From positions 1 to 64,000 of the forward strand of contig JBHHTW010000006.1 of assembly GCA_046861385.1 (NCBI GenBank): a stretch of 64,000 nucleotides of DNA, in the 5' to 3' direction. Shown in pieces: positions 1 through 64,000 of this stretch (the stretch's first letter is position 1; the number at the start of each line of letters is the position of its first letter). The stretch comes from Fidelibacterota bacterium. GTDB taxonomy: Bacteria; Fidelibacterota; Marinisomatia; Marinisomatales; TCS55. The translations under genes were made by a program, and so were the position numbers. The notes beneath the pieces are model-generated. The model did not search any database. It saw only the letters and a program-made list of their open reading frames with translations, and had not been told where the DNA came from.

Positions 1-48
1 GGTGGGGAAGAATTTCATAAAACTAAGAAGATGTTGTTGTTACGATAA
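1..48 (+). CDS. 3' end of a secreted protein with a T9SS type-A/FlgD-like C-terminal domain (partial)
   Basis: Frame 1 reads GGEEFHKTKKMLLLR*, matching the typical terminal 'TKKMxLLK/R' strand of these domains. Confidence 0.6.
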   Translation, partial: GGEEFHKTKKMLLLR

Positions 49-211
49 GTATTAATATAATTCAATCATATCAATAAATAAATGGACTAATAATAACAAA
101 TAACTGCATAAAATGAGAGTTTGTAACAGGTTCAAACTATAGATCGAATTTAAAACTATTCAATATGCAAATATGGTTAATTACACTAATTGGGATAAAA
201 ATAGATAAGTT

Positions 212-1120
212 ATGAGAAGATTATCGATGATTCTTACACTTTTCTTGTCATTATTAGTGGGACAAGTAGATTCTTTAGAATTTCTTCACTATATCCCTTT
301 TCAGATTGGCAATAGATGGCAGTATGAAGGTCATGAATTTTATAGTGATTCATCATGGTCCACAGGGTTTGTCGAGAGTCAGGTAATTAGCGACACAATT
401 ATGTCAAATGGATTAAAATACTATATTATTGATCATATTCCATTATTCGGCGAAACATTTGCACGTATTGATTCAGCTAATCAAATTATCTATTTTCATG
501 GTTATGAAGAGTGCGATAATGATGAGTGGGATTTTTTAGATTATTTCTTCCTGGATTCGGCTTATTGGAATGATTGTGCAAATAATCTGGCGGATTTACA
601 CACTACTGAATTATTTATTGAATCATTGAATGATACATTTCCATCAATTTTGGTTGAACATTGGGGGTCAGAAACACAAACCCATTTTTCAGAGAATCTG
701 GGAATTTCACATATTAGCTATGCCCTTGGAACAACAGGCGCTTACTATGAATTAATTGCTGCCACAATTAATAGTATTCAATATGGTGATTATATGTCCA
801 CAAATACGAGTATTATCTTACCCCAAGAAATGATACTACATCAGAATTACCCCAATCCCTTTAACCCAGAAACAACCATAGCTTTTGAGTTGCCGAAGAG
901 AAGCAAAGTAAGGATAGTGATTTATGATATGCTAGGGCGTGAAGTTGTGCTGTTGTTAGAAGATCAATTGAAGGAAGGATCCCACAAAACTATCTGGCGC
1001 GGTAAAGACCAGCAGAACCAATTGGTTTCATCGGGAGTGTACATTTATAAGTTATCTGTCAGTTCCATGGAGAGTAAAAAGGTATTTTCAAAAAACGGAA
1101 AAATGGTTTTGATGAAATAA
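212..1120 (+). CDS. Secreted protein with T9SS type-A sorting/FlgD Ig-like C-terminal domain
   Basis: Signal peptide; LHQNYPNPFNPET...IYDMLGREV...SGVYIYKL...KMVLMK. Confidence 0.8.
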   Translation: MRRLSMILTLFLSLLVGQVDSLEFLHYIPFQIGNRWQYEGHEFYSDSSWSTGFVESQVISDTIMSNGLKYYIIDHIPLFGETFARIDSANQIIYFHGYEECDNDEWDFLDYFFLDSAYWNDCANNLADLHTTELFIESLNDTFPSILVEHWGSETQTHFSENLGISHISYALGTTGAYYELIAATINSIQYGDYMSTNTSIILPQEMILHQNYPNPFNPETTIAFELPKRSKVRIVIYDMLGREVVLLLEDQLKEGSHKTIWRGKDQQNQLVSSGVYIYKLSVSSMESKKVFSKNGKMVLMK

Positions 1121-1332
1121 AGCAATTTTGCGGAAGTAAAATTTATCCGGTTATCGGCGGAAACTTCCACAAAGATTTTCTTTAGTTTATCTATAAATTC
1201 CCTTACTTTTTAAATAACTCTCTAACAATTCTTAAAACCTTATACTATGCAAAAAGTAAATACAGCCGGCAATCTCTTATCCAAAATCGGAGCTGAATTC
1301 ATTGATAAATATGACAAAGGATAATTAAAACT

Positions 1333-4360
<3,028 letters not shown>

Positions 4361-4484
4361 TAAATGATGAAAATCGGAAAATATTAAAAAAATATTCGTA
4401 GATAATCTTTATATTAATTTCTCACATACCTATCAAAACCAAGTTTTCAAAGTACTCAAAAACTAATTTTTCATTAATATTTTT

Positions 4485-7367
4485 ATGATAACAAAAACCA
4501 ATTCTCAATCATATCTAACAGCACAAAATGAACCACTCGATATATTTTTCATCCGATTAACATTATTTTTATCGGGCTTTTGCGGTATTGCATACGAGGT
4601 GCTATACAATCGTCTTTTGGGGAACATGATTGGAGATCATTTTGCTGTGAATGCTTCTATTCTGGTTACTTTTCTTTTGGGAATAGGACTTGGAACAAAA
4701 TTTGCACACCGTTTTAAAGGATTCCTGTGGGCAGTAGAAGGCGGTATTGGATTATATGCCATTGGATTTACCCTGTCAGCGCCCCTGATTGATAAGCTGC
4801 TTTTTCAAGTCCTGCCTTTCCAAAATTTATCTGTAAATGTCTTGTTCTCGTGTTTATTATTGATTTTTCCGGCATTCTTAGTTGGCGTGAGTCTGCCGCT
4901 CTTCTCCGCATATCTTCAGCAGCTGGTGCCGGGCAGAGCATTTAGCCGAAGTTATATGATCTACAATTTTGGAGCTGCTCTCACCGCTCTGTTTATTGAA
5001 TTTTATCTTATTCGTCATTTCGGCCTCACTATTGGGATGGTCTCAATCGCTGTTCTGAATCTTTTTATTGGTACTGTTTTGTTTTTGAGAAGAGACAGAT
5101 TGAATATCAGATTAAAACCACAAAAAGTTATTCATTATCCTTATAAAGTCATTATTCCGCTTATTATCGTAAGTCTGGCGAGTGCGATTTTCCAATTAAC
5201 TATGTTGAAATTTGCCGAATTCATTTACGGCCCGTATCATGAAACCTTTGCAATGGTTTTAGGAATCGTATTGCTTGGGATTGCGCTGGGAACCATGCTG
5301 AATCATTATTACAAGGTTCAATTCAAGGCGTTCATCATCATCAACATTGTTTATCTCACTTTGGTTATTTTTCTTTTCCCTAATATTTTGTTGATGTTTT
5401 CCACTTTATGGAGACATTTAAGCCCTCTTGGATTAATCGGATGGAAACTATTCATACTGTTTCTTATTATGGGGCCCGGAGCCATCAGTTTTGGCGCAGC
5501 CATACCCGCACTGATGAAACAAGAATCAGATATCGCAAAAGAATCAGGACATTTGCTGTTTATTTCAAGTATGGCAAATACTGTTGGATATTTATTCATG
5601 GTATTTATTATTCATCCCAAGCTGGAATATGGACAAATCCTAAACCTCATTATTTTTCTTTTAGTACTGGCCTTGCTGGTTCGTCTTTGGCCCCAACTGA
5701 AATTAGTCGGGTTGGCAGTTTTAGTGGCATTGGGCAGTCTGCTGCTGGTACACGAAAAGTGGAGTGAGAATCTGTTATACATGGATTATTTTACTTTTAC
5801 GTCTCCTCGAAAGATTCAGGAAGAATTACTGTCGTTCCGATCCAGCGAACGATATCGTAAATATGATGAAACATTTTCTATTAATAACGTAGGCCCGGTA
5901 AAATTTTTCTTTATTAATGGATATAAAAGCGTTCCGTTGAATTCCATGGCTGAATACCTGGTAGGATTCATATCCTCCCTCATTTCCCCTCGACTGGATC
6001 AAGGTCTTGTATTGGGCTTGGGAAGTGGCGCTACTGCTGGGACCGTTGCCGAAGTTTTTAACCATGTGGATGCAGTGGAGATCAGTCCGACAATTATTGA
6101 AAAACAGCCATTAATGAAAGAGTACAGTTTCGATATTATGTCAAAGACCAATGTAAATGTGGTCTGGGATGATGGTATCCGTTTTATGAAGACTACGACC
6201 CGAAAATATGATCTAATCCTGAATACGGTTACATCACCTCTCTATTTCAGTTCCAGTAAATTATACACACAGGAATTTTACCAACAAGTAAAAACAAGGT
6301 TACAACCGGATGGTATATATACAACTTGGCTGGATAGTAGAGTTGGCGAGCATGGATTACGGATTATTCTGAAGACCCTGCAATCAGAATTCAAATATTG
6401 TTGGGTAACGAGAATGAAATCACATTATTTTTTACTTGTTGCATCGAATGAAAAACTACAGATACGAAATGAAGATACTCTGCATGATAATCAAAAGCTC
6501 ACTGACTATTTTGCTTCAAGGTACATAAGAGATATACGAAATCTGCGTTATTCAATAATTAATACGCAACCCTATGAATATTTGAATGACGATGAGAAAA
6601 TTCCGTTGAACACAATTGACCTCCCGGCGTTGGAATTTGAAATCGCTCATCTGAATAATCCAACGATTGATAGTTTTATTGCATTCCTCCGGGATAATTA
6701 CGATTTCTCAGAGATGGGAGAGCAGGTGTTTTCTCATAGACCTATTGACTTATTAGAACTGGTATCATATTATTTAAAGGTTGACCATCAATCAACAATC
6801 ACGCAGTTTTTTCTTGATTTTGCCCAAGAGCGCTACCCGGAATTTCAAAGAGATCTTGAAAATTATTTGCTCAGTTTTTCTTATGACGTAGTAAACCAAT
6901 ATTATACCAGTGAAAGTCTCGACAGGCTTATTTTTTGGCAATTATATTTCAAACATATTGATCACGCAGAACAGACCGCTCGGATGCTGTTTGCTTTAGA
7001 ACCTGATTATTATAATACTCGATATAATATCGGGCTGGCCAATGAAGTTTTGGGGAATTATGAACTGGCTGCTGAAATGTTTTTAGAAGAAATTTCAAGA
7101 GATGAAAATCATTGCGATGCTTGGTACCGGCTGGGGCGTACCCGTTTAAAACAAAACAACCTGCAAGCAGCACGGGCAAGTCTGCTAGAATGTCTTGTAC
7201 GAAAACCCTGGTACGATGATGCAAATTATTACGTCGCAAAAACGTATTTCATGGAAGGTAAATACGATTCTTCCCAATTTTTTGTACAGGCAGAACTGAC
7301 ATTGGATCCAGAGGACAGTAAGGCTCAAGAACTGCTCAACAAACTAAAAACTGTCCAGTCATATTAA
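4485..7367 (+). CDS. Multi-pass membrane protein fused to a spermidine-synthase-like SAM-binding domain and TPR repeats
   Basis: SGFCGIAYEV TM start, many TM segments, LVLGLGSGAT...VEI...DDG motifs, TPR-like C-terminus. Confidence 0.8.
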   Translation: MITKTNSQSYLTAQNEPLDIFFIRLTLFLSGFCGIAYEVLYNRLLGNMIGDHFAVNASILVTFLLGIGLGTKFAHRFKGFLWAVEGGIGLYAIGFTLSAPLIDKLLFQVLPFQNLSVNVLFSCLLLIFPAFLVGVSLPLFSAYLQQLVPGRAFSRSYMIYNFGAALTALFIEFYLIRHFGLTIGMVSIAVLNLFIGTVLFLRRDRLNIRLKPQKVIHYPYKVIIPLIIVSLASAIFQLTMLKFAEFIYGPYHETFAMVLGIVLLGIALGTMLNHYYKVQFKAFIIINIVYLTLVIFLFPNILLMFSTLWRHLSPLGLIGWKLFILFLIMGPGAISFGAAIPALMKQESDIAKESGHLLFISSMANTVGYLFMVFIIHPKLEYGQILNLIIFLLVLALLVRLWPQLKLVGLAVLVALGSLLLVHEKWSENLLYMDYFTFTSPRKIQEELLSFRSSERYRKYDETFSINNVGPVKFFFINGYKSVPLNSMAEYLVGFISSLISPRLDQGLVLGLGSGATAGTVAEVFNHVDAVEISPTIIEKQPLMKEYSFDIMSKTNVNVVWDDGIRFMKTTTRKYDLILNTVTSPLYFSSSKLYTQEFYQQVKTRLQPDGIYTTWLDSRVGEHGLRIILKTLQSEFKYCWVTRMKSHYFLLVASNEKLQIRNEDTLHDNQKLTDYFASRYIRDIRNLRYSIINTQPYEYLNDDEKIPLNTIDLPALEFEIAHLNNPTIDSFIAFLRDNYDFSEMGEQVFSHRPIDLLELVSYYLKVDHQSTITQFFLDFAQERYPEFQRDLENYLLSFSYDVVNQYYTSESLDRLIFWQLYFKHIDHAEQTARMLFALEPDYYNTRYNIGLANEVLGNYELAAEMFLEEISRDENHCDAWYRLGRTRLKQNNLQAARASLLECLVRKPWYDDANYYVAKTYFMEGKYDSSQFFVQAELTLDPEDSKAQELLNKLKTVQSY

Positions 7368-7441
7368 TCAAATTTCCATAATCTTTAAGAAATTCTGAAT
7401 CTAATCCAGATGACTTTGTTCATTCATTATTAACTTCTCTA

Positions 7442-8635
7442 ATGTTCAAAACAATCATTTTTTTCATACCCGTTTTATTATTATGTAAAGAAGCTTATCT
7501 ATCTTCTATCCTCATCGCAGATGGATTTACTAAACCGGTGTATATATGTCAAGCGCCTGACGACAATGAACGGTTTTTTGTTTTGGAGCAAAAAGGAGTT
7601 ATTAAAATTATTGACAATGGATTGGAGATTCGAAAACCCTTTGCCGATCTTCGGGATCATGTACATAACCCCGTCATGCCGGGAGATGAAAAAGGTTTGT
7701 TAGGCTTGGCTTTCCACCCGGAGTATCAAACGAACGGATTTATCTATCTCAACTATATCGATAAGGATGACCATACAATTGTGTCACGATTTCAAGTTTC
7801 AAGGAACGCAAACGAGCTGGATATTTCCTCAGAAAAAATATTTATAAAATTAAAGCAGCCATTTTCTAATCATAATGGGGGACACGTGGTTTTTGGCCCC
7901 GATGGTTTTCTGTATATTTCATTGGGAGACGGGGGGAAATGGGGAGACCCGTTTAATCATGCCCAACAGCTGGATAATCTCTTTGGTAAAATTTTACGTA
8001 TCGACGTAAATAATGGAGATCCTTATTCAATTCCAAACGACAACCCATTTGTTGGAGTCAAAGGTGTTCGTGAAGAAATTTGGCTATACGGTTTACGGAA
8101 TCCATGGCGGTTTTCTTTCGACCGTAAAACGGGTGATCTCTATATCGGTGATGTCGGACAGGATATGTGGGAAGAAATCGATTTTATTTCTACTGGTAAA
8201 GCTGGTGGTCAAAATTTAGGTTGGCGCATCATGGAGGGAACCCATTGTTACAATCCGAAGGAAAATTGCGATACCACAGGAACTCTTCCTATTTATGAAT
8301 ACCCCAATGACGCCAATTATATGAAAACGCTTATTGGATTGGATGAACCCAATGTCGATGGATGTTCAGTGACTGGAGGGTTCGTCTACCGTGGCTCTGA
8401 TATGCCTCAATTTCATGGTACATATTTTTTCGCTGATTACTGTTCCGGTAATATTTGGACATTTAAAGAGATGAACGGTATCGCCACAGAATTTAAAAAC
8501 AGAACAGATGAGATTAACCTTGGTGGGGGGGCGTTTGTTAATTTCATTTCATCATTTGGAGAAGACAATGACGGAGAGTTATATATTGTTGATTATAATG
8601 GTGCTGTTTATAAAATTGTAAACAGGGCGATGTAA
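7442..8635 (+). CDS. PQQ-dependent sugar (glucose/sorbosone) dehydrogenase family
   Basis: GLLGLAFHP, NHNGG, GKILRID, GLRNPWRFSFD, SSFGED. Confidence 0.9.
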   Translation: MFKTIIFFIPVLLLCKEAYLSSILIADGFTKPVYICQAPDDNERFFVLEQKGVIKIIDNGLEIRKPFADLRDHVHNPVMPGDEKGLLGLAFHPEYQTNGFIYLNYIDKDDHTIVSRFQVSRNANELDISSEKIFIKLKQPFSNHNGGHVVFGPDGFLYISLGDGGKWGDPFNHAQQLDNLFGKILRIDVNNGDPYSIPNDNPFVGVKGVREEIWLYGLRNPWRFSFDRKTGDLYIGDVGQDMWEEIDFISTGKAGGQNLGWRIMEGTHCYNPKENCDTTGTLPIYEYPNDANYMKTLIGLDEPNVDGCSVTGGFVYRGSDMPQFHGTYFFADYCSGNIWTFKEMNGIATEFKNRTDEINLGGGAFVNFISSFGEDNDGELYIVDYNGAVYKIVNRAM

Positions 8636-8706
8636 AGTATCAAATTAATTTTTCTGATGAATGGTTCAGGTTAACTTTATAATTCGATATAGGAGCAAAA
8701 TTAATA

Positions 8707-9030
8707 ATGATGAAAATAGAAGATATTGTTGAGGATATTGTTTTATTAGTTCTCACCGAGAAGGATCCTCTTAAAGAATTAGGTATCACGCAAAATAAAT
8801 TGTTTGCGAAAGTAGTTGGGTATGACGAAAACGGAGTCTGGATTGAAAATCCGAATTTTAAGCTCCCCGATCAAACAAAAACTAAAAAATCAATGTCATA
8901 TAAATCTGTTTCTGCATCCATTTTAATTGCATGGGCATATATCGCATCTATTGTTCACTTCCCCAATGTGGAGGGGTTTGATTTTCCAAGCCCATTTGAT
9001 CATAAGATTGGATTTGATATAGAAAATTGA
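8707..9030 (+). CDS. Hypothetical small beta-rich protein (possibly Sm-like fold)
   Basis: AGGAG SD upstream; overlaps the ABC ATPase start. Confidence 0.6.
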   Translation: MMKIEDIVEDIVLLVLTEKDPLKELGITQNKLFAKVVGYDENGVWIENPNFKLPDQTKTKKSMSYKSVSASILIAWAYIASIVHFPNVEGFDFPSPFDHKIGFDIEN

Positions 9031-9950
9031 TTTCCCCGGCGATTCATATTGTTAATCTTCATAAATCTTATGAAGAGACCGTTGCTTTAAATGGAGTAAA
9101 CCTGACCATTGAAGATGGAGAATTCTACGGGCTTCTTGGGCCTAACGGCGCCGGGAAAACAACAACCATCCATATACTCACAGGTTTGGTACTGAAAAAT
9201 AGTGGTATTACAGAAATTTATGGCCGGGATACGGTGAAAGATTTTCGATTTGCCCGCTCACAAATTGGTATCGCTCACCAGGAACTTCCAATAGATTGGT
9301 TTTTCCCAATCGAAAAACTACTTTATTTTCATGCCGGTTATTATGGTATTAGGCAACATATTGCCAAGGACCGTGTTGAAGAACTTCTGGAACGGCTGGG
9401 ATTAAAAGATAAACGTAAATCACGACTTAGACAGTTGTCCGGTGGAATGAAACGTCGGTATCAATTAGCAAAATCTTTGGTTCATGATCCAAAAATTATC
9501 ATTTTAGATGAACCCACTGCCGGTGTGGATGTAGAACTTCGACATGAACTTTGGGATTATTTAAGAGAACTGCATCAGAATGGCAAAACAATTCTTCTCA
9601 CAACCCATTATATCGAAGAGGCGGAGTTATTGTGTGAAAAAGTTGGAATCATTGACCAGGGAAAAATAATCAAGGAAGGTGCGCCGAAGGATCTTACCAA
9701 CGAATTAGGAAAAGCCGGCATCAATATTCATATGATCGGCTGGTGTGAAGAACTGAATGAAGCATTGGCATCATTTTCCTTTACCTTTGAGGACAATCGT
9801 TTGCATTTCACTGTAAAAGATCCCGAAGCGGATATGGCAAAAATTATTCAAATATTATCTCAGTATAATTGTCATATTTTAAGTGTATCTGCTGAAAAAT
9901 CATCATTAGAAGATGTGTTCCTGCATCTTACGGGAAAAGGAATCAACTGA
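9027..9950 (+). CDS. ABC-2 type transporter ATP-binding protein (YadG-like)
   Basis: GPNGAGKT, LSGGMKRR, LDEPTAGVD, TTHY. Confidence 0.95.
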   Translation: MISPAIHIVNLHKSYEETVALNGVNLTIEDGEFYGLLGPNGAGKTTTIHILTGLVLKNSGITEIYGRDTVKDFRFARSQIGIAHQELPIDWFFPIEKLLYFHAGYYGIRQHIAKDRVEELLERLGLKDKRKSRLRQLSGGMKRRYQLAKSLVHDPKIIILDEPTAGVDVELRHELWDYLRELHQNGKTILLTTHYIEEAELLCEKVGIIDQGKIIKEGAPKDLTNELGKAGINIHMIGWCEELNEALASFSFTFEDNRLHFTVKDPEADMAKIIQILSQYNCHILSVSAEKSSLEDVFLHLTGKGIN

Positions 9951-10720
9951 TGACGGGACCAAACTGGATTGGGTTATATACTTTAACAAAAAGAGAGGTT
10001 AGCCGGTTCTTTACAGTCTATCGCCAAACAGTTTTACCGGGTTTAATTTCATCCGCTCTTTATATAATGGTATTTGGATTTACTTTGGAGAGGCGGATCA
10101 GTGAAATTGACGGTGTCCCATACACCCTTTTTATTTTGCCTGGATTAATCATGATGAACACATTGACAAATGCCAGCTCGAATACAGCTTCTTCTATGCT
10201 GCAAATGAAACTGCTGCAGCAGCTACCTGACATACTTACCGCCCCTTTATCGAGTCTGGAAATATGTTTAGCCTACATCATTGGCGGAACGATCCGAGGA
10301 TTAGTCAATGGTATTTTAGTCATGCTATTAGGTCTACTGCTTATCGGTATGCCTATTCAGCAACCCCTGGCAACCATTGGATTTATTTTTCTCGTTTCGT
10401 GGTCATTTGCCAGCATGGGGCTTCTTCTGGGGCAATTAGCTGATACATGGGACCAACTGGCGATGATGCAAAATTTCTTTTTGACACCGTTAAGTTTTCT
10501 CGGTGGGATTTTTTATTCGATTCAGATGCTGCCAGACTGGGCTCAGAAAATGTCAATGGTAAATCCTATTTATTATATGATCAACGGTATTCGTTATACC
10601 ATTCTTGGTGTATATGATTCACCGCCGTTAAATAGTTTAATCATGGCCATTATTATGACAACATTATTTACTGTGGCAGCCATCCTTGTGATGAGAAGCG
10701 GCAAGAAAATAAAACATTAA
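9950..10720 (+). CDS. ABC-2 type transporter permease (YadH-like)
   Basis: About 6 TM segments; FILPGLIMM, PLSFLGGIFY, NPIYYMING. Confidence 0.9.
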   Translation: MTGPNWIGLYTLTKREVSRFFTVYRQTVLPGLISSALYIMVFGFTLERRISEIDGVPYTLFILPGLIMMNTLTNASSNTASSMLQMKLLQQLPDILTAPLSSLEICLAYIIGGTIRGLVNGILVMLLGLLLIGMPIQQPLATIGFIFLVSWSFASMGLLLGQLADTWDQLAMMQNFFLTPLSFLGGIFYSIQMLPDWAQKMSMVNPIYYMINGIRYTILGVYDSPPLNSLIMAIIMTTLFTVAAILVMRSGKKIKH

Positions 10721-10722
10721 TC

Positions 10723-11409
10723 ATGCGGCCTCTGGTTCTTTTTCTATTCCTGATCTTATTATCAGCTGAAGAGACTCCAGTGATGAGGGCCGCTTGGACT
10801 CAATATGCCCGGTCAGGTCTGACGCACGATGAGGATATAAACGGTGGACATATCTATTACCGAATTAAAAGAGTGACTTCCAATACCTTTCGTGATTTGA
10901 GAATGTTTAGCTACGAATTGGGAGAAGAATCTTACATTTACGTTCGATACAAAGGAAGTTATAAATATTCCGATTCAGGGAAATTATATAATTTTACTAC
11001 TGTTTCATACCAGAAAAATACCCGGGCAGATTTAAACCTCAGGTACCATTTTAATCAGGGGTTGGGGTATTTTATACGGGATTATGATCAGGGCCATGTT
11101 AATGTGGAATTAGGTCAGGCTTACGATATGTCAGACTATTTAAATGATACGCGGAAAACGTCTTATGTAAAAAGCGGATTATTTTGGGACCATTCCTTTC
11201 AATCTTTCGATTTCAAATTCGAAATTGAAGGATTCAAACAAATCAGTGAAATAGTAGAAAAGGATCTTTCACGATTTCAGTTTTTTTCTGAAGTGTCCTA
11301 TGAATTAACTAAACAATTGGCATTCATTTTGGGTTTTGAACAAGATTATTACACTGAAAATAGCAACCATCCACAATCCTATTACATTTCTCTGGGTTGG
11401 AAAAGATAA
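10723..11409 (+). CDS. Outer-membrane beta-barrel protein (DUF481-like)
   Basis: Signal peptide, amphipathic strands, QGLGY, terminal ISLGWKR. Confidence 0.55.
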   Translation: MRPLVLFLFLILLSAEETPVMRAAWTQYARSGLTHDEDINGGHIYYRIKRVTSNTFRDLRMFSYELGEESYIYVRYKGSYKYSDSGKLYNFTTVSYQKNTRADLNLRYHFNQGLGYFIRDYDQGHVNVELGQAYDMSDYLNDTRKTSYVKSGLFWDHSFQSFDFKFEIEGFKQISEIVEKDLSRFQFFSEVSYELTKQLAFILGFEQDYYTENSNHPQSYYISLGWKR

Positions 11410-11475
11410 TTCTGTGATATTCGACACAAACATTCATTTGAGATCATTATAAATTCCGGGCAAATTCAGAATAAA

Positions 11476-12921
11476 ATGCTTAAACCATTCGCTTGTCTCT
11501 TCATTATTTCTCTATCAGGTCTTGCAGGGCAAACCATTGCGCCGGATGTAACTGATGTAAAAAAACGCCTATTAGTGTTAACCGCTGACGAAAGTAAACC
11601 CGACGATGCCATTGACCGAAAGATTTCCAAAATTGTAGCTGAGGTTGCTACACGGCTCGGTCGTTATGAAGTGATTGACCGTAATCAACTAGAGTCAGTT
11701 TTAGACGAACTGGCGCTTCATCAATCTGGTTTTATCACTGGTAAAGACATCCTAGAGTTAGGGGGTATTGCTTCTGCAAAAGAGGCTATGAAAATAGAAA
11801 TGACCCATTACAGCCAAAAAGGCGTCCCTCCAAAAACTGATGATGACGATGATGACGATGATGATGGCGGATTTTGGGAAGTCGTGGCAATTGAATTAGT
11901 TAAAGGAGCCATCCGAGCCGCCACTACGCCAAAAGGTGAAGAAGCTTATGCAAATAATATTGAAACGATTGTCCATGCCGATATCATTTTACTGGATGTG
12001 GAAACCGGCGAAACATTGAACACTTTCCCCATCAGCGCCACGTACACCGGTGGTAGTCGGGGAAAATCCTTATCTGAAACTCTTAAAATTATCCGCAGAA
12101 ATGTGTCCCGCGCCCTCAGACAATTATACACAATTACATCAGAAGTTCTGGACGTGGACGGCAGTGATGTTACCCTGTATTTGGGTCTGGACATGGGCGT
12201 TAAAAGAGGTACTGTTTATGAAATTTCCCGCTTGGATAAAAAGAAAACCCTAAGAAATCGCGAAGTCATAATCCCCGGCAGATCCGTTGGACTCGTCCGG
12301 TTGGACAGGATTAGCGGAGATGCCAGCACAGGCACAGTTATCCGAAAATGGGGACACGTGAAAAAAGGTTATAAAGCAGTGGAAATGATTCATCCTCCTT
12401 TTATTTCACCCGGACTATATTTTACAAACAACATAGAAAGGGGAACCTTTGATCGCGGTGGTGTTTTCTTTCAAATAAAACCCTTTAGCCTCTGGAGTTT
12501 TAATGGATTTTTCGGTGGTGGAACTATAATTGACAGCCACAATCGGACAGATGGTATGTTTACTATTGGGGGCGGATTAATTTACAGATTTCTTTATACA
12601 CCAAAATTCAATTTAGGAGGCACAATTGATTTTCCTTTGAGTTTTGTATTTCGTAATGATGATGCCGGGCATAATGTCTCAACCCTATTATTTTCTTCTC
12701 AAATTGGACTTCAAACTGAAATCATGTTGAACCGTAAAATGGATATTGTTTTCCGGGCTGGCGTCAGTGGTCCGGGTGTTTACGGAAATTGGCAATATTC
12801 TGAAGGTGAGGGTGAAGATTCTGAATCATTCGACGCAGAATGGAATGAATTAGGTGAGCCGACCCTGGATGCGTCCGGACTTTATTTCAATATCAGTTTG
12901 AGGTTTTTAAGAATAAATTAG
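11476..12921 (+). CDS. Exported protein: CsgG/TolB-N-like domain, FlgT-C-like domain and beta-barrel tail
   Basis: GRYEVIDRNQLESVLDELALHQSG (CsgG-like), LLDVETGE, LGLDMGVKRG; aromatic terminal strand; Asp9 run. Confidence 0.6.
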   Translation: MLKPFACLFIISLSGLAGQTIAPDVTDVKKRLLVLTADESKPDDAIDRKISKIVAEVATRLGRYEVIDRNQLESVLDELALHQSGFITGKDILELGGIASAKEAMKIEMTHYSQKGVPPKTDDDDDDDDDGGFWEVVAIELVKGAIRAATTPKGEEAYANNIETIVHADIILLDVETGETLNTFPISATYTGGSRGKSLSETLKIIRRNVSRALRQLYTITSEVLDVDGSDVTLYLGLDMGVKRGTVYEISRLDKKKTLRNREVIIPGRSVGLVRLDRISGDASTGTVIRKWGHVKKGYKAVEMIHPPFISPGLYFTNNIERGTFDRGGVFFQIKPFSLWSFNGFFGGGTIIDSHNRTDGMFTIGGGLIYRFLYTPKFNLGGTIDFPLSFVFRNDDAGHNVSTLLFSSQIGLQTEIMLNRKMDIVFRAGVSGPGVYGNWQYSEGEGEDSESFDAEWNELGEPTLDASGLYFNISLRFLRIN

Positions 12922-14141
12922 TTTTTTAGTAGGTCTTCTACTTTTTCTAATCTCCCATCAATTTTTTCATAAGGCTTTAGCCCAAGTATTTCTGCAATGA
13001 GCGGATAGACGTGGATGTTCTCAAACGTAGGCCGCGTATATCCATTTTTGAATGCTGGTCCCTCTGCAAGAAATACAGCATGCATACTCCGTAACTCATT
13101 GTTGTATCCATGGGTACCGCCCTTTAAAAATTTCAGACTCCACTTATCGAACCCAAAGTATTTTTTATCCAAAATATACCAACCCTCATCTGCTACCAGT
13201 AGTATATCTTTTATCCTATAATGGTTTTTGAAATGGTATCGATCAGGAATTTCTTCCTTTTTGTATACCTCCATGTGAGGAACTGATTTCAATTTTTTTA
13301 ATATGTTTTTCAGTTTTTGCTTATCTTTTCCGTAGAGAAAAGAGAATGGTCCTGATCCTTCTTGTTCTATTTCAGAAAGGTTAACATAATCTGATAAATC
13401 GATTACCCTCTCAGGACTGATAGCAGCCATTCCGTGATCTGCAACAACAATTATGTTTAGGTTTGGATATATATCCAATTTTTCCGTAGCAGATAAAATT
13501 TTTCCCATAATGGTATCCATGGAATCTACCATGGCTTCAGTTTCCGGACTCTGGGGACCATAACGATGCCCTGAATCATCAGGTTCATGAAAATAGAGCA
13601 TGACCAGATGTGGTCGTCTCTCTTCCGGGAGGTTAAACCATTTTGCCACTGAATCAACCCTTGCAGGGAACGGAAAACTATGATCATATCTTTTCCAAAT
13701 ACTTGAATACACACCACCCACAGGCGCTTCGGAGCCTACCCAGAAATATGAGGCTGTTTTAACTCCCTGCTTTTCTGCTGTGACCCAAATGGGTTCTCCC
13801 CCATAAAACCGTGCGTCTTCAACCTTTGATCGATCACTCAATGTGAAATATTCGTCTATCTTTTCATCGTAGAAATAGTTTCCAACTAAACCGTGATTTT
13901 CTATGTACATACCGGTAGCAATACTGTAATGATTTGGAAAAGTTTTGGAAACAAAACACGGTTTTAGACCGTCTGCTTTTACACCATGTTCCGCTAATTT
14001 GTCGAAATTTGGTGTATCATACCAATCCAGATAATCCGCCCGGAATCCATCAAATGAAATTAGCAGTACATACGAATCTTTTGGCGTGTTGCCAAAAAGA
14101 AAAGTAAACAGTAAGAAATAAAGACATTTTTTCAATTTCAT
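12918..14141 (-). CDS. Ectonucleotide pyrophosphatase/phosphodiesterase (alkaline phosphatase superfamily)
   Basis: LISFDGFR, SKTFPNHYSIATG, EPDDSGH, ADHGM, GTHGY. Confidence 0.95.
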   Translation of the reverse strand: MKLKKCLYFLLFTFLFGNTPKDSYVLLISFDGFRADYLDWYDTPNFDKLAEHGVKADGLKPCFVSKTFPNHYSIATGMYIENHGLVGNYFYDEKIDEYFTLSDRSKVEDARFYGGEPIWVTAEKQGVKTASYFWVGSEAPVGGVYSSIWKRYDHSFPFPARVDSVAKWFNLPEERRPHLVMLYFHEPDDSGHRYGPQSPETEAMVDSMDTIMGKILSATEKLDIYPNLNIIVVADHGMAAISPERVIDLSDYVNLSEIEQEGSGPFSFLYGKDKQKLKNILKKLKSVPHMEVYKKEEIPDRYHFKNHYRIKDILLVADEGWYILDKKYFGFDKWSLKFLKGGTHGYNNELRSMHAVFLAEGPAFKNGYTRPTFENIHVYPLIAEILGLKPYEKIDGRLEKVEDLLKN

Positions 14142-14365
14142 TATCAGTCCTACATTGATTATTTAAACTATTAGCTTACTCCAGAAACCGCTAATTATCT
14201 CAAATTGTGAAATGCTATCTACTACAATATTTGAAGTGATGTTTTTCATGTTTTTACAACATTGCCTCTTCGAAGTAAATCAATATTACCGTGAAAAATT
14301 TTCGAGATTTCCCCGTTCTTCACCACCCCTATCAAGGTGAACGGTTTTACAAACCCTTTAAAAGT

Positions 14366-14387
14366 CCCCTCCTCGTACGAGGAGGGG
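14366..14387. repeat. Perfect 22-bp palindrome (REP-like) downstream of the DUF559 gene
   Basis: CCCCTCCTCGTACGAGGAGGGG is its own reverse complement. Confidence 0.85.
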
Positions 14388-14416
14388 TGCGAGGTGGTGT
14401 TAAAAATTGGGTGGCG

Positions 14417-14788
14417 TTAAATTCTGCTTATTTCCTTAATTTGTTTATATAAATCTTCAATGACGCCTTCAATATTATCATAGATATCCGTATTAAAATA
14501 TCGAATGAGTTTAATATTTTCTTTCTTTAATACGGCTTCTTTTCCTAAATCTTTTTCTTTCTGCTTTTCAAAAAGATGACTTTTTCCATCAACTTCTATT
14601 GCTAATCTGATTTCAGGACAATAAAAATCTATAGTATTTTTTTCAATGCTATACTGTCTTCTGAATTTTAATCCTTTTATTTGTTTGCCTTTTAAAAATG
14701 ACCAGAGAATAATTTCTGCTTTCGGCATATTTCTGCGCAATGCTTGACGTGTTTTTGTCATTTCCTTTGTATTATAAAATTCGGTCAT
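14417..14788 (-). CDS. DUF559 / Vsr-like endonuclease domain protein
   Basis: RQALRRNMPKAEIILW, KFRRQ, DFYCPEIRLAIEVDG.SH, IRYFN. Confidence 0.9.
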   Translation of the reverse strand: MTEFYNTKEMTKTRQALRRNMPKAEIILWSFLKGKQIKGLKFRRQYSIEKNTIDFYCPEIRLAIEVDGKSHLFEKQKEKDLGKEAVLKKENIKLIRYFNTDIYDNIEGVIEDLYKQIKEISRI

Positions 14789-14792
14789 TTAT

Positions 14793-15767
14793 CTAATTTT
14801 TTGGTACAAATCCTAAAAGTGAACCGGGGAATTTATCTGTTACGATTAAAAATCCCTCTTCATCCAAACGGACAATTCCTTCCCAATTTCGAGATTCGTT
14901 TTCATCCAATTCAATTTGAATTGGTTCGCGGGCTGTAAGTTGAATTTCCCCATCTCGTAATTTAAATTCAATCAACCGCTCTACCGCTTCAGAATTTTGA
15001 TGTGTTTCACCTTCGCCAAACATCGCGACAATCGGATCAAGTGCAGGTTTCAGTCTCTTTTTGTCACCCTTCCATAAATAGTTGATAGCCCAGAAGTTAT
15101 TTTGTGCATCCAATCGAGTCACATCCGTTATTCGATATTCTAGATTAGGATGGTCGATTTTTGATACGGAATAATCTTCCATTGAAACAACATACTGCCA
15201 TACAGAATCCCGAATATTTTTTCCATTGGCTTCATAAAAGAGAATAACATTGTCACTGTCGATGAGAGCACTCTCATAGGTCATGTTATTTACCTGAACC
15301 GGCACAGGTAATTCCAAGGGTGTTTGTTCACTGATTTTTGCTTCAAATGTATTAGGGTCAATGGTTCCCCATGTAATATACCCATGCATTTTTTTCCCTT
15401 CCTTTGCTTCCAGAGTTACCACAAACCGGTTACCATTGAAAGCAATCGATTCAAAGCCCTCAAATCCTGGTATTAATTTTGAATAATCTGGGGTAAGAAA
15501 CGGAGTTTGTCTGGGTTGTATGGGTTTAGGATTATCAGAATTCAGAGATTTAGAAATTTCATTTTTTGAAATCATAAACAGAAAACCGCCCAAGTTTTCT
15601 GGTAATAATACAAGATTATCTTCAAACCAATCTAATCCTGAAATTTCCTGTTTTGGATTTGTGATCAATCCTTTAAGTGGAATTTCTCTGAGTTTTGTTT
15701 CCTTCGCAATAAGGAAAGAAAATATAAATAGAATTGTCAGAGATAGATGTTTTGATTTCATAAACAT
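14793..15767 (-). CDS. Hypothetical exported beta-propeller-like protein
   Basis: Signal peptide; EISGL, FESIA and NWEGI...VTD repeats as in SdiA-regulated/esterase-like propellers. Confidence 0.55.
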   Translation of the reverse strand: MFMKSKHLSLTILFIFSFLIAKETKLREIPLKGLITNPKQEISGLDWFEDNLVLLPENLGGFLFMISKNEISKSLNSDNPKPIQPRQTPFLTPDYSKLIPGFEGFESIAFNGNRFVVTLEAKEGKKMHGYITWGTIDPNTFEAKISEQTPLELPVPVQVNNMTYESALIDSDNVILFYEANGKNIRDSVWQYVVSMEDYSVSKIDHPNLEYRITDVTRLDAQNNFWAINYLWKGDKKRLKPALDPIVAMFGEGETHQNSEAVERLIEFKLRDGEIQLTAREPIQIELDENESRNWEGIVRLDEEGFLIVTDKFPGSLLGFVPKN

Positions 15768-15868
15768 TGTACAAACATAGGTAAGAAAGGTTAATTATTG
15801 GTTGGAAACATAAAATAGAATGAATATTCAATCCGTTATATTTTTTCTTAACTTTCTACACGTTTATT

Positions 15869-16495
15869 ATGGATAATCTTCGCCATCAAATGGTTCATCA
15901 CCAGCTTCGTCAGCGTGGATTAAAAAATAAAGAGCTTCTCGCAGTGATGGAACGGGTTCCCAGGCATTTATTTGTTGAAAAAAAATATCAAAGTATTGCT
16001 TACGATGATAGACCATTACCCATAGGCTATGATCAAACCATTAGTCAGCCTTATATCGTTGGTTATATGACTGATCAACTAAATGTAATGCCTCATCACA
16101 TTGTGCTAGAAATTGGAACAGGGTGTGGATATCAAACTGCTATTTTATCGGAATTAGCCAGTAAAGTTTATTCAGTAGAACGAATTCCGGAATTAGCGAA
16201 ATCTGTACAACCCCGGCTTCATGAACTCGGATATAAAAATGTGGATGTCATCCTCGGCAACGGATGGAATGGTCACCAAAAAGAGGCTCCCTATGATCGA
16301 ATAATGGTTACAGCGGGGGCAAAAAAAATTCCAGAACCATTACTGGAGCAGTTAGCGTGTGGGGGCAGAATGGTCATCCCGGTAGGGCGAATGACTTTTA
16401 ACCAATTTCTGAAAATAGTGCGCAAAGATTCCTACGGAAATATATCCACAGAAACCACGCTCCCCGTCCGGTTTGTTAAGTTAAAGAAAAATTAA
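15869..16495 (+). CDS. pcm: Protein-L-isoaspartate O-methyltransferase
   Basis: VPRHLFV, QTISQPY, VLEIGTGCGYQTA, APYDRIMVTA, VRFV. Confidence 0.95.
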   Translation: MDNLRHQMVHHQLRQRGLKNKELLAVMERVPRHLFVEKKYQSIAYDDRPLPIGYDQTISQPYIVGYMTDQLNVMPHHIVLEIGTGCGYQTAILSELASKVYSVERIPELAKSVQPRLHELGYKNVDVILGNGWNGHQKEAPYDRIMVTAGAKKIPEPLLEQLACGGRMVIPVGRMTFNQFLKIVRKDSYGNISTETTLPVRFVKLKKN

Positions 16496-19461
16496 AACGG
16501 ATTAACGAGGGACAGCCTAATATAATTCACCGGCCATTCCCCATCCCGCCAACGATTAAAATCCTGTGCAGTACCATATGCAATGACTAGTCCAAGGAGA
16601 TTCATTCGCAATTCATAACCGCCGGTAAATAGCCAGTCCTCCACATTTTTATCACTGTACCAAGCGTTCCCAAAGTCAAGAAAACCGGCGAATATAAATT
16701 TTTCATTTCCAATTCTAGGTTCAACCGTCCCAAAAACCAGCCTGTCTCCCAATCGCCAATCATCCCAGCCCCTGAGATGCACTACTTCATCCACACCGAG
16801 AATATTAACTCCACCAATATAGATTGGAGTATCATTTGTAATGGCGGGTATATCTTGTGGAAGTGGATTATTACCAAGCATGGCAACTGTTTTTAATCTT
16901 CCAAAAAGAACAGCCGGGCTTTTTTTATGAGGTAGCCAATTAAAAAATGCATCTGTTGTAACCTTAGTAAAATCAAAGTCCCCGAAGATCTCTGAGCTGG
17001 CGGCATCCAACTGTACATTAAAACCAAATCCTTGTTTTGGTATCATAATGTTTTGTTTATGGGGTCTTTTGCTTTTGAACGTATAGTTTATGCTAAACAA
17101 CCCTTCTTTCCCGGATACAGGAACTGGCAAATAGCGTTTTGTATTCGTATTAATAACTTGAATTTCATCTGTTGATTCATTTACATCTGTAATAATGGAA
17201 GCTTTTCGATCTGTAATTTTCAATTGCCAGCCAAACACATGATTCTCAGAAAAACTTTTACCGGTGTTGTATGGTAAATATGACCAAAGTGCGATGCTAT
17301 TATTCTCCTCCAGCAGACCCCATTTAGACCGATCATATGGTTTTGTTTTTAAATCGAATAATGATGAAACATTAATTCCCCACATGGGGCCTCCCATTGC
17401 ATTGGTATACTGTAATAAAAATCGATGCGTCTTGGTTTGGGAAAAGTCAGCGAGAGCAACTCCAGTAAATATATGCCTGGTCATCGCATCTGCCCACTGA
17501 GTGAATCCGAGGACAGAATTTCCGAGGGGCAAAACCAATGAAGTAAGTTGCTTAAAACCCAATCGAGGCTGATAACGGTGTGTTTTAACTATTTTTACTT
17601 CTTTTTCCGGGTCTACGCCGGTGAGTAAAGCACTAGGTTCTGCTTTTCGCCAGGATGTGTATTTTTCTCTTAGTACAAGATCTTTTGTTGTGATTTCTCT
17701 ATAGGGATCGACATTGACTATGCGAACCGTATCTACATCAGGCAAAGTCATCGCCATGACTGAACTATCAATCACCGACCATTGGGCAGCCCAGACCGCG
17801 TCTCCTACGTCTGTTACTTGATTACTTTCACCAGTGGTTATATTAATAGTGTGAAGATTCGGGGTTGAGCCAGCATGGGACGTATAAGTAACAAAAAGCC
17901 CATTTGGATGCCAAACAGGTCCATAATCAGCTGCCGGGTCATCCGTTAACCGACGCATTTTACCTGTGTCCATTGTTAGTAAAAATAAATCCAGATTTGC
18001 TTTTTTATCGGCCATCGCAAAAACAATGGATTCTCCATCAGGTGAGAATTGAGGGCCTATAATCTGCGTATCATAATCAAAATGAGTTATTTCCTGTTGA
18101 TTGGATCCATCGCCATTCATAGTGTATAAATTGGCAATGCTGTTTCGGTGAGCCACAAAAACAATTTGTTCCCCATCCGGTGACCAATCAGGGTAGAGCG
18201 CCCGAAAAGAATGGGTCAGCCAGGTAGATTTTTCCGTATCAAGATTATACACTTTAATGTCATTTATCATGGATTGGTTTTCACCGAAATGATACTTTGC
18301 GTAGGCAAGTTTCCGCCCATCCGGTGACCAGTTAAATGCTTTATGGAATATTCCATAATCGACTTCATTTTTATCCCAGATTATGATGGGTTTGGGCTTT
18401 TTATTTTTTTCTTCATCTTTGCTAAAGAATTTTGCAAATAACCCCTTTTTTTTCTTTTTAGTTTTGACTTCTTTTTTAGCTTTTTTTTCTAATGCTTTTT
18501 TTCTTTTTATTCTTTGTTTTTTCTCTTTAACTGTATCTCTTTGGATAATGTAAAGAGATTGATCAAACTGATCCTCATCATCCTTTCCTGTTATGGCAAT
18601 CCGGGTACTATCACTATAAAAGGAAAATGATTGTAATTTTTTTATTGGAAGAGTCACTACTTTACCAATTTCTTCAATGGCTTCTTTTTGAGCGCGGTAA
18701 CCGTAATAGTATGTATTCATATGCCGACGCCAGTCCTCGTTAAATTGGTCAACTGTTATACCTGTGTGTTTTTTAAATGATTTCTCGAATTTGAATAAAC
18801 CCAATTTGTTTTGTTCGGAAAGTGTATTTACGATCGTTGAATCTCCAAACCGATCAGACCAATATAGAAGTTTTGAATATCCATCGTGATGAGGATCCAT
18901 TTCCTTTATTTTATTTTTTAGAATATGATATTTATGGCTGATATCCGCCCGGTAAGGACGCCAGCGTTCCGTTTCATATTCAGCAAGTCCTTCCACTACC
19001 CATCCCGGAGTCTTCGAAACAAGAAACGACCAGGGTTCCGGCAGCCAAGTATGTATCCGGTTGAAAAAAACAATGTGTTGTAATTCATGGGATAATACCT
19101 GAAAAAGCCATTTTTCATCTTCCAGCCAGATGGCTGCGTCGTTTTGGTCTACCCAGATGAAAGTGGTATTTGTCCACATGGCAAACCCGTTCATAATTTC
19201 ATCTTCTGTGGTAAAAATAATATCAATAATAGGGATATCTTCTAAATCCATTTGTTTAAGTAAGGTGGGCCTTACCTGCTCTGCAATGGACACTCCCTCG
19301 CGGGCAATTTCTTCGATTCCCTGATGATAATGAATGCGAAAATGCTCTGTTTCAATGGTGGACCAATTCAATTCTCCATGGGTTCGCCCGGTCCATTGCC
19401 AGGTTTGTCCCCAACTGAAAGAAATAAGAAATAAGAAAACAATATGATTACTAATTTTCAT
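16492..19461 (-). CDS. Exported protein: gluzincin-like domain, TolB/PD40 propeller and C-terminal Omp85-like barrel
   Basis: HELQH and EGLAEY; repeated WSPDG/FSPDG; LRGW, FLDFGNAW, terminal Phe. Confidence 0.75.
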   Translation of the reverse strand: MKISNHIVFLFLISFSWGQTWQWTGRTHGELNWSTIETEHFRIHYHQGIEEIAREGVSIAEQVRPTLLKQMDLEDIPIIDIIFTTEDEIMNGFAMWTNTTFIWVDQNDAAIWLEDEKWLFQVLSHELQHIVFFNRIHTWLPEPWSFLVSKTPGWVVEGLAEYETERWRPYRADISHKYHILKNKIKEMDPHHDGYSKLLYWSDRFGDSTIVNTLSEQNKLGLFKFEKSFKKHTGITVDQFNEDWRRHMNTYYYGYRAQKEAIEEIGKVVTLPIKKLQSFSFYSDSTRIAITGKDDEDQFDQSLYIIQRDTVKEKKQRIKRKKALEKKAKKEVKTKKKKKGLFAKFFSKDEEKNKKPKPIIIWDKNEVDYGIFHKAFNWSPDGRKLAYAKYHFGENQSMINDIKVYNLDTEKSTWLTHSFRALYPDWSPDGEQIVFVAHRNSIANLYTMNGDGSNQQEITHFDYDTQIIGPQFSPDGESIVFAMADKKANLDLFLLTMDTGKMRRLTDDPAADYGPVWHPNGLFVTYTSHAGSTPNLHTINITTGESNQVTDVGDAVWAAQWSVIDSSVMAMTLPDVDTVRIVNVDPYREITTKDLVLREKYTSWRKAEPSALLTGVDPEKEVKIVKTHRYQPRLGFKQLTSLVLPLGNSVLGFTQWADAMTRHIFTGVALADFSQTKTHRFLLQYTNAMGGPMWGINVSSLFDLKTKPYDRSKWGLLEENNSIALWSYLPYNTGKSFSENHVFGWQLKITDRKASIITDVNESTDEIQVINTNTKRYLPVPVSGKEGLFSINYTFKSKRPHKQNIMIPKQGFGFNVQLDAASSEIFGDFDFTKVTTDAFFNWLPHKKSPAVLFGRLKTVAMLGNNPLPQDIPAITNDTPIYIGGVNILGVDEVVHLRGWDDWRLGDRLVFGTVEPRIGNEKFIFAGFLDFGNAWYSDKNVEDWLFTGGYELRMNLLGLVIAYGTAQDFNRWRDGEWPVNYIRLSLVNPF

Positions 19462-19543
19462 TTAATATCCTCTTGAATTTTAAGAGTTAACATCGGTTTA
19501 AAATTAATGCCTATTATTGGGATGGCAATCGAATAACCAAAAT

Positions 19544-20398
19544 CTATTTAAAGTAGACTGTTTTGATATAACCGCCAAAATTCTCGTCGTCTGTTGCAAC
19601 CAGTATACCATTTTCAATCAATTCAAAAGCTTCCACTTTGTGTTGTTTGAACATAAATACCGGGTTAGCATTAGTGACAAGATGAAAGGGCATGCGGTTG
19701 TCTTTTAATTGAAATTGTCCGATTAGATAAATCGCCGAGGAAAAAGGTCCGTCGTCTCCCGGATCAGATGTGGCTGATATCCAGCAACGTCCGGACTCAT
19801 CCAATTTCAAATCAGCGATATGGCGGACATGTTCTGTGGGCCATGGAATCGAAATTTCTAAAGAATCCAGAGGATGAATCACTTTTTGATTCAAATCCAT
19901 CCAACCCCAATATAATTTCCCTGGATATTTGGATTTTCCCCGATGCCCCCACACCGCCATAGTCTTTTGCCCAAAAGACATGATATCAAAACCTTCCAGA
20001 TTGGTAGGCCAATTAATACCCGGGATCTGTATATAACCATTGTACACCAGCCTCATTTTAGCATGATCAAAAATTAGAAGGTGACATTTCCCCTGACTTT
20101 CCATGGCAATCATGTCTGTTAAACTTCCCGGGATTGTGGCAAGCGCTTCCAAATCAAAGGGTAATATTTCATCAGGCCATTCCAGCGTTTGATAGGCTGC
20201 TTTCTTTTGATCCAATTGGACAATTCCAGCTCGTCCCTCATAATCCCGTTTATTATCATGCACTACAACTATTTTATCTCCGGCAATAGCGATGCCGCTG
20301 ACAGATCGGGTGCGATCTGTGCCAATGGTGATCCAGTCATTTTGAGCGAATAAATTTGACAACAGACTGATGAGAATAAGGAAAACCAGATTTTTCAT
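19544..20398 (-). CDS. Hypothetical exported beta-propeller-like protein
   Basis: Signal peptide; SVSGI, DLEAL, NLEG, SDPGDDGPF, KVEA...ATDDEN. Confidence 0.55.
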   Translation of the reverse strand: MKNLVFLILISLLSNLFAQNDWITIGTDRTRSVSGIAIAGDKIVVVHDNKRDYEGRAGIVQLDQKKAAYQTLEWPDEILPFDLEALATIPGSLTDMIAMESQGKCHLLIFDHAKMRLVYNGYIQIPGINWPTNLEGFDIMSFGQKTMAVWGHRGKSKYPGKLYWGWMDLNQKVIHPLDSLEISIPWPTEHVRHIADLKLDESGRCWISATSDPGDDGPFSSAIYLIGQFQLKDNRMPFHLVTNANPVFMFKQHKVEAFELIENGILVATDDENFGGYIKTVYFK

Positions 20399-20450
20399 TG
20401 AAGTTTTCCGGATCGTTGAAAGATTAAAGTTAGATTGTGAGAATAATAAT

Positions 20451-21074
20451 TCATTGTGTTATTATTCCTATCTCATTGAGCATTTTTATCATATTTTCAT
20501 ACCCGGTGTAATGAATGGTGTTAAATCCCAGTTTTTTTGCCTGTTTAATATTAACCAACATATCATCAATAAAGATGGATTCATTTGGAGTCGCGCCAAT
20601 GTTTTTCAGCGCTTTGAGATAAATTTCTTTATTTGGCTTTCTGCAATTCATTTCAAAAGAATAAAATGTCCTGTGTACATTTTTTTGAAAACTGAATCGT
20701 TTATTTAGCTCATGTTTAATATGACGAGGATTAGTATTTGAGAGCAGATATACATGATATGAGTTTTTCAGTAAAGTCAACAGTTTGACTGTTTCTGTTT
20801 CATCCAATATTAATTTATCCCACCCTTTCCAAAAATCCGCTTCATTTAAATTATTGGGTTGGGGAAGTCCGTCTTTAACTGCCGAGAAAAATTCGTCATC
20901 TGAAAGGTGTCCTGTCTCGTACAACTCATGAGCTTCATGGGAAAACCCGTCTCTCAATATATCAACTGGCAGACCGGTGCAGTCACTCCAATATTGCAAA
21001 GATTGCAAAGGATCAATATTTAACAACACGCCGCCGATATCAAAGAAAATATGTTTAATTATTCCGTTTTTCAC
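20451..21074 (-). CDS. HAD-family phosphatase (YihX-like)
   Basis: FDIGGVL, LLSNTN, RKP, FIDD. Confidence 0.9.
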   Translation of the reverse strand: MKNGIIKHIFFDIGGVLLNIDPLQSLQYWSDCTGLPVDILRDGFSHEAHELYETGHLSDDEFFSAVKDGLPQPNNLNEADFWKGWDKLILDETETVKLLTLLKNSYHVYLLSNTNPRHIKHELNKRFSFQKNVHRTFYSFEMNCRKPNKEIYLKALKNIGATPNESIFIDDMLVNIKQAKKLGFNTIHYTGYENMIKMLNEIGIITQ

Positions 21075-21106
21075 TTTTGTTCATTCATAATATTAATTTT
21101 TTACAT

Positions 21107-21144
21107 CCCCCTAAGTCCCCCTTTCCAAAGGGGGATTATGGGGG
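21107..21144. repeat. REP-like palindromic element
   Basis: TCCCCCTTT-CC-AAAGGGGGA core (21116-21135) within CCCCCTAAG...TTATGGGGG. Confidence 0.75.
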
Positions 21145-21193
21145 TTATATCAAAAAATGAAATAATCATACTCAATCGTATAACGATGTTCTT

Positions 21194-21814
21194 TTACCAC
21201 TCAACCGGCCCTTCCACTAACCGCCATAAATACCATGAAGCCACTGTCCGGTATGGCTGCCAGGGTTCGGCTGTTTTCATCATGAATTCCAACGTCGGCA
21301 ATCCATCCAATTCGCAAAAGAGCTGCATCCCTTTTTGAATCCCCAAGTCTGTCACAGGAAGCACATCCGGCCGCTGAAGAGTGAACATTAAAAACATTTC
21401 TGCAGTCCAAGGACCTATGCCTTTAATAGCTGTTAAATGATTTATTATTTCATCATCTGCTAGTTTCTCTAAATCTTTGGGAATACTGCCATTGAAAAAA
21501 GCTTCGGCAATATTATGAACGTAATTTGCTTTCTGATTAGACAAACCAACTGAACGTATTTCATCGTGAGATTTGTTCATCACCTGTTCTGGCGTTGGAT
21601 ATTCATCTCCATTAAACAAATCCTGAAAGCGGCTGTAAATGGTGGAGGCAGCTTTGCCGCTTAATTGCTGATAAACCATTGCTCTTACGAGAGACTCAAA
21701 ATAATTCGTCTCTTCCCTGAATTCAGGAGCTCCATACTCATCAATCAGCTTGGCTAGTTTTTTGTCAACTTGTCTTAAATGGCTCAGTCCTTTTTTAATA
21801 TTCATTTTCCGCAT
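21194..21814 (-). CDS. alkA: DNA-3-methyladenine glycosylase II (AlkA/HhH-GPD)
   Basis: QQLSGKAA, LTAIKGIGPWTAEM, PVTDLG, WQPYRT. Confidence 0.9.
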   Translation of the reverse strand: MRKMNIKKGLSHLRQVDKKLAKLIDEYGAPEFREETNYFESLVRAMVYQQLSGKAASTIYSRFQDLFNGDEYPTPEQVMNKSHDEIRSVGLSNQKANYVHNIAEAFFNGSIPKDLEKLADDEIINHLTAIKGIGPWTAEMFLMFTLQRPDVLPVTDLGIQKGMQLFCELDGLPTLEFMMKTAEPWQPYRTVASWYLWRLVEGPVEW

Positions 21815-22542
21815 AGGTAAATCTGCAAATTACTTTCAGGCCCGAAGGGCGTTTTATCATAATCACCATATTTTTCTTTAATTACAAATCCCGCTTCTGA
21901 TAAAAGTCTGTCCATGGTATCCGGATAAATCATGTGCATGTCAAACTGATATTCATCAGGTTCATTTTTTCCATCCGTGTTAAAATACCATTCAATATGA
22001 TTAATTTGTTTTTCGCTGTCATATTCGTTGGTTTCACTCACAATGCAGTGGTCTTGATTGGGCCAGTCAAATTCCATTACGTAATATTTTTGTTTGTCTC
22101 TGTAAAGAAAAAGGGGGTCCGGGACAAATATATCAATTAAAAAAGTTCCTTTGTCAGCAAGATGCTTATAAACACATTTTAAGAAGGACCCAATATCATC
22201 ATTGGTCATTAAATGGCAAATAGAATTGAAACCGATAAAAATGAATCGGAATTTCTGATCCAAATTAAAATCCCTCATATCGCCTTCTATAAAATCAGCT
22301 CGACTTTGAAATGATTTCAATTTTGTCCGGGCATGTTGAACGAAATCGGAACTCAATTCAATTCCGGTGTACGTGTGCCCTCGTTCAAGGATGGACAATG
22401 CCAATCGTCCCGTTCCAGCTGCTAATTCCAAAATAGGGCCTTTAAGCTCATCTGCATAATCAGCTATGAATTCAATATCATTGGTTTTCCACCAATGGGC
22501 AGCATCGTACAACTCGGGATCTGAATAAATATCTTTAATCAA
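21802..22542 (-). CDS. Class I SAM-dependent methyltransferase
   Basis: ILELAAGTGR, GDMRDF; TTG start. Confidence 0.9.
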   Translation of the reverse strand: MIKDIYSDPELYDAAHWWKTNDIEFIADYADELKGPILELAAGTGRLALSILERGHTYTGIELSSDFVQHARTKLKSFQSRADFIEGDMRDFNLDQKFRFIFIGFNSICHLMTNDDIGSFLKCVYKHLADKGTFLIDIFVPDPLFLYRDKQKYYVMEFDWPNQDHCIVSETNEYDSEKQINHIEWYFNTDGKNEPDEYQFDMHMIYPDTMDRLLSEAGFVIKEKYGDYDKTPFGPESNLQIYLCGK

Positions 22543-22764
22543 AATTTGGCTCGTGTTTTATGTTTTATAAGTAGGTGATTTTTTAAAGCAGCAAACTTAA
22601 TCTAATAACACTATGAGAGTCGTGTATTTTCCCTATCTCAAACTAAAAAAATATATGACCATTGAATTATCTTTTTACAATAATATAAAATGTAAATGTA
22701 TTTAACGTTTAATACTGTATTCGTAAGTTATGGTAATGGGCGTTTGTATCGAAACGAAGAAGTA

Positions 22765-23820
22765 ATGACAGCAATTAAAAAAGTCCAAATCATTATAATT
22801 ATTTTGATTATACTACCCGTGAGTGTTGTCTTATCCAGATCAATCAATTTTACAGGTCAGTCTTCCATTACCGGGTTCAATAATCCATTATATTCCCAAC
22901 CGAGCTTTGAATATAGACTTCAATATATTCCAACTATCAGCTTGGAAAACCAATATAATAATTCCGGATTATTTGATGCAGAGTGGGCGATAGATTTTAA
23001 TTATACCAGTCATTTTGATTCCCTTTCTATGACTAACTACAGAAGCTGGATAAGATTTAAAAGTAACGATGTTGAAATCAGAGCCGGAATTCAAAAACTC
23101 AATTTCGGACCGGCAAAATTATTTCGCCCGCTCCAATGGTTTGATACACTAAACCCAATTGACCCATTACAATTAACGCCAGGTATCAATGCGGTTCGAT
23201 TCAGGAAAGAAATGACTCAAACCAGTTATTATATGATGTGGATAATTCATAAGACCGATGAAATGATCAGTTTAGAACCTCATCAGTCCAAAAACAGATC
23301 CAATGAATTTGGCGGCCGCTATCAAACGTTGACAAAATATGGCGAAATTGGCGTTACCTCTCACTTCAGGTTTATTGAACCCGGAGTTGAGAAACTGCCG
23401 GAATTCCGTTTGGCCCTTGATGGTTCTTTCGATATGGGAATTAATTCTTGGTTTGAATCCGTATTTATTAAATCAAAAGAGGAGTCCGGTTTTATTGATT
23501 TTCAGCAAATTACGACTATTGGGGTTGATTATACTTTTGATCTCGGAAATGGATTTTATAGTTCCCTTGAAGCTTATCGTTACTATTCTTCCGGACAGAA
23601 TATTTCTTCGAGCACAACGGAAAAATTGGGTGCTTTGTTTTCATATCCCTTATCAATTTTTGACAATTTTACTTCAATCTCATATTATGATCTGGAATTG
23701 AAAAAAAGCTTTCAATACTTGTCCTGGCAACGGGCTTATGACAATTTGACTTTAAACGCCGGACTATTTTTGTATCAGTCTACTGCCGGTTATCAAATCA
23801 TACTGACTTATTATCACTAA
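22765..23820 (+). CDS. Hypothetical outer-membrane protein heading a LolCDE-like operon
   Basis: ATG at 22765 gives a signal peptide; GIQKLNFGPA, DPLQLTPG, terminal aromatic strand. Confidence 0.6.
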   Translation: MTAIKKVQIIIIILIILPVSVVLSRSINFTGQSSITGFNNPLYSQPSFEYRLQYIPTISLENQYNNSGLFDAEWAIDFNYTSHFDSLSMTNYRSWIRFKSNDVEIRAGIQKLNFGPAKLFRPLQWFDTLNPIDPLQLTPGINAVRFRKEMTQTSYYMMWIIHKTDEMISLEPHQSKNRSNEFGGRYQTLTKYGEIGVTSHFRFIEPGVEKLPEFRLALDGSFDMGINSWFESVFIKSKEESGFIDFQQITTIGVDYTFDLGNGFYSSLEAYRYYSSGQNISSSTTEKLGALFSYPLSIFDNFTSISYYDLELKKSFQYLSWQRAYDNLTLNAGLFLYQSTAGYQIILTYYH

Positions 23821-23822
23821 TA

Positions 23823-24024
23823 GAGGGCTTTGAAAAACCAGATGTGTGAAGAAAAAAGAAGTAAAATTTTCCTGATTAAGGCGGGAAACGCAGTCAATAG
23901 TGGTACTATGGACAAGTTTTCCCCCGCCTGCCACCTTAACAATGCTAATAAGGGAGCGGGCAGGAACGAAAAGCAGGGGAATTTTGCACTTTTTAATTTG
24001 TGCAAATGGTTTTGCAAAGCCCTC
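23823..24024. mobile_element. MITE (non-autonomous IS derivative), 202 bp
   Basis: 18-bp TIRs GAGGGCTTTGAAAAACCA / TGGTTTTGCAAAGCCCTC (17/18 match); TAATA direct repeats at 23818-23822 and 24025-24029. Confidence 0.85.
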
Positions 24025-24044
24025 TAATAAATAAAGGATTTATC

Positions 24045-24758
24045 ATGGATAATTCAACCATCATACAGATAAAAAATCTCAAAAAAGATTTTCCAATCGG
24101 AAAGGGAGTCTTCACTGCCTTACAAAATATTACTATCAGCATTAAAACCGGGGAGTTTTTGGGATTAATCGGTCCCAGCGGATCGGGGAAAACCACTCTG
24201 TTGAATATTATTGGTTCTTTGGATATTGGGACCGAAGGCGACGTGATTGTGTTAGATAAAAATGTAAGTACACTTTCTCCAATTGAAGCCGCAAAATTAA
24301 GGAGCGTATCTCTTGGATTTATTTTTCAAACATATAACCTGCTCCCTGTGTATACAGTATTTGAAAATATAGAATTACCATTATTATTATTAAAGCAATC
24401 GCAGGCAGAAAGAAAAAAGGCTGTAAATAAAGCTCTAGAGTGGGTTGGATTAGAGGATAAAATTAATTCCAGACCGGCACAATTGTCCGGCGGCGAATGC
24501 CAACGCGTTTCAATTGCCAGAGCAATGGTGAAGAATCCAAAAATTGTTTTGGCTGATGAACCCACTGCAAATCTGGATGCTGAAAATTCTCACAACATAT
24601 TGAAAACAATGGAATTTCTTAATTCAGAACTAAAAACAACCTTCGTTTTTGCAACACATGATGAAAAAGTTATACAATATTTGCATCGAAAAATTAGCTT
24701 GGTGGATGGACAAGTTGTGAACGATGAAAAAGTCACCAACAATACAACAGGGGGCTGA
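24045..24758 (+). CDS. ABC transporter ATP-binding protein (LolD/MacB-like)
   Basis: AAGGA SD before ATG 24045; GPSGSGKT, LSGGE, ADEPTANLD, ATHD. Confidence 0.95.
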   Translation: MDNSTIIQIKNLKKDFPIGKGVFTALQNITISIKTGEFLGLIGPSGSGKTTLLNIIGSLDIGTEGDVIVLDKNVSTLSPIEAAKLRSVSLGFIFQTYNLLPVYTVFENIELPLLLLKQSQAERKKAVNKALEWVGLEDKINSRPAQLSGGECQRVSIARAMVKNPKIVLADEPTANLDAENSHNILKTMEFLNSELKTTFVFATHDEKVIQYLHRKISLVDGQVVNDEKVTNNTTGG

Positions 24759-24759
24759 T

Positions 24760-25935
24760 ATGAAATTAGCACTGAAATTAGCTTACCGAAACTTGGCAGG
24801 TGCACGTTTAAGAACGTGGTTAAATGTTTTTGTGCTTTCGCTCTCTTTTGTTATGATAATTTGGAATAAAGGAATATTGAGTGGTTGGGATAAACAGGCT
24901 CGGAGGGATACAATAAACTGGGAAATTGGCGGGGGTCAATATTGGCATGAAAACTATGATCCTTATGACCCCTTCACAATTGAAGACAGCCATGCAAAAC
25001 TTTCAAATGATATTCTGGCTGCTCAGGAGCAAGGTCTATTGACTCCCATTTTGATATCGCAAGCCACCATGTATCCTCAAGGACGGATTCAAAATGTGCT
25101 TCTCAAGGGCATTGATCCTAGACAAACCTTATTAGAGTTGCCTTCTTCATTTTTGGACACAGATATTGACGAAATACCCGTGTGCATTGGAAAACGAACC
25201 GCAGAAACAAATCACCTAAATGTTGGAGATTATTTCACAATAAGATGGCGAGATAATTACGGGACGTTCGATGCCGCCGAAGCGAAGATTATCCATATCT
25301 TTAAAACCAATGTTCCAGTAATAGACAATGGCATTTTGTGGATACCTCTTGAACAGCTTCGGACCATGATGCAGATGCCGGGGGAAGCGTCAATTTTGGT
25401 TACATCTCAGGAAAATGAATCATTGGGAACACTCAAGGGATGGGTTTTTAAGGATCATTATTATCTCCTTTCAGAAATACGTGAAATGATAGAAATGAAA
25501 TCAGTAGGTGGTTCAATTTTTTATTTCGTTCTGTTATTGCTGGCTATGCTTGCCATTTTTGATACACAAGTTTTATCAATCTTTCGCCGACAAAAAGAAA
25601 TTGGGACCCATATAGCATTGGGGATGACCCAAAAACAAGTCATTGGATTATTTACGATTGAAGGTGCGATGCACGCCGTTTTAGCGGCCATTCTGGGGGC
25701 CATATACGGAATTCCACTGCTTGGGCTTCAGGCTGTAAAAGGCTGGACAATGCCGGGAGGAACTGATGATTACGGACTAACAATTGCCGAAACAATTTAT
25801 CCGGCCTACAGTGTCGCATTGGTCGTAGGAACAACCTTGCTAGTTCTGATAACGACAACAATTGTGAGTTATATCCCGGCGCGTAGGATATCTAAAATGA
25901 AACCAACCGATGCAATTCGAGGAAAAATCCAATGA
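24760..25935 (+). CDS. ABC transporter permease, FtsX/LolE-like
   Basis: LAYRNL N-terminus, periplasmic domain, RRQKEIG...ALGM, three C-terminal TMs. Confidence 0.9.
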   Translation: MKLALKLAYRNLAGARLRTWLNVFVLSLSFVMIIWNKGILSGWDKQARRDTINWEIGGGQYWHENYDPYDPFTIEDSHAKLSNDILAAQEQGLLTPILISQATMYPQGRIQNVLLKGIDPRQTLLELPSSFLDTDIDEIPVCIGKRTAETNHLNVGDYFTIRWRDNYGTFDAAEAKIIHIFKTNVPVIDNGILWIPLEQLRTMMQMPGEASILVTSQENESLGTLKGWVFKDHYYLLSEIREMIEMKSVGGSIFYFVLLLLAMLAIFDTQVLSIFRRQKEIGTHIALGMTQKQVIGLFTIEGAMHAVLAAILGAIYGIPLLGLQAVKGWTMPGGTDDYGLTIAETIYPAYSVALVVGTTLLVLITTTIVSYIPARRISKMKPTDAIRGKIQ

Positions 25936-27206
25936 TAAAATTTTTAGTAAAAGGGTTAATTCGGGATAGACAACGAAGTGTATTCCCTATAATAATGGTG
26001 ACCGTAGGTGTTTGGATTACTGTTTTTCTTCACTCCTGGATTACTGGCGTGTTTACGGATATGGTTGATTATTCCGCCAGATTTTCCACTGGTCATGTAA
26101 AAGTCATGACGCGCGCATATGCTGAAAATGCAGATCAGTCGCCAAATGATTTGGCCTTAATGAATGTAGAAGAAATAATTCTTAGACTCCAAGAAAAATA
26201 CCCCAATATGACCTGGGTGAAGCGTATTCAATTTGGAGGATTGTTCGATATACCTGATGAAAATGGCGATACTCGTTCCCAGGGGTCAGTTATGGGAATG
26301 GGAATAGATTTACTATCCCCTGGAAGTCCTGAGATAACCACTATGAATATTAAGAAGTCTGTGGTTCGTGGACGATTGCCCGAACGTCCGGGAGAAATAT
26401 TAATCAGCGACGAACTGGCTTATCGATTAGAGGCAGAAATAGGCAACGAAGGTACTTTATTAAGTTCAACGATGTATGGAAATATGACCATGTACAATTT
26501 CAATATCGTCGGGACGGTTAATTTTGGTGTTGCTGTAATGGACAGGGGGGCGCTTATTGCCGATATAACCGATGTTCAGGAAGCGTTGAATATGACCGAT
26601 GCGGCCGGTGAAATATTGGGTTATTTTGAACATGGGATATATGATGATTTAAGAGCACAAAATATTGTGGATAATTTTAATTCCACTTATCAAATTACAG
26701 ACGATGAATTCACCCCGGTAATTGGGACACTGAAAGAAGTGGGGAATCTGGGAGAATATCTGGAGTTTGCATCTAGTATTTCCGGAATAATTATATCCAT
26801 ATTTGTTATAATCATGTCTATTGTGCTTTGGAATGCGGGATTGTTGGGAGCATTAAGACGGTATGGTGAAGTCGGTATCAGATTGGCCATCGGTGAGAGG
26901 AAAGGACATATTTATCGTTCGATGATTTATGAATCGATTTTCATAGGGATTGTAGGATCGGTTATTGGTACGGCCTTGGGATTAAGTTCAGGATATTATT
27001 TACAGATCAAAGGTCTGGATTTAAGCTCCATGATGAAAAATGTAACTATGATGGCTCCTGTGGTTTACCGAGCGTCCGTTACAACCGAAACATATTATAT
27101 CGGTTTTTTCCCGGGACTCCTGGCGACGATCATAGGGACAATGTTCGCAGGAATTGGAATTTTTAAACGCCAAACAGCAGAGCTATTCAAGGAGTTAGAA
27201 ACATGA
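25932..27206 (+). CDS. ABC transporter permease, FtsX/LolE-like
   Basis: RRYGEVGIRLAIG; same topology as the upstream permease. Confidence 0.9.
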   Translation: MIKFLVKGLIRDRQRSVFPIIMVTVGVWITVFLHSWITGVFTDMVDYSARFSTGHVKVMTRAYAENADQSPNDLALMNVEEIILRLQEKYPNMTWVKRIQFGGLFDIPDENGDTRSQGSVMGMGIDLLSPGSPEITTMNIKKSVVRGRLPERPGEILISDELAYRLEAEIGNEGTLLSSTMYGNMTMYNFNIVGTVNFGVAVMDRGALIADITDVQEALNMTDAAGEILGYFEHGIYDDLRAQNIVDNFNSTYQITDDEFTPVIGTLKEVGNLGEYLEFASSISGIIISIFVIIMSIVLWNAGLLGALRRYGEVGIRLAIGERKGHIYRSMIYESIFIGIVGSVIGTALGLSSGYYLQIKGLDLSSMMKNVTMMAPVVYRASVTTETYYIGFFPGLLATIIGTMFAGIGIFKRQTAELFKELET

Positions 27207-27937
27207 TCAAAATAATTACATTGATAACTTTAACCCCTCTCATTCTCGTTGGGCAAAATATCACCGGGGATGAAATATTAGCTCTATTAGATAAAAATCA
27301 GTGGTCAGAAACAAGTATTATCGTTTCAACAATGACAATTCATGGAAAGCGAGGAACTCGTACGATCACGTCAAAAACTTGGATGAGTGGTGAAGATCAA
27401 TCCTTCACAGAATATATATCTCCCGCTAGGCAAAAAGGAGTGAAGATGCTGAAACTGAAAGACGATTTATGGACATATTCGCCGAAGGCGGACCGAACGA
27501 TAAAAATTGCAGGACACATGCTGAGACAATCACTAATGGGTTCAGATTTATCATACGAAGATATGATGGAAAACAATAAACTAAAAGATGCGTACAGGGC
27601 TACGATTACCGGAGAAGAAAAAATAAACGGACGGGATTGTTACGTGCTGGAGTTATCCGCTGTTGAATCTGATCTCGCTTACCAAAAACGTAAACTGTAT
27701 GTAGATAAAACAAAAATGATTGCTATAAAGGAAGAGCGGTATGCAAAAAGCGGTAAATTGTTAAAAACAACTCTTATTGAAGAAGTTATGCAGGTAGATG
27801 GACGCTGGATCCCTAAAAAAATGATATTCAAAGATGTTTTATCAAAAGGAGCGGGGACAGAGTTTCTTATTGATGAAATTGAATTTGAGGCGGAAATTCC
27901 TCAAAATATCTTTTCAAAAGCGTCCCTAAGAAAATAG
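27203..27937 (+). CDS. Outer membrane lipoprotein-sorting (LolA-like) protein
   Basis: SPARQKGVKML, LMGSDLSYEDM, YAKSGKLLK, IFSKASL. Confidence 0.85.
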   Translation: MIKIITLITLTPLILVGQNITGDEILALLDKNQWSETSIIVSTMTIHGKRGTRTITSKTWMSGEDQSFTEYISPARQKGVKMLKLKDDLWTYSPKADRTIKIAGHMLRQSLMGSDLSYEDMMENNKLKDAYRATITGEEKINGRDCYVLELSAVESDLAYQKRKLYVDKTKMIAIKEERYAKSGKLLKTTLIEEVMQVDGRWIPKKMIFKDVLSKGAGTEFLIDEIEFEAEIPQNIFSKASLRK

Positions 27938-28026
27938 GGAATATCATAAATTCAATAATTATCAATCTTATCCGTTTGATTTACTTAAAGTGGAATTCAA
28001 AATATTAGTAATAACTGACTGATTGA

Positions 28027-28341
28027 TTATTTCAATTTCCCATCCCAACCAAAAAGATGGAAATCGGTTTTCCCATATTTATCAAAAGTGATTCCTTCGC
28101 TGACTAATATGGAGTTCTGTAATGAACTAGGATGTCCATCGGAACGAGTACTAATCTTTCCCTGGCTGTTAATCACCCTTTGCCATGGTATGCCTGATTT
28201 TATTGGCGTTGCTGCCATTGCCCGGCCAACCTGGCGGGCAGTACATCCAACCATCATAGCTATTTGACCGTAGGTTGCCACTTTTCCAGAAGGGATTTGA
28301 CATACAATTTGATAGATTAATTGATTGGTATTTTGATTCAA
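28027..28341 (-). CDS. Alkyltransferase-like protein (MGMT/ATL, YbaZ-like)
   Basis: IPSGKVATYGQIA, ARQVG, PWQRV (Trp where active MGMT has Cys). Confidence 0.9.
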   Translation of the reverse strand: MNQNTNQLIYQIVCQIPSGKVATYGQIAMMVGCTARQVGRAMAATPIKSGIPWQRVINSQGKISTRSDGHPSSLQNSILVSEGITFDKYGKTDFHLFGWDGKLK

Positions 28342-28375
28342 TAATTATGAATTCTACGTTTTCAAAATATATAGA

Positions 28376-29458
28376 TTAACTAAGTGCGACTAATTCCTTT
28401 GTCGTTTTATTCAGGATTTCGCAACCGTCTTCCTGGATAATCACATTATCTTCAATACGCACACCACCCCAGTTCGGCAGATAGATTCCGGGTTCAATGG
28501 TTACTACATTATTCACTTCCAAGATGGATTCGCTCAAATGACTTAACCGCGGTTCGGTGTGAACCTCTAAACCCAACCCGTGACCAGTACCATGATTATA
28601 ATATTCTCCGTAGCCCTGTTCGGTTATAACATCTCGGGTTACTCTATCTACTTCTTTGCAAGACACGCCTTTTTTTGCAGTATCACATCCGGCCTGCTGG
28701 GCTTCTTTAACAATTTCATATATTTCACGGTGCTTATCAGAGACATCACCCACGAGCGGTGTTCGCGTCATATCCGCATGATACCCAGCATATTTTGCAG
28801 CAGCATCAATCACAATAAAATCGCCTTTTTTAAAAGGACGTTCACTGGGAACCGCATGCGGCAAAGACCCATTTGGACCTCCAGCCACTATGGGTGAGTA
28901 TGCTTCCCCATCGCTCTCTTGGCGATAGCGCATTGATAAATAATTTGCGATTTCTTTTTCCGTTGTCCCCGGTTTAAGCATCGGTAGAATTTCATCATAA
29001 ATAACATCCGTTATTTCCACGGCGGTGCGAATCGCATCCAATTCTGATGGATCTTTCACTGCCTGAAGATTTTCCAAAAGCATTGAGGTTGATTCCCATG
29101 AAACATCCGGAAAAGTGTTGATCAATATTTTGTGTTGACTGACACTGACATGGTCAGATTCAATGGCTAGTTTCATTCCGTCTTTGATCAAATTATTCTT
29201 TTCAATAATAGATACATGTGTTCCAAAATCTATTAAGCATTCCATACCTTTAACTTGTTCATTCGCTTGCAAATCATAGCGTCCATCTGAAATAAAAAAA
29301 GATCCATCGTTTGTTATCAGACACGATGCTGTGGAACCGGTAAACCCGCAGATGTAGCGAATGCTCGTGAGATTAGTCAGTAAAATTCCATCCAGTGTCA
29401 ATTTACCCAACTGCTGCTTCAACCGATCTTGTCTGTTTAAAAAAATATCTTCTCTCAT
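28376..29458 (-). CDS. Xaa-Pro aminopeptidase (M24B)
   Basis: GYHADMTRT, HGTGHGLGLEVH, TIEPGIY, GVRIED; ATG at 29458 preferred. Confidence 0.93.
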   Translation of the reverse strand: MREDIFLNRQDRLKQQLGKLTLDGILLTNLTSIRYICGFTGSTASCLITNDGSFFISDGRYDLQANEQVKGMECLIDFGTHVSIIEKNNLIKDGMKLAIESDHVSVSQHKILINTFPDVSWESTSMLLENLQAVKDPSELDAIRTAVEITDVIYDEILPMLKPGTTEKEIANYLSMRYRQESDGEAYSPIVAGGPNGSLPHAVPSERPFKKGDFIVIDAAAKYAGYHADMTRTPLVGDVSDKHREIYEIVKEAQQAGCDTAKKGVSCKEVDRVTRDVITEQGYGEYYNHGTGHGLGLEVHTEPRLSHLSESILEVNNVVTIEPGIYLPNWGGVRIEDNVIIQEDGCEILNKTTKELVALS

Positions 29459-29670
29459 TTTATCTTGGTTAATCCACCCGCTTTGTAATTTTGTGAACAA
29501 GTCATATTAATATTCGGATTGCTCATGAGGATAAAACGTAAATATGTAAAACGCAATGTTGTCCAATTACGTAATTACGTTTTACATAATTACATAGTGT
29601 TATGATTTCTCCATCCATTATTATTACAGCACCTGCATCAGTTAGTACGCTTGCTCATGAATTATCCAGG

Positions 29671-30306
29671 TTATATTTCCAACGAGTCCTGGATGCTTTT
29701 TCGTTCTGTTGTTATACGTTGTATATCGCCACCCTTTTTTTCTAATACGTCAAGCACTTGAAGCGCTTGAAAATGCAAACCTTGATTTCGCAACACAGCA
29801 ACCATTGTGAATGTGGCTAACCGAGGACTGATGTCTATTGTGTCTAATTCTCTTTTGGCTTCTTTTGTTTTAACCTGTTTTTTAGGGGAAGGTGCGGCTG
29901 TTTTTTGCATGGGTGTGGGAACAGTATATTCCTGTGCTTTTTTGTTGCCCGGATCCCATTTTAAAATCAATTCCCATGTTTTTAAGATAGATGATTCTGC
30001 TCTCTTTAGTTTAATTTGAACATCAACTAACGCTAAAGCCGCCTGTAAATGAACTGTGCCATTTGTCAATACTGCCTTCAGAGATTTTTCAGCATTGACA
30101 TAATCTTTCAAAGATTGTTGAGCTTTCCCTAATACGAATAAACCATCAACGTTTTCCGGATGGTGTTCCAATCCTATTTCACAAACTTTTCTGGCTCTTA
30201 CATAATCATCAATGATGAAATAATGATTTGCCAAAACAGGAAATAACACCGTTTCGAATTGTTCGGCAAAATGAAGTTCCAAGGCGGTACGGCTATTCAG
30301 ATCCAT
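29671..30306 (-). CDS. TPR-containing hypothetical protein
   Basis: TPR-like helices, ATFTMVAVLRNQG C-terminal motif. Confidence 0.7.
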   Translation of the reverse strand: MDLNSRTALELHFAEQFETVLFPVLANHYFIIDDYVRARKVCEIGLEHHPENVDGLFVLGKAQQSLKDYVNAEKSLKAVLTNGTVHLQAALALVDVQIKLKRAESSILKTWELILKWDPGNKKAQEYTVPTPMQKTAAPSPKKQVKTKEAKRELDTIDISPRLATFTMVAVLRNQGLHFQALQVLDVLEKKGGDIQRITTERKSIQDSLEI

Positions 30307-30309
30307 GGA

Positions 30310-30714
30310 TCAACGACGGTTGGATTGAATCCAGTCTGTAATATAATCGATGGTTTCCTGAACGGGTGTACCGGGTCCGAATAATTTACCTACACCGATT
30401 TCAGCTAATGCTTCCATATCTTTTTTCGGAATAATACCGCCACCGGTGAGAAGAACATCATCTAATTCCTTCTCTTTCATCAGTTCCACTACCCTTGTGA
30501 AAATAGTCATATGGGCATTATTGAGACTGGACAAGGCAATGACATCCACATCTTCCTGCAAAGAAGCAGAAACAATCATTTCCGGTGTTTGTCTCAGCCC
30601 AAGGTAAATGACTTCCATCCCGGCATCACGATATGCAGATGCCAGAATTTTAATCCCTCGATCGTGGCCATCCAAACCAGGTTTGGCCATTAGAATTCTG
30701 ATTTTTCTTTCCAT
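30310..30714 (-). CDS. Cobalamin-binding subunit of an acyl-CoA (methylmalonyl-CoA) mutase
   Basis: [11 protein letters not shown] (DxHxxG), SSL, GGGIIP, FGPGT. Confidence 0.95.
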
Positions 30715-30774
30715 TACATTCGACTTCTTATTGACAGAAAATTACGACGTTTGGTCGTTTCTTTTCAGGATTAA

Positions 30775-31218
30775 TCATTCTTTGCTGTTTAGAACAATGG
30801 TTACCGGTCCGTCGTTATCAATCTTTACATTCATCATGGCACCAAATTTTCCACATTGAACGGGAATGTTTTTGGATTCCAATCTCTTCATAAAATCTTC
30901 ATAGAGAGCCTCTCCTTTTTCAGGAGGTGCGGCTTGAATAAAACTGGGGCGGCGGCCCTTTCGCGTATCGGCACAAAGAGTGAACTGGCTTATCACCAAT
31001 GCGGATCCATTCACATCTTTAATCGATAGGTTCATTTTATCATTTTCATCGTTAAATATGCGAAGTACAGAAATTTTATCAGTGAGAAATTGACTATCTT
31101 GTTCTTTGTCATCAATCATGATGCCCAAAAGAATAACCAGTCCATGATTAATTTCCCCTATAGTTTGATGGTTAACAATCACTGATCCGGATGTAACACG
31201 CTGCAGAACAGCGATCAT
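30775..31218 (-). CDS. dtd: D-aminoacyl-tRNA deacylase
   Basis: QRV, SQFTL, GRRPSF, NDGPVT. Confidence 0.97.
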   Translation of the reverse strand: MIAVLQRVTSGSVIVNHQTIGEINHGLVILLGIMIDDKEQDSQFLTDKISVLRIFNDENDKMNLSIKDVNGSALVISQFTLCADTRKGRRPSFIQAAPPEKGEALYEDFMKRLESKNIPVQCGKFGAMMNVKIDNDGPVTIVLNSKE

Positions 31219-34200
31219 TTAGTCACCCACACATTCTCTTTCCCATAAACTTCTCGAAGCTTTTTTAAAAACTCGCGGCTGGAAGAAACGCGAGAATTGT
31301 GTGAAAAAATCTTTCGACCTTTTCCTTCTTTTGCTCCTATATGAAACATTAGACCGCAGTTGCCGTGATATTGTTGTACCAATGAAAATAGTGCGTCCAC
31401 TGTATCAGGAATCATTTGATCGGGTTCGAGTCGGATATTCACATGTTTTGAAAAGTAATCACGTGCATTATCCAATGAAACAATTTCATCGGCAATGATT
31501 TTTAAATCACTGAAATCAGATGTGTCCGTTGGTTTACCGCTTACAAAAACAATTTCGTCATTATCCAGTATATCTTTATATTTCTCGAATACACTGGCAA
31601 AAGCCAATACCTCAGCCTGACCGCCGAGGCACTCAAGCTTAAAAAATGCCATTTGGTTATTTTTGCGGTCAAAGTGTAATCTAAATTCCTGAATGCTCCC
31701 ACCCAAGCGCACATTGTCTAAGGTGATTTCCTCTACATTTTCAGTGAAATCATAATTACTAAATTCCTCTAAATCTTCGGCGTATTTTAATAGAGGATGG
31801 CCGGTTAAATAGAGGCCTAAAACGTCTTTTTCTTTTTGCAGTGATATGGTATCTGTCCAGGTTTCAGCCTTGATCAATTCGGGTGTCATGGCGTGATGAC
31901 CATTGGTTGCTGAACTGAATAAATCCTCCTGATTGCGATGTCGATTTTCCTGAATTTGCTGACCATATTTAAGTGCAATATCAATGGATTCAAATTTTTC
32001 TGCCCGCGTACCGCTCATGCTATCCATGGCACCTGCCATGATCAGGCTTTCTAATACTTTACGATTGACTGCTCTTAATTCTACATTTGAAGTAAAATCG
32101 AATAATGAATCAAATGTTTTTTTTGTATTTCTTGTTTCCAAAATATGCTCTAACGCCTTTGTCCCCACATTCTTGATGGCGTTCAGTCCGTAAGAAATTG
32201 TTTTATCATTCACCGGTTTAAAGTGAATATCAGAAATATTCACATCTGGTGCATCCACTTTTATTTTTAGCTTTCGGCATTCATTAATCAGAATAACGAT
32301 ACGGTCAATATTAGACATTTCACTGGTGAGGTTTGCGGCCATGAATTCAGCCGCATAGTATGTTTTTAGCCAAGCCGTTTGATATGCAACATACGCGTAG
32401 GCGGTGGAATGACTTTTGTTAAATCCATATTCAGCAAATTTTTCGATGAGGGCATAAATCTTTTCTGCTGCAAGACGGCTAATATTATTCTCCATCGCAC
32501 CATCAATAAATTTTAGTTTTAATTCCTCCATAAGTTCACGAATTTTCTTCCCCATTGCCCGGCGCATTATGTCTGCTTCGGCCAGTGAAAATCCTGCAAT
32601 CTCGTGAGCTATCTGCATTACCTGTTCCTGGTAAACGATAATACCGTATGTTTCCTTGAGGATATGCTCCATTGTGGGATGAAGATAAGTAATCTTTTTC
32701 TTTCCATGTTTTCGTTTGATAAAGTCATCAATATTTTCCATGGGACCCGGACGGTAAAGAGCATTCATGGCAATCAGATCTTCAATCTGGGTTGGTTTCA
32801 GTTTCTTCAAAAATTCCCGCATACCGGATGATTCAAACTGAAACACTCCTATGGTCATCCCTTTGGCAAATAATTTGTACACGTTTTCATCGTCCATAGG
32901 AATTTTGTTTATGTCTACTTTAACATTTCGCTCTCCCAATAATTTTAATGTATGATCAATGACCGTTAAGTTCCTCAAACCCAGAAAATCCATTTTCAAT
33001 AAACCCAGATCTTCCAAACCTTTCATATCATATTGGGATGTGATATCACCGGTACTGGACTTAAAGAGAGGTGTATAATCTGTTAAATCTCCGGGTGTGA
33101 TTACAACGCCGGCTGCGTGAGTAGAGGCATGACGATTCATCCCTTCCAGCGTTAAGGCGTGATCCACAAGTTCTTTATATTGACTATCAGCGGCTTCTCG
33201 CAACGCCGGGCTCTGTTCCAAAGCTTGTTTTAGTGTGACAAAAGGTCCGGCGGGAATCATTTTTGCGATTTTATCTACTTCACCAAATGAAAATCCAAGA
33301 ACACGTCCGACATCCCGAATAGCCTGACGCGCTTTCATTTTTCCAAAGGTAATAATTTGAGTTACAGAATTTTCACCATATTGTTTTTTTATATAATCGA
33401 TAACTTCACCACGGCGTTCGATACAAAAGTCTATGTCAATATCCGGCATACTGATACGTTCCGGATTTAAAAACCTCTCAAAAAGCAGTCCGTGTTTCAG
33501 CGGATCAATCGTTGTTATATCAAGTGCAAAAGAAACCAAACTTCCCGCTGCTGATCCACGTCCGGGGCCAACCGGTATATTATTATCTTTAGCATATTTT
33601 ACAAAATCCCTTGTAATCAAAAAATAACCGGCAAATCCCATTTGTTTAATGACATTCAATTCGTGGGTTAATCGCGATTGGAGTTCCGGGGTAATGCCCC
33701 CGTACAAATTGCGAACACCCTCTTCGCATAAATTTTGGAGATAATCGTCCGGATTACTGGACGGCGCATCTGGGGGAATCGGAAACATTGGCAAATGATA
33801 ATTCCCCATGGGTAGCTCCAAATCGATACTGTCCGCTATTTTTCGGGTATTTTCCATCGCTCCTGGATAATTTTTAAATAATTTATACATATCATCCTGC
33901 GATTTAAAATAGAATTCGGGCGTTGCATACCGCAGACGGTTTGGGTCATCTCGTTCTTTACCCGTCCCCAGGCAAATATGAATATCATGAGCTTCCCAGT
34001 GATCGTGTACCGCATAGTGTGCATCGTTTGTAGCTACAAGGGGCAAGTTCAACTCTTTCGCCAGCTTGGTAATAAGTTCTATATTTCTTGCTTCGGCATC
34101 AATACCATGATTTTGAATTTCTAAATAGTATCTTCCAGGGAACATTTCCGCAAACTCCAAAGCAGCGGCCTTGGCGCCCTCCCAGTCTCCATTCACTAGC

Positions 34201-34646
34201 TTTTCAGGAATTTCTCCTTTTAAGCACCCGGATGAACATATTAACCCTTCGCTGTGTTGTTTCAGCAATTCTTTATCAATCCGCGGACGATAATAAAACC
34301 CTTCTAGATAACCGAACGTCACCAATTTCATCAGATTGCGGTACCCAGCATAATTTTGTGCTAGAAGTACGAGGTGATTATTCCCCCAGCCTCCTTCAGA
34401 CCGTGGTTTCTTATCAAAACGGCTGCCATGAGCAACGTAGATTTCACATCCTATAATGGGTTTAACACCTTTTTTCATCGCCGATTTATAATAAGGTATG
34501 GCGCTGAACATATTGCCATGCTCAGTCAAAGCTACAGAATCCATTCCCAAATCATCAATAGTATTCACCAGCGTCTGGACGGTTTGTGCGCCGTCTAAGA
34601 GACTGTAATCAGAATGGTTGTGTAAATGGACGAATTCAGTTGACAT
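31215..34646 (-). CDS. dnaE: DNA polymerase III alpha subunit
   Basis: HLHNHSDYSLLDG, PGRGSAAGS, MPDIDIDF, YGFNKSH. Confidence 0.98.
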   Translation of the reverse strand: MSTEFVHLHNHSDYSLLDGAQTVQTLVNTIDDLGMDSVALTEHGNMFSAIPYYKSAMKKGVKPIIGCEIYVAHGSRFDKKPRSEGGWGNNHLVLLAQNYAGYRNLMKLVTFGYLEGFYYRPRIDKELLKQHSEGLICSSGCLKGEIPEKLVNGDWEGAKAAALEFAEMFPGRYYLEIQNHGIDAEARNIELITKLAKELNLPLVATNDAHYAVHDHWEAHDIHICLGTGKERDDPNRLRYATPEFYFKSQDDMYKLFKNYPGAMENTRKIADSIDLELPMGNYHLPMFPIPPDAPSSNPDDYLQNLCEEGVRNLYGGITPELQSRLTHELNVIKQMGFAGYFLITRDFVKYAKDNNIPVGPGRGSAAGSLVSFALDITTIDPLKHGLLFERFLNPERISMPDIDIDFCIERRGEVIDYIKKQYGENSVTQIITFGKMKARQAIRDVGRVLGFSFGEVDKIAKMIPAGPFVTLKQALEQSPALREAADSQYKELVDHALTLEGMNRHASTHAAGVVITPGDLTDYTPLFKSSTGDITSQYDMKGLEDLGLLKMDFLGLRNLTVIDHTLKLLGERNVKVDINKIPMDDENVYKLFAKGMTIGVFQFESSGMREFLKKLKPTQIEDLIAMNALYRPGPMENIDDFIKRKHGKKKITYLHPTMEHILKETYGIIVYQEQVMQIAHEIAGFSLAEADIMRRAMGKKIRELMEELKLKFIDGAMENNISRLAAEKIYALIEKFAEYGFNKSHSTAYAYVAYQTAWLKTYYAAEFMAANLTSEMSNIDRIVILINECRKLKIKVDAPDVNISDIHFKPVNDKTISYGLNAIKNVGTKALEHILETRNTKKTFDSLFDFTSNVELRAVNRKVLESLIMAGAMDSMSGTRAEKFESIDIALKYGQQIQENRHRNQEDLFSSATNGHHAMTPELIKAETWTDTISLQKEKDVLGLYLTGHPLLKYAEDLEEFSNYDFTENVEEITLDNVRLGGSIQEFRLHFDRKNNQMAFFKLECLGGQAEVLAFASVFEKYKDILDNDEIVFVSGKPTDTSDFSDLKIIADEIVSLDNARDYFSKHVNIRLEPDQMIPDTVDALFSLVQQYHGNCGLMFHIGAKEGKGRKIFSHNSRVSSSREFLKKLREVYGKENVWVTK

Positions 34647-35481
34647 AGTTATCTATAAAAAAAGCCAGTAATCCTGCAATTGTACTGAATTTTAATACCT
34701 CGGAAAATCGTTTTGCCTGTTTAATTTCAGGCGATTTCAGAAACGAAAATACGATCATTGCCAATGGTATTTCCACACCTAAAACAAGAATAATCAAATA
34801 TAAGAGTCCATAATATCCCAAGATAAAGGGAATCGGTGATCCCAGCCCAATAATAAATGCAGCGGTGATGGTAATGTAACCTGATTTACGCATTCCAAAT
34901 TTTACAGGAAACGTGTTCAGTCCGGCTTTTGTATCTCCTTCAATGTCCGCCATATCTTTTACGAGTTCCCGGACAAATGTGAGTCCAAATGCTAATAGTG
35001 CAGGAATAATCATCGGTTCTATATTATTAAAGGCTGCCCCGGCAAAAATAAATGCTAATCCCAAAATCAATGCTATTGATGCATTTCCTATTAAGGGTGT
35101 TCCTTTCAGGCTCCCACTGTAAATAATCATAATAGGCATTGAAATTCCGATAGCGATGACACGAGCAATCATTGGTAAACCAAAAGCGAATATACTCCCA
35201 GCCACAAAAAGAATAACAGCCAAGGACATGGCTGTTTTAATTTTTACATGCCCCGTAACCAAAGGTCGTTTGGGCCGATTTACTGTATCTGCTTTGTAAT
35301 CTTTTACATCGTTGTATGCATTGGCAGCGGCATTGTAACACACCACAACACCAATCGTTATTAACAATGTTTTCGTTTCATAAAAACTATCTAATATACC
35401 AGCGCTGACTACCATAGCAAACCCACTGGTCAATAAATTCAACGGACGCAATAGTTGAATATGCCACCAGATAAAATTCAT
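34636..35481 (-). CDS. UbiA-family prenyltransferase, DGGGP-synthase-like
   Basis: NDVKDYKADTVNRPKRPLVTG and RELVKDMADIEGD...G..TFP; multiple TMs. Confidence 0.8.
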   Translation of the reverse strand: MNFIWWHIQLLRPLNLLTSGFAMVVSAGILDSFYETKTLLITIGVVVCYNAAANAYNDVKDYKADTVNRPKRPLVTGHVKIKTAMSLAVILFVAGSIFAFGLPMIARVIAIGISMPIMIIYSGSLKGTPLIGNASIALILGLAFIFAGAAFNNIEPMIIPALLAFGLTFVRELVKDMADIEGDTKAGLNTFPVKFGMRKSGYITITAAFIIGLGSPIPFILGYYGLLYLIILVLGVEIPLAMIVFSFLKSPEIKQAKRFSEVLKFSTIAGLLAFFIDNYVN

Positions 35482-36341
35482 TTTACCTGCACTTTTAATA
35501 TTCGACTATCTCCATTAAAATCAGATATAAATTTTATTTGTTCAAAATCATTGGTTTGAAAATATTCACCTGCTTTTTGGGGATGATCCTCGAGACCAAC
35601 TTCCATAATCAGCCAGCCATTGGGACGGACCCATTTCTTCGCTTCCTTGGCTAAATGTCTATAAAATGTGAGACCGTCACGATGATCTGTAAGCGCCTGA
35701 TGGGGTTCATACCCTCGAACTTCCTTCATGATAGTATCCATTTCATCTTGGGGAATATACGGTGGGTTCATCAGTAACCCATTATAGATCGGTTCCAAAG
35801 GATGATAATTTAAAAAATCAGATTCATTGAATTTCACGTTTGATACTTTATTCAATGCTGCATTCTCTTCTGCGATTGCCAAACTTTTTAATGAGATATC
35901 TAATCCGTCTAATATTGAATGGAATAATTCGGCAGCAACTGATATAGCTATACATCCTGATCCGGTTCCAATATCAACCAATCGTGGATGTTCAAATTCT
36001 TGAAATGTATAGAGGGCAACATCTACCAAACGTTCTGTTTCCTGTCTGGGGATTAATACGTCTTTGGTCACCTTAAATCGTCTTCCGTAAAATTCTGTCC
36101 ATCCGGTGATATATTGCGCCGGTTCGCCGGATGAGCGTCTTTTAACCCATTGTTTAAAAATAATCTCTTGTTCTTTGGAAATCTGAAAATCGATTAACTG
36201 AAGTTCTGAAAGTTTACAATTAAGTAGTGAGGATAAAAGCCATTTTGCCTCTTGTTGTGGATCATCAACATGTGACGACAATTGATTCGCTGACCAATCC
36301 AGCCAATATTTGATTTGATTGTCTATTGGAACCGGGACCAT
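35478..36341 (-). CDS. prmC: Release factor glutamine methyltransferase
   Basis: GEPAQYI, VLIPRQETE, DIGTGSG, NPPY; follows prfA. Confidence 0.95.
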   Translation of the reverse strand: MVPVPIDNQIKYWLDWSANQLSSHVDDPQQEAKWLLSSLLNCKLSELQLIDFQISKEQEIIFKQWVKRRSSGEPAQYITGWTEFYGRRFKVTKDVLIPRQETERLVDVALYTFQEFEHPRLVDIGTGSGCIAISVAAELFHSILDGLDISLKSLAIAEENAALNKVSNVKFNESDFLNYHPLEPIYNGLLMNPPYIPQDEMDTIMKEVRGYEPHQALTDHRDGLTFYRHLAKEAKKWVRPNGWLIMEVGLEDHPQKAGEYFQTNDFEQIKFISDFNGDSRILKVQVK

Positions 36342-37402
36342 CAGTCCCCCGCTAATAGCTCCTGTTGTTCTGCAAGTTTTAATTGCTCAATCAGTTCTTT
36401 AATATTGCCATTCAATACTTCTTCCAAATTATACGCTGTATAATTGATTCGATGATCTGTAATTCGTCCTTGTGAATAATTATATGTACGGATTTTTGCC
36501 GAACGGTCGCCCGTGGATACCATAGATTTCCGGACATCAGCCCTCTCTTGCGCCAACCGCTCTTGTTCTTGCGCCAATAATCTTGAACGCAACACTTTCA
36601 TTGCCAATAAACGATTTTGATGCTGAGATTTTTCATCCTGGCATGATACAACCAAACCCGATGGCAGATGGGTAATGCGTATGGCAGATTCTGTTTTATT
36701 CACATGCTGACCACCCGCGCCACTGGCGCGGAAGGTATCAATTTTTAAGTCATTTTCATTAATCTCCACTTCTGCTTCTTCAGCTTCAGGCAAAACGGCT
36801 ACGGTGGCAGCTGATGTATGCACACGCCCGCCAGCTTCGGTCTTTGGAACACGCTGAACACGGTGTACACCGCTCTCATATTTCATAAATCCAAAGGCGC
36901 CTTTACCCGTGATGGAAAAAATGATTTCCTTATAACCACCAATTCCTGTTTCATTTACATTCATCACTTCGCTCAACCAATTGTTTCGTTCTGCATAGTG
37001 GGTATACATGCGATATAAGTCTGCTGCAAACAGAGCCGCTTCCTCGCCGCCGGTTCCCGCACGAATTTCAACTATCGTATTCTTATTATCATTTGGGTTT
37101 TTGGGCAACAACAATGTTTTAAGTTCTTCTTCTAATAATTTTTTCTGTCCCCTCAATTCAGACAATTCCTCCTGGGCAATCTCTTTCAGGTCTGTTTCAT
37201 CGCTTAATAGAATTTCTTCATCGTCTTCAATTTGTCGGATAACAGATAAATATTCTTCCCCCTTATTTACAATAGCAGATAATTGACTGTGTTCTTGGGC
37301 CGTTACTCGTAACATGTCTTGATTGGTCATCACAGCTGTTTCGGTTAATAACCGACCCAATTCATTATACCGGGCGATAACTTTTTCGATTTTATCCTTC
37401 AT
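36341..37402 (-). CDS. prfA: Peptide chain release factor 1
   Basis: VPKT (PxT) motif, [12 protein letters not shown]. Confidence 0.97.
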
Positions 37403-38361
37403 TAGATAGCATCGGCCATATATTTTTTACCTGCCATTTTATTATATTGATCGCCAAAGGCATTTTTTAAGGCGGTAATCGCCACTTCAATCATATCATC
37501 ATCCGGCGGTTGAGTGGTAATCCTCTGCAGCCATAATCCTGGAGCCCTCAACGCATGAAAAAACAGATTTTTATCCTTACGAGCTGTGAGTTTAATAATT
37601 TCATAGGATACACCGGCAACGATTGGCATAAGGGGTAAATGAAATGCAATGCGATAAAATATGGTAATTTCGCCCATTATGGCTATAATGATTGTATCAA
37701 TCAAAGCAAAGACAAGGATAGCTGATAACAAAACAATGAAAAGGAAACTGGTTCCGCAACGAGGGTGGTAGGTTGGAAATGATTGGGCATTTTCAATAGT
37801 AACATTTTTCCCCGACTCAAAATTGAATACCACGCGGTGTTCTGCGCCATGATAGCGAAAAAGACGCTTCACATCTTTCATCATAGAAATAGCTAATAAA
37901 TACAAAATGAAAAATGAGATGCGAAAACACCCTGAAATCAAATTAAAAAATAAGGCATCTCTCTCTATATCCATTAACCATGTTGTAATCCACAAAGGAG
38001 CGACAACAAACATCCCAATCGCAAAGCCAATCGCAAATAACATTGAAAGTGAATTTGACAGTTTTCCGGGTTTTTTATCGGCTTCATCCGGCATGGCAAT
38101 ATCCGCGGACCATTGCAAAGTGGACATACCCATTTTCATAGATTCGAATAAAGCCATGATTCCCCTTAACACAGGCCATTTCCAGAAGGACGATGATTCC
38201 ACTTGAGAAATGAATGCATGTTTATCTATATGCATCTTACCCTCTGGATCACGTACAGCTGTAGCATATGCGCCCGGAACACGCATCATCACTCCTTCGA
38301 TGACGGCTTGCCCGCCAACAAGAATGGACGGTTTCATGAATGCGATTAGCAATTGTTTCAT
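37402..38361 (-). CDS. DUF1385 membrane protein
   Basis: [30 protein letters not shown]; the start could also be at 38337 or 38367. Confidence 0.9.
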
Positions 38362-38365
38362 AGAC

Positions 38366-38407
38366 AAAAAATTGGCTCCGTGCAGGAAATTCCTGTCTCC
38401 GGAGCCA
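38366..38407 (-). terminator. Putative intrinsic terminator after rpmE
   Basis: TGGCTCCG/CGGAGCCA outer stem plus CAGGAA/TTCCTG inner stem, followed by a U run on the minus strand. Confidence 0.6.
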
Positions 38408-38425
38408 TCATATGTTTATAATAAG

Positions 38426-38632
38426 TTACCGGGTGGTTTTAGCGTATTTCGCCTTAAACTTTTCGATACGTCCGGCTGTATCTACCAACTTTTGTTTTCC
38501 TGAGAAAAACGGGTGGCAAACCGAACAGATATCAAGACGCTGATCTCCAACAGTACTGTACACTTCGAATGAATGACCGCAAGCGCAATGTACTTTGCCA
38601 AGTTTATATTCGGGATGGATTCCCTGTTTCAT
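38426..38632 (-). CDS. rpmE: 50S ribosomal protein L31 (Zn-binding type)
   Basis: [13 protein letters not shown]...[27 protein letters not shown]. Confidence 0.97.
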
Positions 38633-38646
38633 AATAAAACTCCTTA

Positions 38647-39855
38647 TTAATTCAATTGTTTTAATGCGTATGCTACTTTGGATATGCCTCTTCGAATTGT
38701 ATCCCTATCCGTAGCGCACGAAAATCTTATATGCCCTGGCGCTCCGAAACCGTCCCCGGGAACGGTCACCACAGACCCAGAATTTAATATATATCCACTC
38801 AGATCGAAAGAATCCTGAATAATTTTACCATTGATCTTTTTTCCGATATAATGAGACATATTTGGAAATGTATAAAATGCGCCACCGGGGATTGCACAGG
38901 AAACGCCAGGAATTTCATTCAATAAACCCACCATTAAATCGCGGCGTTTTTTAAACTTCAACCTCATTTCCTCCACAGGTCGTTGATCACCGGTTAATGC
39001 TGCAATGGCAGCACGCTGACCTATGGAATTCGCACAGGATGTTGCCTGACCTTGAACCTTGCTCATGGCTTTAATGATCGCCTGCTCTCCCGCTGCATAT
39101 CCAATTCGCCAACCTGTCATGGCGTAGGTTTTTGAAAGACTCATACATGTGATTACTCTTGCGCCAATATTATGATCACGATTCAATTTTTCGGCGCTGA
39201 TAAATCCTCCATCAAAAATCAGTCGTTCATAACATTCGTCTGAAATCACAGTCCAATCACGGTTTGCTGCAATATTTAACAGCCTCATTAGTGCTTCCGA
39301 GCTCCACACTCCCCCGGTTGGATTAGATGGGGAATTAACAATGACACCTTTAATATTTTCCGTGGTTTTCTTTTCCAAATCATTGAAATCTACTTCAAAT
39401 TGCTTTTGGGAAAGCGTATTTACGATGATGGGTTCAGCATCTGCCAACCGTACAAATTCAGGAAACGATACCCAGTACGGTGTAAAAATAACCACTTCAT
39501 CACCTTGATCAAATAAAACTTGACAGGCGTTGTACAGGCTTTGTTTTTCACCATTTGAAACCAGAATTTCGTTTGGAATATATTCCAAACCGTTTTCCCT
39601 TTTTAATTTCTCACAAATCGCCTGGCGGAGTTCAATCATGCCGGAGCCAGCTGTATACTTTGTATATCCGTCGTCCATTGCTTTTTTCCCAGCCTCGATG
39701 ATATGATCCGGTGTATTAAAATCGGGCTCTCCTACGCTGAAGTTGATTACGTCAATGCCTTGAAATCGCATTTCAGCTGCCTTTGAAGCCATTTCCAGAG
39801 TATACGAAGGCTTCACCCGTGAAACGCGTTTTGCGAACTTGAGTTGAGATGTCAT
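38647..39855 (-). CDS. Class I PLP-dependent (aspartate-type) aminotransferase
   Basis: [33 protein letters not shown]. Confidence 0.95.
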
Positions 39856-40944
39856 TTATAATTTATGCTGTTTTTTATGAAATTCAGGACTGTTGAATTT
39901 TGCATCTTCAGGACTGGCGTTGTCTGATACATCTATTTCAGAAAACGAATCATCTGTTTCTATCTCAAATTCTTCAGATAGTACTTTTTTACTGCTCTTC
40001 CTAACCGGTTTTTTCGTGGGCTTTCTCACGTTTTTTTTCACCGTCTTTTTTCCCGGTTTTTTAATTGGCTTTTCGTCTAGTTTTTCATCTTTTTCTTTAT
40101 CTTGTTTTTTGTTAGTCGTTTCCTTTTTAACTCTATTTCGTTTTGGTTTCGGAACATCTTTCATCGAGACACCTTCGAGATCAGACTCCGCATAAGCAAT
40201 TTGTGCCTCGGCTTCTTTTTTCTCAACATTTTCGTCTAATTCTTCCAGATCGAATTGAAAGGACTTTGGGTTAAACATACCATATAGTGCTCCATAACCG
40301 CGCGTAATTCCATTTCCAATTCCCATATAATTCGGGAGGAGAAAGTTGGTTCGAAATTCACCGGAAAATGCTCCCCAGAAACGTTCATCAACTGGTTTTG
40401 GAAACATGGAGGTTAGGTTCACTTTTGTAAAGATTTTGTCAGTGATCTCAACTCCCATTTCACGGGCAAGAAATACAATGTTTTGTCCCAAAAGCCGATT
40501 CAGAAATGATATACGTTCCATATTATTCAAGAAACGATAGCGACTGCCTGTGGTTTGATTTAACGCTACCCAGGGGGTCAGAAATCGATACCTGATTAAT
40601 CTGTCCACTTGTCTAAAGTGATCTGAGTTGGATACCACATCTGTATCAAACACCTGAAATGTAATATTGCCAAAGTCCAATATGTCGAGTCTGTCTGCTA
40701 ATTCTATAACAGGATCCACTCCTTCATGGATTCCGACAATATATATTTGCTCATTCAGGATTTTTACTTGCACCCGGGGGTAAAGAAATTGATCCCGGTA
40801 TGTACCATCCATCATTGAAATTACTTCCAAATCAGGATATTGACGCATAAAGACACCTTTAACCTGATATGGCGTCTTTCTGACTGGCTTATCCGTTAAA
40901 ACACGAACAGTAACTGTGCGCACCTCACTGTTACTATATTCCAT
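39856..40944 (-). CDS. cas6: Stand-alone Cas6b-like RAMP protein with charged disordered C-terminal tail
   Basis: YPRVQVK, IVGIHEG, YRFLTPWVALNQ, LLGQNI, FSGEFRTNFLLPNYMGIGNGITRGYG (Cas6 Gly-rich loop); GAGGTG SD. Confidence 0.85.
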   Translation of the reverse strand: MEYSNSEVRTVTVRVLTDKPVRKTPYQVKGVFMRQYPDLEVISMMDGTYRDQFLYPRVQVKILNEQIYIVGIHEGVDPVIELADRLDILDFGNITFQVFDTDVVSNSDHFRQVDRLIRYRFLTPWVALNQTTGSRYRFLNNMERISFLNRLLGQNIVFLAREMGVEITDKIFTKVNLTSMFPKPVDERFWGAFSGEFRTNFLLPNYMGIGNGITRGYGALYGMFNPKSFQFDLEELDENVEKKEAEAQIAYAESDLEGVSMKDVPKPKRNRVKKETTNKKQDKEKDEKLDEKPIKKPGKKTVKKNVRKPTKKPVRKSSKKVLSEEFEIETDDSFSEIDVSDNASPEDAKFNSPEFHKKQHKL

Positions 40945-41003
40945 ATTTACACCTCATTAGTTAGTTATAATAAAAGGACTGCACCTTTAGCAGTAAGTTA
41001 CAT

Positions 41004-42251
41004 TTATTGATTCATAGTTTCCATAAATTCTTCATTGCTCTTTGTCCGCTTCATTCTTGTATGCATAAACTCCATTGCTTCAATAACGTTCATTTCATTT
41101 AAGAGTTTCCTTAAAATCCACATTCTTCCAAGTGTCTTTTTATCCAGGAGCAATTCTTCTTTTCTTGTCCCGGAACGCACAATATCAAACGACGGGTATA
41201 TACGACGGTCACTTAGGCGGCGGTCTAAAACAAGTTCCATATTACCTGTTCCTTTAAACTCCTCAAAAATGACTTCATCCATCCTGCTTCCTGTGTCGAT
41301 CAAGGCGGTGGCAATAATTGATAAACTTCCACTTTCTTCAGTGTTTCTTGCTGCACCAAAAAATTGTTTCGGTTTTTTTAAAGCATTGGAATCAACACCA
41401 CCAGATAAAATTTTACCACTGTGTGGAATGACTGCGTTGTGAGCACGCCCTAGGCGTGTAAGGCTATCAAGTAATATGACTACATCATGGCCATATTCTA
41501 CCATGCGCCTTGCTTTTTGCAAAACCATATCTGCAACGGCAACGTGACGTTCGGGTGGTTCATCAAAAGTAGAGCTCACCACTTCTGCATCGACATGTTG
41601 TTTCATATCTGTTACTTCTTCCGGGCGTTCATCAATTAATAGGATAATTAATTTGATTTCCGGATGATTATTCAATAATGAATTAGCGATTTTTTGCAGC
41701 AGAACTGTTTTTCCTGTCTTTGGTTGAGCTACAATCAATCCTCGCTGTCCTTTCCCAATAGGAGAAATTAAATCCATAATCCTGGTTGATAAATCCTTTG
41801 GATCCGTTTCCAGGTTGAATTTTTTATCTGGATATTTTGGTGTTAGATTATCAAACAAGATTCCTTTTTTAACTTGATCCGGCGATTCGTCATTCACCGT
41901 TTCCAGTTTCAGCAGCGCGTAAAACCTTTCTTTTTCTTTTGGCTTTCGAATTTGCCCATAAACAGAATGTCCTGTTTTTAAACCGAAACGCTTAATTTGC
42001 GACGGACTCACATAAATATCATCCTGACCCGGTAAATAGTTATAATCAGGGCTTCTTAAAAAGCCGTAACCTTCGTTCAATACTTCCAGAACTCCTCTGG
42101 CGTGTAAAACGCCTTCTTTCTCGTTTTGTGCTTCAAGAACTTTAATAATTAATCCCTGCTTATTCAAGCCGGAAGAGCCCTGGATCTTTAAATCCTGAGC
42201 CAATTTTACCAGTTCTTTAATATTTAGGGATTGTAGTTGATTAACATCCAT
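41004..42251 (-). CDS. rho: Transcription termination factor Rho
   Basis: [55 protein letters not shown]. Confidence 0.98.
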
Positions 42252-42356
42252 ATATAAATAACTCCAATTGAATTATGACGGTATATTTTTTTAATGAAAT
42301 TTTCTTTGTGAAATATATTCCTGCGGAAGCAGGTGCATAGAAAGCGTGAAATTACT

Positions 42357-43607
42357 TTAAATGAACTCCTTGTCAAAGGAAAAATGAAAATGCTTAAATA
42401 TATGTTCTGCAATATAATGGGAGCCAAAAACCAACCCCGGTTTTTCCTTGTTAATAGAAGATGTAAAGTCCTTTAAATGATTGATTGGGTGAGCATCGAT
42501 ATCATATTTTTTTAAACATTGGCTCAAATCAATGGCGGGCATGAGAAGATTATTTTCATCGCCAATCGTCCAGATGGTTTCAAATTGATCCTTTATTGAA
42601 GATGCAATCAAACTAAATTCTTTATCTTCTTTCAAAGCCATGAGTCCAATGGGTTTCCCGCTAAATAAAGCATTTATTGTATTGAGGGTGGCGTTGATTC
42701 CATCTGCATTATGGGCAACATCGTAAATAATTGGAGGACAAGAAGATAAAATTTGGAAACGACCCGGCCAAGCTACTTTTTTTAGACCCATATTTATGTT
42801 ATTTTGTGTTATTCCAATATTCAAAGCACGAACGCCTGCAATCGCGAGAGAAGTGTTAATAGCTTGGTGATTTCCAATGAGCGATGTTGTGTGCGTAGAG
42901 CCGTCCCAAATAAATGTTGTGCCTGTTAAGGAAATATTACATTGATCGGGTTTTTTAAGAAATTGGATATTCGCACCGACTGATCTGGCTTTTTTTTCGA
43001 AAACGGTTTGAACGGTGTTCGCTTGGACACAACTTATCACCGGAATCTCTTTTTTTATAATTCCGGCTTTCTCTCCAGCAATATCATAAATCGTTCCACC
43101 CAATATTTCTCGGTGATCCATACTCACTGTTGTAAGAATTGAAATTTCAGGATTGATTACATTTGTTGAATCCAGTCGCCCGCCCAAACCTGTTTCAATA
43201 ACCGCGTAATCAACCTTCTTTTTTTGAAAATACCAAAGTGCCATAGCGGTTGTTGTTTCAAAAAATGTACTTTGAATGACTTTAATATCTTTAGAGAATA
43301 AATCCATGAATTCCACAATATGGGTATCAGAAATTGGAATACCATTAACTCTAATACGCTCGTTGAAGTGAATTAAATGAGGTGATGTATATAAACCAAC
43401 TTTTAATCCTGCCTCATGCAAAATGGAATAAATCATCGCACATGTAGATCCCTTACCGTTTGTTCCCGCCACATGAATGAGCTTTAATTTTTTTTGAGGA
43501 TTATCACAGGCTCTTAGCAACTGTCTAGTATGATTTAGCCCAGTTTTAATTCCAAGGCGCTGTAAGGAGTATAGTTCTTTTAGGATTTGCTGAAAATCAG
43601 AATTCAT
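42357..43607 (-). CDS. folC: Folylpolyglutamate/dihydrofolate synthase
   Basis: HVAGTNGKGS, YTSPHL, ETGLGGRLDSTN, WPGRFQ, DVAHN. Confidence 0.95.
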   Translation of the reverse strand: MNSDFQQILKELYSLQRLGIKTGLNHTRQLLRACDNPQKKLKLIHVAGTNGKGSTCAMIYSILHEAGLKVGLYTSPHLIHFNERIRVNGIPISDTHIVEFMDLFSKDIKVIQSTFFETTTAMALWYFQKKKVDYAVIETGLGGRLDSTNVINPEISILTTVSMDHREILGGTIYDIAGEKAGIIKKEIPVISCVQANTVQTVFEKKARSVGANIQFLKKPDQCNISLTGTTFIWDGSTHTTSLIGNHQAINTSLAIAGVRALNIGITQNNINMGLKKVAWPGRFQILSSCPPIIYDVAHNADGINATLNTINALFSGKPIGLMALKEDKEFSLIASSIKDQFETIWTIGDENNLLMPAIDLSQCLKKYDIDAHPINHLKDFTSSINKEKPGLVFGSHYIAEHIFKHFHFSFDKEFI

Positions 43608-44400
43608 GAACCATTTGGACGTTATCTAAAGATGAGCCCAAAAAGCGTTTACCAATCGCCTCAAACCTCAAGGGAATATCTGTGACGTAACACGTGAGAG
43701 ACCCCGCTTGGTCGTCGGTATTTAACAAATGAGAGTTTGACAGCTGTGTTTGTATTTCTTGCGCTACTGCTTCCGCTGAATCTATTAGAGTCATTTTTTC
43801 ATTGACATAATTAGCGATAATGTTTTTTAATAATGGATAATGAGTACACCCTAGAATCAACGTATCAATCTGATTATTATTAAACGGTTTCAAATAATGG
43901 GCGGTTATTTGCTCGACAACATTCCCTTCCAGCCAACCTTCTTCAGCCAGTGGAACAAAAAGGGGACACGGTTGTGCGCTGGTAACAACATTTTTATCTA
44001 AACTATAAATTGCTTTTTCATAGGCACCAGAACTAATGGTAGCAACAGTTCCAATGATGCCTACGTGTTTATTTTGTGTTGCTATCACCGCTTCCTTTGC
44101 CCCGGGATTGATAACGCCAACAACAGGCTCATTAATATTATTCATTAATGTATCTAGTGCCATTGCAGACGCAGTATTGCACGCAACGACTATCAATTTG
44201 GAATTGTTTTTTATTAAATAATCCGTAATGTCATTAGAATATTCAATAATGAGTTCTTTACTTTTATTGCCGTAAGGGACTCGGGCTGTATCGCCAAAAT
44301 ATATAATCGATTCATTCGGAAGAAGTTTTTGTATTGCTTTCACAACGGTTAACCCTCCCAATCCAGAATCAAATACACCGATGGGTCTTGAATCAGACAT
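43597..44400 (-). CDS. murI: Glutamate racemase
   Basis: FDSGLGGLTV, ACNTA, LGCTHYP. Confidence 0.97.
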   Translation of the reverse strand: MSDSRPIGVFDSGLGGLTVVKAIQKLLPNESIIYFGDTARVPYGNKSKELIIEYSNDITDYLIKNNSKLIVVACNTASAMALDTLMNNINEPVVGVINPGAKEAVIATQNKHVGIIGTVATISSGAYEKAIYSLDKNVVTSAQPCPLFVPLAEEGWLEGNVVEQITAHYLKPFNNNQIDTLILGCTHYPLLKNIIANYVNEKMTLIDSAEAVAQEIQTQLSNSHLLNTDDQAGSLTCYVTDIPLRFEAIGKRFLGSSLDNVQMVHEF

Positions 44401-45893
44401 TAACCTTCTACCAATAATTCTTCCCGAAGAGTCCGGAATTTTATTATTGCATTAAAAATTCCAACTGCAATTTTTTGTCGATATGCAGTTTGTTTCATAC
44501 GAGCTTCTTCAGTCGCATTTGAAAGAAAGCCGGTTTCGATAAGTACATTGGGCATGCTCGCTCCTATCAGAACAACAAATCCTGCTTGTTTTACACCTCT
44601 GTTTGTGCTGTTCAATCTTTTGCCTAATTCTTCTTGAATTAGTGCAGCTAATTTTTCACTTTCTTTCATGAACATTGATTGAGCCATCGTTGCCATAATT
44701 AAATTTTCTCCTGTTAATTCCTTATATTTTTCTCCACTGTGTTCCTCCATTTTGATGACTGAATTTTCGCGATGCGCCAATTCGATGGCATCATCAGATT
44801 TCCCTTGTTTTAGCAAGAATGTCTCAAACCCTCTTGCTGAGCGATTTGGATTGCTATTACAGTGGATGCTTACGAACATTTTCCCATTATTTTCATTTGC
44901 AATTTTGGTGCGTTTCCACAATGGGATAAAAACATCTTCGTCTCGAGTATACACGACATTAATATTGGTTTTCTTTTCTAGGAGAAGCCCTAACCGCTTG
45001 GTGATATCCAATACAATATCTTTTTCCCGAGTCCCCCTTTTCCCAACTGTGCCGCCATCTTTACCACCATGCCCGGCATCCAACACCACTGTATCTAGTT
45101 GCCATCTTTCTCTTAATGCTCTAATGCGGTCAGCGCTTTTGTCAAAGGGAGTCCGCAACGTGATTACAATTGCATTTGGATCCTGGCTTTGAAATACTTC
45201 ATGCCCTATTATATCTGATCGTAGACGAAAAGCTAATTGAGCCGATTCCGTGAATTGATGTGCGGCTACTTTTGCCACAACACCTCGAGTATCCGTTTTT
45301 TTTATTTGTATGGAATCTACTAGTCCATCCTGAATGGTGAGATAAAACCATCCATTTTCGTGAACAAATGAACTGATATGGCCTGTGTCAAAATGCTGTC
45401 GTGTATGAAGTGTTAAAATGGTTCCGTTTGATTTCTGGTCAATGTCTAAATCGGTAATATTGTAATTAACCACATTTATATCCAGTCTCAATTTTTTAGG
45501 ATCATAAGACAACCCTGGCAAAACTGTTTTTTTAAGAATATTTAAAAATGGTATTGTTGGCAAATAAATATCATTATCTTTATCTCTGGCATAGACAGGC
45601 ATGTGATACACTTCTTCATCTACCAAAACATAACTTGAATTGTTTGAAATTTTTATGCGCTTATTAGAGAAGTAAAGCACCATTTTCTTTCTATCATGAT
45701 TTATATAGGGCTGTCTGGATGTTAGAATTTCAGATAGATTTTTTGCAGAGATAAACGAAGGGTTCTCATCCAATATTTTTAGCTCAGATTCCTGTTTGCT
45801 TACACTATTATATACTGTAATAGAGGCATTCATCCATGATGAACAAAAAAGTATTATTAATAGACTATTTATGATAATGTTTCTGTGAATCAT
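44400..45893 (-). CDS. N-acetylmuramoyl-L-alanine amidase (Amidase_3)
   Basis: LDAGHGGKD, EKDIVL, SIHCN, VLIETGFLSN. Confidence 0.93.
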   Translation of the reverse strand: MIHRNIIINSLLIILFCSSWMNASITVYNSVSKQESELKILDENPSFISAKNLSEILTSRQPYINHDRKKMVLYFSNKRIKISNNSSYVLVDEEVYHMPVYARDKDNDIYLPTIPFLNILKKTVLPGLSYDPKKLRLDINVVNYNITDLDIDQKSNGTILTLHTRQHFDTGHISSFVHENGWFYLTIQDGLVDSIQIKKTDTRGVVAKVAAHQFTESAQLAFRLRSDIIGHEVFQSQDPNAIVITLRTPFDKSADRIRALRERWQLDTVVLDAGHGGKDGGTVGKRGTREKDIVLDITKRLGLLLEKKTNINVVYTRDEDVFIPLWKRTKIANENNGKMFVSIHCNSNPNRSARGFETFLLKQGKSDDAIELAHRENSVIKMEEHSGEKYKELTGENLIMATMAQSMFMKESEKLAALIQEELGKRLNSTNRGVKQAGFVVLIGASMPNVLIETGFLSNATEEARMKQTAYRQKIAVGIFNAIIKFRTLREELLVEG

Positions 45894-45937
45894 AGGCGGG
45901 AAGTTATTCTCATAAAACCAACCTCTGCAATGGTACT

Positions 45938-47737
45938 CTATAAATTTATTTGGATAGCTAACGCTCCGGTTTTATCAGTAGTTCCTTTGAATGTTGTGAA
46001 CGACCATCTAACTCTGTATCTAATAAATATTCGATAATTGCTATGGTCTGATATTTGAATTCTTGCTCCAATTTGTTGACTATCACGACTGACAGCAATG
46101 CTGTTCATTTCCCCCGGAAGATTGAGTCCCCAAAAATATATTCTACTATTATAGTCATCAACTTTAGACACAATCCAACTGACTGTGGCACCGTAATTAT
46201 TTCCTTTGAAACGTATTCTTGTTTCCAACCCGTACCCCCAGGAAGGATTCATATTAAATGTTGCTGTATTTATCTGCCATCGGATATTTGCCCGTTTATT
46301 TATTTTGTATTGATATTGCCATTTTGATGTGGTTCGTTTTATTTCAGAATAATTAACATTATTTGGGAAATAGGCTTCAACGGATGTTTGCGAATTTTGT
46401 TTGAATTGGATTATTATTTGATGAACTAAATGAGACCATTTCCAACGAATTCCGTTTTCCTGTTTGATCAGGCGATATGGAGAATAAGAGTCTTCTTCAA
46501 TTTTATGAGCAATATCACTATATAAAGCAAAAACATGATTTTTCATTTTTACTCTCACATTCTGAAAAACACCCTTTTCACCATCTTGATACCCTCTCCA
46601 TTCTGAAAATGGTTGTGAGCGGTATGTTCTAAAATGATGAGGGTACGATCGAATGGTCACTAAATATTTGATTTCTTTTAATCGAAACAACGCTCCTGAC
46701 AAAAATGAAATGTCCTGTAAATTATGAATCGCACTTTCGCCAAACCACTCCCAATTGTGCCATCTGCCTGTAGTAAAAACAGATCCCGATGCCTTAGTGA
46801 ATACAGTGGATTTCCTCAAATCAACTACCCGTTGGTTATTAATGATAATTCCAATGTGATTGTCAAAAAAATCATTACTCCATAAGAGAGTGCTTGAGTT
46901 CTCCTTTAAATTATTTTCAGCAGTTAAATCATTTTTTGTTATATGCAAACCTGTTTCATCTATATTGATTTTACCATTTTCTACTTTTCCGTCCTGGAGT
47001 GAATTCCCAATTGAAAAGATTATTTCGCCAAAGTTGGATTCCCATTGAACCCCAAGTCCTTTCGTGCTCCAATATTCATTACTTGACCGATATGGTTTTA
47101 ACCCTTTTCCTTTTCTGGTTAATACATTGATTGTTTCAAATCCCTTATAAGGCGAAGTTGCTCTCCAGGTTATTAAGCCAAAACCACCTTCCAACTGATG
47201 ATCCCCAATTATCCAACGCATTGATTTCCCATTTCCCTGAAGGTTAAATACAGCGTGGTCTAATATATTTCTTTCACCCGGATCTTTTTCAAACAACAAG
47301 TGAACATGATAATCACGAAACGAAACCGATGTTCGCAAATCATGTCTGATGCCATTCGTTTGTGTGATTTTTTCCCTGACCGATCCATGAATTTGCGGTT
47401 CATTAATGATGTTAATATTATTGATTAATATTTGAATTGATTTAGACAACTGACTACTTGTTTTCAATTCGTCTATCGTCTTTACTTGACCAAGTATTTT
47501 TTGATCATCGGTTGAAATTATAGAAATATTCGAAAGAATGATAAGGGCATTTTTTGTGGTTTGTTCTTCATTTAATAAGCTATTTAAATAAATGATATCT
47601 TCTTCCGGGATCACCGCTTCCGAATCATACCCGAATTGATTGAGGATTTCTTCTGTGGAGTTTGTTTTATCGTTGGATGGAAAACCCAACACCCATCCAA
47701 TGAGAAATATCCAGATAATTGTGAGTTGAAAAAGCAT
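45938..47737 (-). CDS. Hypothetical outer-membrane protein
   Basis: Signal peptide, EKDPGE and IGD...GFGL motifs, many amphipathic strands. Confidence 0.55.
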   Translation of the reverse strand: MLFQLTIIWIFLIGWVLGFPSNDKTNSTEEILNQFGYDSEAVIPEEDIIYLNSLLNEEQTTKNALIILSNISIISTDDQKILGQVKTIDELKTSSQLSKSIQILINNINIINEPQIHGSVREKITQTNGIRHDLRTSVSFRDYHVHLLFEKDPGERNILDHAVFNLQGNGKSMRWIIGDHQLEGGFGLITWRATSPYKGFETINVLTRKGKGLKPYRSSNEYWSTKGLGVQWESNFGEIIFSIGNSLQDGKVENGKINIDETGLHITKNDLTAENNLKENSSTLLWSNDFFDNHIGIIINNQRVVDLRKSTVFTKASGSVFTTGRWHNWEWFGESAIHNLQDISFLSGALFRLKEIKYLVTIRSYPHHFRTYRSQPFSEWRGYQDGEKGVFQNVRVKMKNHVFALYSDIAHKIEEDSYSPYRLIKQENGIRWKWSHLVHQIIIQFKQNSQTSVEAYFPNNVNYSEIKRTTSKWQYQYKINKRANIRWQINTATFNMNPSWGYGLETRIRFKGNNYGATVSWIVSKVDDYNSRIYFWGLNLPGEMNSIAVSRDSQQIGARIQISDHSNYRIFIRYRVRWSFTTFKGTTDKTGALAIQINL

Positions 47738-48500
47738 AACTTATTTTTATTTGTTTATAATCGATATTTATTCCCAGTGTTAATTGGTTTGGTGATGTTG
47801 CATGTCCGGCACATACGCTGATCCATGGCATTAACAAAAACTCGCCACCAAATTTTATTCGACTCTCATTGAGAGTTTCTTGTTCCCATTCGAAAATGAA
47901 TTGTACCTTTTTTGAAGGATCAACCAAAAACCCTGAGGAAATAACCTGCGGCAGCGAGTCTTTGGATTTGCCAATTATTGGCGCATTGATATTTCTTAAA
48001 CTACCAAACCAGTGAATATTATCATCTAATGCTGCTCTCCATCCAAGATTTAAGCCTGCGGTTCGGTCGCTGCCATATTGCTTGATTTTCAGATCATAGA
48101 TCATTACTGATGCGCCCAGAATCAATTTCTTTTTGATCTTTGTCCCGGTTACAATCCCCCAAATAGTTTCACGATATAACTTATCTCCAAAAACACTTCC
48201 CCCGGCTGAAATATTCCAGCGACGAAATGACCCGGCAATGACGGCACTGCGATGACTTAATGCCTTCAGTGAAAATTTTTCTCCCCATGCGACACCAAAT
48301 TTACTTTTTTCAAACAGCATTACGCTGGCAGGGTCACTAAAAGTACCAATCGGATTAGATTGAGTGTTGACCAATAAATACCCGGTTGCCACAGCTTCCG
48401 GGGCAGAAGGATAATGCTCAAAAGCGCCAAAAAGCTGGTTAAGTCCAGTTATCAAATAAACAATTGAAATCACCGTTGTTCTTTTTATTTGAAGAATGAT
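47667..48500 (-). CDS. PorV/PorQ-like outer-membrane beta-barrel protein
   Basis: FSDPASV, LRNINAP, LPQVISSG, ISYAF; likely ATC start at 48500 after AGGAGGT (GTG at 48473 is the alternative). Confidence 0.55.
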   Translation of the reverse strand: MILQIKRTTVISIVYLITGLNQLFGAFEHYPSAPEAVATGYLLVNTQSNPIGTFSDPASVMLFEKSKFGVAWGEKFSLKALSHRSAVIAGSFRRWNISAGGSVFGDKLYRETIWGIVTGTKIKKKLILGASVMIYDLKIKQYGSDRTAGLNLGWRAALDDNIHWFGSLRNINAPIIGKSKDSLPQVISSGFLVDPSKKVQFIFEWEQETLNESRIKFGGEFLLMPWISVCAGHATSPNQLTLGINIDYKQIKISYAFSTHNYLDISHWMGVGFSIQR

Positions 48501-48703
48501 TACTAGTACCTCCTATATGAAAAAACAAACAAATATCTGAAAAAAACATCAAAAACCCAATCAACTAGATGCTCTTTATATTAAGAAATTGCTTTATTCC
48601 TAAAACGATAAAAATTCAAAAAACGATTTGCAATATCTCACATTATATAATGTTTAAACGAAATAATTATGAATAGTTTACACAACATTTTGTCTATAAA
48701 CAA

Positions 48704-48727
48704 CTACGCCCCGATAAAGGGGCGCAG
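48704..48727 (-). terminator. Intrinsic terminator after the small membrane protein pair
   Basis: Minus-strand CUGCGCCCC-UUUAUC-GGGGCGUAG followed by UUGUUU. Confidence 0.7.
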
Positions 48728-48756
48728 CATTCAAAATGGATATTATTGGCTGTGGT

Positions 48757-48969
48757 TTATTTTTTGGAGTTCATAGCAACGAGAAAAATCAGTGCTAACA
48801 GACCCGCAAGGCCTGCGTCACCAAATTGTCCCATCAAACTACCTACTCCTGCAATCACGCCAAATGGATCGTCAAATAAAATTCCTATGACAATACCGAG
48901 GACCACCAGCGTTTTCAGCAGGTCGGTTATTTTGGCTATCCATTTATTTACTTGGTCAAAAGCATTCAT
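48757..48969 (-). CDS. Small membrane protein (paralogue A)
   Basis: AGGAGG SD; two hydrophobic helices; GLAGLLAL motif. Confidence 0.85.
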   Translation of the reverse strand: MNAFDQVNKWIAKITDLLKTLVVLGIVIGILFDDPFGVIAGVGSLMGQFGDAGLAGLLALIFLVAMNSKK

Positions 48970-49001
48970 ATTTCCTCCTATGATGAGGTTATCAGGATCA
49001 A

Positions 49002-49031
49002 ACAGGGCTCAAATTTGCAAAAGAGCCCTGT
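49002..49031 (-). promoter_or_regulatory. Intercistronic stem-loop
   Basis: ACAGGGCTC / GAGCCCTGT perfect 9-bp inverted repeat. Confidence 0.6.
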
Positions 49032-49047
49032 AATTTCATCCCGTTAA

Positions 49048-49257
49048 TTATCCCACCATGGATACGAGAAATAGTAACGCTAATAAACCCGCTAGTCCAC
49101 CGTCAAGAAATGTGTTTACTAAATCAACTATACCACCAACGGGGTCAAAACCTGTTGCGTATAAAATGTTAGCAAAAACGAAGAATACGATTAAGCCTTT
49201 AACAAGACTTACGATTCCTGCGACGACACTATTGACAGTTGAGCTTACATCAGCCAT
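49048..49257 (-). CDS. Small membrane protein (paralogue B)
   Basis: AAGGAGG SD; two hydrophobic helices; GLAGLLAL motif. Confidence 0.85.
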   Translation of the reverse strand: MADVSSTVNSVVAGIVSLVKGLIVFFVFANILYATGFDPVGGIVDLVNTFLDGGLAGLLALLFLVSMVG

Positions 49258-49424
49258 GATGTTCCTCCTTGGTTTGGTTATTAGTAAAACAGAGGCAGTT
49301 CGCCCCCGTTTGTTTGGTATGTTTTTCTTGATTGAGATGGATTTTAAATATCTTCAAATCATCTGAATTTAAGCACATTTCAATATTTATCAACATTTTT
49401 ATTCCGTGGGTATAATTTAATCAT

Positions 49425-50336
49425 TTAAGTGCTGTTCTCGACGGAAGACGATCTGGCGCCTCGGATAACTGCATCTACTACCAGATATCGGGATAACCAA
49501 TAATGATCACAAAATCGGTGTGTTTTCTGTACCCCGAAGCGCAAAATTGGATTGAATAGGCTATACCCTTTTATGGAATGAATCCATTGGCCTCCTAAAT
49601 GATTGGTATATTGCGGATATTGAGTAATTAGCGACGGTAAATTGGTTTTTCCATACTGAAACATTGATTCACAAAACGTGCCAAAACTCCGTTTATGATG
49701 GTGTTCACTCACGGCTTTTAATGAAAATCTCAACGAATCCGGATATGCTTCCCAAAGGCGTATTGCCAACTCGGTGTCTTCCCCGCCATACATGGTGATA
49801 TTTTCATCAAAAAGATCTATAATTTCAAATACGGATCGCCTTACAGCTGTATTATTAAACAAAAAATATTGGAAATTGATTGGCTCTCCCTCTTCAAACC
49901 GGCGCGCGCCACGTCTTTTATCATATAGATATTTATCTAATGAGTTTATTTTTTCATTCTTCGGCATTTTAGAGTCGCCTATTACCCCAACTACATTATT
50001 ATTGGAAAGAACTTGGGTTTGCATTTTTATCCAGTTTTGCTTTACAACCATATCGCTGTCCAAAAAGCAGATGACGTCTCCATTCCCAGCCCTTATTCCT
50101 GAATTTCGAGAGGAAGCCAATCCTTTATTACGTTCATGGTGAATAACAGTAATATTTGACTGATTGGAAAATGATCCGAGCAATTCAGCCGTATGATCCG
50201 TTGAACCATCATTGACTAAATAAATTTTTACTGTATTATCATATTCTTGATTTATTACGCTCCTAACACATTTCTCAACAACATGAGCAACATTATAACA
50301 AGGAATAACAACATCTACAGTGGGACAATAATTCAA
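49425..50336 (-). CDS. Glycosyltransferase family 2
   Basis: VVIPCYN, VNDGSTD, FLDSD, GGEDTE. Confidence 0.93.
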   Translation of the reverse strand: MNYCPTVDVVIPCYNVAHVVEKCVRSVINQEYDNTVKIYLVNDGSTDHTAELLGSFSNQSNITVIHHERNKGLASSRNSGIRAGNGDVICFLDSDMVVKQNWIKMQTQVLSNNNVVGVIGDSKMPKNEKINSLDKYLYDKRRGARRFEEGEPINFQYFLFNNTAVRRSVFEIIDLFDENITMYGGEDTELAIRLWEAYPDSLRFSLKAVSEHHHKRSFGTFCESMFQYGKTNLPSLITQYPQYTNHLGGQWIHSIKGYSLFNPILRFGVQKTHRFCDHYWLSRYLVVDAVIRGARSSSVENST

Positions 50337-51421
50337 AGGAGCCCTCTCTCTTCATAATAGCCATACAATACGTCAGCCGTATTATGTAAGTCATGATGAG
50401 CTACAACCCATTTCCTACTTCTTTTTTTATGCTCCAGAATTTTATTCGGATTTTCGATTAACTCTAACAATGTGTCATAAAGAGTGTCTCCAGTTACATT
50501 GACAAACGGATGATTCGGAATGAACTCAACGTATTGTGGAATCAGTTCTGTTACACAGCATAACCCTAGAGACAATGCTTCCACAGAGTTCATACCGTAG
50601 CCCCAGCCCCCGCGATTGTGGACCTGATCGATCAAAATATCACAGGACTGCTTTACATGCTGAGCTTCCTCATGGGGCATGTTTTCAATTAATACAAATT
50701 CTATATTTTCATTTTTTGCCAGTTTTTCACAAATGGGTATTATTGTTTCACTTCCTTTGTAATATCTATTTGTAGGGCTGTGGCAAACTCGTATTGGTTT
50801 ATTAATGGTTTGTGGTTCACCGTGCTGACTGGTGTCAAATGGGAGAAATAAATACTTTATGTTTGGATGTTTTTCCATGAGATCAAGCTCGCTGGTTACA
50901 TTCAATCTACTGGCTTTATCTATGGTATCAATGACGCCTCTGGTTCGCATATCCTGACCATGATATGTACAGACAATTGGTTTCCCGGCTTCTATCAGTT
51001 TTTTCACAAAGCGGCTGTCACGATAAAATTCCAAACCCCAGTCAAGGTGATAGATATCATAATTTAATAGTCCCAATTTTTTAATAGCCGGTTCGATCTT
51101 AAAACTCCACAACCAATCCCTAAATTTGAAATACCATTTTTCCGGTATTGAATTAGGGCGCCAAACGGGCGGGTAACCTTTTTTTTCCTGGTAATCTCCA
51201 TCTCCTCCTCTTGCCAGTTGATAATATCGATGCCGGCTTTTCATATACAAAGGATTGGCTTTTACCAACGGTAGGTTTAAACAAATACCCGGATCATAAT
51301 GATGTTTCGTAGGATAAAGAGTAATAAACGTACATTCATTTCCCCGCGCTTCGTGGGCTTGTTTCCAAAGGCTGAGTGTCCCCACTGTATTTTCCGGGGC
51401 AATATATAGAATTTTTTTAAT
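50333..51421 (-). CDS. GT-B fold glycosyltransferase (GT4-like)
   Basis: HSPTNRYYKGS, YGMNSVEALSLG; in-frame upstream IKKILYIAP suggests an ATT start at 51421 (GTG at 51385 is the alternative). Confidence 0.75.
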   Translation of the reverse strand: MKKILYIAPENTVGTLSLWKQAHEARGNECTFITLYPTKHHYDPGICLNLPLVKANPLYMKSRHRYYQLARGGDGDYQEKKGYPPVWRPNSIPEKWYFKFRDWLWSFKIEPAIKKLGLLNYDIYHLDWGLEFYRDSRFVKKLIEAGKPIVCTYHGQDMRTRGVIDTIDKASRLNVTSELDLMEKHPNIKYLFLPFDTSQHGEPQTINKPIRVCHSPTNRYYKGSETIIPICEKLAKNENIEFVLIENMPHEEAQHVKQSCDILIDQVHNRGGWGYGMNSVEALSLGLCCVTELIPQYVEFIPNHPFVNVTGDTLYDTLLELIENPNKILEHKKRSRKWVVAHHDLHNTADVLYGYYEERGLL

Positions 51422-51430
51422 TACAATACC

Positions 51431-52213
51431 TTACTTTGAGTTCTTTTGAAATATAAATGCATAATCATCAAAACTATCTGAATAACTAAATTTTCCATGA
51501 AATTTACGATAAAGAAGTTCAAAATTCATTTTTTCCATTTTATCTATTAAATCTTTTACAGTAATTCCCCATTGAAAAACATGATGTACGTCTCTCCAAA
51601 TTTTCCCGTGTTCAGCATTGATTTTATACGTTTTATTTATCAAGTGTTGAGATAACGGATGCTCACGTTCAAATGGTACATGCTGAAAATATTCATCAAA
51701 ACCCAAATCCAACAAACGGATTGTTTTGTCTGTCTTATTGAACATTTGGTTAAAAATCACAAAATATTTCGTCTTATGAGAATACAATTCTAAAACTTCA
51801 TCCCAGTCCGGATCAACTTGGTGTAAAAGCACATCAAATAAATAAATTGCATCTACATTCACAATTTTTGATATGGCATTGGCATCTGTAAAATTCAATT
51901 CTAGGGAAGTTATTTTGCTATTGTTTTTGCTTAAATCTAAATATTCCTGAGTGAGTTCCGTGTCTACTTGGATTACCTTGTCAACGTTATGTTTTTGAAT
52001 TGTGTAAAAAGAGTAAGCTCCATGAATTTTATAGATACCTCCAAGATCTGCAATTGTTTTGATATCTCCATCGGTCAATTCAAATAATCTATCAATTAAC
52101 ATTTTCTTTGATCGATCAAAATAAATGGGATAACCATACGCTATTTTTGCCCATAATCCATAAATGCCTTTACGAACTCTTTTTAATCTTATTATTTTTC
52201 CGTTCTTTATCAT
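51431..52213 (-). CDS. Putative SAM-dependent methyltransferase in the glycan locus
   Basis: IADLGG motif-I-like, FDVLLHQVDP. Confidence 0.55.
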   Translation of the reverse strand: MIKNGKIIRLKRVRKGIYGLWAKIAYGYPIYFDRSKKMLIDRLFELTDGDIKTIADLGGIYKIHGAYSFYTIQKHNVDKVIQVDTELTQEYLDLSKNNSKITSLELNFTDANAISKIVNVDAIYLFDVLLHQVDPDWDEVLELYSHKTKYFVIFNQMFNKTDKTIRLLDLGFDEYFQHVPFEREHPLSQHLINKTYKINAEHGKIWRDVHHVFQWGITVKDLIDKMEKMNFELLYRKFHGKFSYSDSFDDYAFIFQKNSK

Positions 52214-52319
52214 TTTGTTGTTTGGCTGTTAAATCGTATGATCATTATTTAATAGGCGATTTTAGGGCGAAGTATAATACTTTCATATTTGACGATATTA
52301 TTTCTGGATGTAATATGTA

Positions 52320-54110
52320 ATGTCTAATGAAATTAATACAATTTATTCATATGAACATTTTATGAAACTGCATAGAAAAATAAAACAAGCGATCCCGTTT
52401 TTACAGTCTACTGTGACCCGGCGTGAGCTTATTGGTTTATTAGGGGCCATGATTGCGCACGTGTTTTTCCTGACAGAAATTGTTGAATTTGTGGGTTTTA
52501 ATGTTTTACGCATATTTTTTTCAATCGTTGTTTTCGCAAATTTTTCTCTCCTATTGTTTTCTATCTTTCAACATTACCGAATCAGAATATTTGGATTGGG
52601 TATATATCTTTTATTGCTTTGGTCTAATGTGATCCACTTCAGATTCTTCGGTTCTACTATGCATTTGGGTTCAATGTTAAATTTTGGATTTCTACCGATC
52701 CTTGGATCACAAATAATGTATTTATTCCGCTGGACAGACAGTGTTTATTTGTTATCATTGATCACAGGGTTAATCTTTTTTAAACATTCAAATATATTAT
52801 CAATCCAAAAACGCAAATATCAAATAGCAATCCTGACCGGCACATACATTATTTTGCAAGTGTTTCTTTATTTTGCCGCAACACAAAGCTCTCTCAACTC
52901 AGCCAGAAAATACAATGAACCATTTACACGGTGGGATATCTACAAGGAAATTCGAATTGAGAGCCGAGATCATACTGGCAGTGTTTTGTATTTTGGATTT
53001 CTCTGGACTTACGGAGTTGATCTATATCGGATGAATAAAAACCCCGGACAATCAGAACCAATTCCCGAAACTAATTTTTCCATTGATATACCACCGGGAA
53101 AACGGCGGAATATTATTGTCATCCAAGTGGAATCTCTTGATAATAATGTGATTCATCATACTGTTGGGGATCAACTGGTCATGCCCTTTCTTCATCGCTT
53201 AACGGAGGGGTCGATTTATTTTCCGAACATATTCGCCCAACATACCAGCGTGGGCGGAACCTCCGATGCCGAGTTCAGTATGTTAACCTCCCAATATCCC
53301 CTTGGAAAAAAAGGCGCTTTTTTCGCCAACGGATTAGAAAAGCTGCCATCTGTTCCGGCATTATTAAATCGCAACGGATACGTAACATTGGTCTTTCATG
53401 GCAATTCCGGTTCTTATTTCAACCGCAAACAAGGCATGATGCAGCTTGGATTTCAAGAAACATTTTTCAAAAATGATTTTACCATCACCGATCCTGATAA
53501 ATGGCATGCCCTGAAGGATAAAGATTTTTTTCTACAAGTCGAAAAAACATTGTCTGGGACAAATAATCCATATTTCGCTTTTATCCTGACTTTAACCAGC
53601 CACACCCCATTCGACCTGATTGATGAATCTGATTTTACTGTTGATTTCAATATAAAAAATCCCCTGGTTCGTAATTATCTGAATTCCATGGCTTATGTGG
53701 ATGGCGTTTTAGAAGAATTTATTTCTACAATGCAGCAAACGGATCCCAATTCCCTTATCATTATTTTTGGTGATCACTGTGCGAATATTAATGAACCGGA
53801 ATATGCTTCTTATGATATAAAAGGGCTGGAGCCAATTCCATTATTTATATTAGATCAAATGAATCCATCAAAAATGGAATTATCAATTTCAGGCTCCACA
53901 ATTGATATTAGTCCCACATTATTTGATTATCTCGGAGTTGATCTCCCAACCTTCTGGCAGGGGAAATCATTGCTGGATGAACAAAATACTAAAAATACAT
54001 TCATTTTGAATTCACAATACTATTTTGATGCTAATAGAACAATGCAAAAAATATCGGATCGGTCCGTTGATACAAAGGAGTTATACAGAATTCAAAAATA
54101 CATTTGGTAA
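52320..54110 (+). CDS. LTA-synthase (LtaS/sulfatase-like) membrane transferase
   Basis: N-terminal TMs; IQVESL, GGTSDAEF, TSHTPF, FGDH. Confidence 0.9.
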   Translation: MSNEINTIYSYEHFMKLHRKIKQAIPFLQSTVTRRELIGLLGAMIAHVFFLTEIVEFVGFNVLRIFFSIVVFANFSLLLFSIFQHYRIRIFGLGIYLLLLWSNVIHFRFFGSTMHLGSMLNFGFLPILGSQIMYLFRWTDSVYLLSLITGLIFFKHSNILSIQKRKYQIAILTGTYIILQVFLYFAATQSSLNSARKYNEPFTRWDIYKEIRIESRDHTGSVLYFGFLWTYGVDLYRMNKNPGQSEPIPETNFSIDIPPGKRRNIIVIQVESLDNNVIHHTVGDQLVMPFLHRLTEGSIYFPNIFAQHTSVGGTSDAEFSMLTSQYPLGKKGAFFANGLEKLPSVPALLNRNGYVTLVFHGNSGSYFNRKQGMMQLGFQETFFKNDFTITDPDKWHALKDKDFFLQVEKTLSGTNNPYFAFILTLTSHTPFDLIDESDFTVDFNIKNPLVRNYLNSMAYVDGVLEEFISTMQQTDPNSLIIIFGDHCANINEPEYASYDIKGLEPIPLFILDQMNPSKMELSISGSTIDISPTLFDYLGVDLPTFWQGKSLLDEQNTKNTFILNSQYYFDANRTMQKISDRSVDTKELYRIQKYIW

Positions 54111-54113
54111 AAA

Positions 54114-55220
54114 TTATTGAAGAAGTGTTGTATAAATATCAAATAGTTGTTTTTCTTGTGCTTCCCAAAAATATTTTTCATTAAAGGCTTCGTATCCATT
54201 TTGGCTGAATAAAGAATATTTTTCATTATCGTCAAATAGGGTAATAATTCCTTCTGCTAAAGCGGAGTGGGAATCGGGTTCTACGCAAATACCGCACTGG
54301 ACTTTATCAATATATTTCCTGGAAGGCGGAAGATCGAAAGAAACAATCGGCAGCTTACATGCACTGTATTCAAACATCTTTATAACAATATTATTTCGAA
54401 ATTTATCTATATTATAAAAAGGAAGAAGACCTATGGAGTGTTCAGCAATTTTTGCTGCAATTTCCGGATGAGGAATTGGATCGACCAAACAGATATTTTT
54501 CTGTAAACCGTAATTTTCAATCAATTGCCTGCATTTCTTCTTTTCATTCGGATAGGAAAAATGTCCCACCAGATCCAGCCCTGCATCAGGATATTTATTT
54601 ACAACCCGCCTCATCGCTTCAATCATTAAAAACAGACCCCGTTCCCGACGCAGCTGGCCATGATAAATAATGGTAAATGGGCGTTGATCTATTGTTTTGT
54701 CATCAATATTAAAAATATCTTTATTGGGATAATTATAGATTAACGTACAAGGTCCAACGTCTTTGTAGTAATCAAAGAGCCAATCATCGCTGGCAATATA
54801 ATGATCTATATTTTTTAGAAACCAGTTTTCAAATTGCCCCATTCCGAATCCAAGCATTTGAGGAATCGGAAACGGTTTTCTAGAAAATTCCCGGTACATG
54901 GCACTCCAATCCTCCGCCGGATCGTATATTAATTTAACATTATGTTTGGACTTGTATTTTACTGCCGGGGGCAATAATTGCGGTTCTGTAATCTGAATAA
55001 TATCCGGTTGAATTGCTTTGAGGTGTTCAATAATCCAAGTTGATTTTCTAACTGAAGACGCACCATCATTTCCAGAAATTGAAATTCCATCGCTTTCTGA
55101 TGAATTGACCCTCGGGTTAATGATTGAGACTGATGCAATTTTTTTCAGGGATCGAGCGAGTTTATAATAAATACGATCGTCGTATGGATTTGGATTGGTG
55201 GTTAAAAGACAGATTTTCAT
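54114..55220 (-). CDS. Glycosyltransferase family 4
   Basis: DDRIYYK, YHGQLRRERG, KMFEY..C.LPIV. Confidence 0.9.
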   Translation of the reverse strand: MKICLLTTNPNPYDDRIYYKLARSLKKIASVSIINPRVNSSESDGISISGNDGASSVRKSTWIIEHLKAIQPDIIQITEPQLLPPAVKYKSKHNVKLIYDPAEDWSAMYREFSRKPFPIPQMLGFGMGQFENWFLKNIDHYIASDDWLFDYYKDVGPCTLIYNYPNKDIFNIDDKTIDQRPFTIIYHGQLRRERGLFLMIEAMRRVVNKYPDAGLDLVGHFSYPNEKKKCRQLIENYGLQKNICLVDPIPHPEIAAKIAEHSIGLLPFYNIDKFRNNIVIKMFEYSACKLPIVSFDLPPSRKYIDKVQCGICVEPDSHSALAEGIITLFDDNEKYSLFSQNGYEAFNEKYFWEAQEKQLFDIYTTLLQ

Positions 55221-56662
55221 TTTTTAAAAGGAATATACGACTGTATAAACTGTTTTTCTCTTGGGGCAAAAAATCGGGTTACCCATAGCAGTGTTGGATA
55301 TAAACATAGAGTAATGAAACCAATCACCCAACTTTCGCCTAAAAATTTCCACGCTAGGAAAAGGCCTCCCGTTATGAGAATTATTCTTGCGAGGCGTTTC
55401 CATTCCCAGGTAAGGGGATAAAAACGAATGATTACAAAATACTGCAATATTACCATGATACAATAACCGATCAAAGTTGCGACCGCTGCTGATTTATACC
55501 CAAATCTAGGGATGAGCAGAAAATTTATTATAATATTGATAAGAGCAGCCGCACCATTCAAGACCGGAATCCAACCATTCTTCTTTTTAATATAAATACC
55601 TGGGAGCTGCACCAGAAATGCACCGAGGAAAATATAAGCAAGCAGCACGATGGGAACAATGCTCAAACTGTCCCAATAAACCGGGCTGATAATCGGACGG
55701 CTTCCAATGGGGATTTGAACTAAATACTTAATAAAAAAGGTCAGAATGAGAAATATATAGGAAGTGACCAGCATAAAATAAGTTCCTGTCCTGGCGAACA
55801 ATTGCGGCGCATCTTCCTTGTCCGCCTGCTTTAAATAGTAAGGCTGCCAGGCAAATTTGAATGCCATTACAATAATGAGCATAAAGATTCCCAATCGGTA
55901 ACTGGCGCTGTACAGACCCACGGCCTTTTCATCCACAAGCCATTTAATCATGTACCGGTCAATCAATTCATTGAAAATACTGGCAATCCCGGATGGAATG
56001 TACGGCAGGGCAAAAATGAACAGTCCTTTCCACCAATGTGGACTGAATCGTAATTCCATCGTTTTGATGATTTTGGGTAAAATCAAAAGAAAGGCAGTGC
56101 CGGACGCGATGAGGTTGCTTAAGAAAATATATTCAATACTGAGCTGTAGAATTCCGATCCACCAGATATTCAATCCCAAAACAATCATCACATGGGACAG
56201 CTCAATCGAAACAAAATGATACGGTTTATTTTCTAATCGGAGGAGGACCTTTGGAAGTGCAATGAAAGTATCAAACGCAAGAATTCCGATGGCAAGTCGA
56301 ATAAGATGGGTATATTGGCTTCCAACCGTAAGGCTGGAAATTCCACCGGAAAAAATAAACATTAAACCGCCTAAAATAAGAGACGATATTAATAGAGAAA
56401 TAAAGGTCGTGGAAAAAATGGTTTTCTTATTTTCATCTGTTTTTTCCAATCCTTGGTACCGCATATAGGCAACATCCATTCCATGAGAGAACAAAATATT
56501 TGCAAAAGCAATAAAAGCATAAAGAAGAGACACTACGCCATATTCGTCTGGACTAAGGCGGTGTGTATATAATGGTAGTAAGAGGAAATTGATGAAACGG
56601 GTAATAAAATGCCCGAATCCGTACACAACAGATTGTTTTCCCAGTTGAATTAATGATGACAT
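55217..56662 (-). CDS. Oligosaccharide flippase (Wzx/MOP family)
   Basis: LLLPLYT..LSPDEYG, IDRYMI, VGLYS; ATG at 56662 avoids the long overlap of the track ORF. Confidence 0.9.
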   Translation of the reverse strand: MSSLIQLGKQSVVYGFGHFITRFINFLLLPLYTHRLSPDEYGVVSLLYAFIAFANILFSHGMDVAYMRYQGLEKTDENKKTIFSTTFISLLISSLILGGLMFIFSGGISSLTVGSQYTHLIRLAIGILAFDTFIALPKVLLRLENKPYHFVSIELSHVMIVLGLNIWWIGILQLSIEYIFLSNLIASGTAFLLILPKIIKTMELRFSPHWWKGLFIFALPYIPSGIASIFNELIDRYMIKWLVDEKAVGLYSASYRLGIFMLIIVMAFKFAWQPYYLKQADKEDAPQLFARTGTYFMLVTSYIFLILTFFIKYLVQIPIGSRPIISPVYWDSLSIVPIVLLAYIFLGAFLVQLPGIYIKKKNGWIPVLNGAAALINIIINFLLIPRFGYKSAAVATLIGYCIMVILQYFVIIRFYPLTWEWKRLARIILITGGLFLAWKFLGESWVIGFITLCLYPTLLWVTRFFAPREKQFIQSYIPFKK

Positions 56663-56678
56663 TAAGAGATCGTTTGAA

Positions 56679-57641
56679 TTAGAAACGAATTTCCAATGTA
56701 TCCCTGAATTGACCGGCGGCGCCAAAATTTTCTTTAAACCGTGCCAGCCCCATGTTGGGTTCTTCATTGACCGTAAATATACCAAAATCAAAAACAGAAA
56801 AATGTTTGTCAATTGCCCATTCAAATATTTTATAGAACAGCAGATTAATCGGCCGGCTTTCCTGATAATCTTCATCATGGCTGATGTAAAATGCCAATAC
56901 AACACGATCAGTCACTGAGAAATTCACAACGCCCGCAACCATTTTATCTTCTATAAAAGCACCAAATAAATGAATTTTATCAGGAAACAGTTTTTTGAGA
57001 TCGATCAGTTCTTCCAACGTATGTGTCGGAGTAACATTGTGTCGAATACTCAAATTCTTTTTTAATATTTTATAAAATACGGCAAAATCATCTGATTTTT
57101 TTATTACTACACCGGATTTCTCTGCTTTGCGGACGGCGGTTCGATGTGTTGATTTAAATTTCCCTAAATTTTCTCCAATGGTTTTTTCCAGAAAAAGGAC
57201 ACTGGATATTTCCCTTTTTATGTACGAAAAACCATTATGTCGTAACGCAAAATCGATATAATGGGAAAGGCGTTTGCTGTAAATCGTTGGCGGCTGGGTT
57301 AAACGAATTCCATCAAAACCGTTATTCCTTCCATAAGAAACCAGTTGTTCAACTACATCCAACGCATCAGCAAAGGCAAGATTTTCATTTACCACTAATG
57401 AACCGATTGAGGCGCCGGGATGAGATATCAGCCATCGCTTTTTTTCCTCAATTATTTCTGCGGCAGGAAAAAGACCGATCCGTTTTTCTTTTTTATAACA
57501 TTCAAGACTATGATCCAAAAATCTGTCCGAGGGGTGATAACCAAGAAATTTACGGGTGTGGAACAATGTACCGTTATTTGCGGAGGAAACGAAACTGTCC
57601 CACTCAACTGGATTGTTGTTATATCTCTTTAATGTAATCAT
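56679..57641 (-). CDS. GNAT/FemAB-like acyltransferase
   Basis: WDSFV, TLFH..FL.YH, RKAEKSGV, FDFG, GLARFKENFG. Confidence 0.85.
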   Translation of the reverse strand: MITLKRYNNNPVEWDSFVSSANNGTLFHTRKFLGYHPSDRFLDHSLECYKKEKRIGLFPAAEIIEEKKRWLISHPGASIGSLVVNENLAFADALDVVEQLVSYGRNNGFDGIRLTQPPTIYSKRLSHYIDFALRHNGFSYIKREISSVLFLEKTIGENLGKFKSTHRTAVRKAEKSGVVIKKSDDFAVFYKILKKNLSIRHNVTPTHTLEELIDLKKLFPDKIHLFGAFIEDKMVAGVVNFSVTDRVVLAFYISHDEDYQESRPINLLFYKIFEWAIDKHFSVFDFGIFTVNEEPNMGLARFKENFGAAGQFRDTLEIRF

Positions 57642-57731
57642 AGGATAATTAGAACGAAAAATTAGGTGGAGATGTTTCCATATACAATTCCTGATTGATT
57701 TACCTTTGCACTGCTAAAATCACATCTCTAA

Positions 57732-59386
<1,655 letters not shown>

Positions 59387-59395
<9 letters not shown>

Positions 59396-59456
59396 TTAAT
59401 GGTAACTGGTGAGTGGTAACTGGTGAGTGGTAACTGGTGAGTGGTAACTGGTGGGT
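59387..59456. repeat. Tandem heptamer array, (GGTAACT GGTGAGT)n
   Basis: Three perfect and one near-perfect 14-mers at 59401-59456, preceded by two further heptamers. Confidence 0.9.
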
Positions 59457-59574
59457 TGTGGAGCGCCAGCCCGCCGTGGCGGTGGGACTTGGCAATGAGA
59501 GCTTATACCCCAAAATCTGCCTGGAAGACAATGGGGAATTAAAATACAATGGTTAATATGAAATGTTTAATCAT

Positions 59575-60153
59575 TTAAAATCCGAGGTTATAATATATTC
59601 TGTCCCCGCCCATTTTACCGGTACAGATTAGTTCAACATTTTTTGGTTTTGATTTGAAATCGTAGATTAATTCTGCTGTGACTGATTTTGTTGGTTTAAT
59701 AATAGCCAAGTCCTGATATTTTCCTTCAAAGGGATTTAACTCGCCCTTGTTTTCTCCATTGCCAATCACTTTCAACAAAGCCATGGCTGAAAAATCCAAA
59801 TCCTTTGTGGGGTGAATGTTTGTCACTCGCAGCGAAACGGTTACTCTATTTCCATTGCGGGCCGCTTCCAGGAGATTGTATTTCCCGTGGTCAGCAATCT
59901 GCTCAACTCCGACAGGATGAGACACCCTTCCTTCTTTCAAGGATTCAATTGGAATATAAAATTCAATGGTCGCTTTAATAAACTTCCCTGACTTATCTTT
60001 TTTCAGTTTTACAACTTTTGTCCCCGGATATAATTGCCCGACCTGATTATTTTTTGATTCATCCCGGGAAGAATAAATCTTGGTATTTTTAATTGTTTCT
60101 GTTTCCTGGGCAAAAATGAGAAGAGGTAATAGTAAAGAAAATAAAAATTTCAT
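59575..60153 (-). CDS. Exported hypothetical protein (SH3b-like plus Ig-like domain) cotranscribed with motAB
   Basis: Signal peptide; VGQLYPGTKV SH3-like segment; 7-bp gap from motB. Confidence 0.6.
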   Translation of the reverse strand: MKFLFSLLLPLLIFAQETETIKNTKIYSSRDESKNNQVGQLYPGTKVVKLKKDKSGKFIKATIEFYIPIESLKEGRVSHPVGVEQIADHGKYNLLEAARNGNRVTVSLRVTNIHPTKDLDFSAMALLKVIGNGENKGELNPFEGKYQDLAIIKPTKSVTAELIYDFKSKPKNVELICTGKMGGDRIYYNLGF

Positions 60154-60160
60154 GAGCGTA

Positions 60161-60886
60161 TTAAAATGTAAGCGTATTCGTTTTAATAAAAGCGTCTAAA
60201 TAAATCTCTACTCTTCTATTCCTGGCTCGGGTTCCCATGATAGCCAAACTATTTTTTCCGACTTTATCGATATTTACAACGGGGCGATATTCACCATAGC
60301 CCATGGCAGAAAATTTGTTTTCCGGTATTTGTGAAAACTCACTTAATAGTTTTACAATATTTAAAGCTCTGGCAGTGGATAAATCCCAATTGCTTTCATA
60401 TTTCGCATTTTCCGGAAGAGCGAGATCGTCTGTGTGTCCTTCACATCTGATTTCAACATTCAAAAAACCTCCGCCTTTTTCAATGGCCTCTATCAGTTTG
60501 TCGTATTTTGGGTCATCATTGACATTCAATACTTTCGATACACGGATAATTCCTCCTATTTGTCTTAACAAAGGATATACCATTGGTTGAACTTCTGCCT
60601 CCATCGATTTAAACAATCGACCGCTGGCCATGGTGATTTTTACACCTTTTGTCACTCTTTCCACTGAAACGTAGGATGATTCAATACTTTCTCTCAGTTC
60701 CTCGTACGTTTCATCTAATAGCATGTTGATGACCCGGTCTATATGCTTTTCAGCATCATTCAAAATAACCAATAATAAAATGAAAAATGTTAATAATAGG
60801 GTAACCATGTCTGCATAGGTCAATGCCCATGCAGTACTTTTGGCTCGGGCTTCGGTGGCAGAAACAGCTATAGATTGATGCGCCAA
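60161..60886 (-). CDS. motB: Stator B subunit (MotB/PomB) with OmpA-like peptidoglycan-binding domain
   Basis: WALTYADMVTLLLTFFILL, EGHTDD, NWDLSTARA, NRRVEI. Confidence 0.93.
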   Translation of the reverse strand: MAHQSIAVSATEARAKSTAWALTYADMVTLLLTFFILLLVILNDAEKHIDRVINMLLDETYEELRESIESSYVSVERVTKGVKITMASGRLFKSMEAEVQPMVYPLLRQIGGIIRVSKVLNVNDDPKYDKLIEAIEKGGGFLNVEIRCEGHTDDLALPENAKYESNWDLSTARALNIVKLLSEFSQIPENKFSAMGYGEYRPVVNIDKVGKNSLAIMGTRARNRRVEIYLDAFIKTNTLTF

Positions 60887-60889
60887 GGA

Positions 60890-61705
60890 TTAATTCTCTA
60901 CTTGTCTCTCTGTTCTGGGTACAAATGTCATTAGTTTTTCCTTAATCAGAATTGGATGGTCTTTTTTATGGATGCTGATAATTCCTTCCATAACAATGTT
61001 TTTGAGCATCATTTCATTTTCTGATTTTCGTTTGAGTTTTCCGCCAATGGGTAAAAACACAAGATTGGCAAGCAATACACCGTAGAATGTGGTGATCAGC
61101 GCCAATCCCATCCCGGCTAACAATTCGGCGAATTTTTGAGCCACATCAAAGGACATGGCATCAATTGCCTGGCCGCTGCCTGCACCGGAAAAATTGTTCA
61201 TCATAATTATTAACCCAATAATCGTCCCTAGCATACCAAATGCCGGAGCATAGGCACCCATATAAAAGAAAATCTCTTGTCCCATTGCATGCCGTCTTTC
61301 AACATTATTCAATTCCAGACGTAAATAAGTACGTAATAATCCGGAATCGCGTTCGTTAATAGCTAATTCTATACCGTTTCGTAAAAATGAATCTTCAATA
61401 TTTGACAGATCCGTTTCTAATGATATAATTCCATCTTTACGGGCTTTTTCAGCTTTTTCTACAATTTGATTGATCATGCTCTGGTAGTCATATTCTTCTC
61501 CTGTAAACACATTTTTTACAACATGGAAAATATTCAGGACATGTTTTAAAGGATAATTCACGAGCGTGGCAGCAAATGTACCGCCGAACACAATCAGGAT
61601 TGAGTTAAGATTATAGAACCAATAAAGGTCGCCTCCGTTTCGGATAACGCCTATGGATATGATTGCGATTCCTGCAAATAATCCTAATGCTGTTCCTAAA
61701 TCCAT
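60890..61705 (-). CDS. motA: Stator A subunit (MotA/PomA)
   Basis: IVFGGT, ARKDGIISLE, APAFGMLGTIIGL, ALITTFYG, KLK; AAGGAG SD. Confidence 0.93.
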   Translation of the reverse strand: MDLGTALGLFAGIAIISIGVIRNGGDLYWFYNLNSILIVFGGTFAATLVNYPLKHVLNIFHVVKNVFTGEEYDYQSMINQIVEKAEKARKDGIISLETDLSNIEDSFLRNGIELAINERDSGLLRTYLRLELNNVERRHAMGQEIFFYMGAYAPAFGMLGTIIGLIIMMNNFSGAGSGQAIDAMSFDVAQKFAELLAGMGLALITTFYGVLLANLVFLPIGGKLKRKSENEMMLKNIVMEGIISIHKKDHPILIKEKLMTFVPRTERQVEN

Positions 61706-61894
61706 ACGAACTCCTTAATTAAATGAGCAATGCTAATTAGTTAATGGAAATTTATTTACTCCTCTGGTGTGCAAAGTTAATACATATATTTTTTGATCGG
61801 TAATGGTTGAAATAAACAAAGATTGTTCATATACTTTTTATCATATTGAGGCTGTTTCTTTTACATTTCACTGGTTGGTTTATGAAATAATTCT

Positions 61895-63958
61895 ATGCAT
61901 TTCATTTGTTACATATGTTTTTTCTTTCTGTATTTATTTGTGTACAGTTCTACTCTTTTACCTCAAACAACCCTTTCAGCCGGTGATTTAATGATGGTCA
62001 CAGTAAACGCCGATGGGAATGATAACTTCGATTTTGTTCCGTTGATCGATTTAGAAGCCAATACTGTTATCTATTTTGCTGATAATGCCTGGAATAGTTC
62101 CGCCGTATTGAAAACAAATGAAGGAACTTTAAAATATACATCCTCGTCAGCCGTATCTGCCGGTTCTATTGTTTCTTATCCCGGATCAATTGGGGGAAAT
62201 TGGAGTACGGAAGACGCCGGTTTTAATATAGCCGGTACTGGTGATAATATATTAGTGTTTCAGGGTAGTTCCTCTTCTCCTACATTCATTTATGGCATTG
62301 GTTGGGCAATATCTTCTCCTTGGATTTCATCTGGTATAGTATCAACTCATGATTCATATATTCCTACAGAAATAAGCACATCAGACAATACTGTTGTACA
62401 ATTAACTTCCGCCGATAATAACCAATACATCACCTCCAATGGTACGACCGGCCCCAAATCCACCCTGAGGTACCTGACCTCTCAAACGGGGAATTACAAT
62501 AGCAATAGTAGTACAGCATACACCGCCTTATCCGGTTCTTTTACTATTGGGCAGGCAATTAATGGCAGTTCCGGGTTTAGAATACTATCCAGTCCGGTAT
62601 CCGGAACAATCTACAGTAATCTCCTGGAGCCATTGTGGACGCAAGGATTGGCGGGAGGAGACGTGACAACGGGTACGGCCAACGTTTGGTTGTATAATGC
62701 ATCCGGGGCATCATGGTCACCTTTGACCAACCTAGCAACAGATTCATACACTGCCGGTTCCGGTGTTTTGGTTTACGTATTCAGCGACGTCGATAACGAT
62801 GGGGTTGATGATTTGCCTGTTTACATTTCCGTTCCCGGATCGGAGAATAGCCCAACGGTTTCTGTTTCAACGCCGGCAAGCGCTTGGAATCTACTTGGAA
62901 ATCCATATGAAGCAACCATCGATGCGGATCAGTTATTTTCTGATAATACTAATTATACATCTGTTGTTTACGTTTGGGACGATGCCAATAGCGGCGGTGC
63001 GGACTATCTAACGTGGAATGGAAGTGCCGGAGATCTTTCAAACGGACTCATTGCGCCCTATCAGGGCTTCTGGATACAATCCGGGGCTGGCGGTACAAAT
63101 TTTGATTTCACATCAAGCTGTAAATCTTCCTCCGCCGGTACATTTTATAAAACGATCAATGACACCATTGCCGGCATGAGTTTTTCGATTGCTTCCGGAG
63201 ATTATAGGGATAAGGTTTTTGTGTCGTTTATGAATGATGGTAAATATGGAATAGACAATGCAGATGCATATAAACTTTTGCCAATATCGCCAACCGATAG
63301 GGTGGCCGCCCTCAGTTATTTTGAAGGAATTGGACTGGATATCAATAACCTGCCTTATTATTATGAGGGTTCGATTACCATTCCATTGGACATAATGTAT
63401 CTCACATTAGACGGGAATCAGAATTTTATTACAGAAGCCCATCCTATCACGGTGGGCTGGAATTTAAACAATCTGCCGAATCACATCTCCCTTATGCTGG
63501 TCAATAATAAAACGGGCGATTCGGTTGATTTGATGAATCAGAATGAGATATCCTTAAAAACATTAGGAAAGGGCAGTTTCCCGGCATTTGGATCCCAAGG
63601 TGTAAATATTTATCCCCAAATAGGGGAGAGTCTTTTTACCCTGAAAGTGATATATAATAATCTATCATCCAATAATGAGCAGCCAATTCTGCCGAAAAAA
63701 TTTGCGTTGTTTCCTCCGTATCCAAACCCGTTTAATTCTCAAACAACAATTTCATTTGATTTGGTTACAAGCGAAACGGTTCACCTACAAGTTTATGATA
63801 TTCATGGTCAATGGGTAGATACATTGATCAATGGACCTCTCCCTTCCGGCTATCACAGCGTGCAATGGAAGACAAATTGCCTTTCTTCCGGAATTTATCT
63901 GGTACAACTAAAAGCAGGTAATATGATATTTCACCAAAAAATAACTTTTATTAAATAA
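61895..63958 (+). CDS. Large secreted Ser/Gly/Thr-rich protein with T9SS type-A C-terminal domain
   Basis: WNLLGNPY, IAPYQGFWI, DAYKL, PYPNPFN...SGIYLVQL...KITFIK. Confidence 0.8.
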   Translation: MHFICYICFFFLYLFVYSSTLLPQTTLSAGDLMMVTVNADGNDNFDFVPLIDLEANTVIYFADNAWNSSAVLKTNEGTLKYTSSSAVSAGSIVSYPGSIGGNWSTEDAGFNIAGTGDNILVFQGSSSSPTFIYGIGWAISSPWISSGIVSTHDSYIPTEISTSDNTVVQLTSADNNQYITSNGTTGPKSTLRYLTSQTGNYNSNSSTAYTALSGSFTIGQAINGSSGFRILSSPVSGTIYSNLLEPLWTQGLAGGDVTTGTANVWLYNASGASWSPLTNLATDSYTAGSGVLVYVFSDVDNDGVDDLPVYISVPGSENSPTVSVSTPASAWNLLGNPYEATIDADQLFSDNTNYTSVVYVWDDANSGGADYLTWNGSAGDLSNGLIAPYQGFWIQSGAGGTNFDFTSSCKSSSAGTFYKTINDTIAGMSFSIASGDYRDKVFVSFMNDGKYGIDNADAYKLLPISPTDRVAALSYFEGIGLDINNLPYYYEGSITIPLDIMYLTLDGNQNFITEAHPITVGWNLNNLPNHISLMLVNNKTGDSVDLMNQNEISLKTLGKGSFPAFGSQGVNIYPQIGESLFTLKVIYNNLSSNNEQPILPKKFALFPPYPNPFNSQTTISFDLVTSETVHLQVYDIHGQWVDTLINGPLPSGYHSVQWKTNCLSSGIYLVQLKAGNMIFHQKITFIK

Positions 63959-63988
63959 TGGACTATTAAATACAAAGGAGCGTGAATT

Positions 63989-64000
63989 ATGAAAAATAAT
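63989..64000 (+). CDS. Start of the next gene (partial)
   Basis: AAGGAG SD then ATG AAA AAT AAT at the window edge. Confidence 0.5.

Follow-up and report, generated by a model that had tools for sequence, protein, structure and literature searches.

The window, the 64,000-nt stretch of DNA that we analyzed, encodes a true homolog of the CRISPR nuclease Cas6b from a gene that is not CRISPR-associated, but is a vertically inherited housekeeping gene linked to rho. We consider it probable that this histidine-less protein descends from a Cas6b that left CRISPR-Cas, and that it holds rather than cuts RNA and has a role in the handling of transcripts. To us it has the look of a CRISPR component put to new use in routine RNA work, because it combines Cas6b descent, loss of the catalytic histidines, the lack of a detected CRISPR system and a place behind rho.

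A Cas6b homolog with an intact fold

The open reading frame (39856..40944, minus strand; 362 amino acids plus stop, from the list of open reading frames and its translation) comprises a Cas6b_N domain, a Cas6b_C domain and a charged tail of about 130 residues. Both Cas6b_N (residues 7–102, 40639..40926, minus strand; Pfam PF17955, E 4.1e-10, 40.1 bits against a cut-off of 25) and Cas6b_C (residues 114–220, 40285..40605, minus strand; PF17262, E 4.5e-24, 85.3 bits against a cut-off of 39.4) exceeded the curated Pfam cut-offs, which places the protein in the Cas6b family, and a genome-wide search, which located Cas6b_C at identical coordinates, showed that this gene holds the sole Cas6b_C match in its own genome. 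The PADLOC models gave the protein 139 bits (Cas6) and 134 bits (Cas6b), compared to 236 and 216 bits for a canonical paralog from the same genus; NCBIfam gave no matches to the protein at E values up to 1.

Structural comparisons also led to Cas6b. The only real match in a phmmer search of solved structures was Methanococcus maripaludis Cas6b (MmCas6b; 4z7k/4z7l, E 8.3e-28), and an AF2 model of residues 1–235 based on a 20-sequence alignment (pLDDT 90.6, pTM 0.85) had 4z7k_A as its best structural match (Foldseek E 2.6e-19, TM 0.76/0.81). VIA-align aligned 211 of 218 residues of the model on 4z7k_A with 28% identity (Z 24.1, rmsd 2.3 Å), and its next match was type IV Cas6/Csf5 (Z 16–17). The modeled fold is the two-lobed ferredoxin-like (RAMP) fold, and it superposes on solved Cas6b. 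Also retained is the glycine-rich loop GIGNGITRGYG (residues 208–218, 40291..40323, minus strand), a hallmark of RNA binding in Cas6, which is conserved in the alignments: G208, G210, N211, I213, T214, G216 and G218 are invariant among 21 orthologs, and G210, I213, G216 and G218 are invariant in the phylum-wide set. The initial annotation had held that the structural motifs persist, and we found all three of Y55-P56, the PW..LN motif and the glycine-rich loop in place.

Loss of the catalytic histidines is fixed in the family

The segment in which catalytic residues had been reported missing (40777–40866, minus strand, within 40760–40880) does translate exactly to QVKGVFMRQYPDLEVISMMDGTYRDQFLYP, residues 27–56, and the translated protein has no histidine before GIHEG (residues 71–75). 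The residue matches proposed in the initial annotation agree with the phmmer alignment to 4z7k, which pairs K29 with R24, S43 with H38, M44 with N39, F53 with Y47, and Y55-P56 with Y49-P50; H40 of 4z7k falls on a gap or on M45. The former catalytic loop, S43-M44-M45 (40810..40818, minus strand), is in this alignment the counterpart of H38-N39-H40 of M. maripaludis Cas6b, such that the protein has neither the catalytic histidine pair nor an equivalent of Tyr47, its place being taken by F53. In MmCas6b, according to Richter et al. 2012 (PMC3479195), H38A or H40A singly leaves activity in place, the H38A/H40A double mutation causes a drastic loss and Y47A reduces activity. The double mutant bears out the earlier statement that His38 and His40 matter for cleavage, and since the 4z7k alignment and these mutants agree with them, the facts about Cas6b given in the initial annotation were correct.

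The lack of histidine in 70 residues of a single protein could be due to chance, but a loss specific to the site, judged from aligned relatives, exceeds chance. We compared 39 order-level orthologs, obtained from 39 of 41 related genomes, and found that all 39 fit the pattern [PS][MLFY][MLI][DN]G and none has a histidine at the site. All 14 distant relatives, which are shorter proteins (220–263 amino acids) of other classes in the phylum, likewise lack histidine at the site. We also searched 1.84 billion cluster representatives with a profile, which yielded 1584 proteins at E values up to 1e-3, and examined the best 150; 129 of these 150 cover the catalytic site. Among these best 150 of 1584, a histidine is found at the site in 0 of 28 representatives with the family signature compared to 97 of 101 others, mostly as H-[NQH]-H, and the remaining representatives without it (P0026, P0032, P0036 and P0136) are separate cases. 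Family-wide, the pattern at the former catalytic loop is [PSDQ][MFY][ILV][DNSA]G. The Tyr47 column, again among the best 150 of 1584, is Y in nearly all canonical representatives compared to F/Y/V/L in the His-less family, and this freedom to vary suggests that selection on the former active site has relaxed. The initial annotation had proposed an alignment with active Cas6b proteins and orthologs as a check; its outcome, with no histidine in any of the three family sets, indicates that the catalytic histidine loss is fixed across the phylum-wide family.

We also considered H73 of GIHEG as a replacement catalytic histidine, and rejected it since its column is H/N/G/Q/K/A/E among orthologs. Stray histidines occur in the first 60 residues of 17 of the 39 orthologs, at positions that vary and are never conserved; the window's protein has none.

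Binding or cutting RNA

From the missing residues, we infer that the protein probably binds RNA and does not cut it. The description as a nuclease-dead Cas6 in the initial annotation can be upheld for the homology, for the replacement of the histidine pair and Tyr47 and its fixation, and for the retention of the RNA-binding loop; the claim of a nuclease-dead binder is supported only in part, because Cas6 enzymes without the histidine can still cut (PMC3652601). The same source describes Sulfolobus solfataricus Cas6 as having no active-site histidine, yet cleaving through a network of lysines and arginine (Lys25, Lys28, Lys51 and Arg231), and a Haloferax review describes variable His/Arg/Lys/Tyr settings for Cas6 catalysis (PMC6546412).

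Based on these precedents, the protein might still be an endoribonuclease that cuts a housekeeping RNA, rather than crRNA, with a His-free Arg/Lys/Tyr active site resembling that of crenarchaeal Cas6. We regard this alternative as a real possibility, although clearly the less probable one. Several residues near the former site are conserved as it would predict: R50, Y55 and R57 are invariant and K29 is at least 90% conserved at the order level, and R50 and R57 are at least 90% conserved across the phylum. The N-terminal TDKPVRKTPYQVKG segment is very strongly constrained, which would also fit a role in catalysis or in substrate positioning. Single histidine mutants of MmCas6b stay active (PMC3479195), and this and the scattered nearby histidines in 17 of 39 orthologs count against a protein that only binds. 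On the other hand, the two histidines and the Tyr47 position were abandoned together, the Tyr47 column varies among F, Y, V and L in the family where canonical representatives nearly always have Y, and such an enzyme would be one without any known substrate. We favor a protein that holds RNA.

The gene is independent of CRISPR-Cas

In the initial annotation, the gene was framed as a component of a type I-B CRISPR system, a framing that is contradicted by the absent Cas genes and array, by vertical inheritance and by the linkage to rho. We did not find Cas1, Cas5d or DevR/Cas7 in the gene's own genome (2.43 Mb, 104 contigs, 97.85% complete), with searches that each gave matches in control genomes. 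No CRISPR-like repeats were found within the window, and a k-mer scan of the whole genome found no CRISPR array, with the reservation that draft assemblies can lose arrays; as far as the draft assembly goes, the gene is not encoded with an array and other cas genes. Two repeat runs were examined and rejected as CRISPR: one is a tandem repeat of 77 nt with which contig C17 begins, the other a protein-coding repeat in contig C72.

We then compared the distribution of the gene to that of Cas1 in 300 genomes of the phylum plus the window's own. In the window's order, tallied over 15 families with family f12 excluded, the Cas6b-like gene is present in 114 of 114 sampled genomes and Cas1 in 14 of 114; in family f21, the counts are 9 of 10 and 0 of 10. 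The tally for the phylum (162 of 301) mixes rho-linked and canonical Cas6b genes outside the inspected loci, because the matches in families f22, f27 and f28 (E ~1e-32 to 1e-36) may be canonical Cas6b. The gene occurs whether or not a genome carries CRISPR-Cas, and where CRISPR genes are present in a genome of the same genus, an extra, ordinary His-bearing Cas6b of 218–228 amino acids is encoded as well (loci L041–L043).

These observations leave very little probability for an ordinary Cas6b that processes crRNA for a CRISPR-Cas system located elsewhere or unassembled. Some members are publicly annotated as 'CRISPR-associated endonuclease Cas6', metagenome bins often miss CRISPR arrays, and Cas1 does occur in those 14 genomes of the order. 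However, this explanation has to accommodate a 97.85%-complete genome in which Cas1, Cas5 and Cas7 were not found, 100 of 114 gene-carrying genomes without a detected Cas1, a fixed place behind rho with vertical inheritance, unlike mobile cas loci, and the use of a separate His-bearing Cas6b by the CRISPR-bearing genomes of the same genus.

Vertical descent under purifying selection

We built a quick maximum-likelihood tree of 143 rows, which comprise 119 of the best 150 representatives (31 fragments were dropped) and 24 locus sequences; the tree is unrooted and has SH-aLRT support only. A branch with SH-aLRT 94 sets apart all 21 of the 21 rho-linked sequences, 17 of 18 family representatives and P0026, and the 18th family representative, P0020, joins the rho-linked group at SH-aLRT 70. 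The branching inside the rho-linked group tracks genus, family, order, class and phylum, and the canonical Cas6b sequences of Marinimicrobia lie far off, among ordinary Cas6b. The topology argues for a single origin and vertical descent of the rho-linked family. P0026 is the His-less representative that branches inside the family, and a metagenome scan with it gave no confirmed locus.

The Cas6b-like domain is under strong purifying selection. Between the window and locus L003, dN/dS (Nei-Gojobori) was 0.020 in the domain (dS 0.70) and 0.21 in the tail; more distant pairs gave 0.025–0.065 in the domain, with dS near saturation. In locus L029, identity to the window was 56% for the domain, 57% for the aminotransferase encoded nearby and 75% for Rho, and across loci the domain diverges about as the aminotransferase does and faster than Rho. 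The lost catalytic residues and the repeated absence of the gene in several lineages might suggest a functionless, decaying relic, but the reading frame is intact in every ortholog, full-length identity across the order is 37–76% with dozens of invariant positions, and the dN/dS of 0.02 in the domain already contradicts decay. We give a relic next to no probability.

The gene follows rho across the phylum

In the window, the gene lies directly downstream of rho (41004..42251, minus strand; 415 amino acids; Pfam Rho_N, Rho_RNA_bind and ATP-synt_ab), within a run of genes that are all on the minus strand: amidase, murI, folC-like ligase, rho, the Cas6b-like gene, class I/II aminotransferase, rpmE, DUF1385, prfA and prmC. 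In 132 of 132 locus records with the Cas6b-like gene, drawn from across the phylum, tblastn placed rho immediately upstream and in the same orientation. Of these records, 38 come from related genomes, 80 from a scan of GTDB species genomes and 14 from other classes, the first two sets overlapping; in 5 of the 132, rho is truncated by the end of the record or aligned only in part. All five distant loci examined with Pfam have Rho_N, Rho_RNA_bind and the ATPase domain in the upstream gene, and the gene downstream of the Cas6b-like gene in these loci is an aminotransferase (three), UbiA (one) or signal peptidase II (one). The canonical paralogs of the same genus (L041–L043) have no rho nearby (0 of 3).

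The gap between rho and the Cas6b-like gene is mostly 13–160 nt, with outliers of 413 and 642 nt. Since gaps of this size make co-transcription with rho probable, the amount of the Cas6b-like protein would follow that of Rho; probable production from the rho transcript in turn suggests that its job is most likely in transcript handling (termination, stability or processing).

Rho does not depend on the gene, because rho is present in families where the gene was not found. Of 301 genomes from the phylum, 291 have Rho_RNA_bind, and the Cas6b-like gene was not found in sampled genomes of families f12 (0 of 30), f17 (0 of 15) and f30 (0 of 9). In one f12 and one f17 genome (G104 and G046), the aminotransferase gene comes right after rho, with rpmE next. 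The absence from f12 is most simply a loss, because f12 genomes are only ~1 Mb and all other sampled families of the order carry the gene. Adjacency alone is insufficient to show that rho and the Cas6b-like gene share a function.

A charged tail with conserved islands

The C-terminal tail (residues 231–362, 39859..40254, minus strand) is by composition acidic, then lysine-rich, then acidic, with 33 K/R and 31 D/E among 132 residues. It is mostly predicted to be disordered, with pLDDT mostly under 55 in a full-length AF2 model of mean pLDDT 74.9. The sole part of the tail predicted to be ordered in this model is a segment of the type ESDLEGV..DVPKPKR, in the AESDLEGVSMKDVPKPKR region (residues 251–270, 40135..40194, minus strand; pLDDT 76–80, with short strands), which is conserved among orthologs. 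A second conserved island is KKVLSEEF[DE]IE, and the third is the C-terminal motif KFNSPEFHKKQHKL (residues 349–362, 39859..39900, minus strand), a [FY]N-x3-[FY]H-x3-H peptide whose core, [FY]N-x3-[FY]H, occurs in 39 of 39 orthologs; within the motif, N351 and H356 never vary, and H360 reaches at least 90% conservation. In the window's order, 35–132 residues extend beyond the domain. Since the short forms of other classes lack the tail, it was added later to a protein that was already rho-linked and His-less. With only the tail as query, ESM Atlas returned no score of 0.9 or above, and only fragments of the family.

We considered that the protein might act through contact with Rho itself, as an accessory or regulatory subunit that docks via the Cas6b fold or the C-terminal peptide. 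The adjacency of the genes in all 132 locus records and the conservation of the peptide in all 39 orthologs would fit such a subunit, as would the Rho of one genome (G104, 428 amino acids) of the genome-reduced f12, in which the gene was not found and Rho has a K/N/D-rich insertion after Rho_N. But most genomes of the phylum in which we did not find the gene do encode Rho, the Rho of family f17 is a plain protein of 415 amino acids even though the gene is missing there, and the short forms of other classes are still rho-linked without a tail. We consider a Rho subunit quite unlikely, and prefer a protein that acts on RNA.

A candidate RNA element in the leader

The 59-nt spacer between rho and the Cas6b-like gene (40945..41003, minus strand) contains, by a scan for terminator-like structures, a terminator-like hairpin (40978–40994) followed by the Shine-Dalgarno sequence GAGGTG, and GTGCAG (40979–40984) forms the loop of this small hairpin. 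At least 92 of the order-level spacers, counting that of the window, are distinct. Of these 92, 43 contain GTGTAG (GTGCAG in the window) at 24–45 nt before the start codon, compared to 0.9 on average and at most 3 when spacers are shuffled, statistics that ignore kinship. RNAalifold found no consensus structure in 29 of 41 motif-anchored windows, the other 12 being omitted as near-duplicates or weak matches to the motif. The leader motif also showed no genome-wide enrichment (GGTGTAGC, 39 copies compared to a permutation mean of 41), and no Rfam families or tRNA genes were found within the window. The GGUGUAG-type leader element is a candidate RNA target of the protein, which would mean autoregulation.

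A proposed path from CRISPR nuclease to housekeeping protein

Taken together, the sequence data suggest that the product most likely binds RNA and was taken over for housekeeping RNA metabolism. In the scheme that we propose, a type I-B Cas6b would have parted from CRISPR-Cas early in the history of the phylum Marinimicrobia (Marinisomatota/Fidelibacterota), and would since have passed down vertically in the position right after rho, keeping the two-lobed fold and the glycine-rich loop and giving up the histidine pair and the tyrosine. The present protein would bind RNA in a sequence- or shape-specific manner, holding rather than cutting it, and the RNA would be left uncut by the protein or be cut by a different chemistry only. 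In the window's order, the lysine-rich disordered tail may add general affinity for nucleic acids, and the conserved C-terminal peptide may dock a partner.

A bolder version, which we think rather unlikely, is an exaptation in which a CRISPR nuclease lent its RNA-recognition module to the control of transcription termination. The His-less protein would recognize a short RNA element, for which the GGUGUAG-type leader motif is the first candidate, and mark transcripts for Rho or protect them from it, with the lysine-rich tail and the C-terminal His-bearing peptide as the effector arm. If this version is true, the phylum would have a Rho cofactor of its own, and one derived from CRISPR.

Re-use of Cas proteins is known, mostly from mobile elements or from other defense systems, and SAR406 is among the most abundant uncultured phyla of the ocean. 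Here, a Cas6 RAMP protein appears to have turned into a core, vertically inherited gene of SAR406 that is tied to rho and detached from immunity, and it would provide a natural example of a crRNA-processing nuclease becoming, presumably, a plain RNA-binding protein. It would also point to an undescribed layer of RNA or termination control in the phylum. In open-access papers and preprints, we found no description of a His-less, rho-linked Cas6b family. Public records name its members 'hypothetical protein' or 'CRISPR-associated endonuclease Cas6', and the latter name, given in genomes without CRISPR, is a systematic mis-annotation that inflates CRISPR counts in marine metagenomes. One member so named, a homolog of 231 amino acids that has no tail, is annotated in the cultured Fidelibacter multiformis; since a family member is annotated in a cultured organism, a role in RNA metabolism or termination is testable now.

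Comparison with known Cas6 proteins

The closest known system is MmCas6b (4z7k/4z7l), with which the protein shares the pair of domains, the fold, the Y-P motif, the PW..LN motif and the glycine-rich loop. In contrast to MmCas6b, it lacks H38, H40 and Y47, and in the window's order carries a charged tail of ~130 residues with a conserved end motif; its gene lies in a genome where no array or cas genes were found, is fixed behind rho and is inherited vertically.

S. solfataricus Cas6 (Sso1437) is alike in being a member of the Cas6 family without the canonical histidine, but differs in that, according to PMC3652601, it processes crRNA as an active nuclease within a CRISPR system, and it is only a distant structural relative (3zfv_A, Z 9.5). 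The conserved K29, R50 and R57 are candidates for a basic network of the SsoCas6 type.

The canonical paralogs of the same genus (L041–L043) belong to the same Pfam and PADLOC family and are 29–31% identical to the window's protein. They differ in their length of 218–228 amino acids, in having HNH or NNH at the site and in branching far away in the tree; their neighbors do not include rho, ORF6N is adjacent and L042 lies near a Cas12a gene.

The spacer between rho and the Cas6b-like gene

We compared the spacer between rho and the Cas6b-like gene (40945-41003, minus strand) with orthologous spacers in loci L003-L124, and found that these spacers are mostly divergent. The best-conserved element is a GTGTAG/GGTGTAGC-type hexamer (40979-40984, minus strand), which is present in 43 of 92 distinct spacers and lies 24-45 nt upstream of the ATG. 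A similar sequence, AGGTGTA, is frequently seen again at the position of the Shine-Dalgarno sequence (18/92 spacers). RNAalifold detected no common RNA structure around the hexamer. Its role might be that of a promoter, operator or processing signal.

Canonical Cas6b loci, and tandem repeats

By domain annotation, the ordinary His-bearing Cas6b genes of the same genus in genomes G002 (locus L041, 7911-9652) and G003 (locus L042, 7941-13415) are followed by a gene whose product carries an ORF6N domain and by two unknown ORFs. At L042, the next gene encodes Cas12a (REC1, REC2, PI and RuvC), broken off by the contig end. Since Cas12a processes its own crRNA, a Cas6b gene next to it is unusual; no CRISPR array was seen in this Cas6b/Cas12a stretch.

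Elsewhere in the window's own genome (39% G+C), a 77-nt G+C-rich unit is repeated head to tail at the start of contig C17, which lies outside the window (bases 1 to about 230); its three copies show no sequence differences. We rejected this run as a CRISPR array, since its "spacers" do not differ from one another. Within the window, a 14-nt tandem repeat, TGGTAACTGGTGAG, occurs in 3.9 perfect copies at 59385-59453.

Gene order around rho

In two lineages in which the Cas6b-like gene was not found, gene reading places the aminotransferase gene and rpmE immediately after rho (family f12, genome G104, locus L143, 1312-4059; family f17, genome G046, locus L140, 41-2742). The Rho protein of G104, the one f12 genome read (about 1 Mb), carries a K/N/D-rich insertion behind the Rho_N domain (428 aa versus 415); the f17 Rho is without this insertion.

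In the window, domain annotation yields the string rho ... rpmE, DUF1385, prfA, prmC (35478-42251), which resembles the Firmicutes rho-rpmE-...-prfA-prmC string. Both the Cas6b-like gene and the aminotransferase gene separate rho from rpmE in the window.
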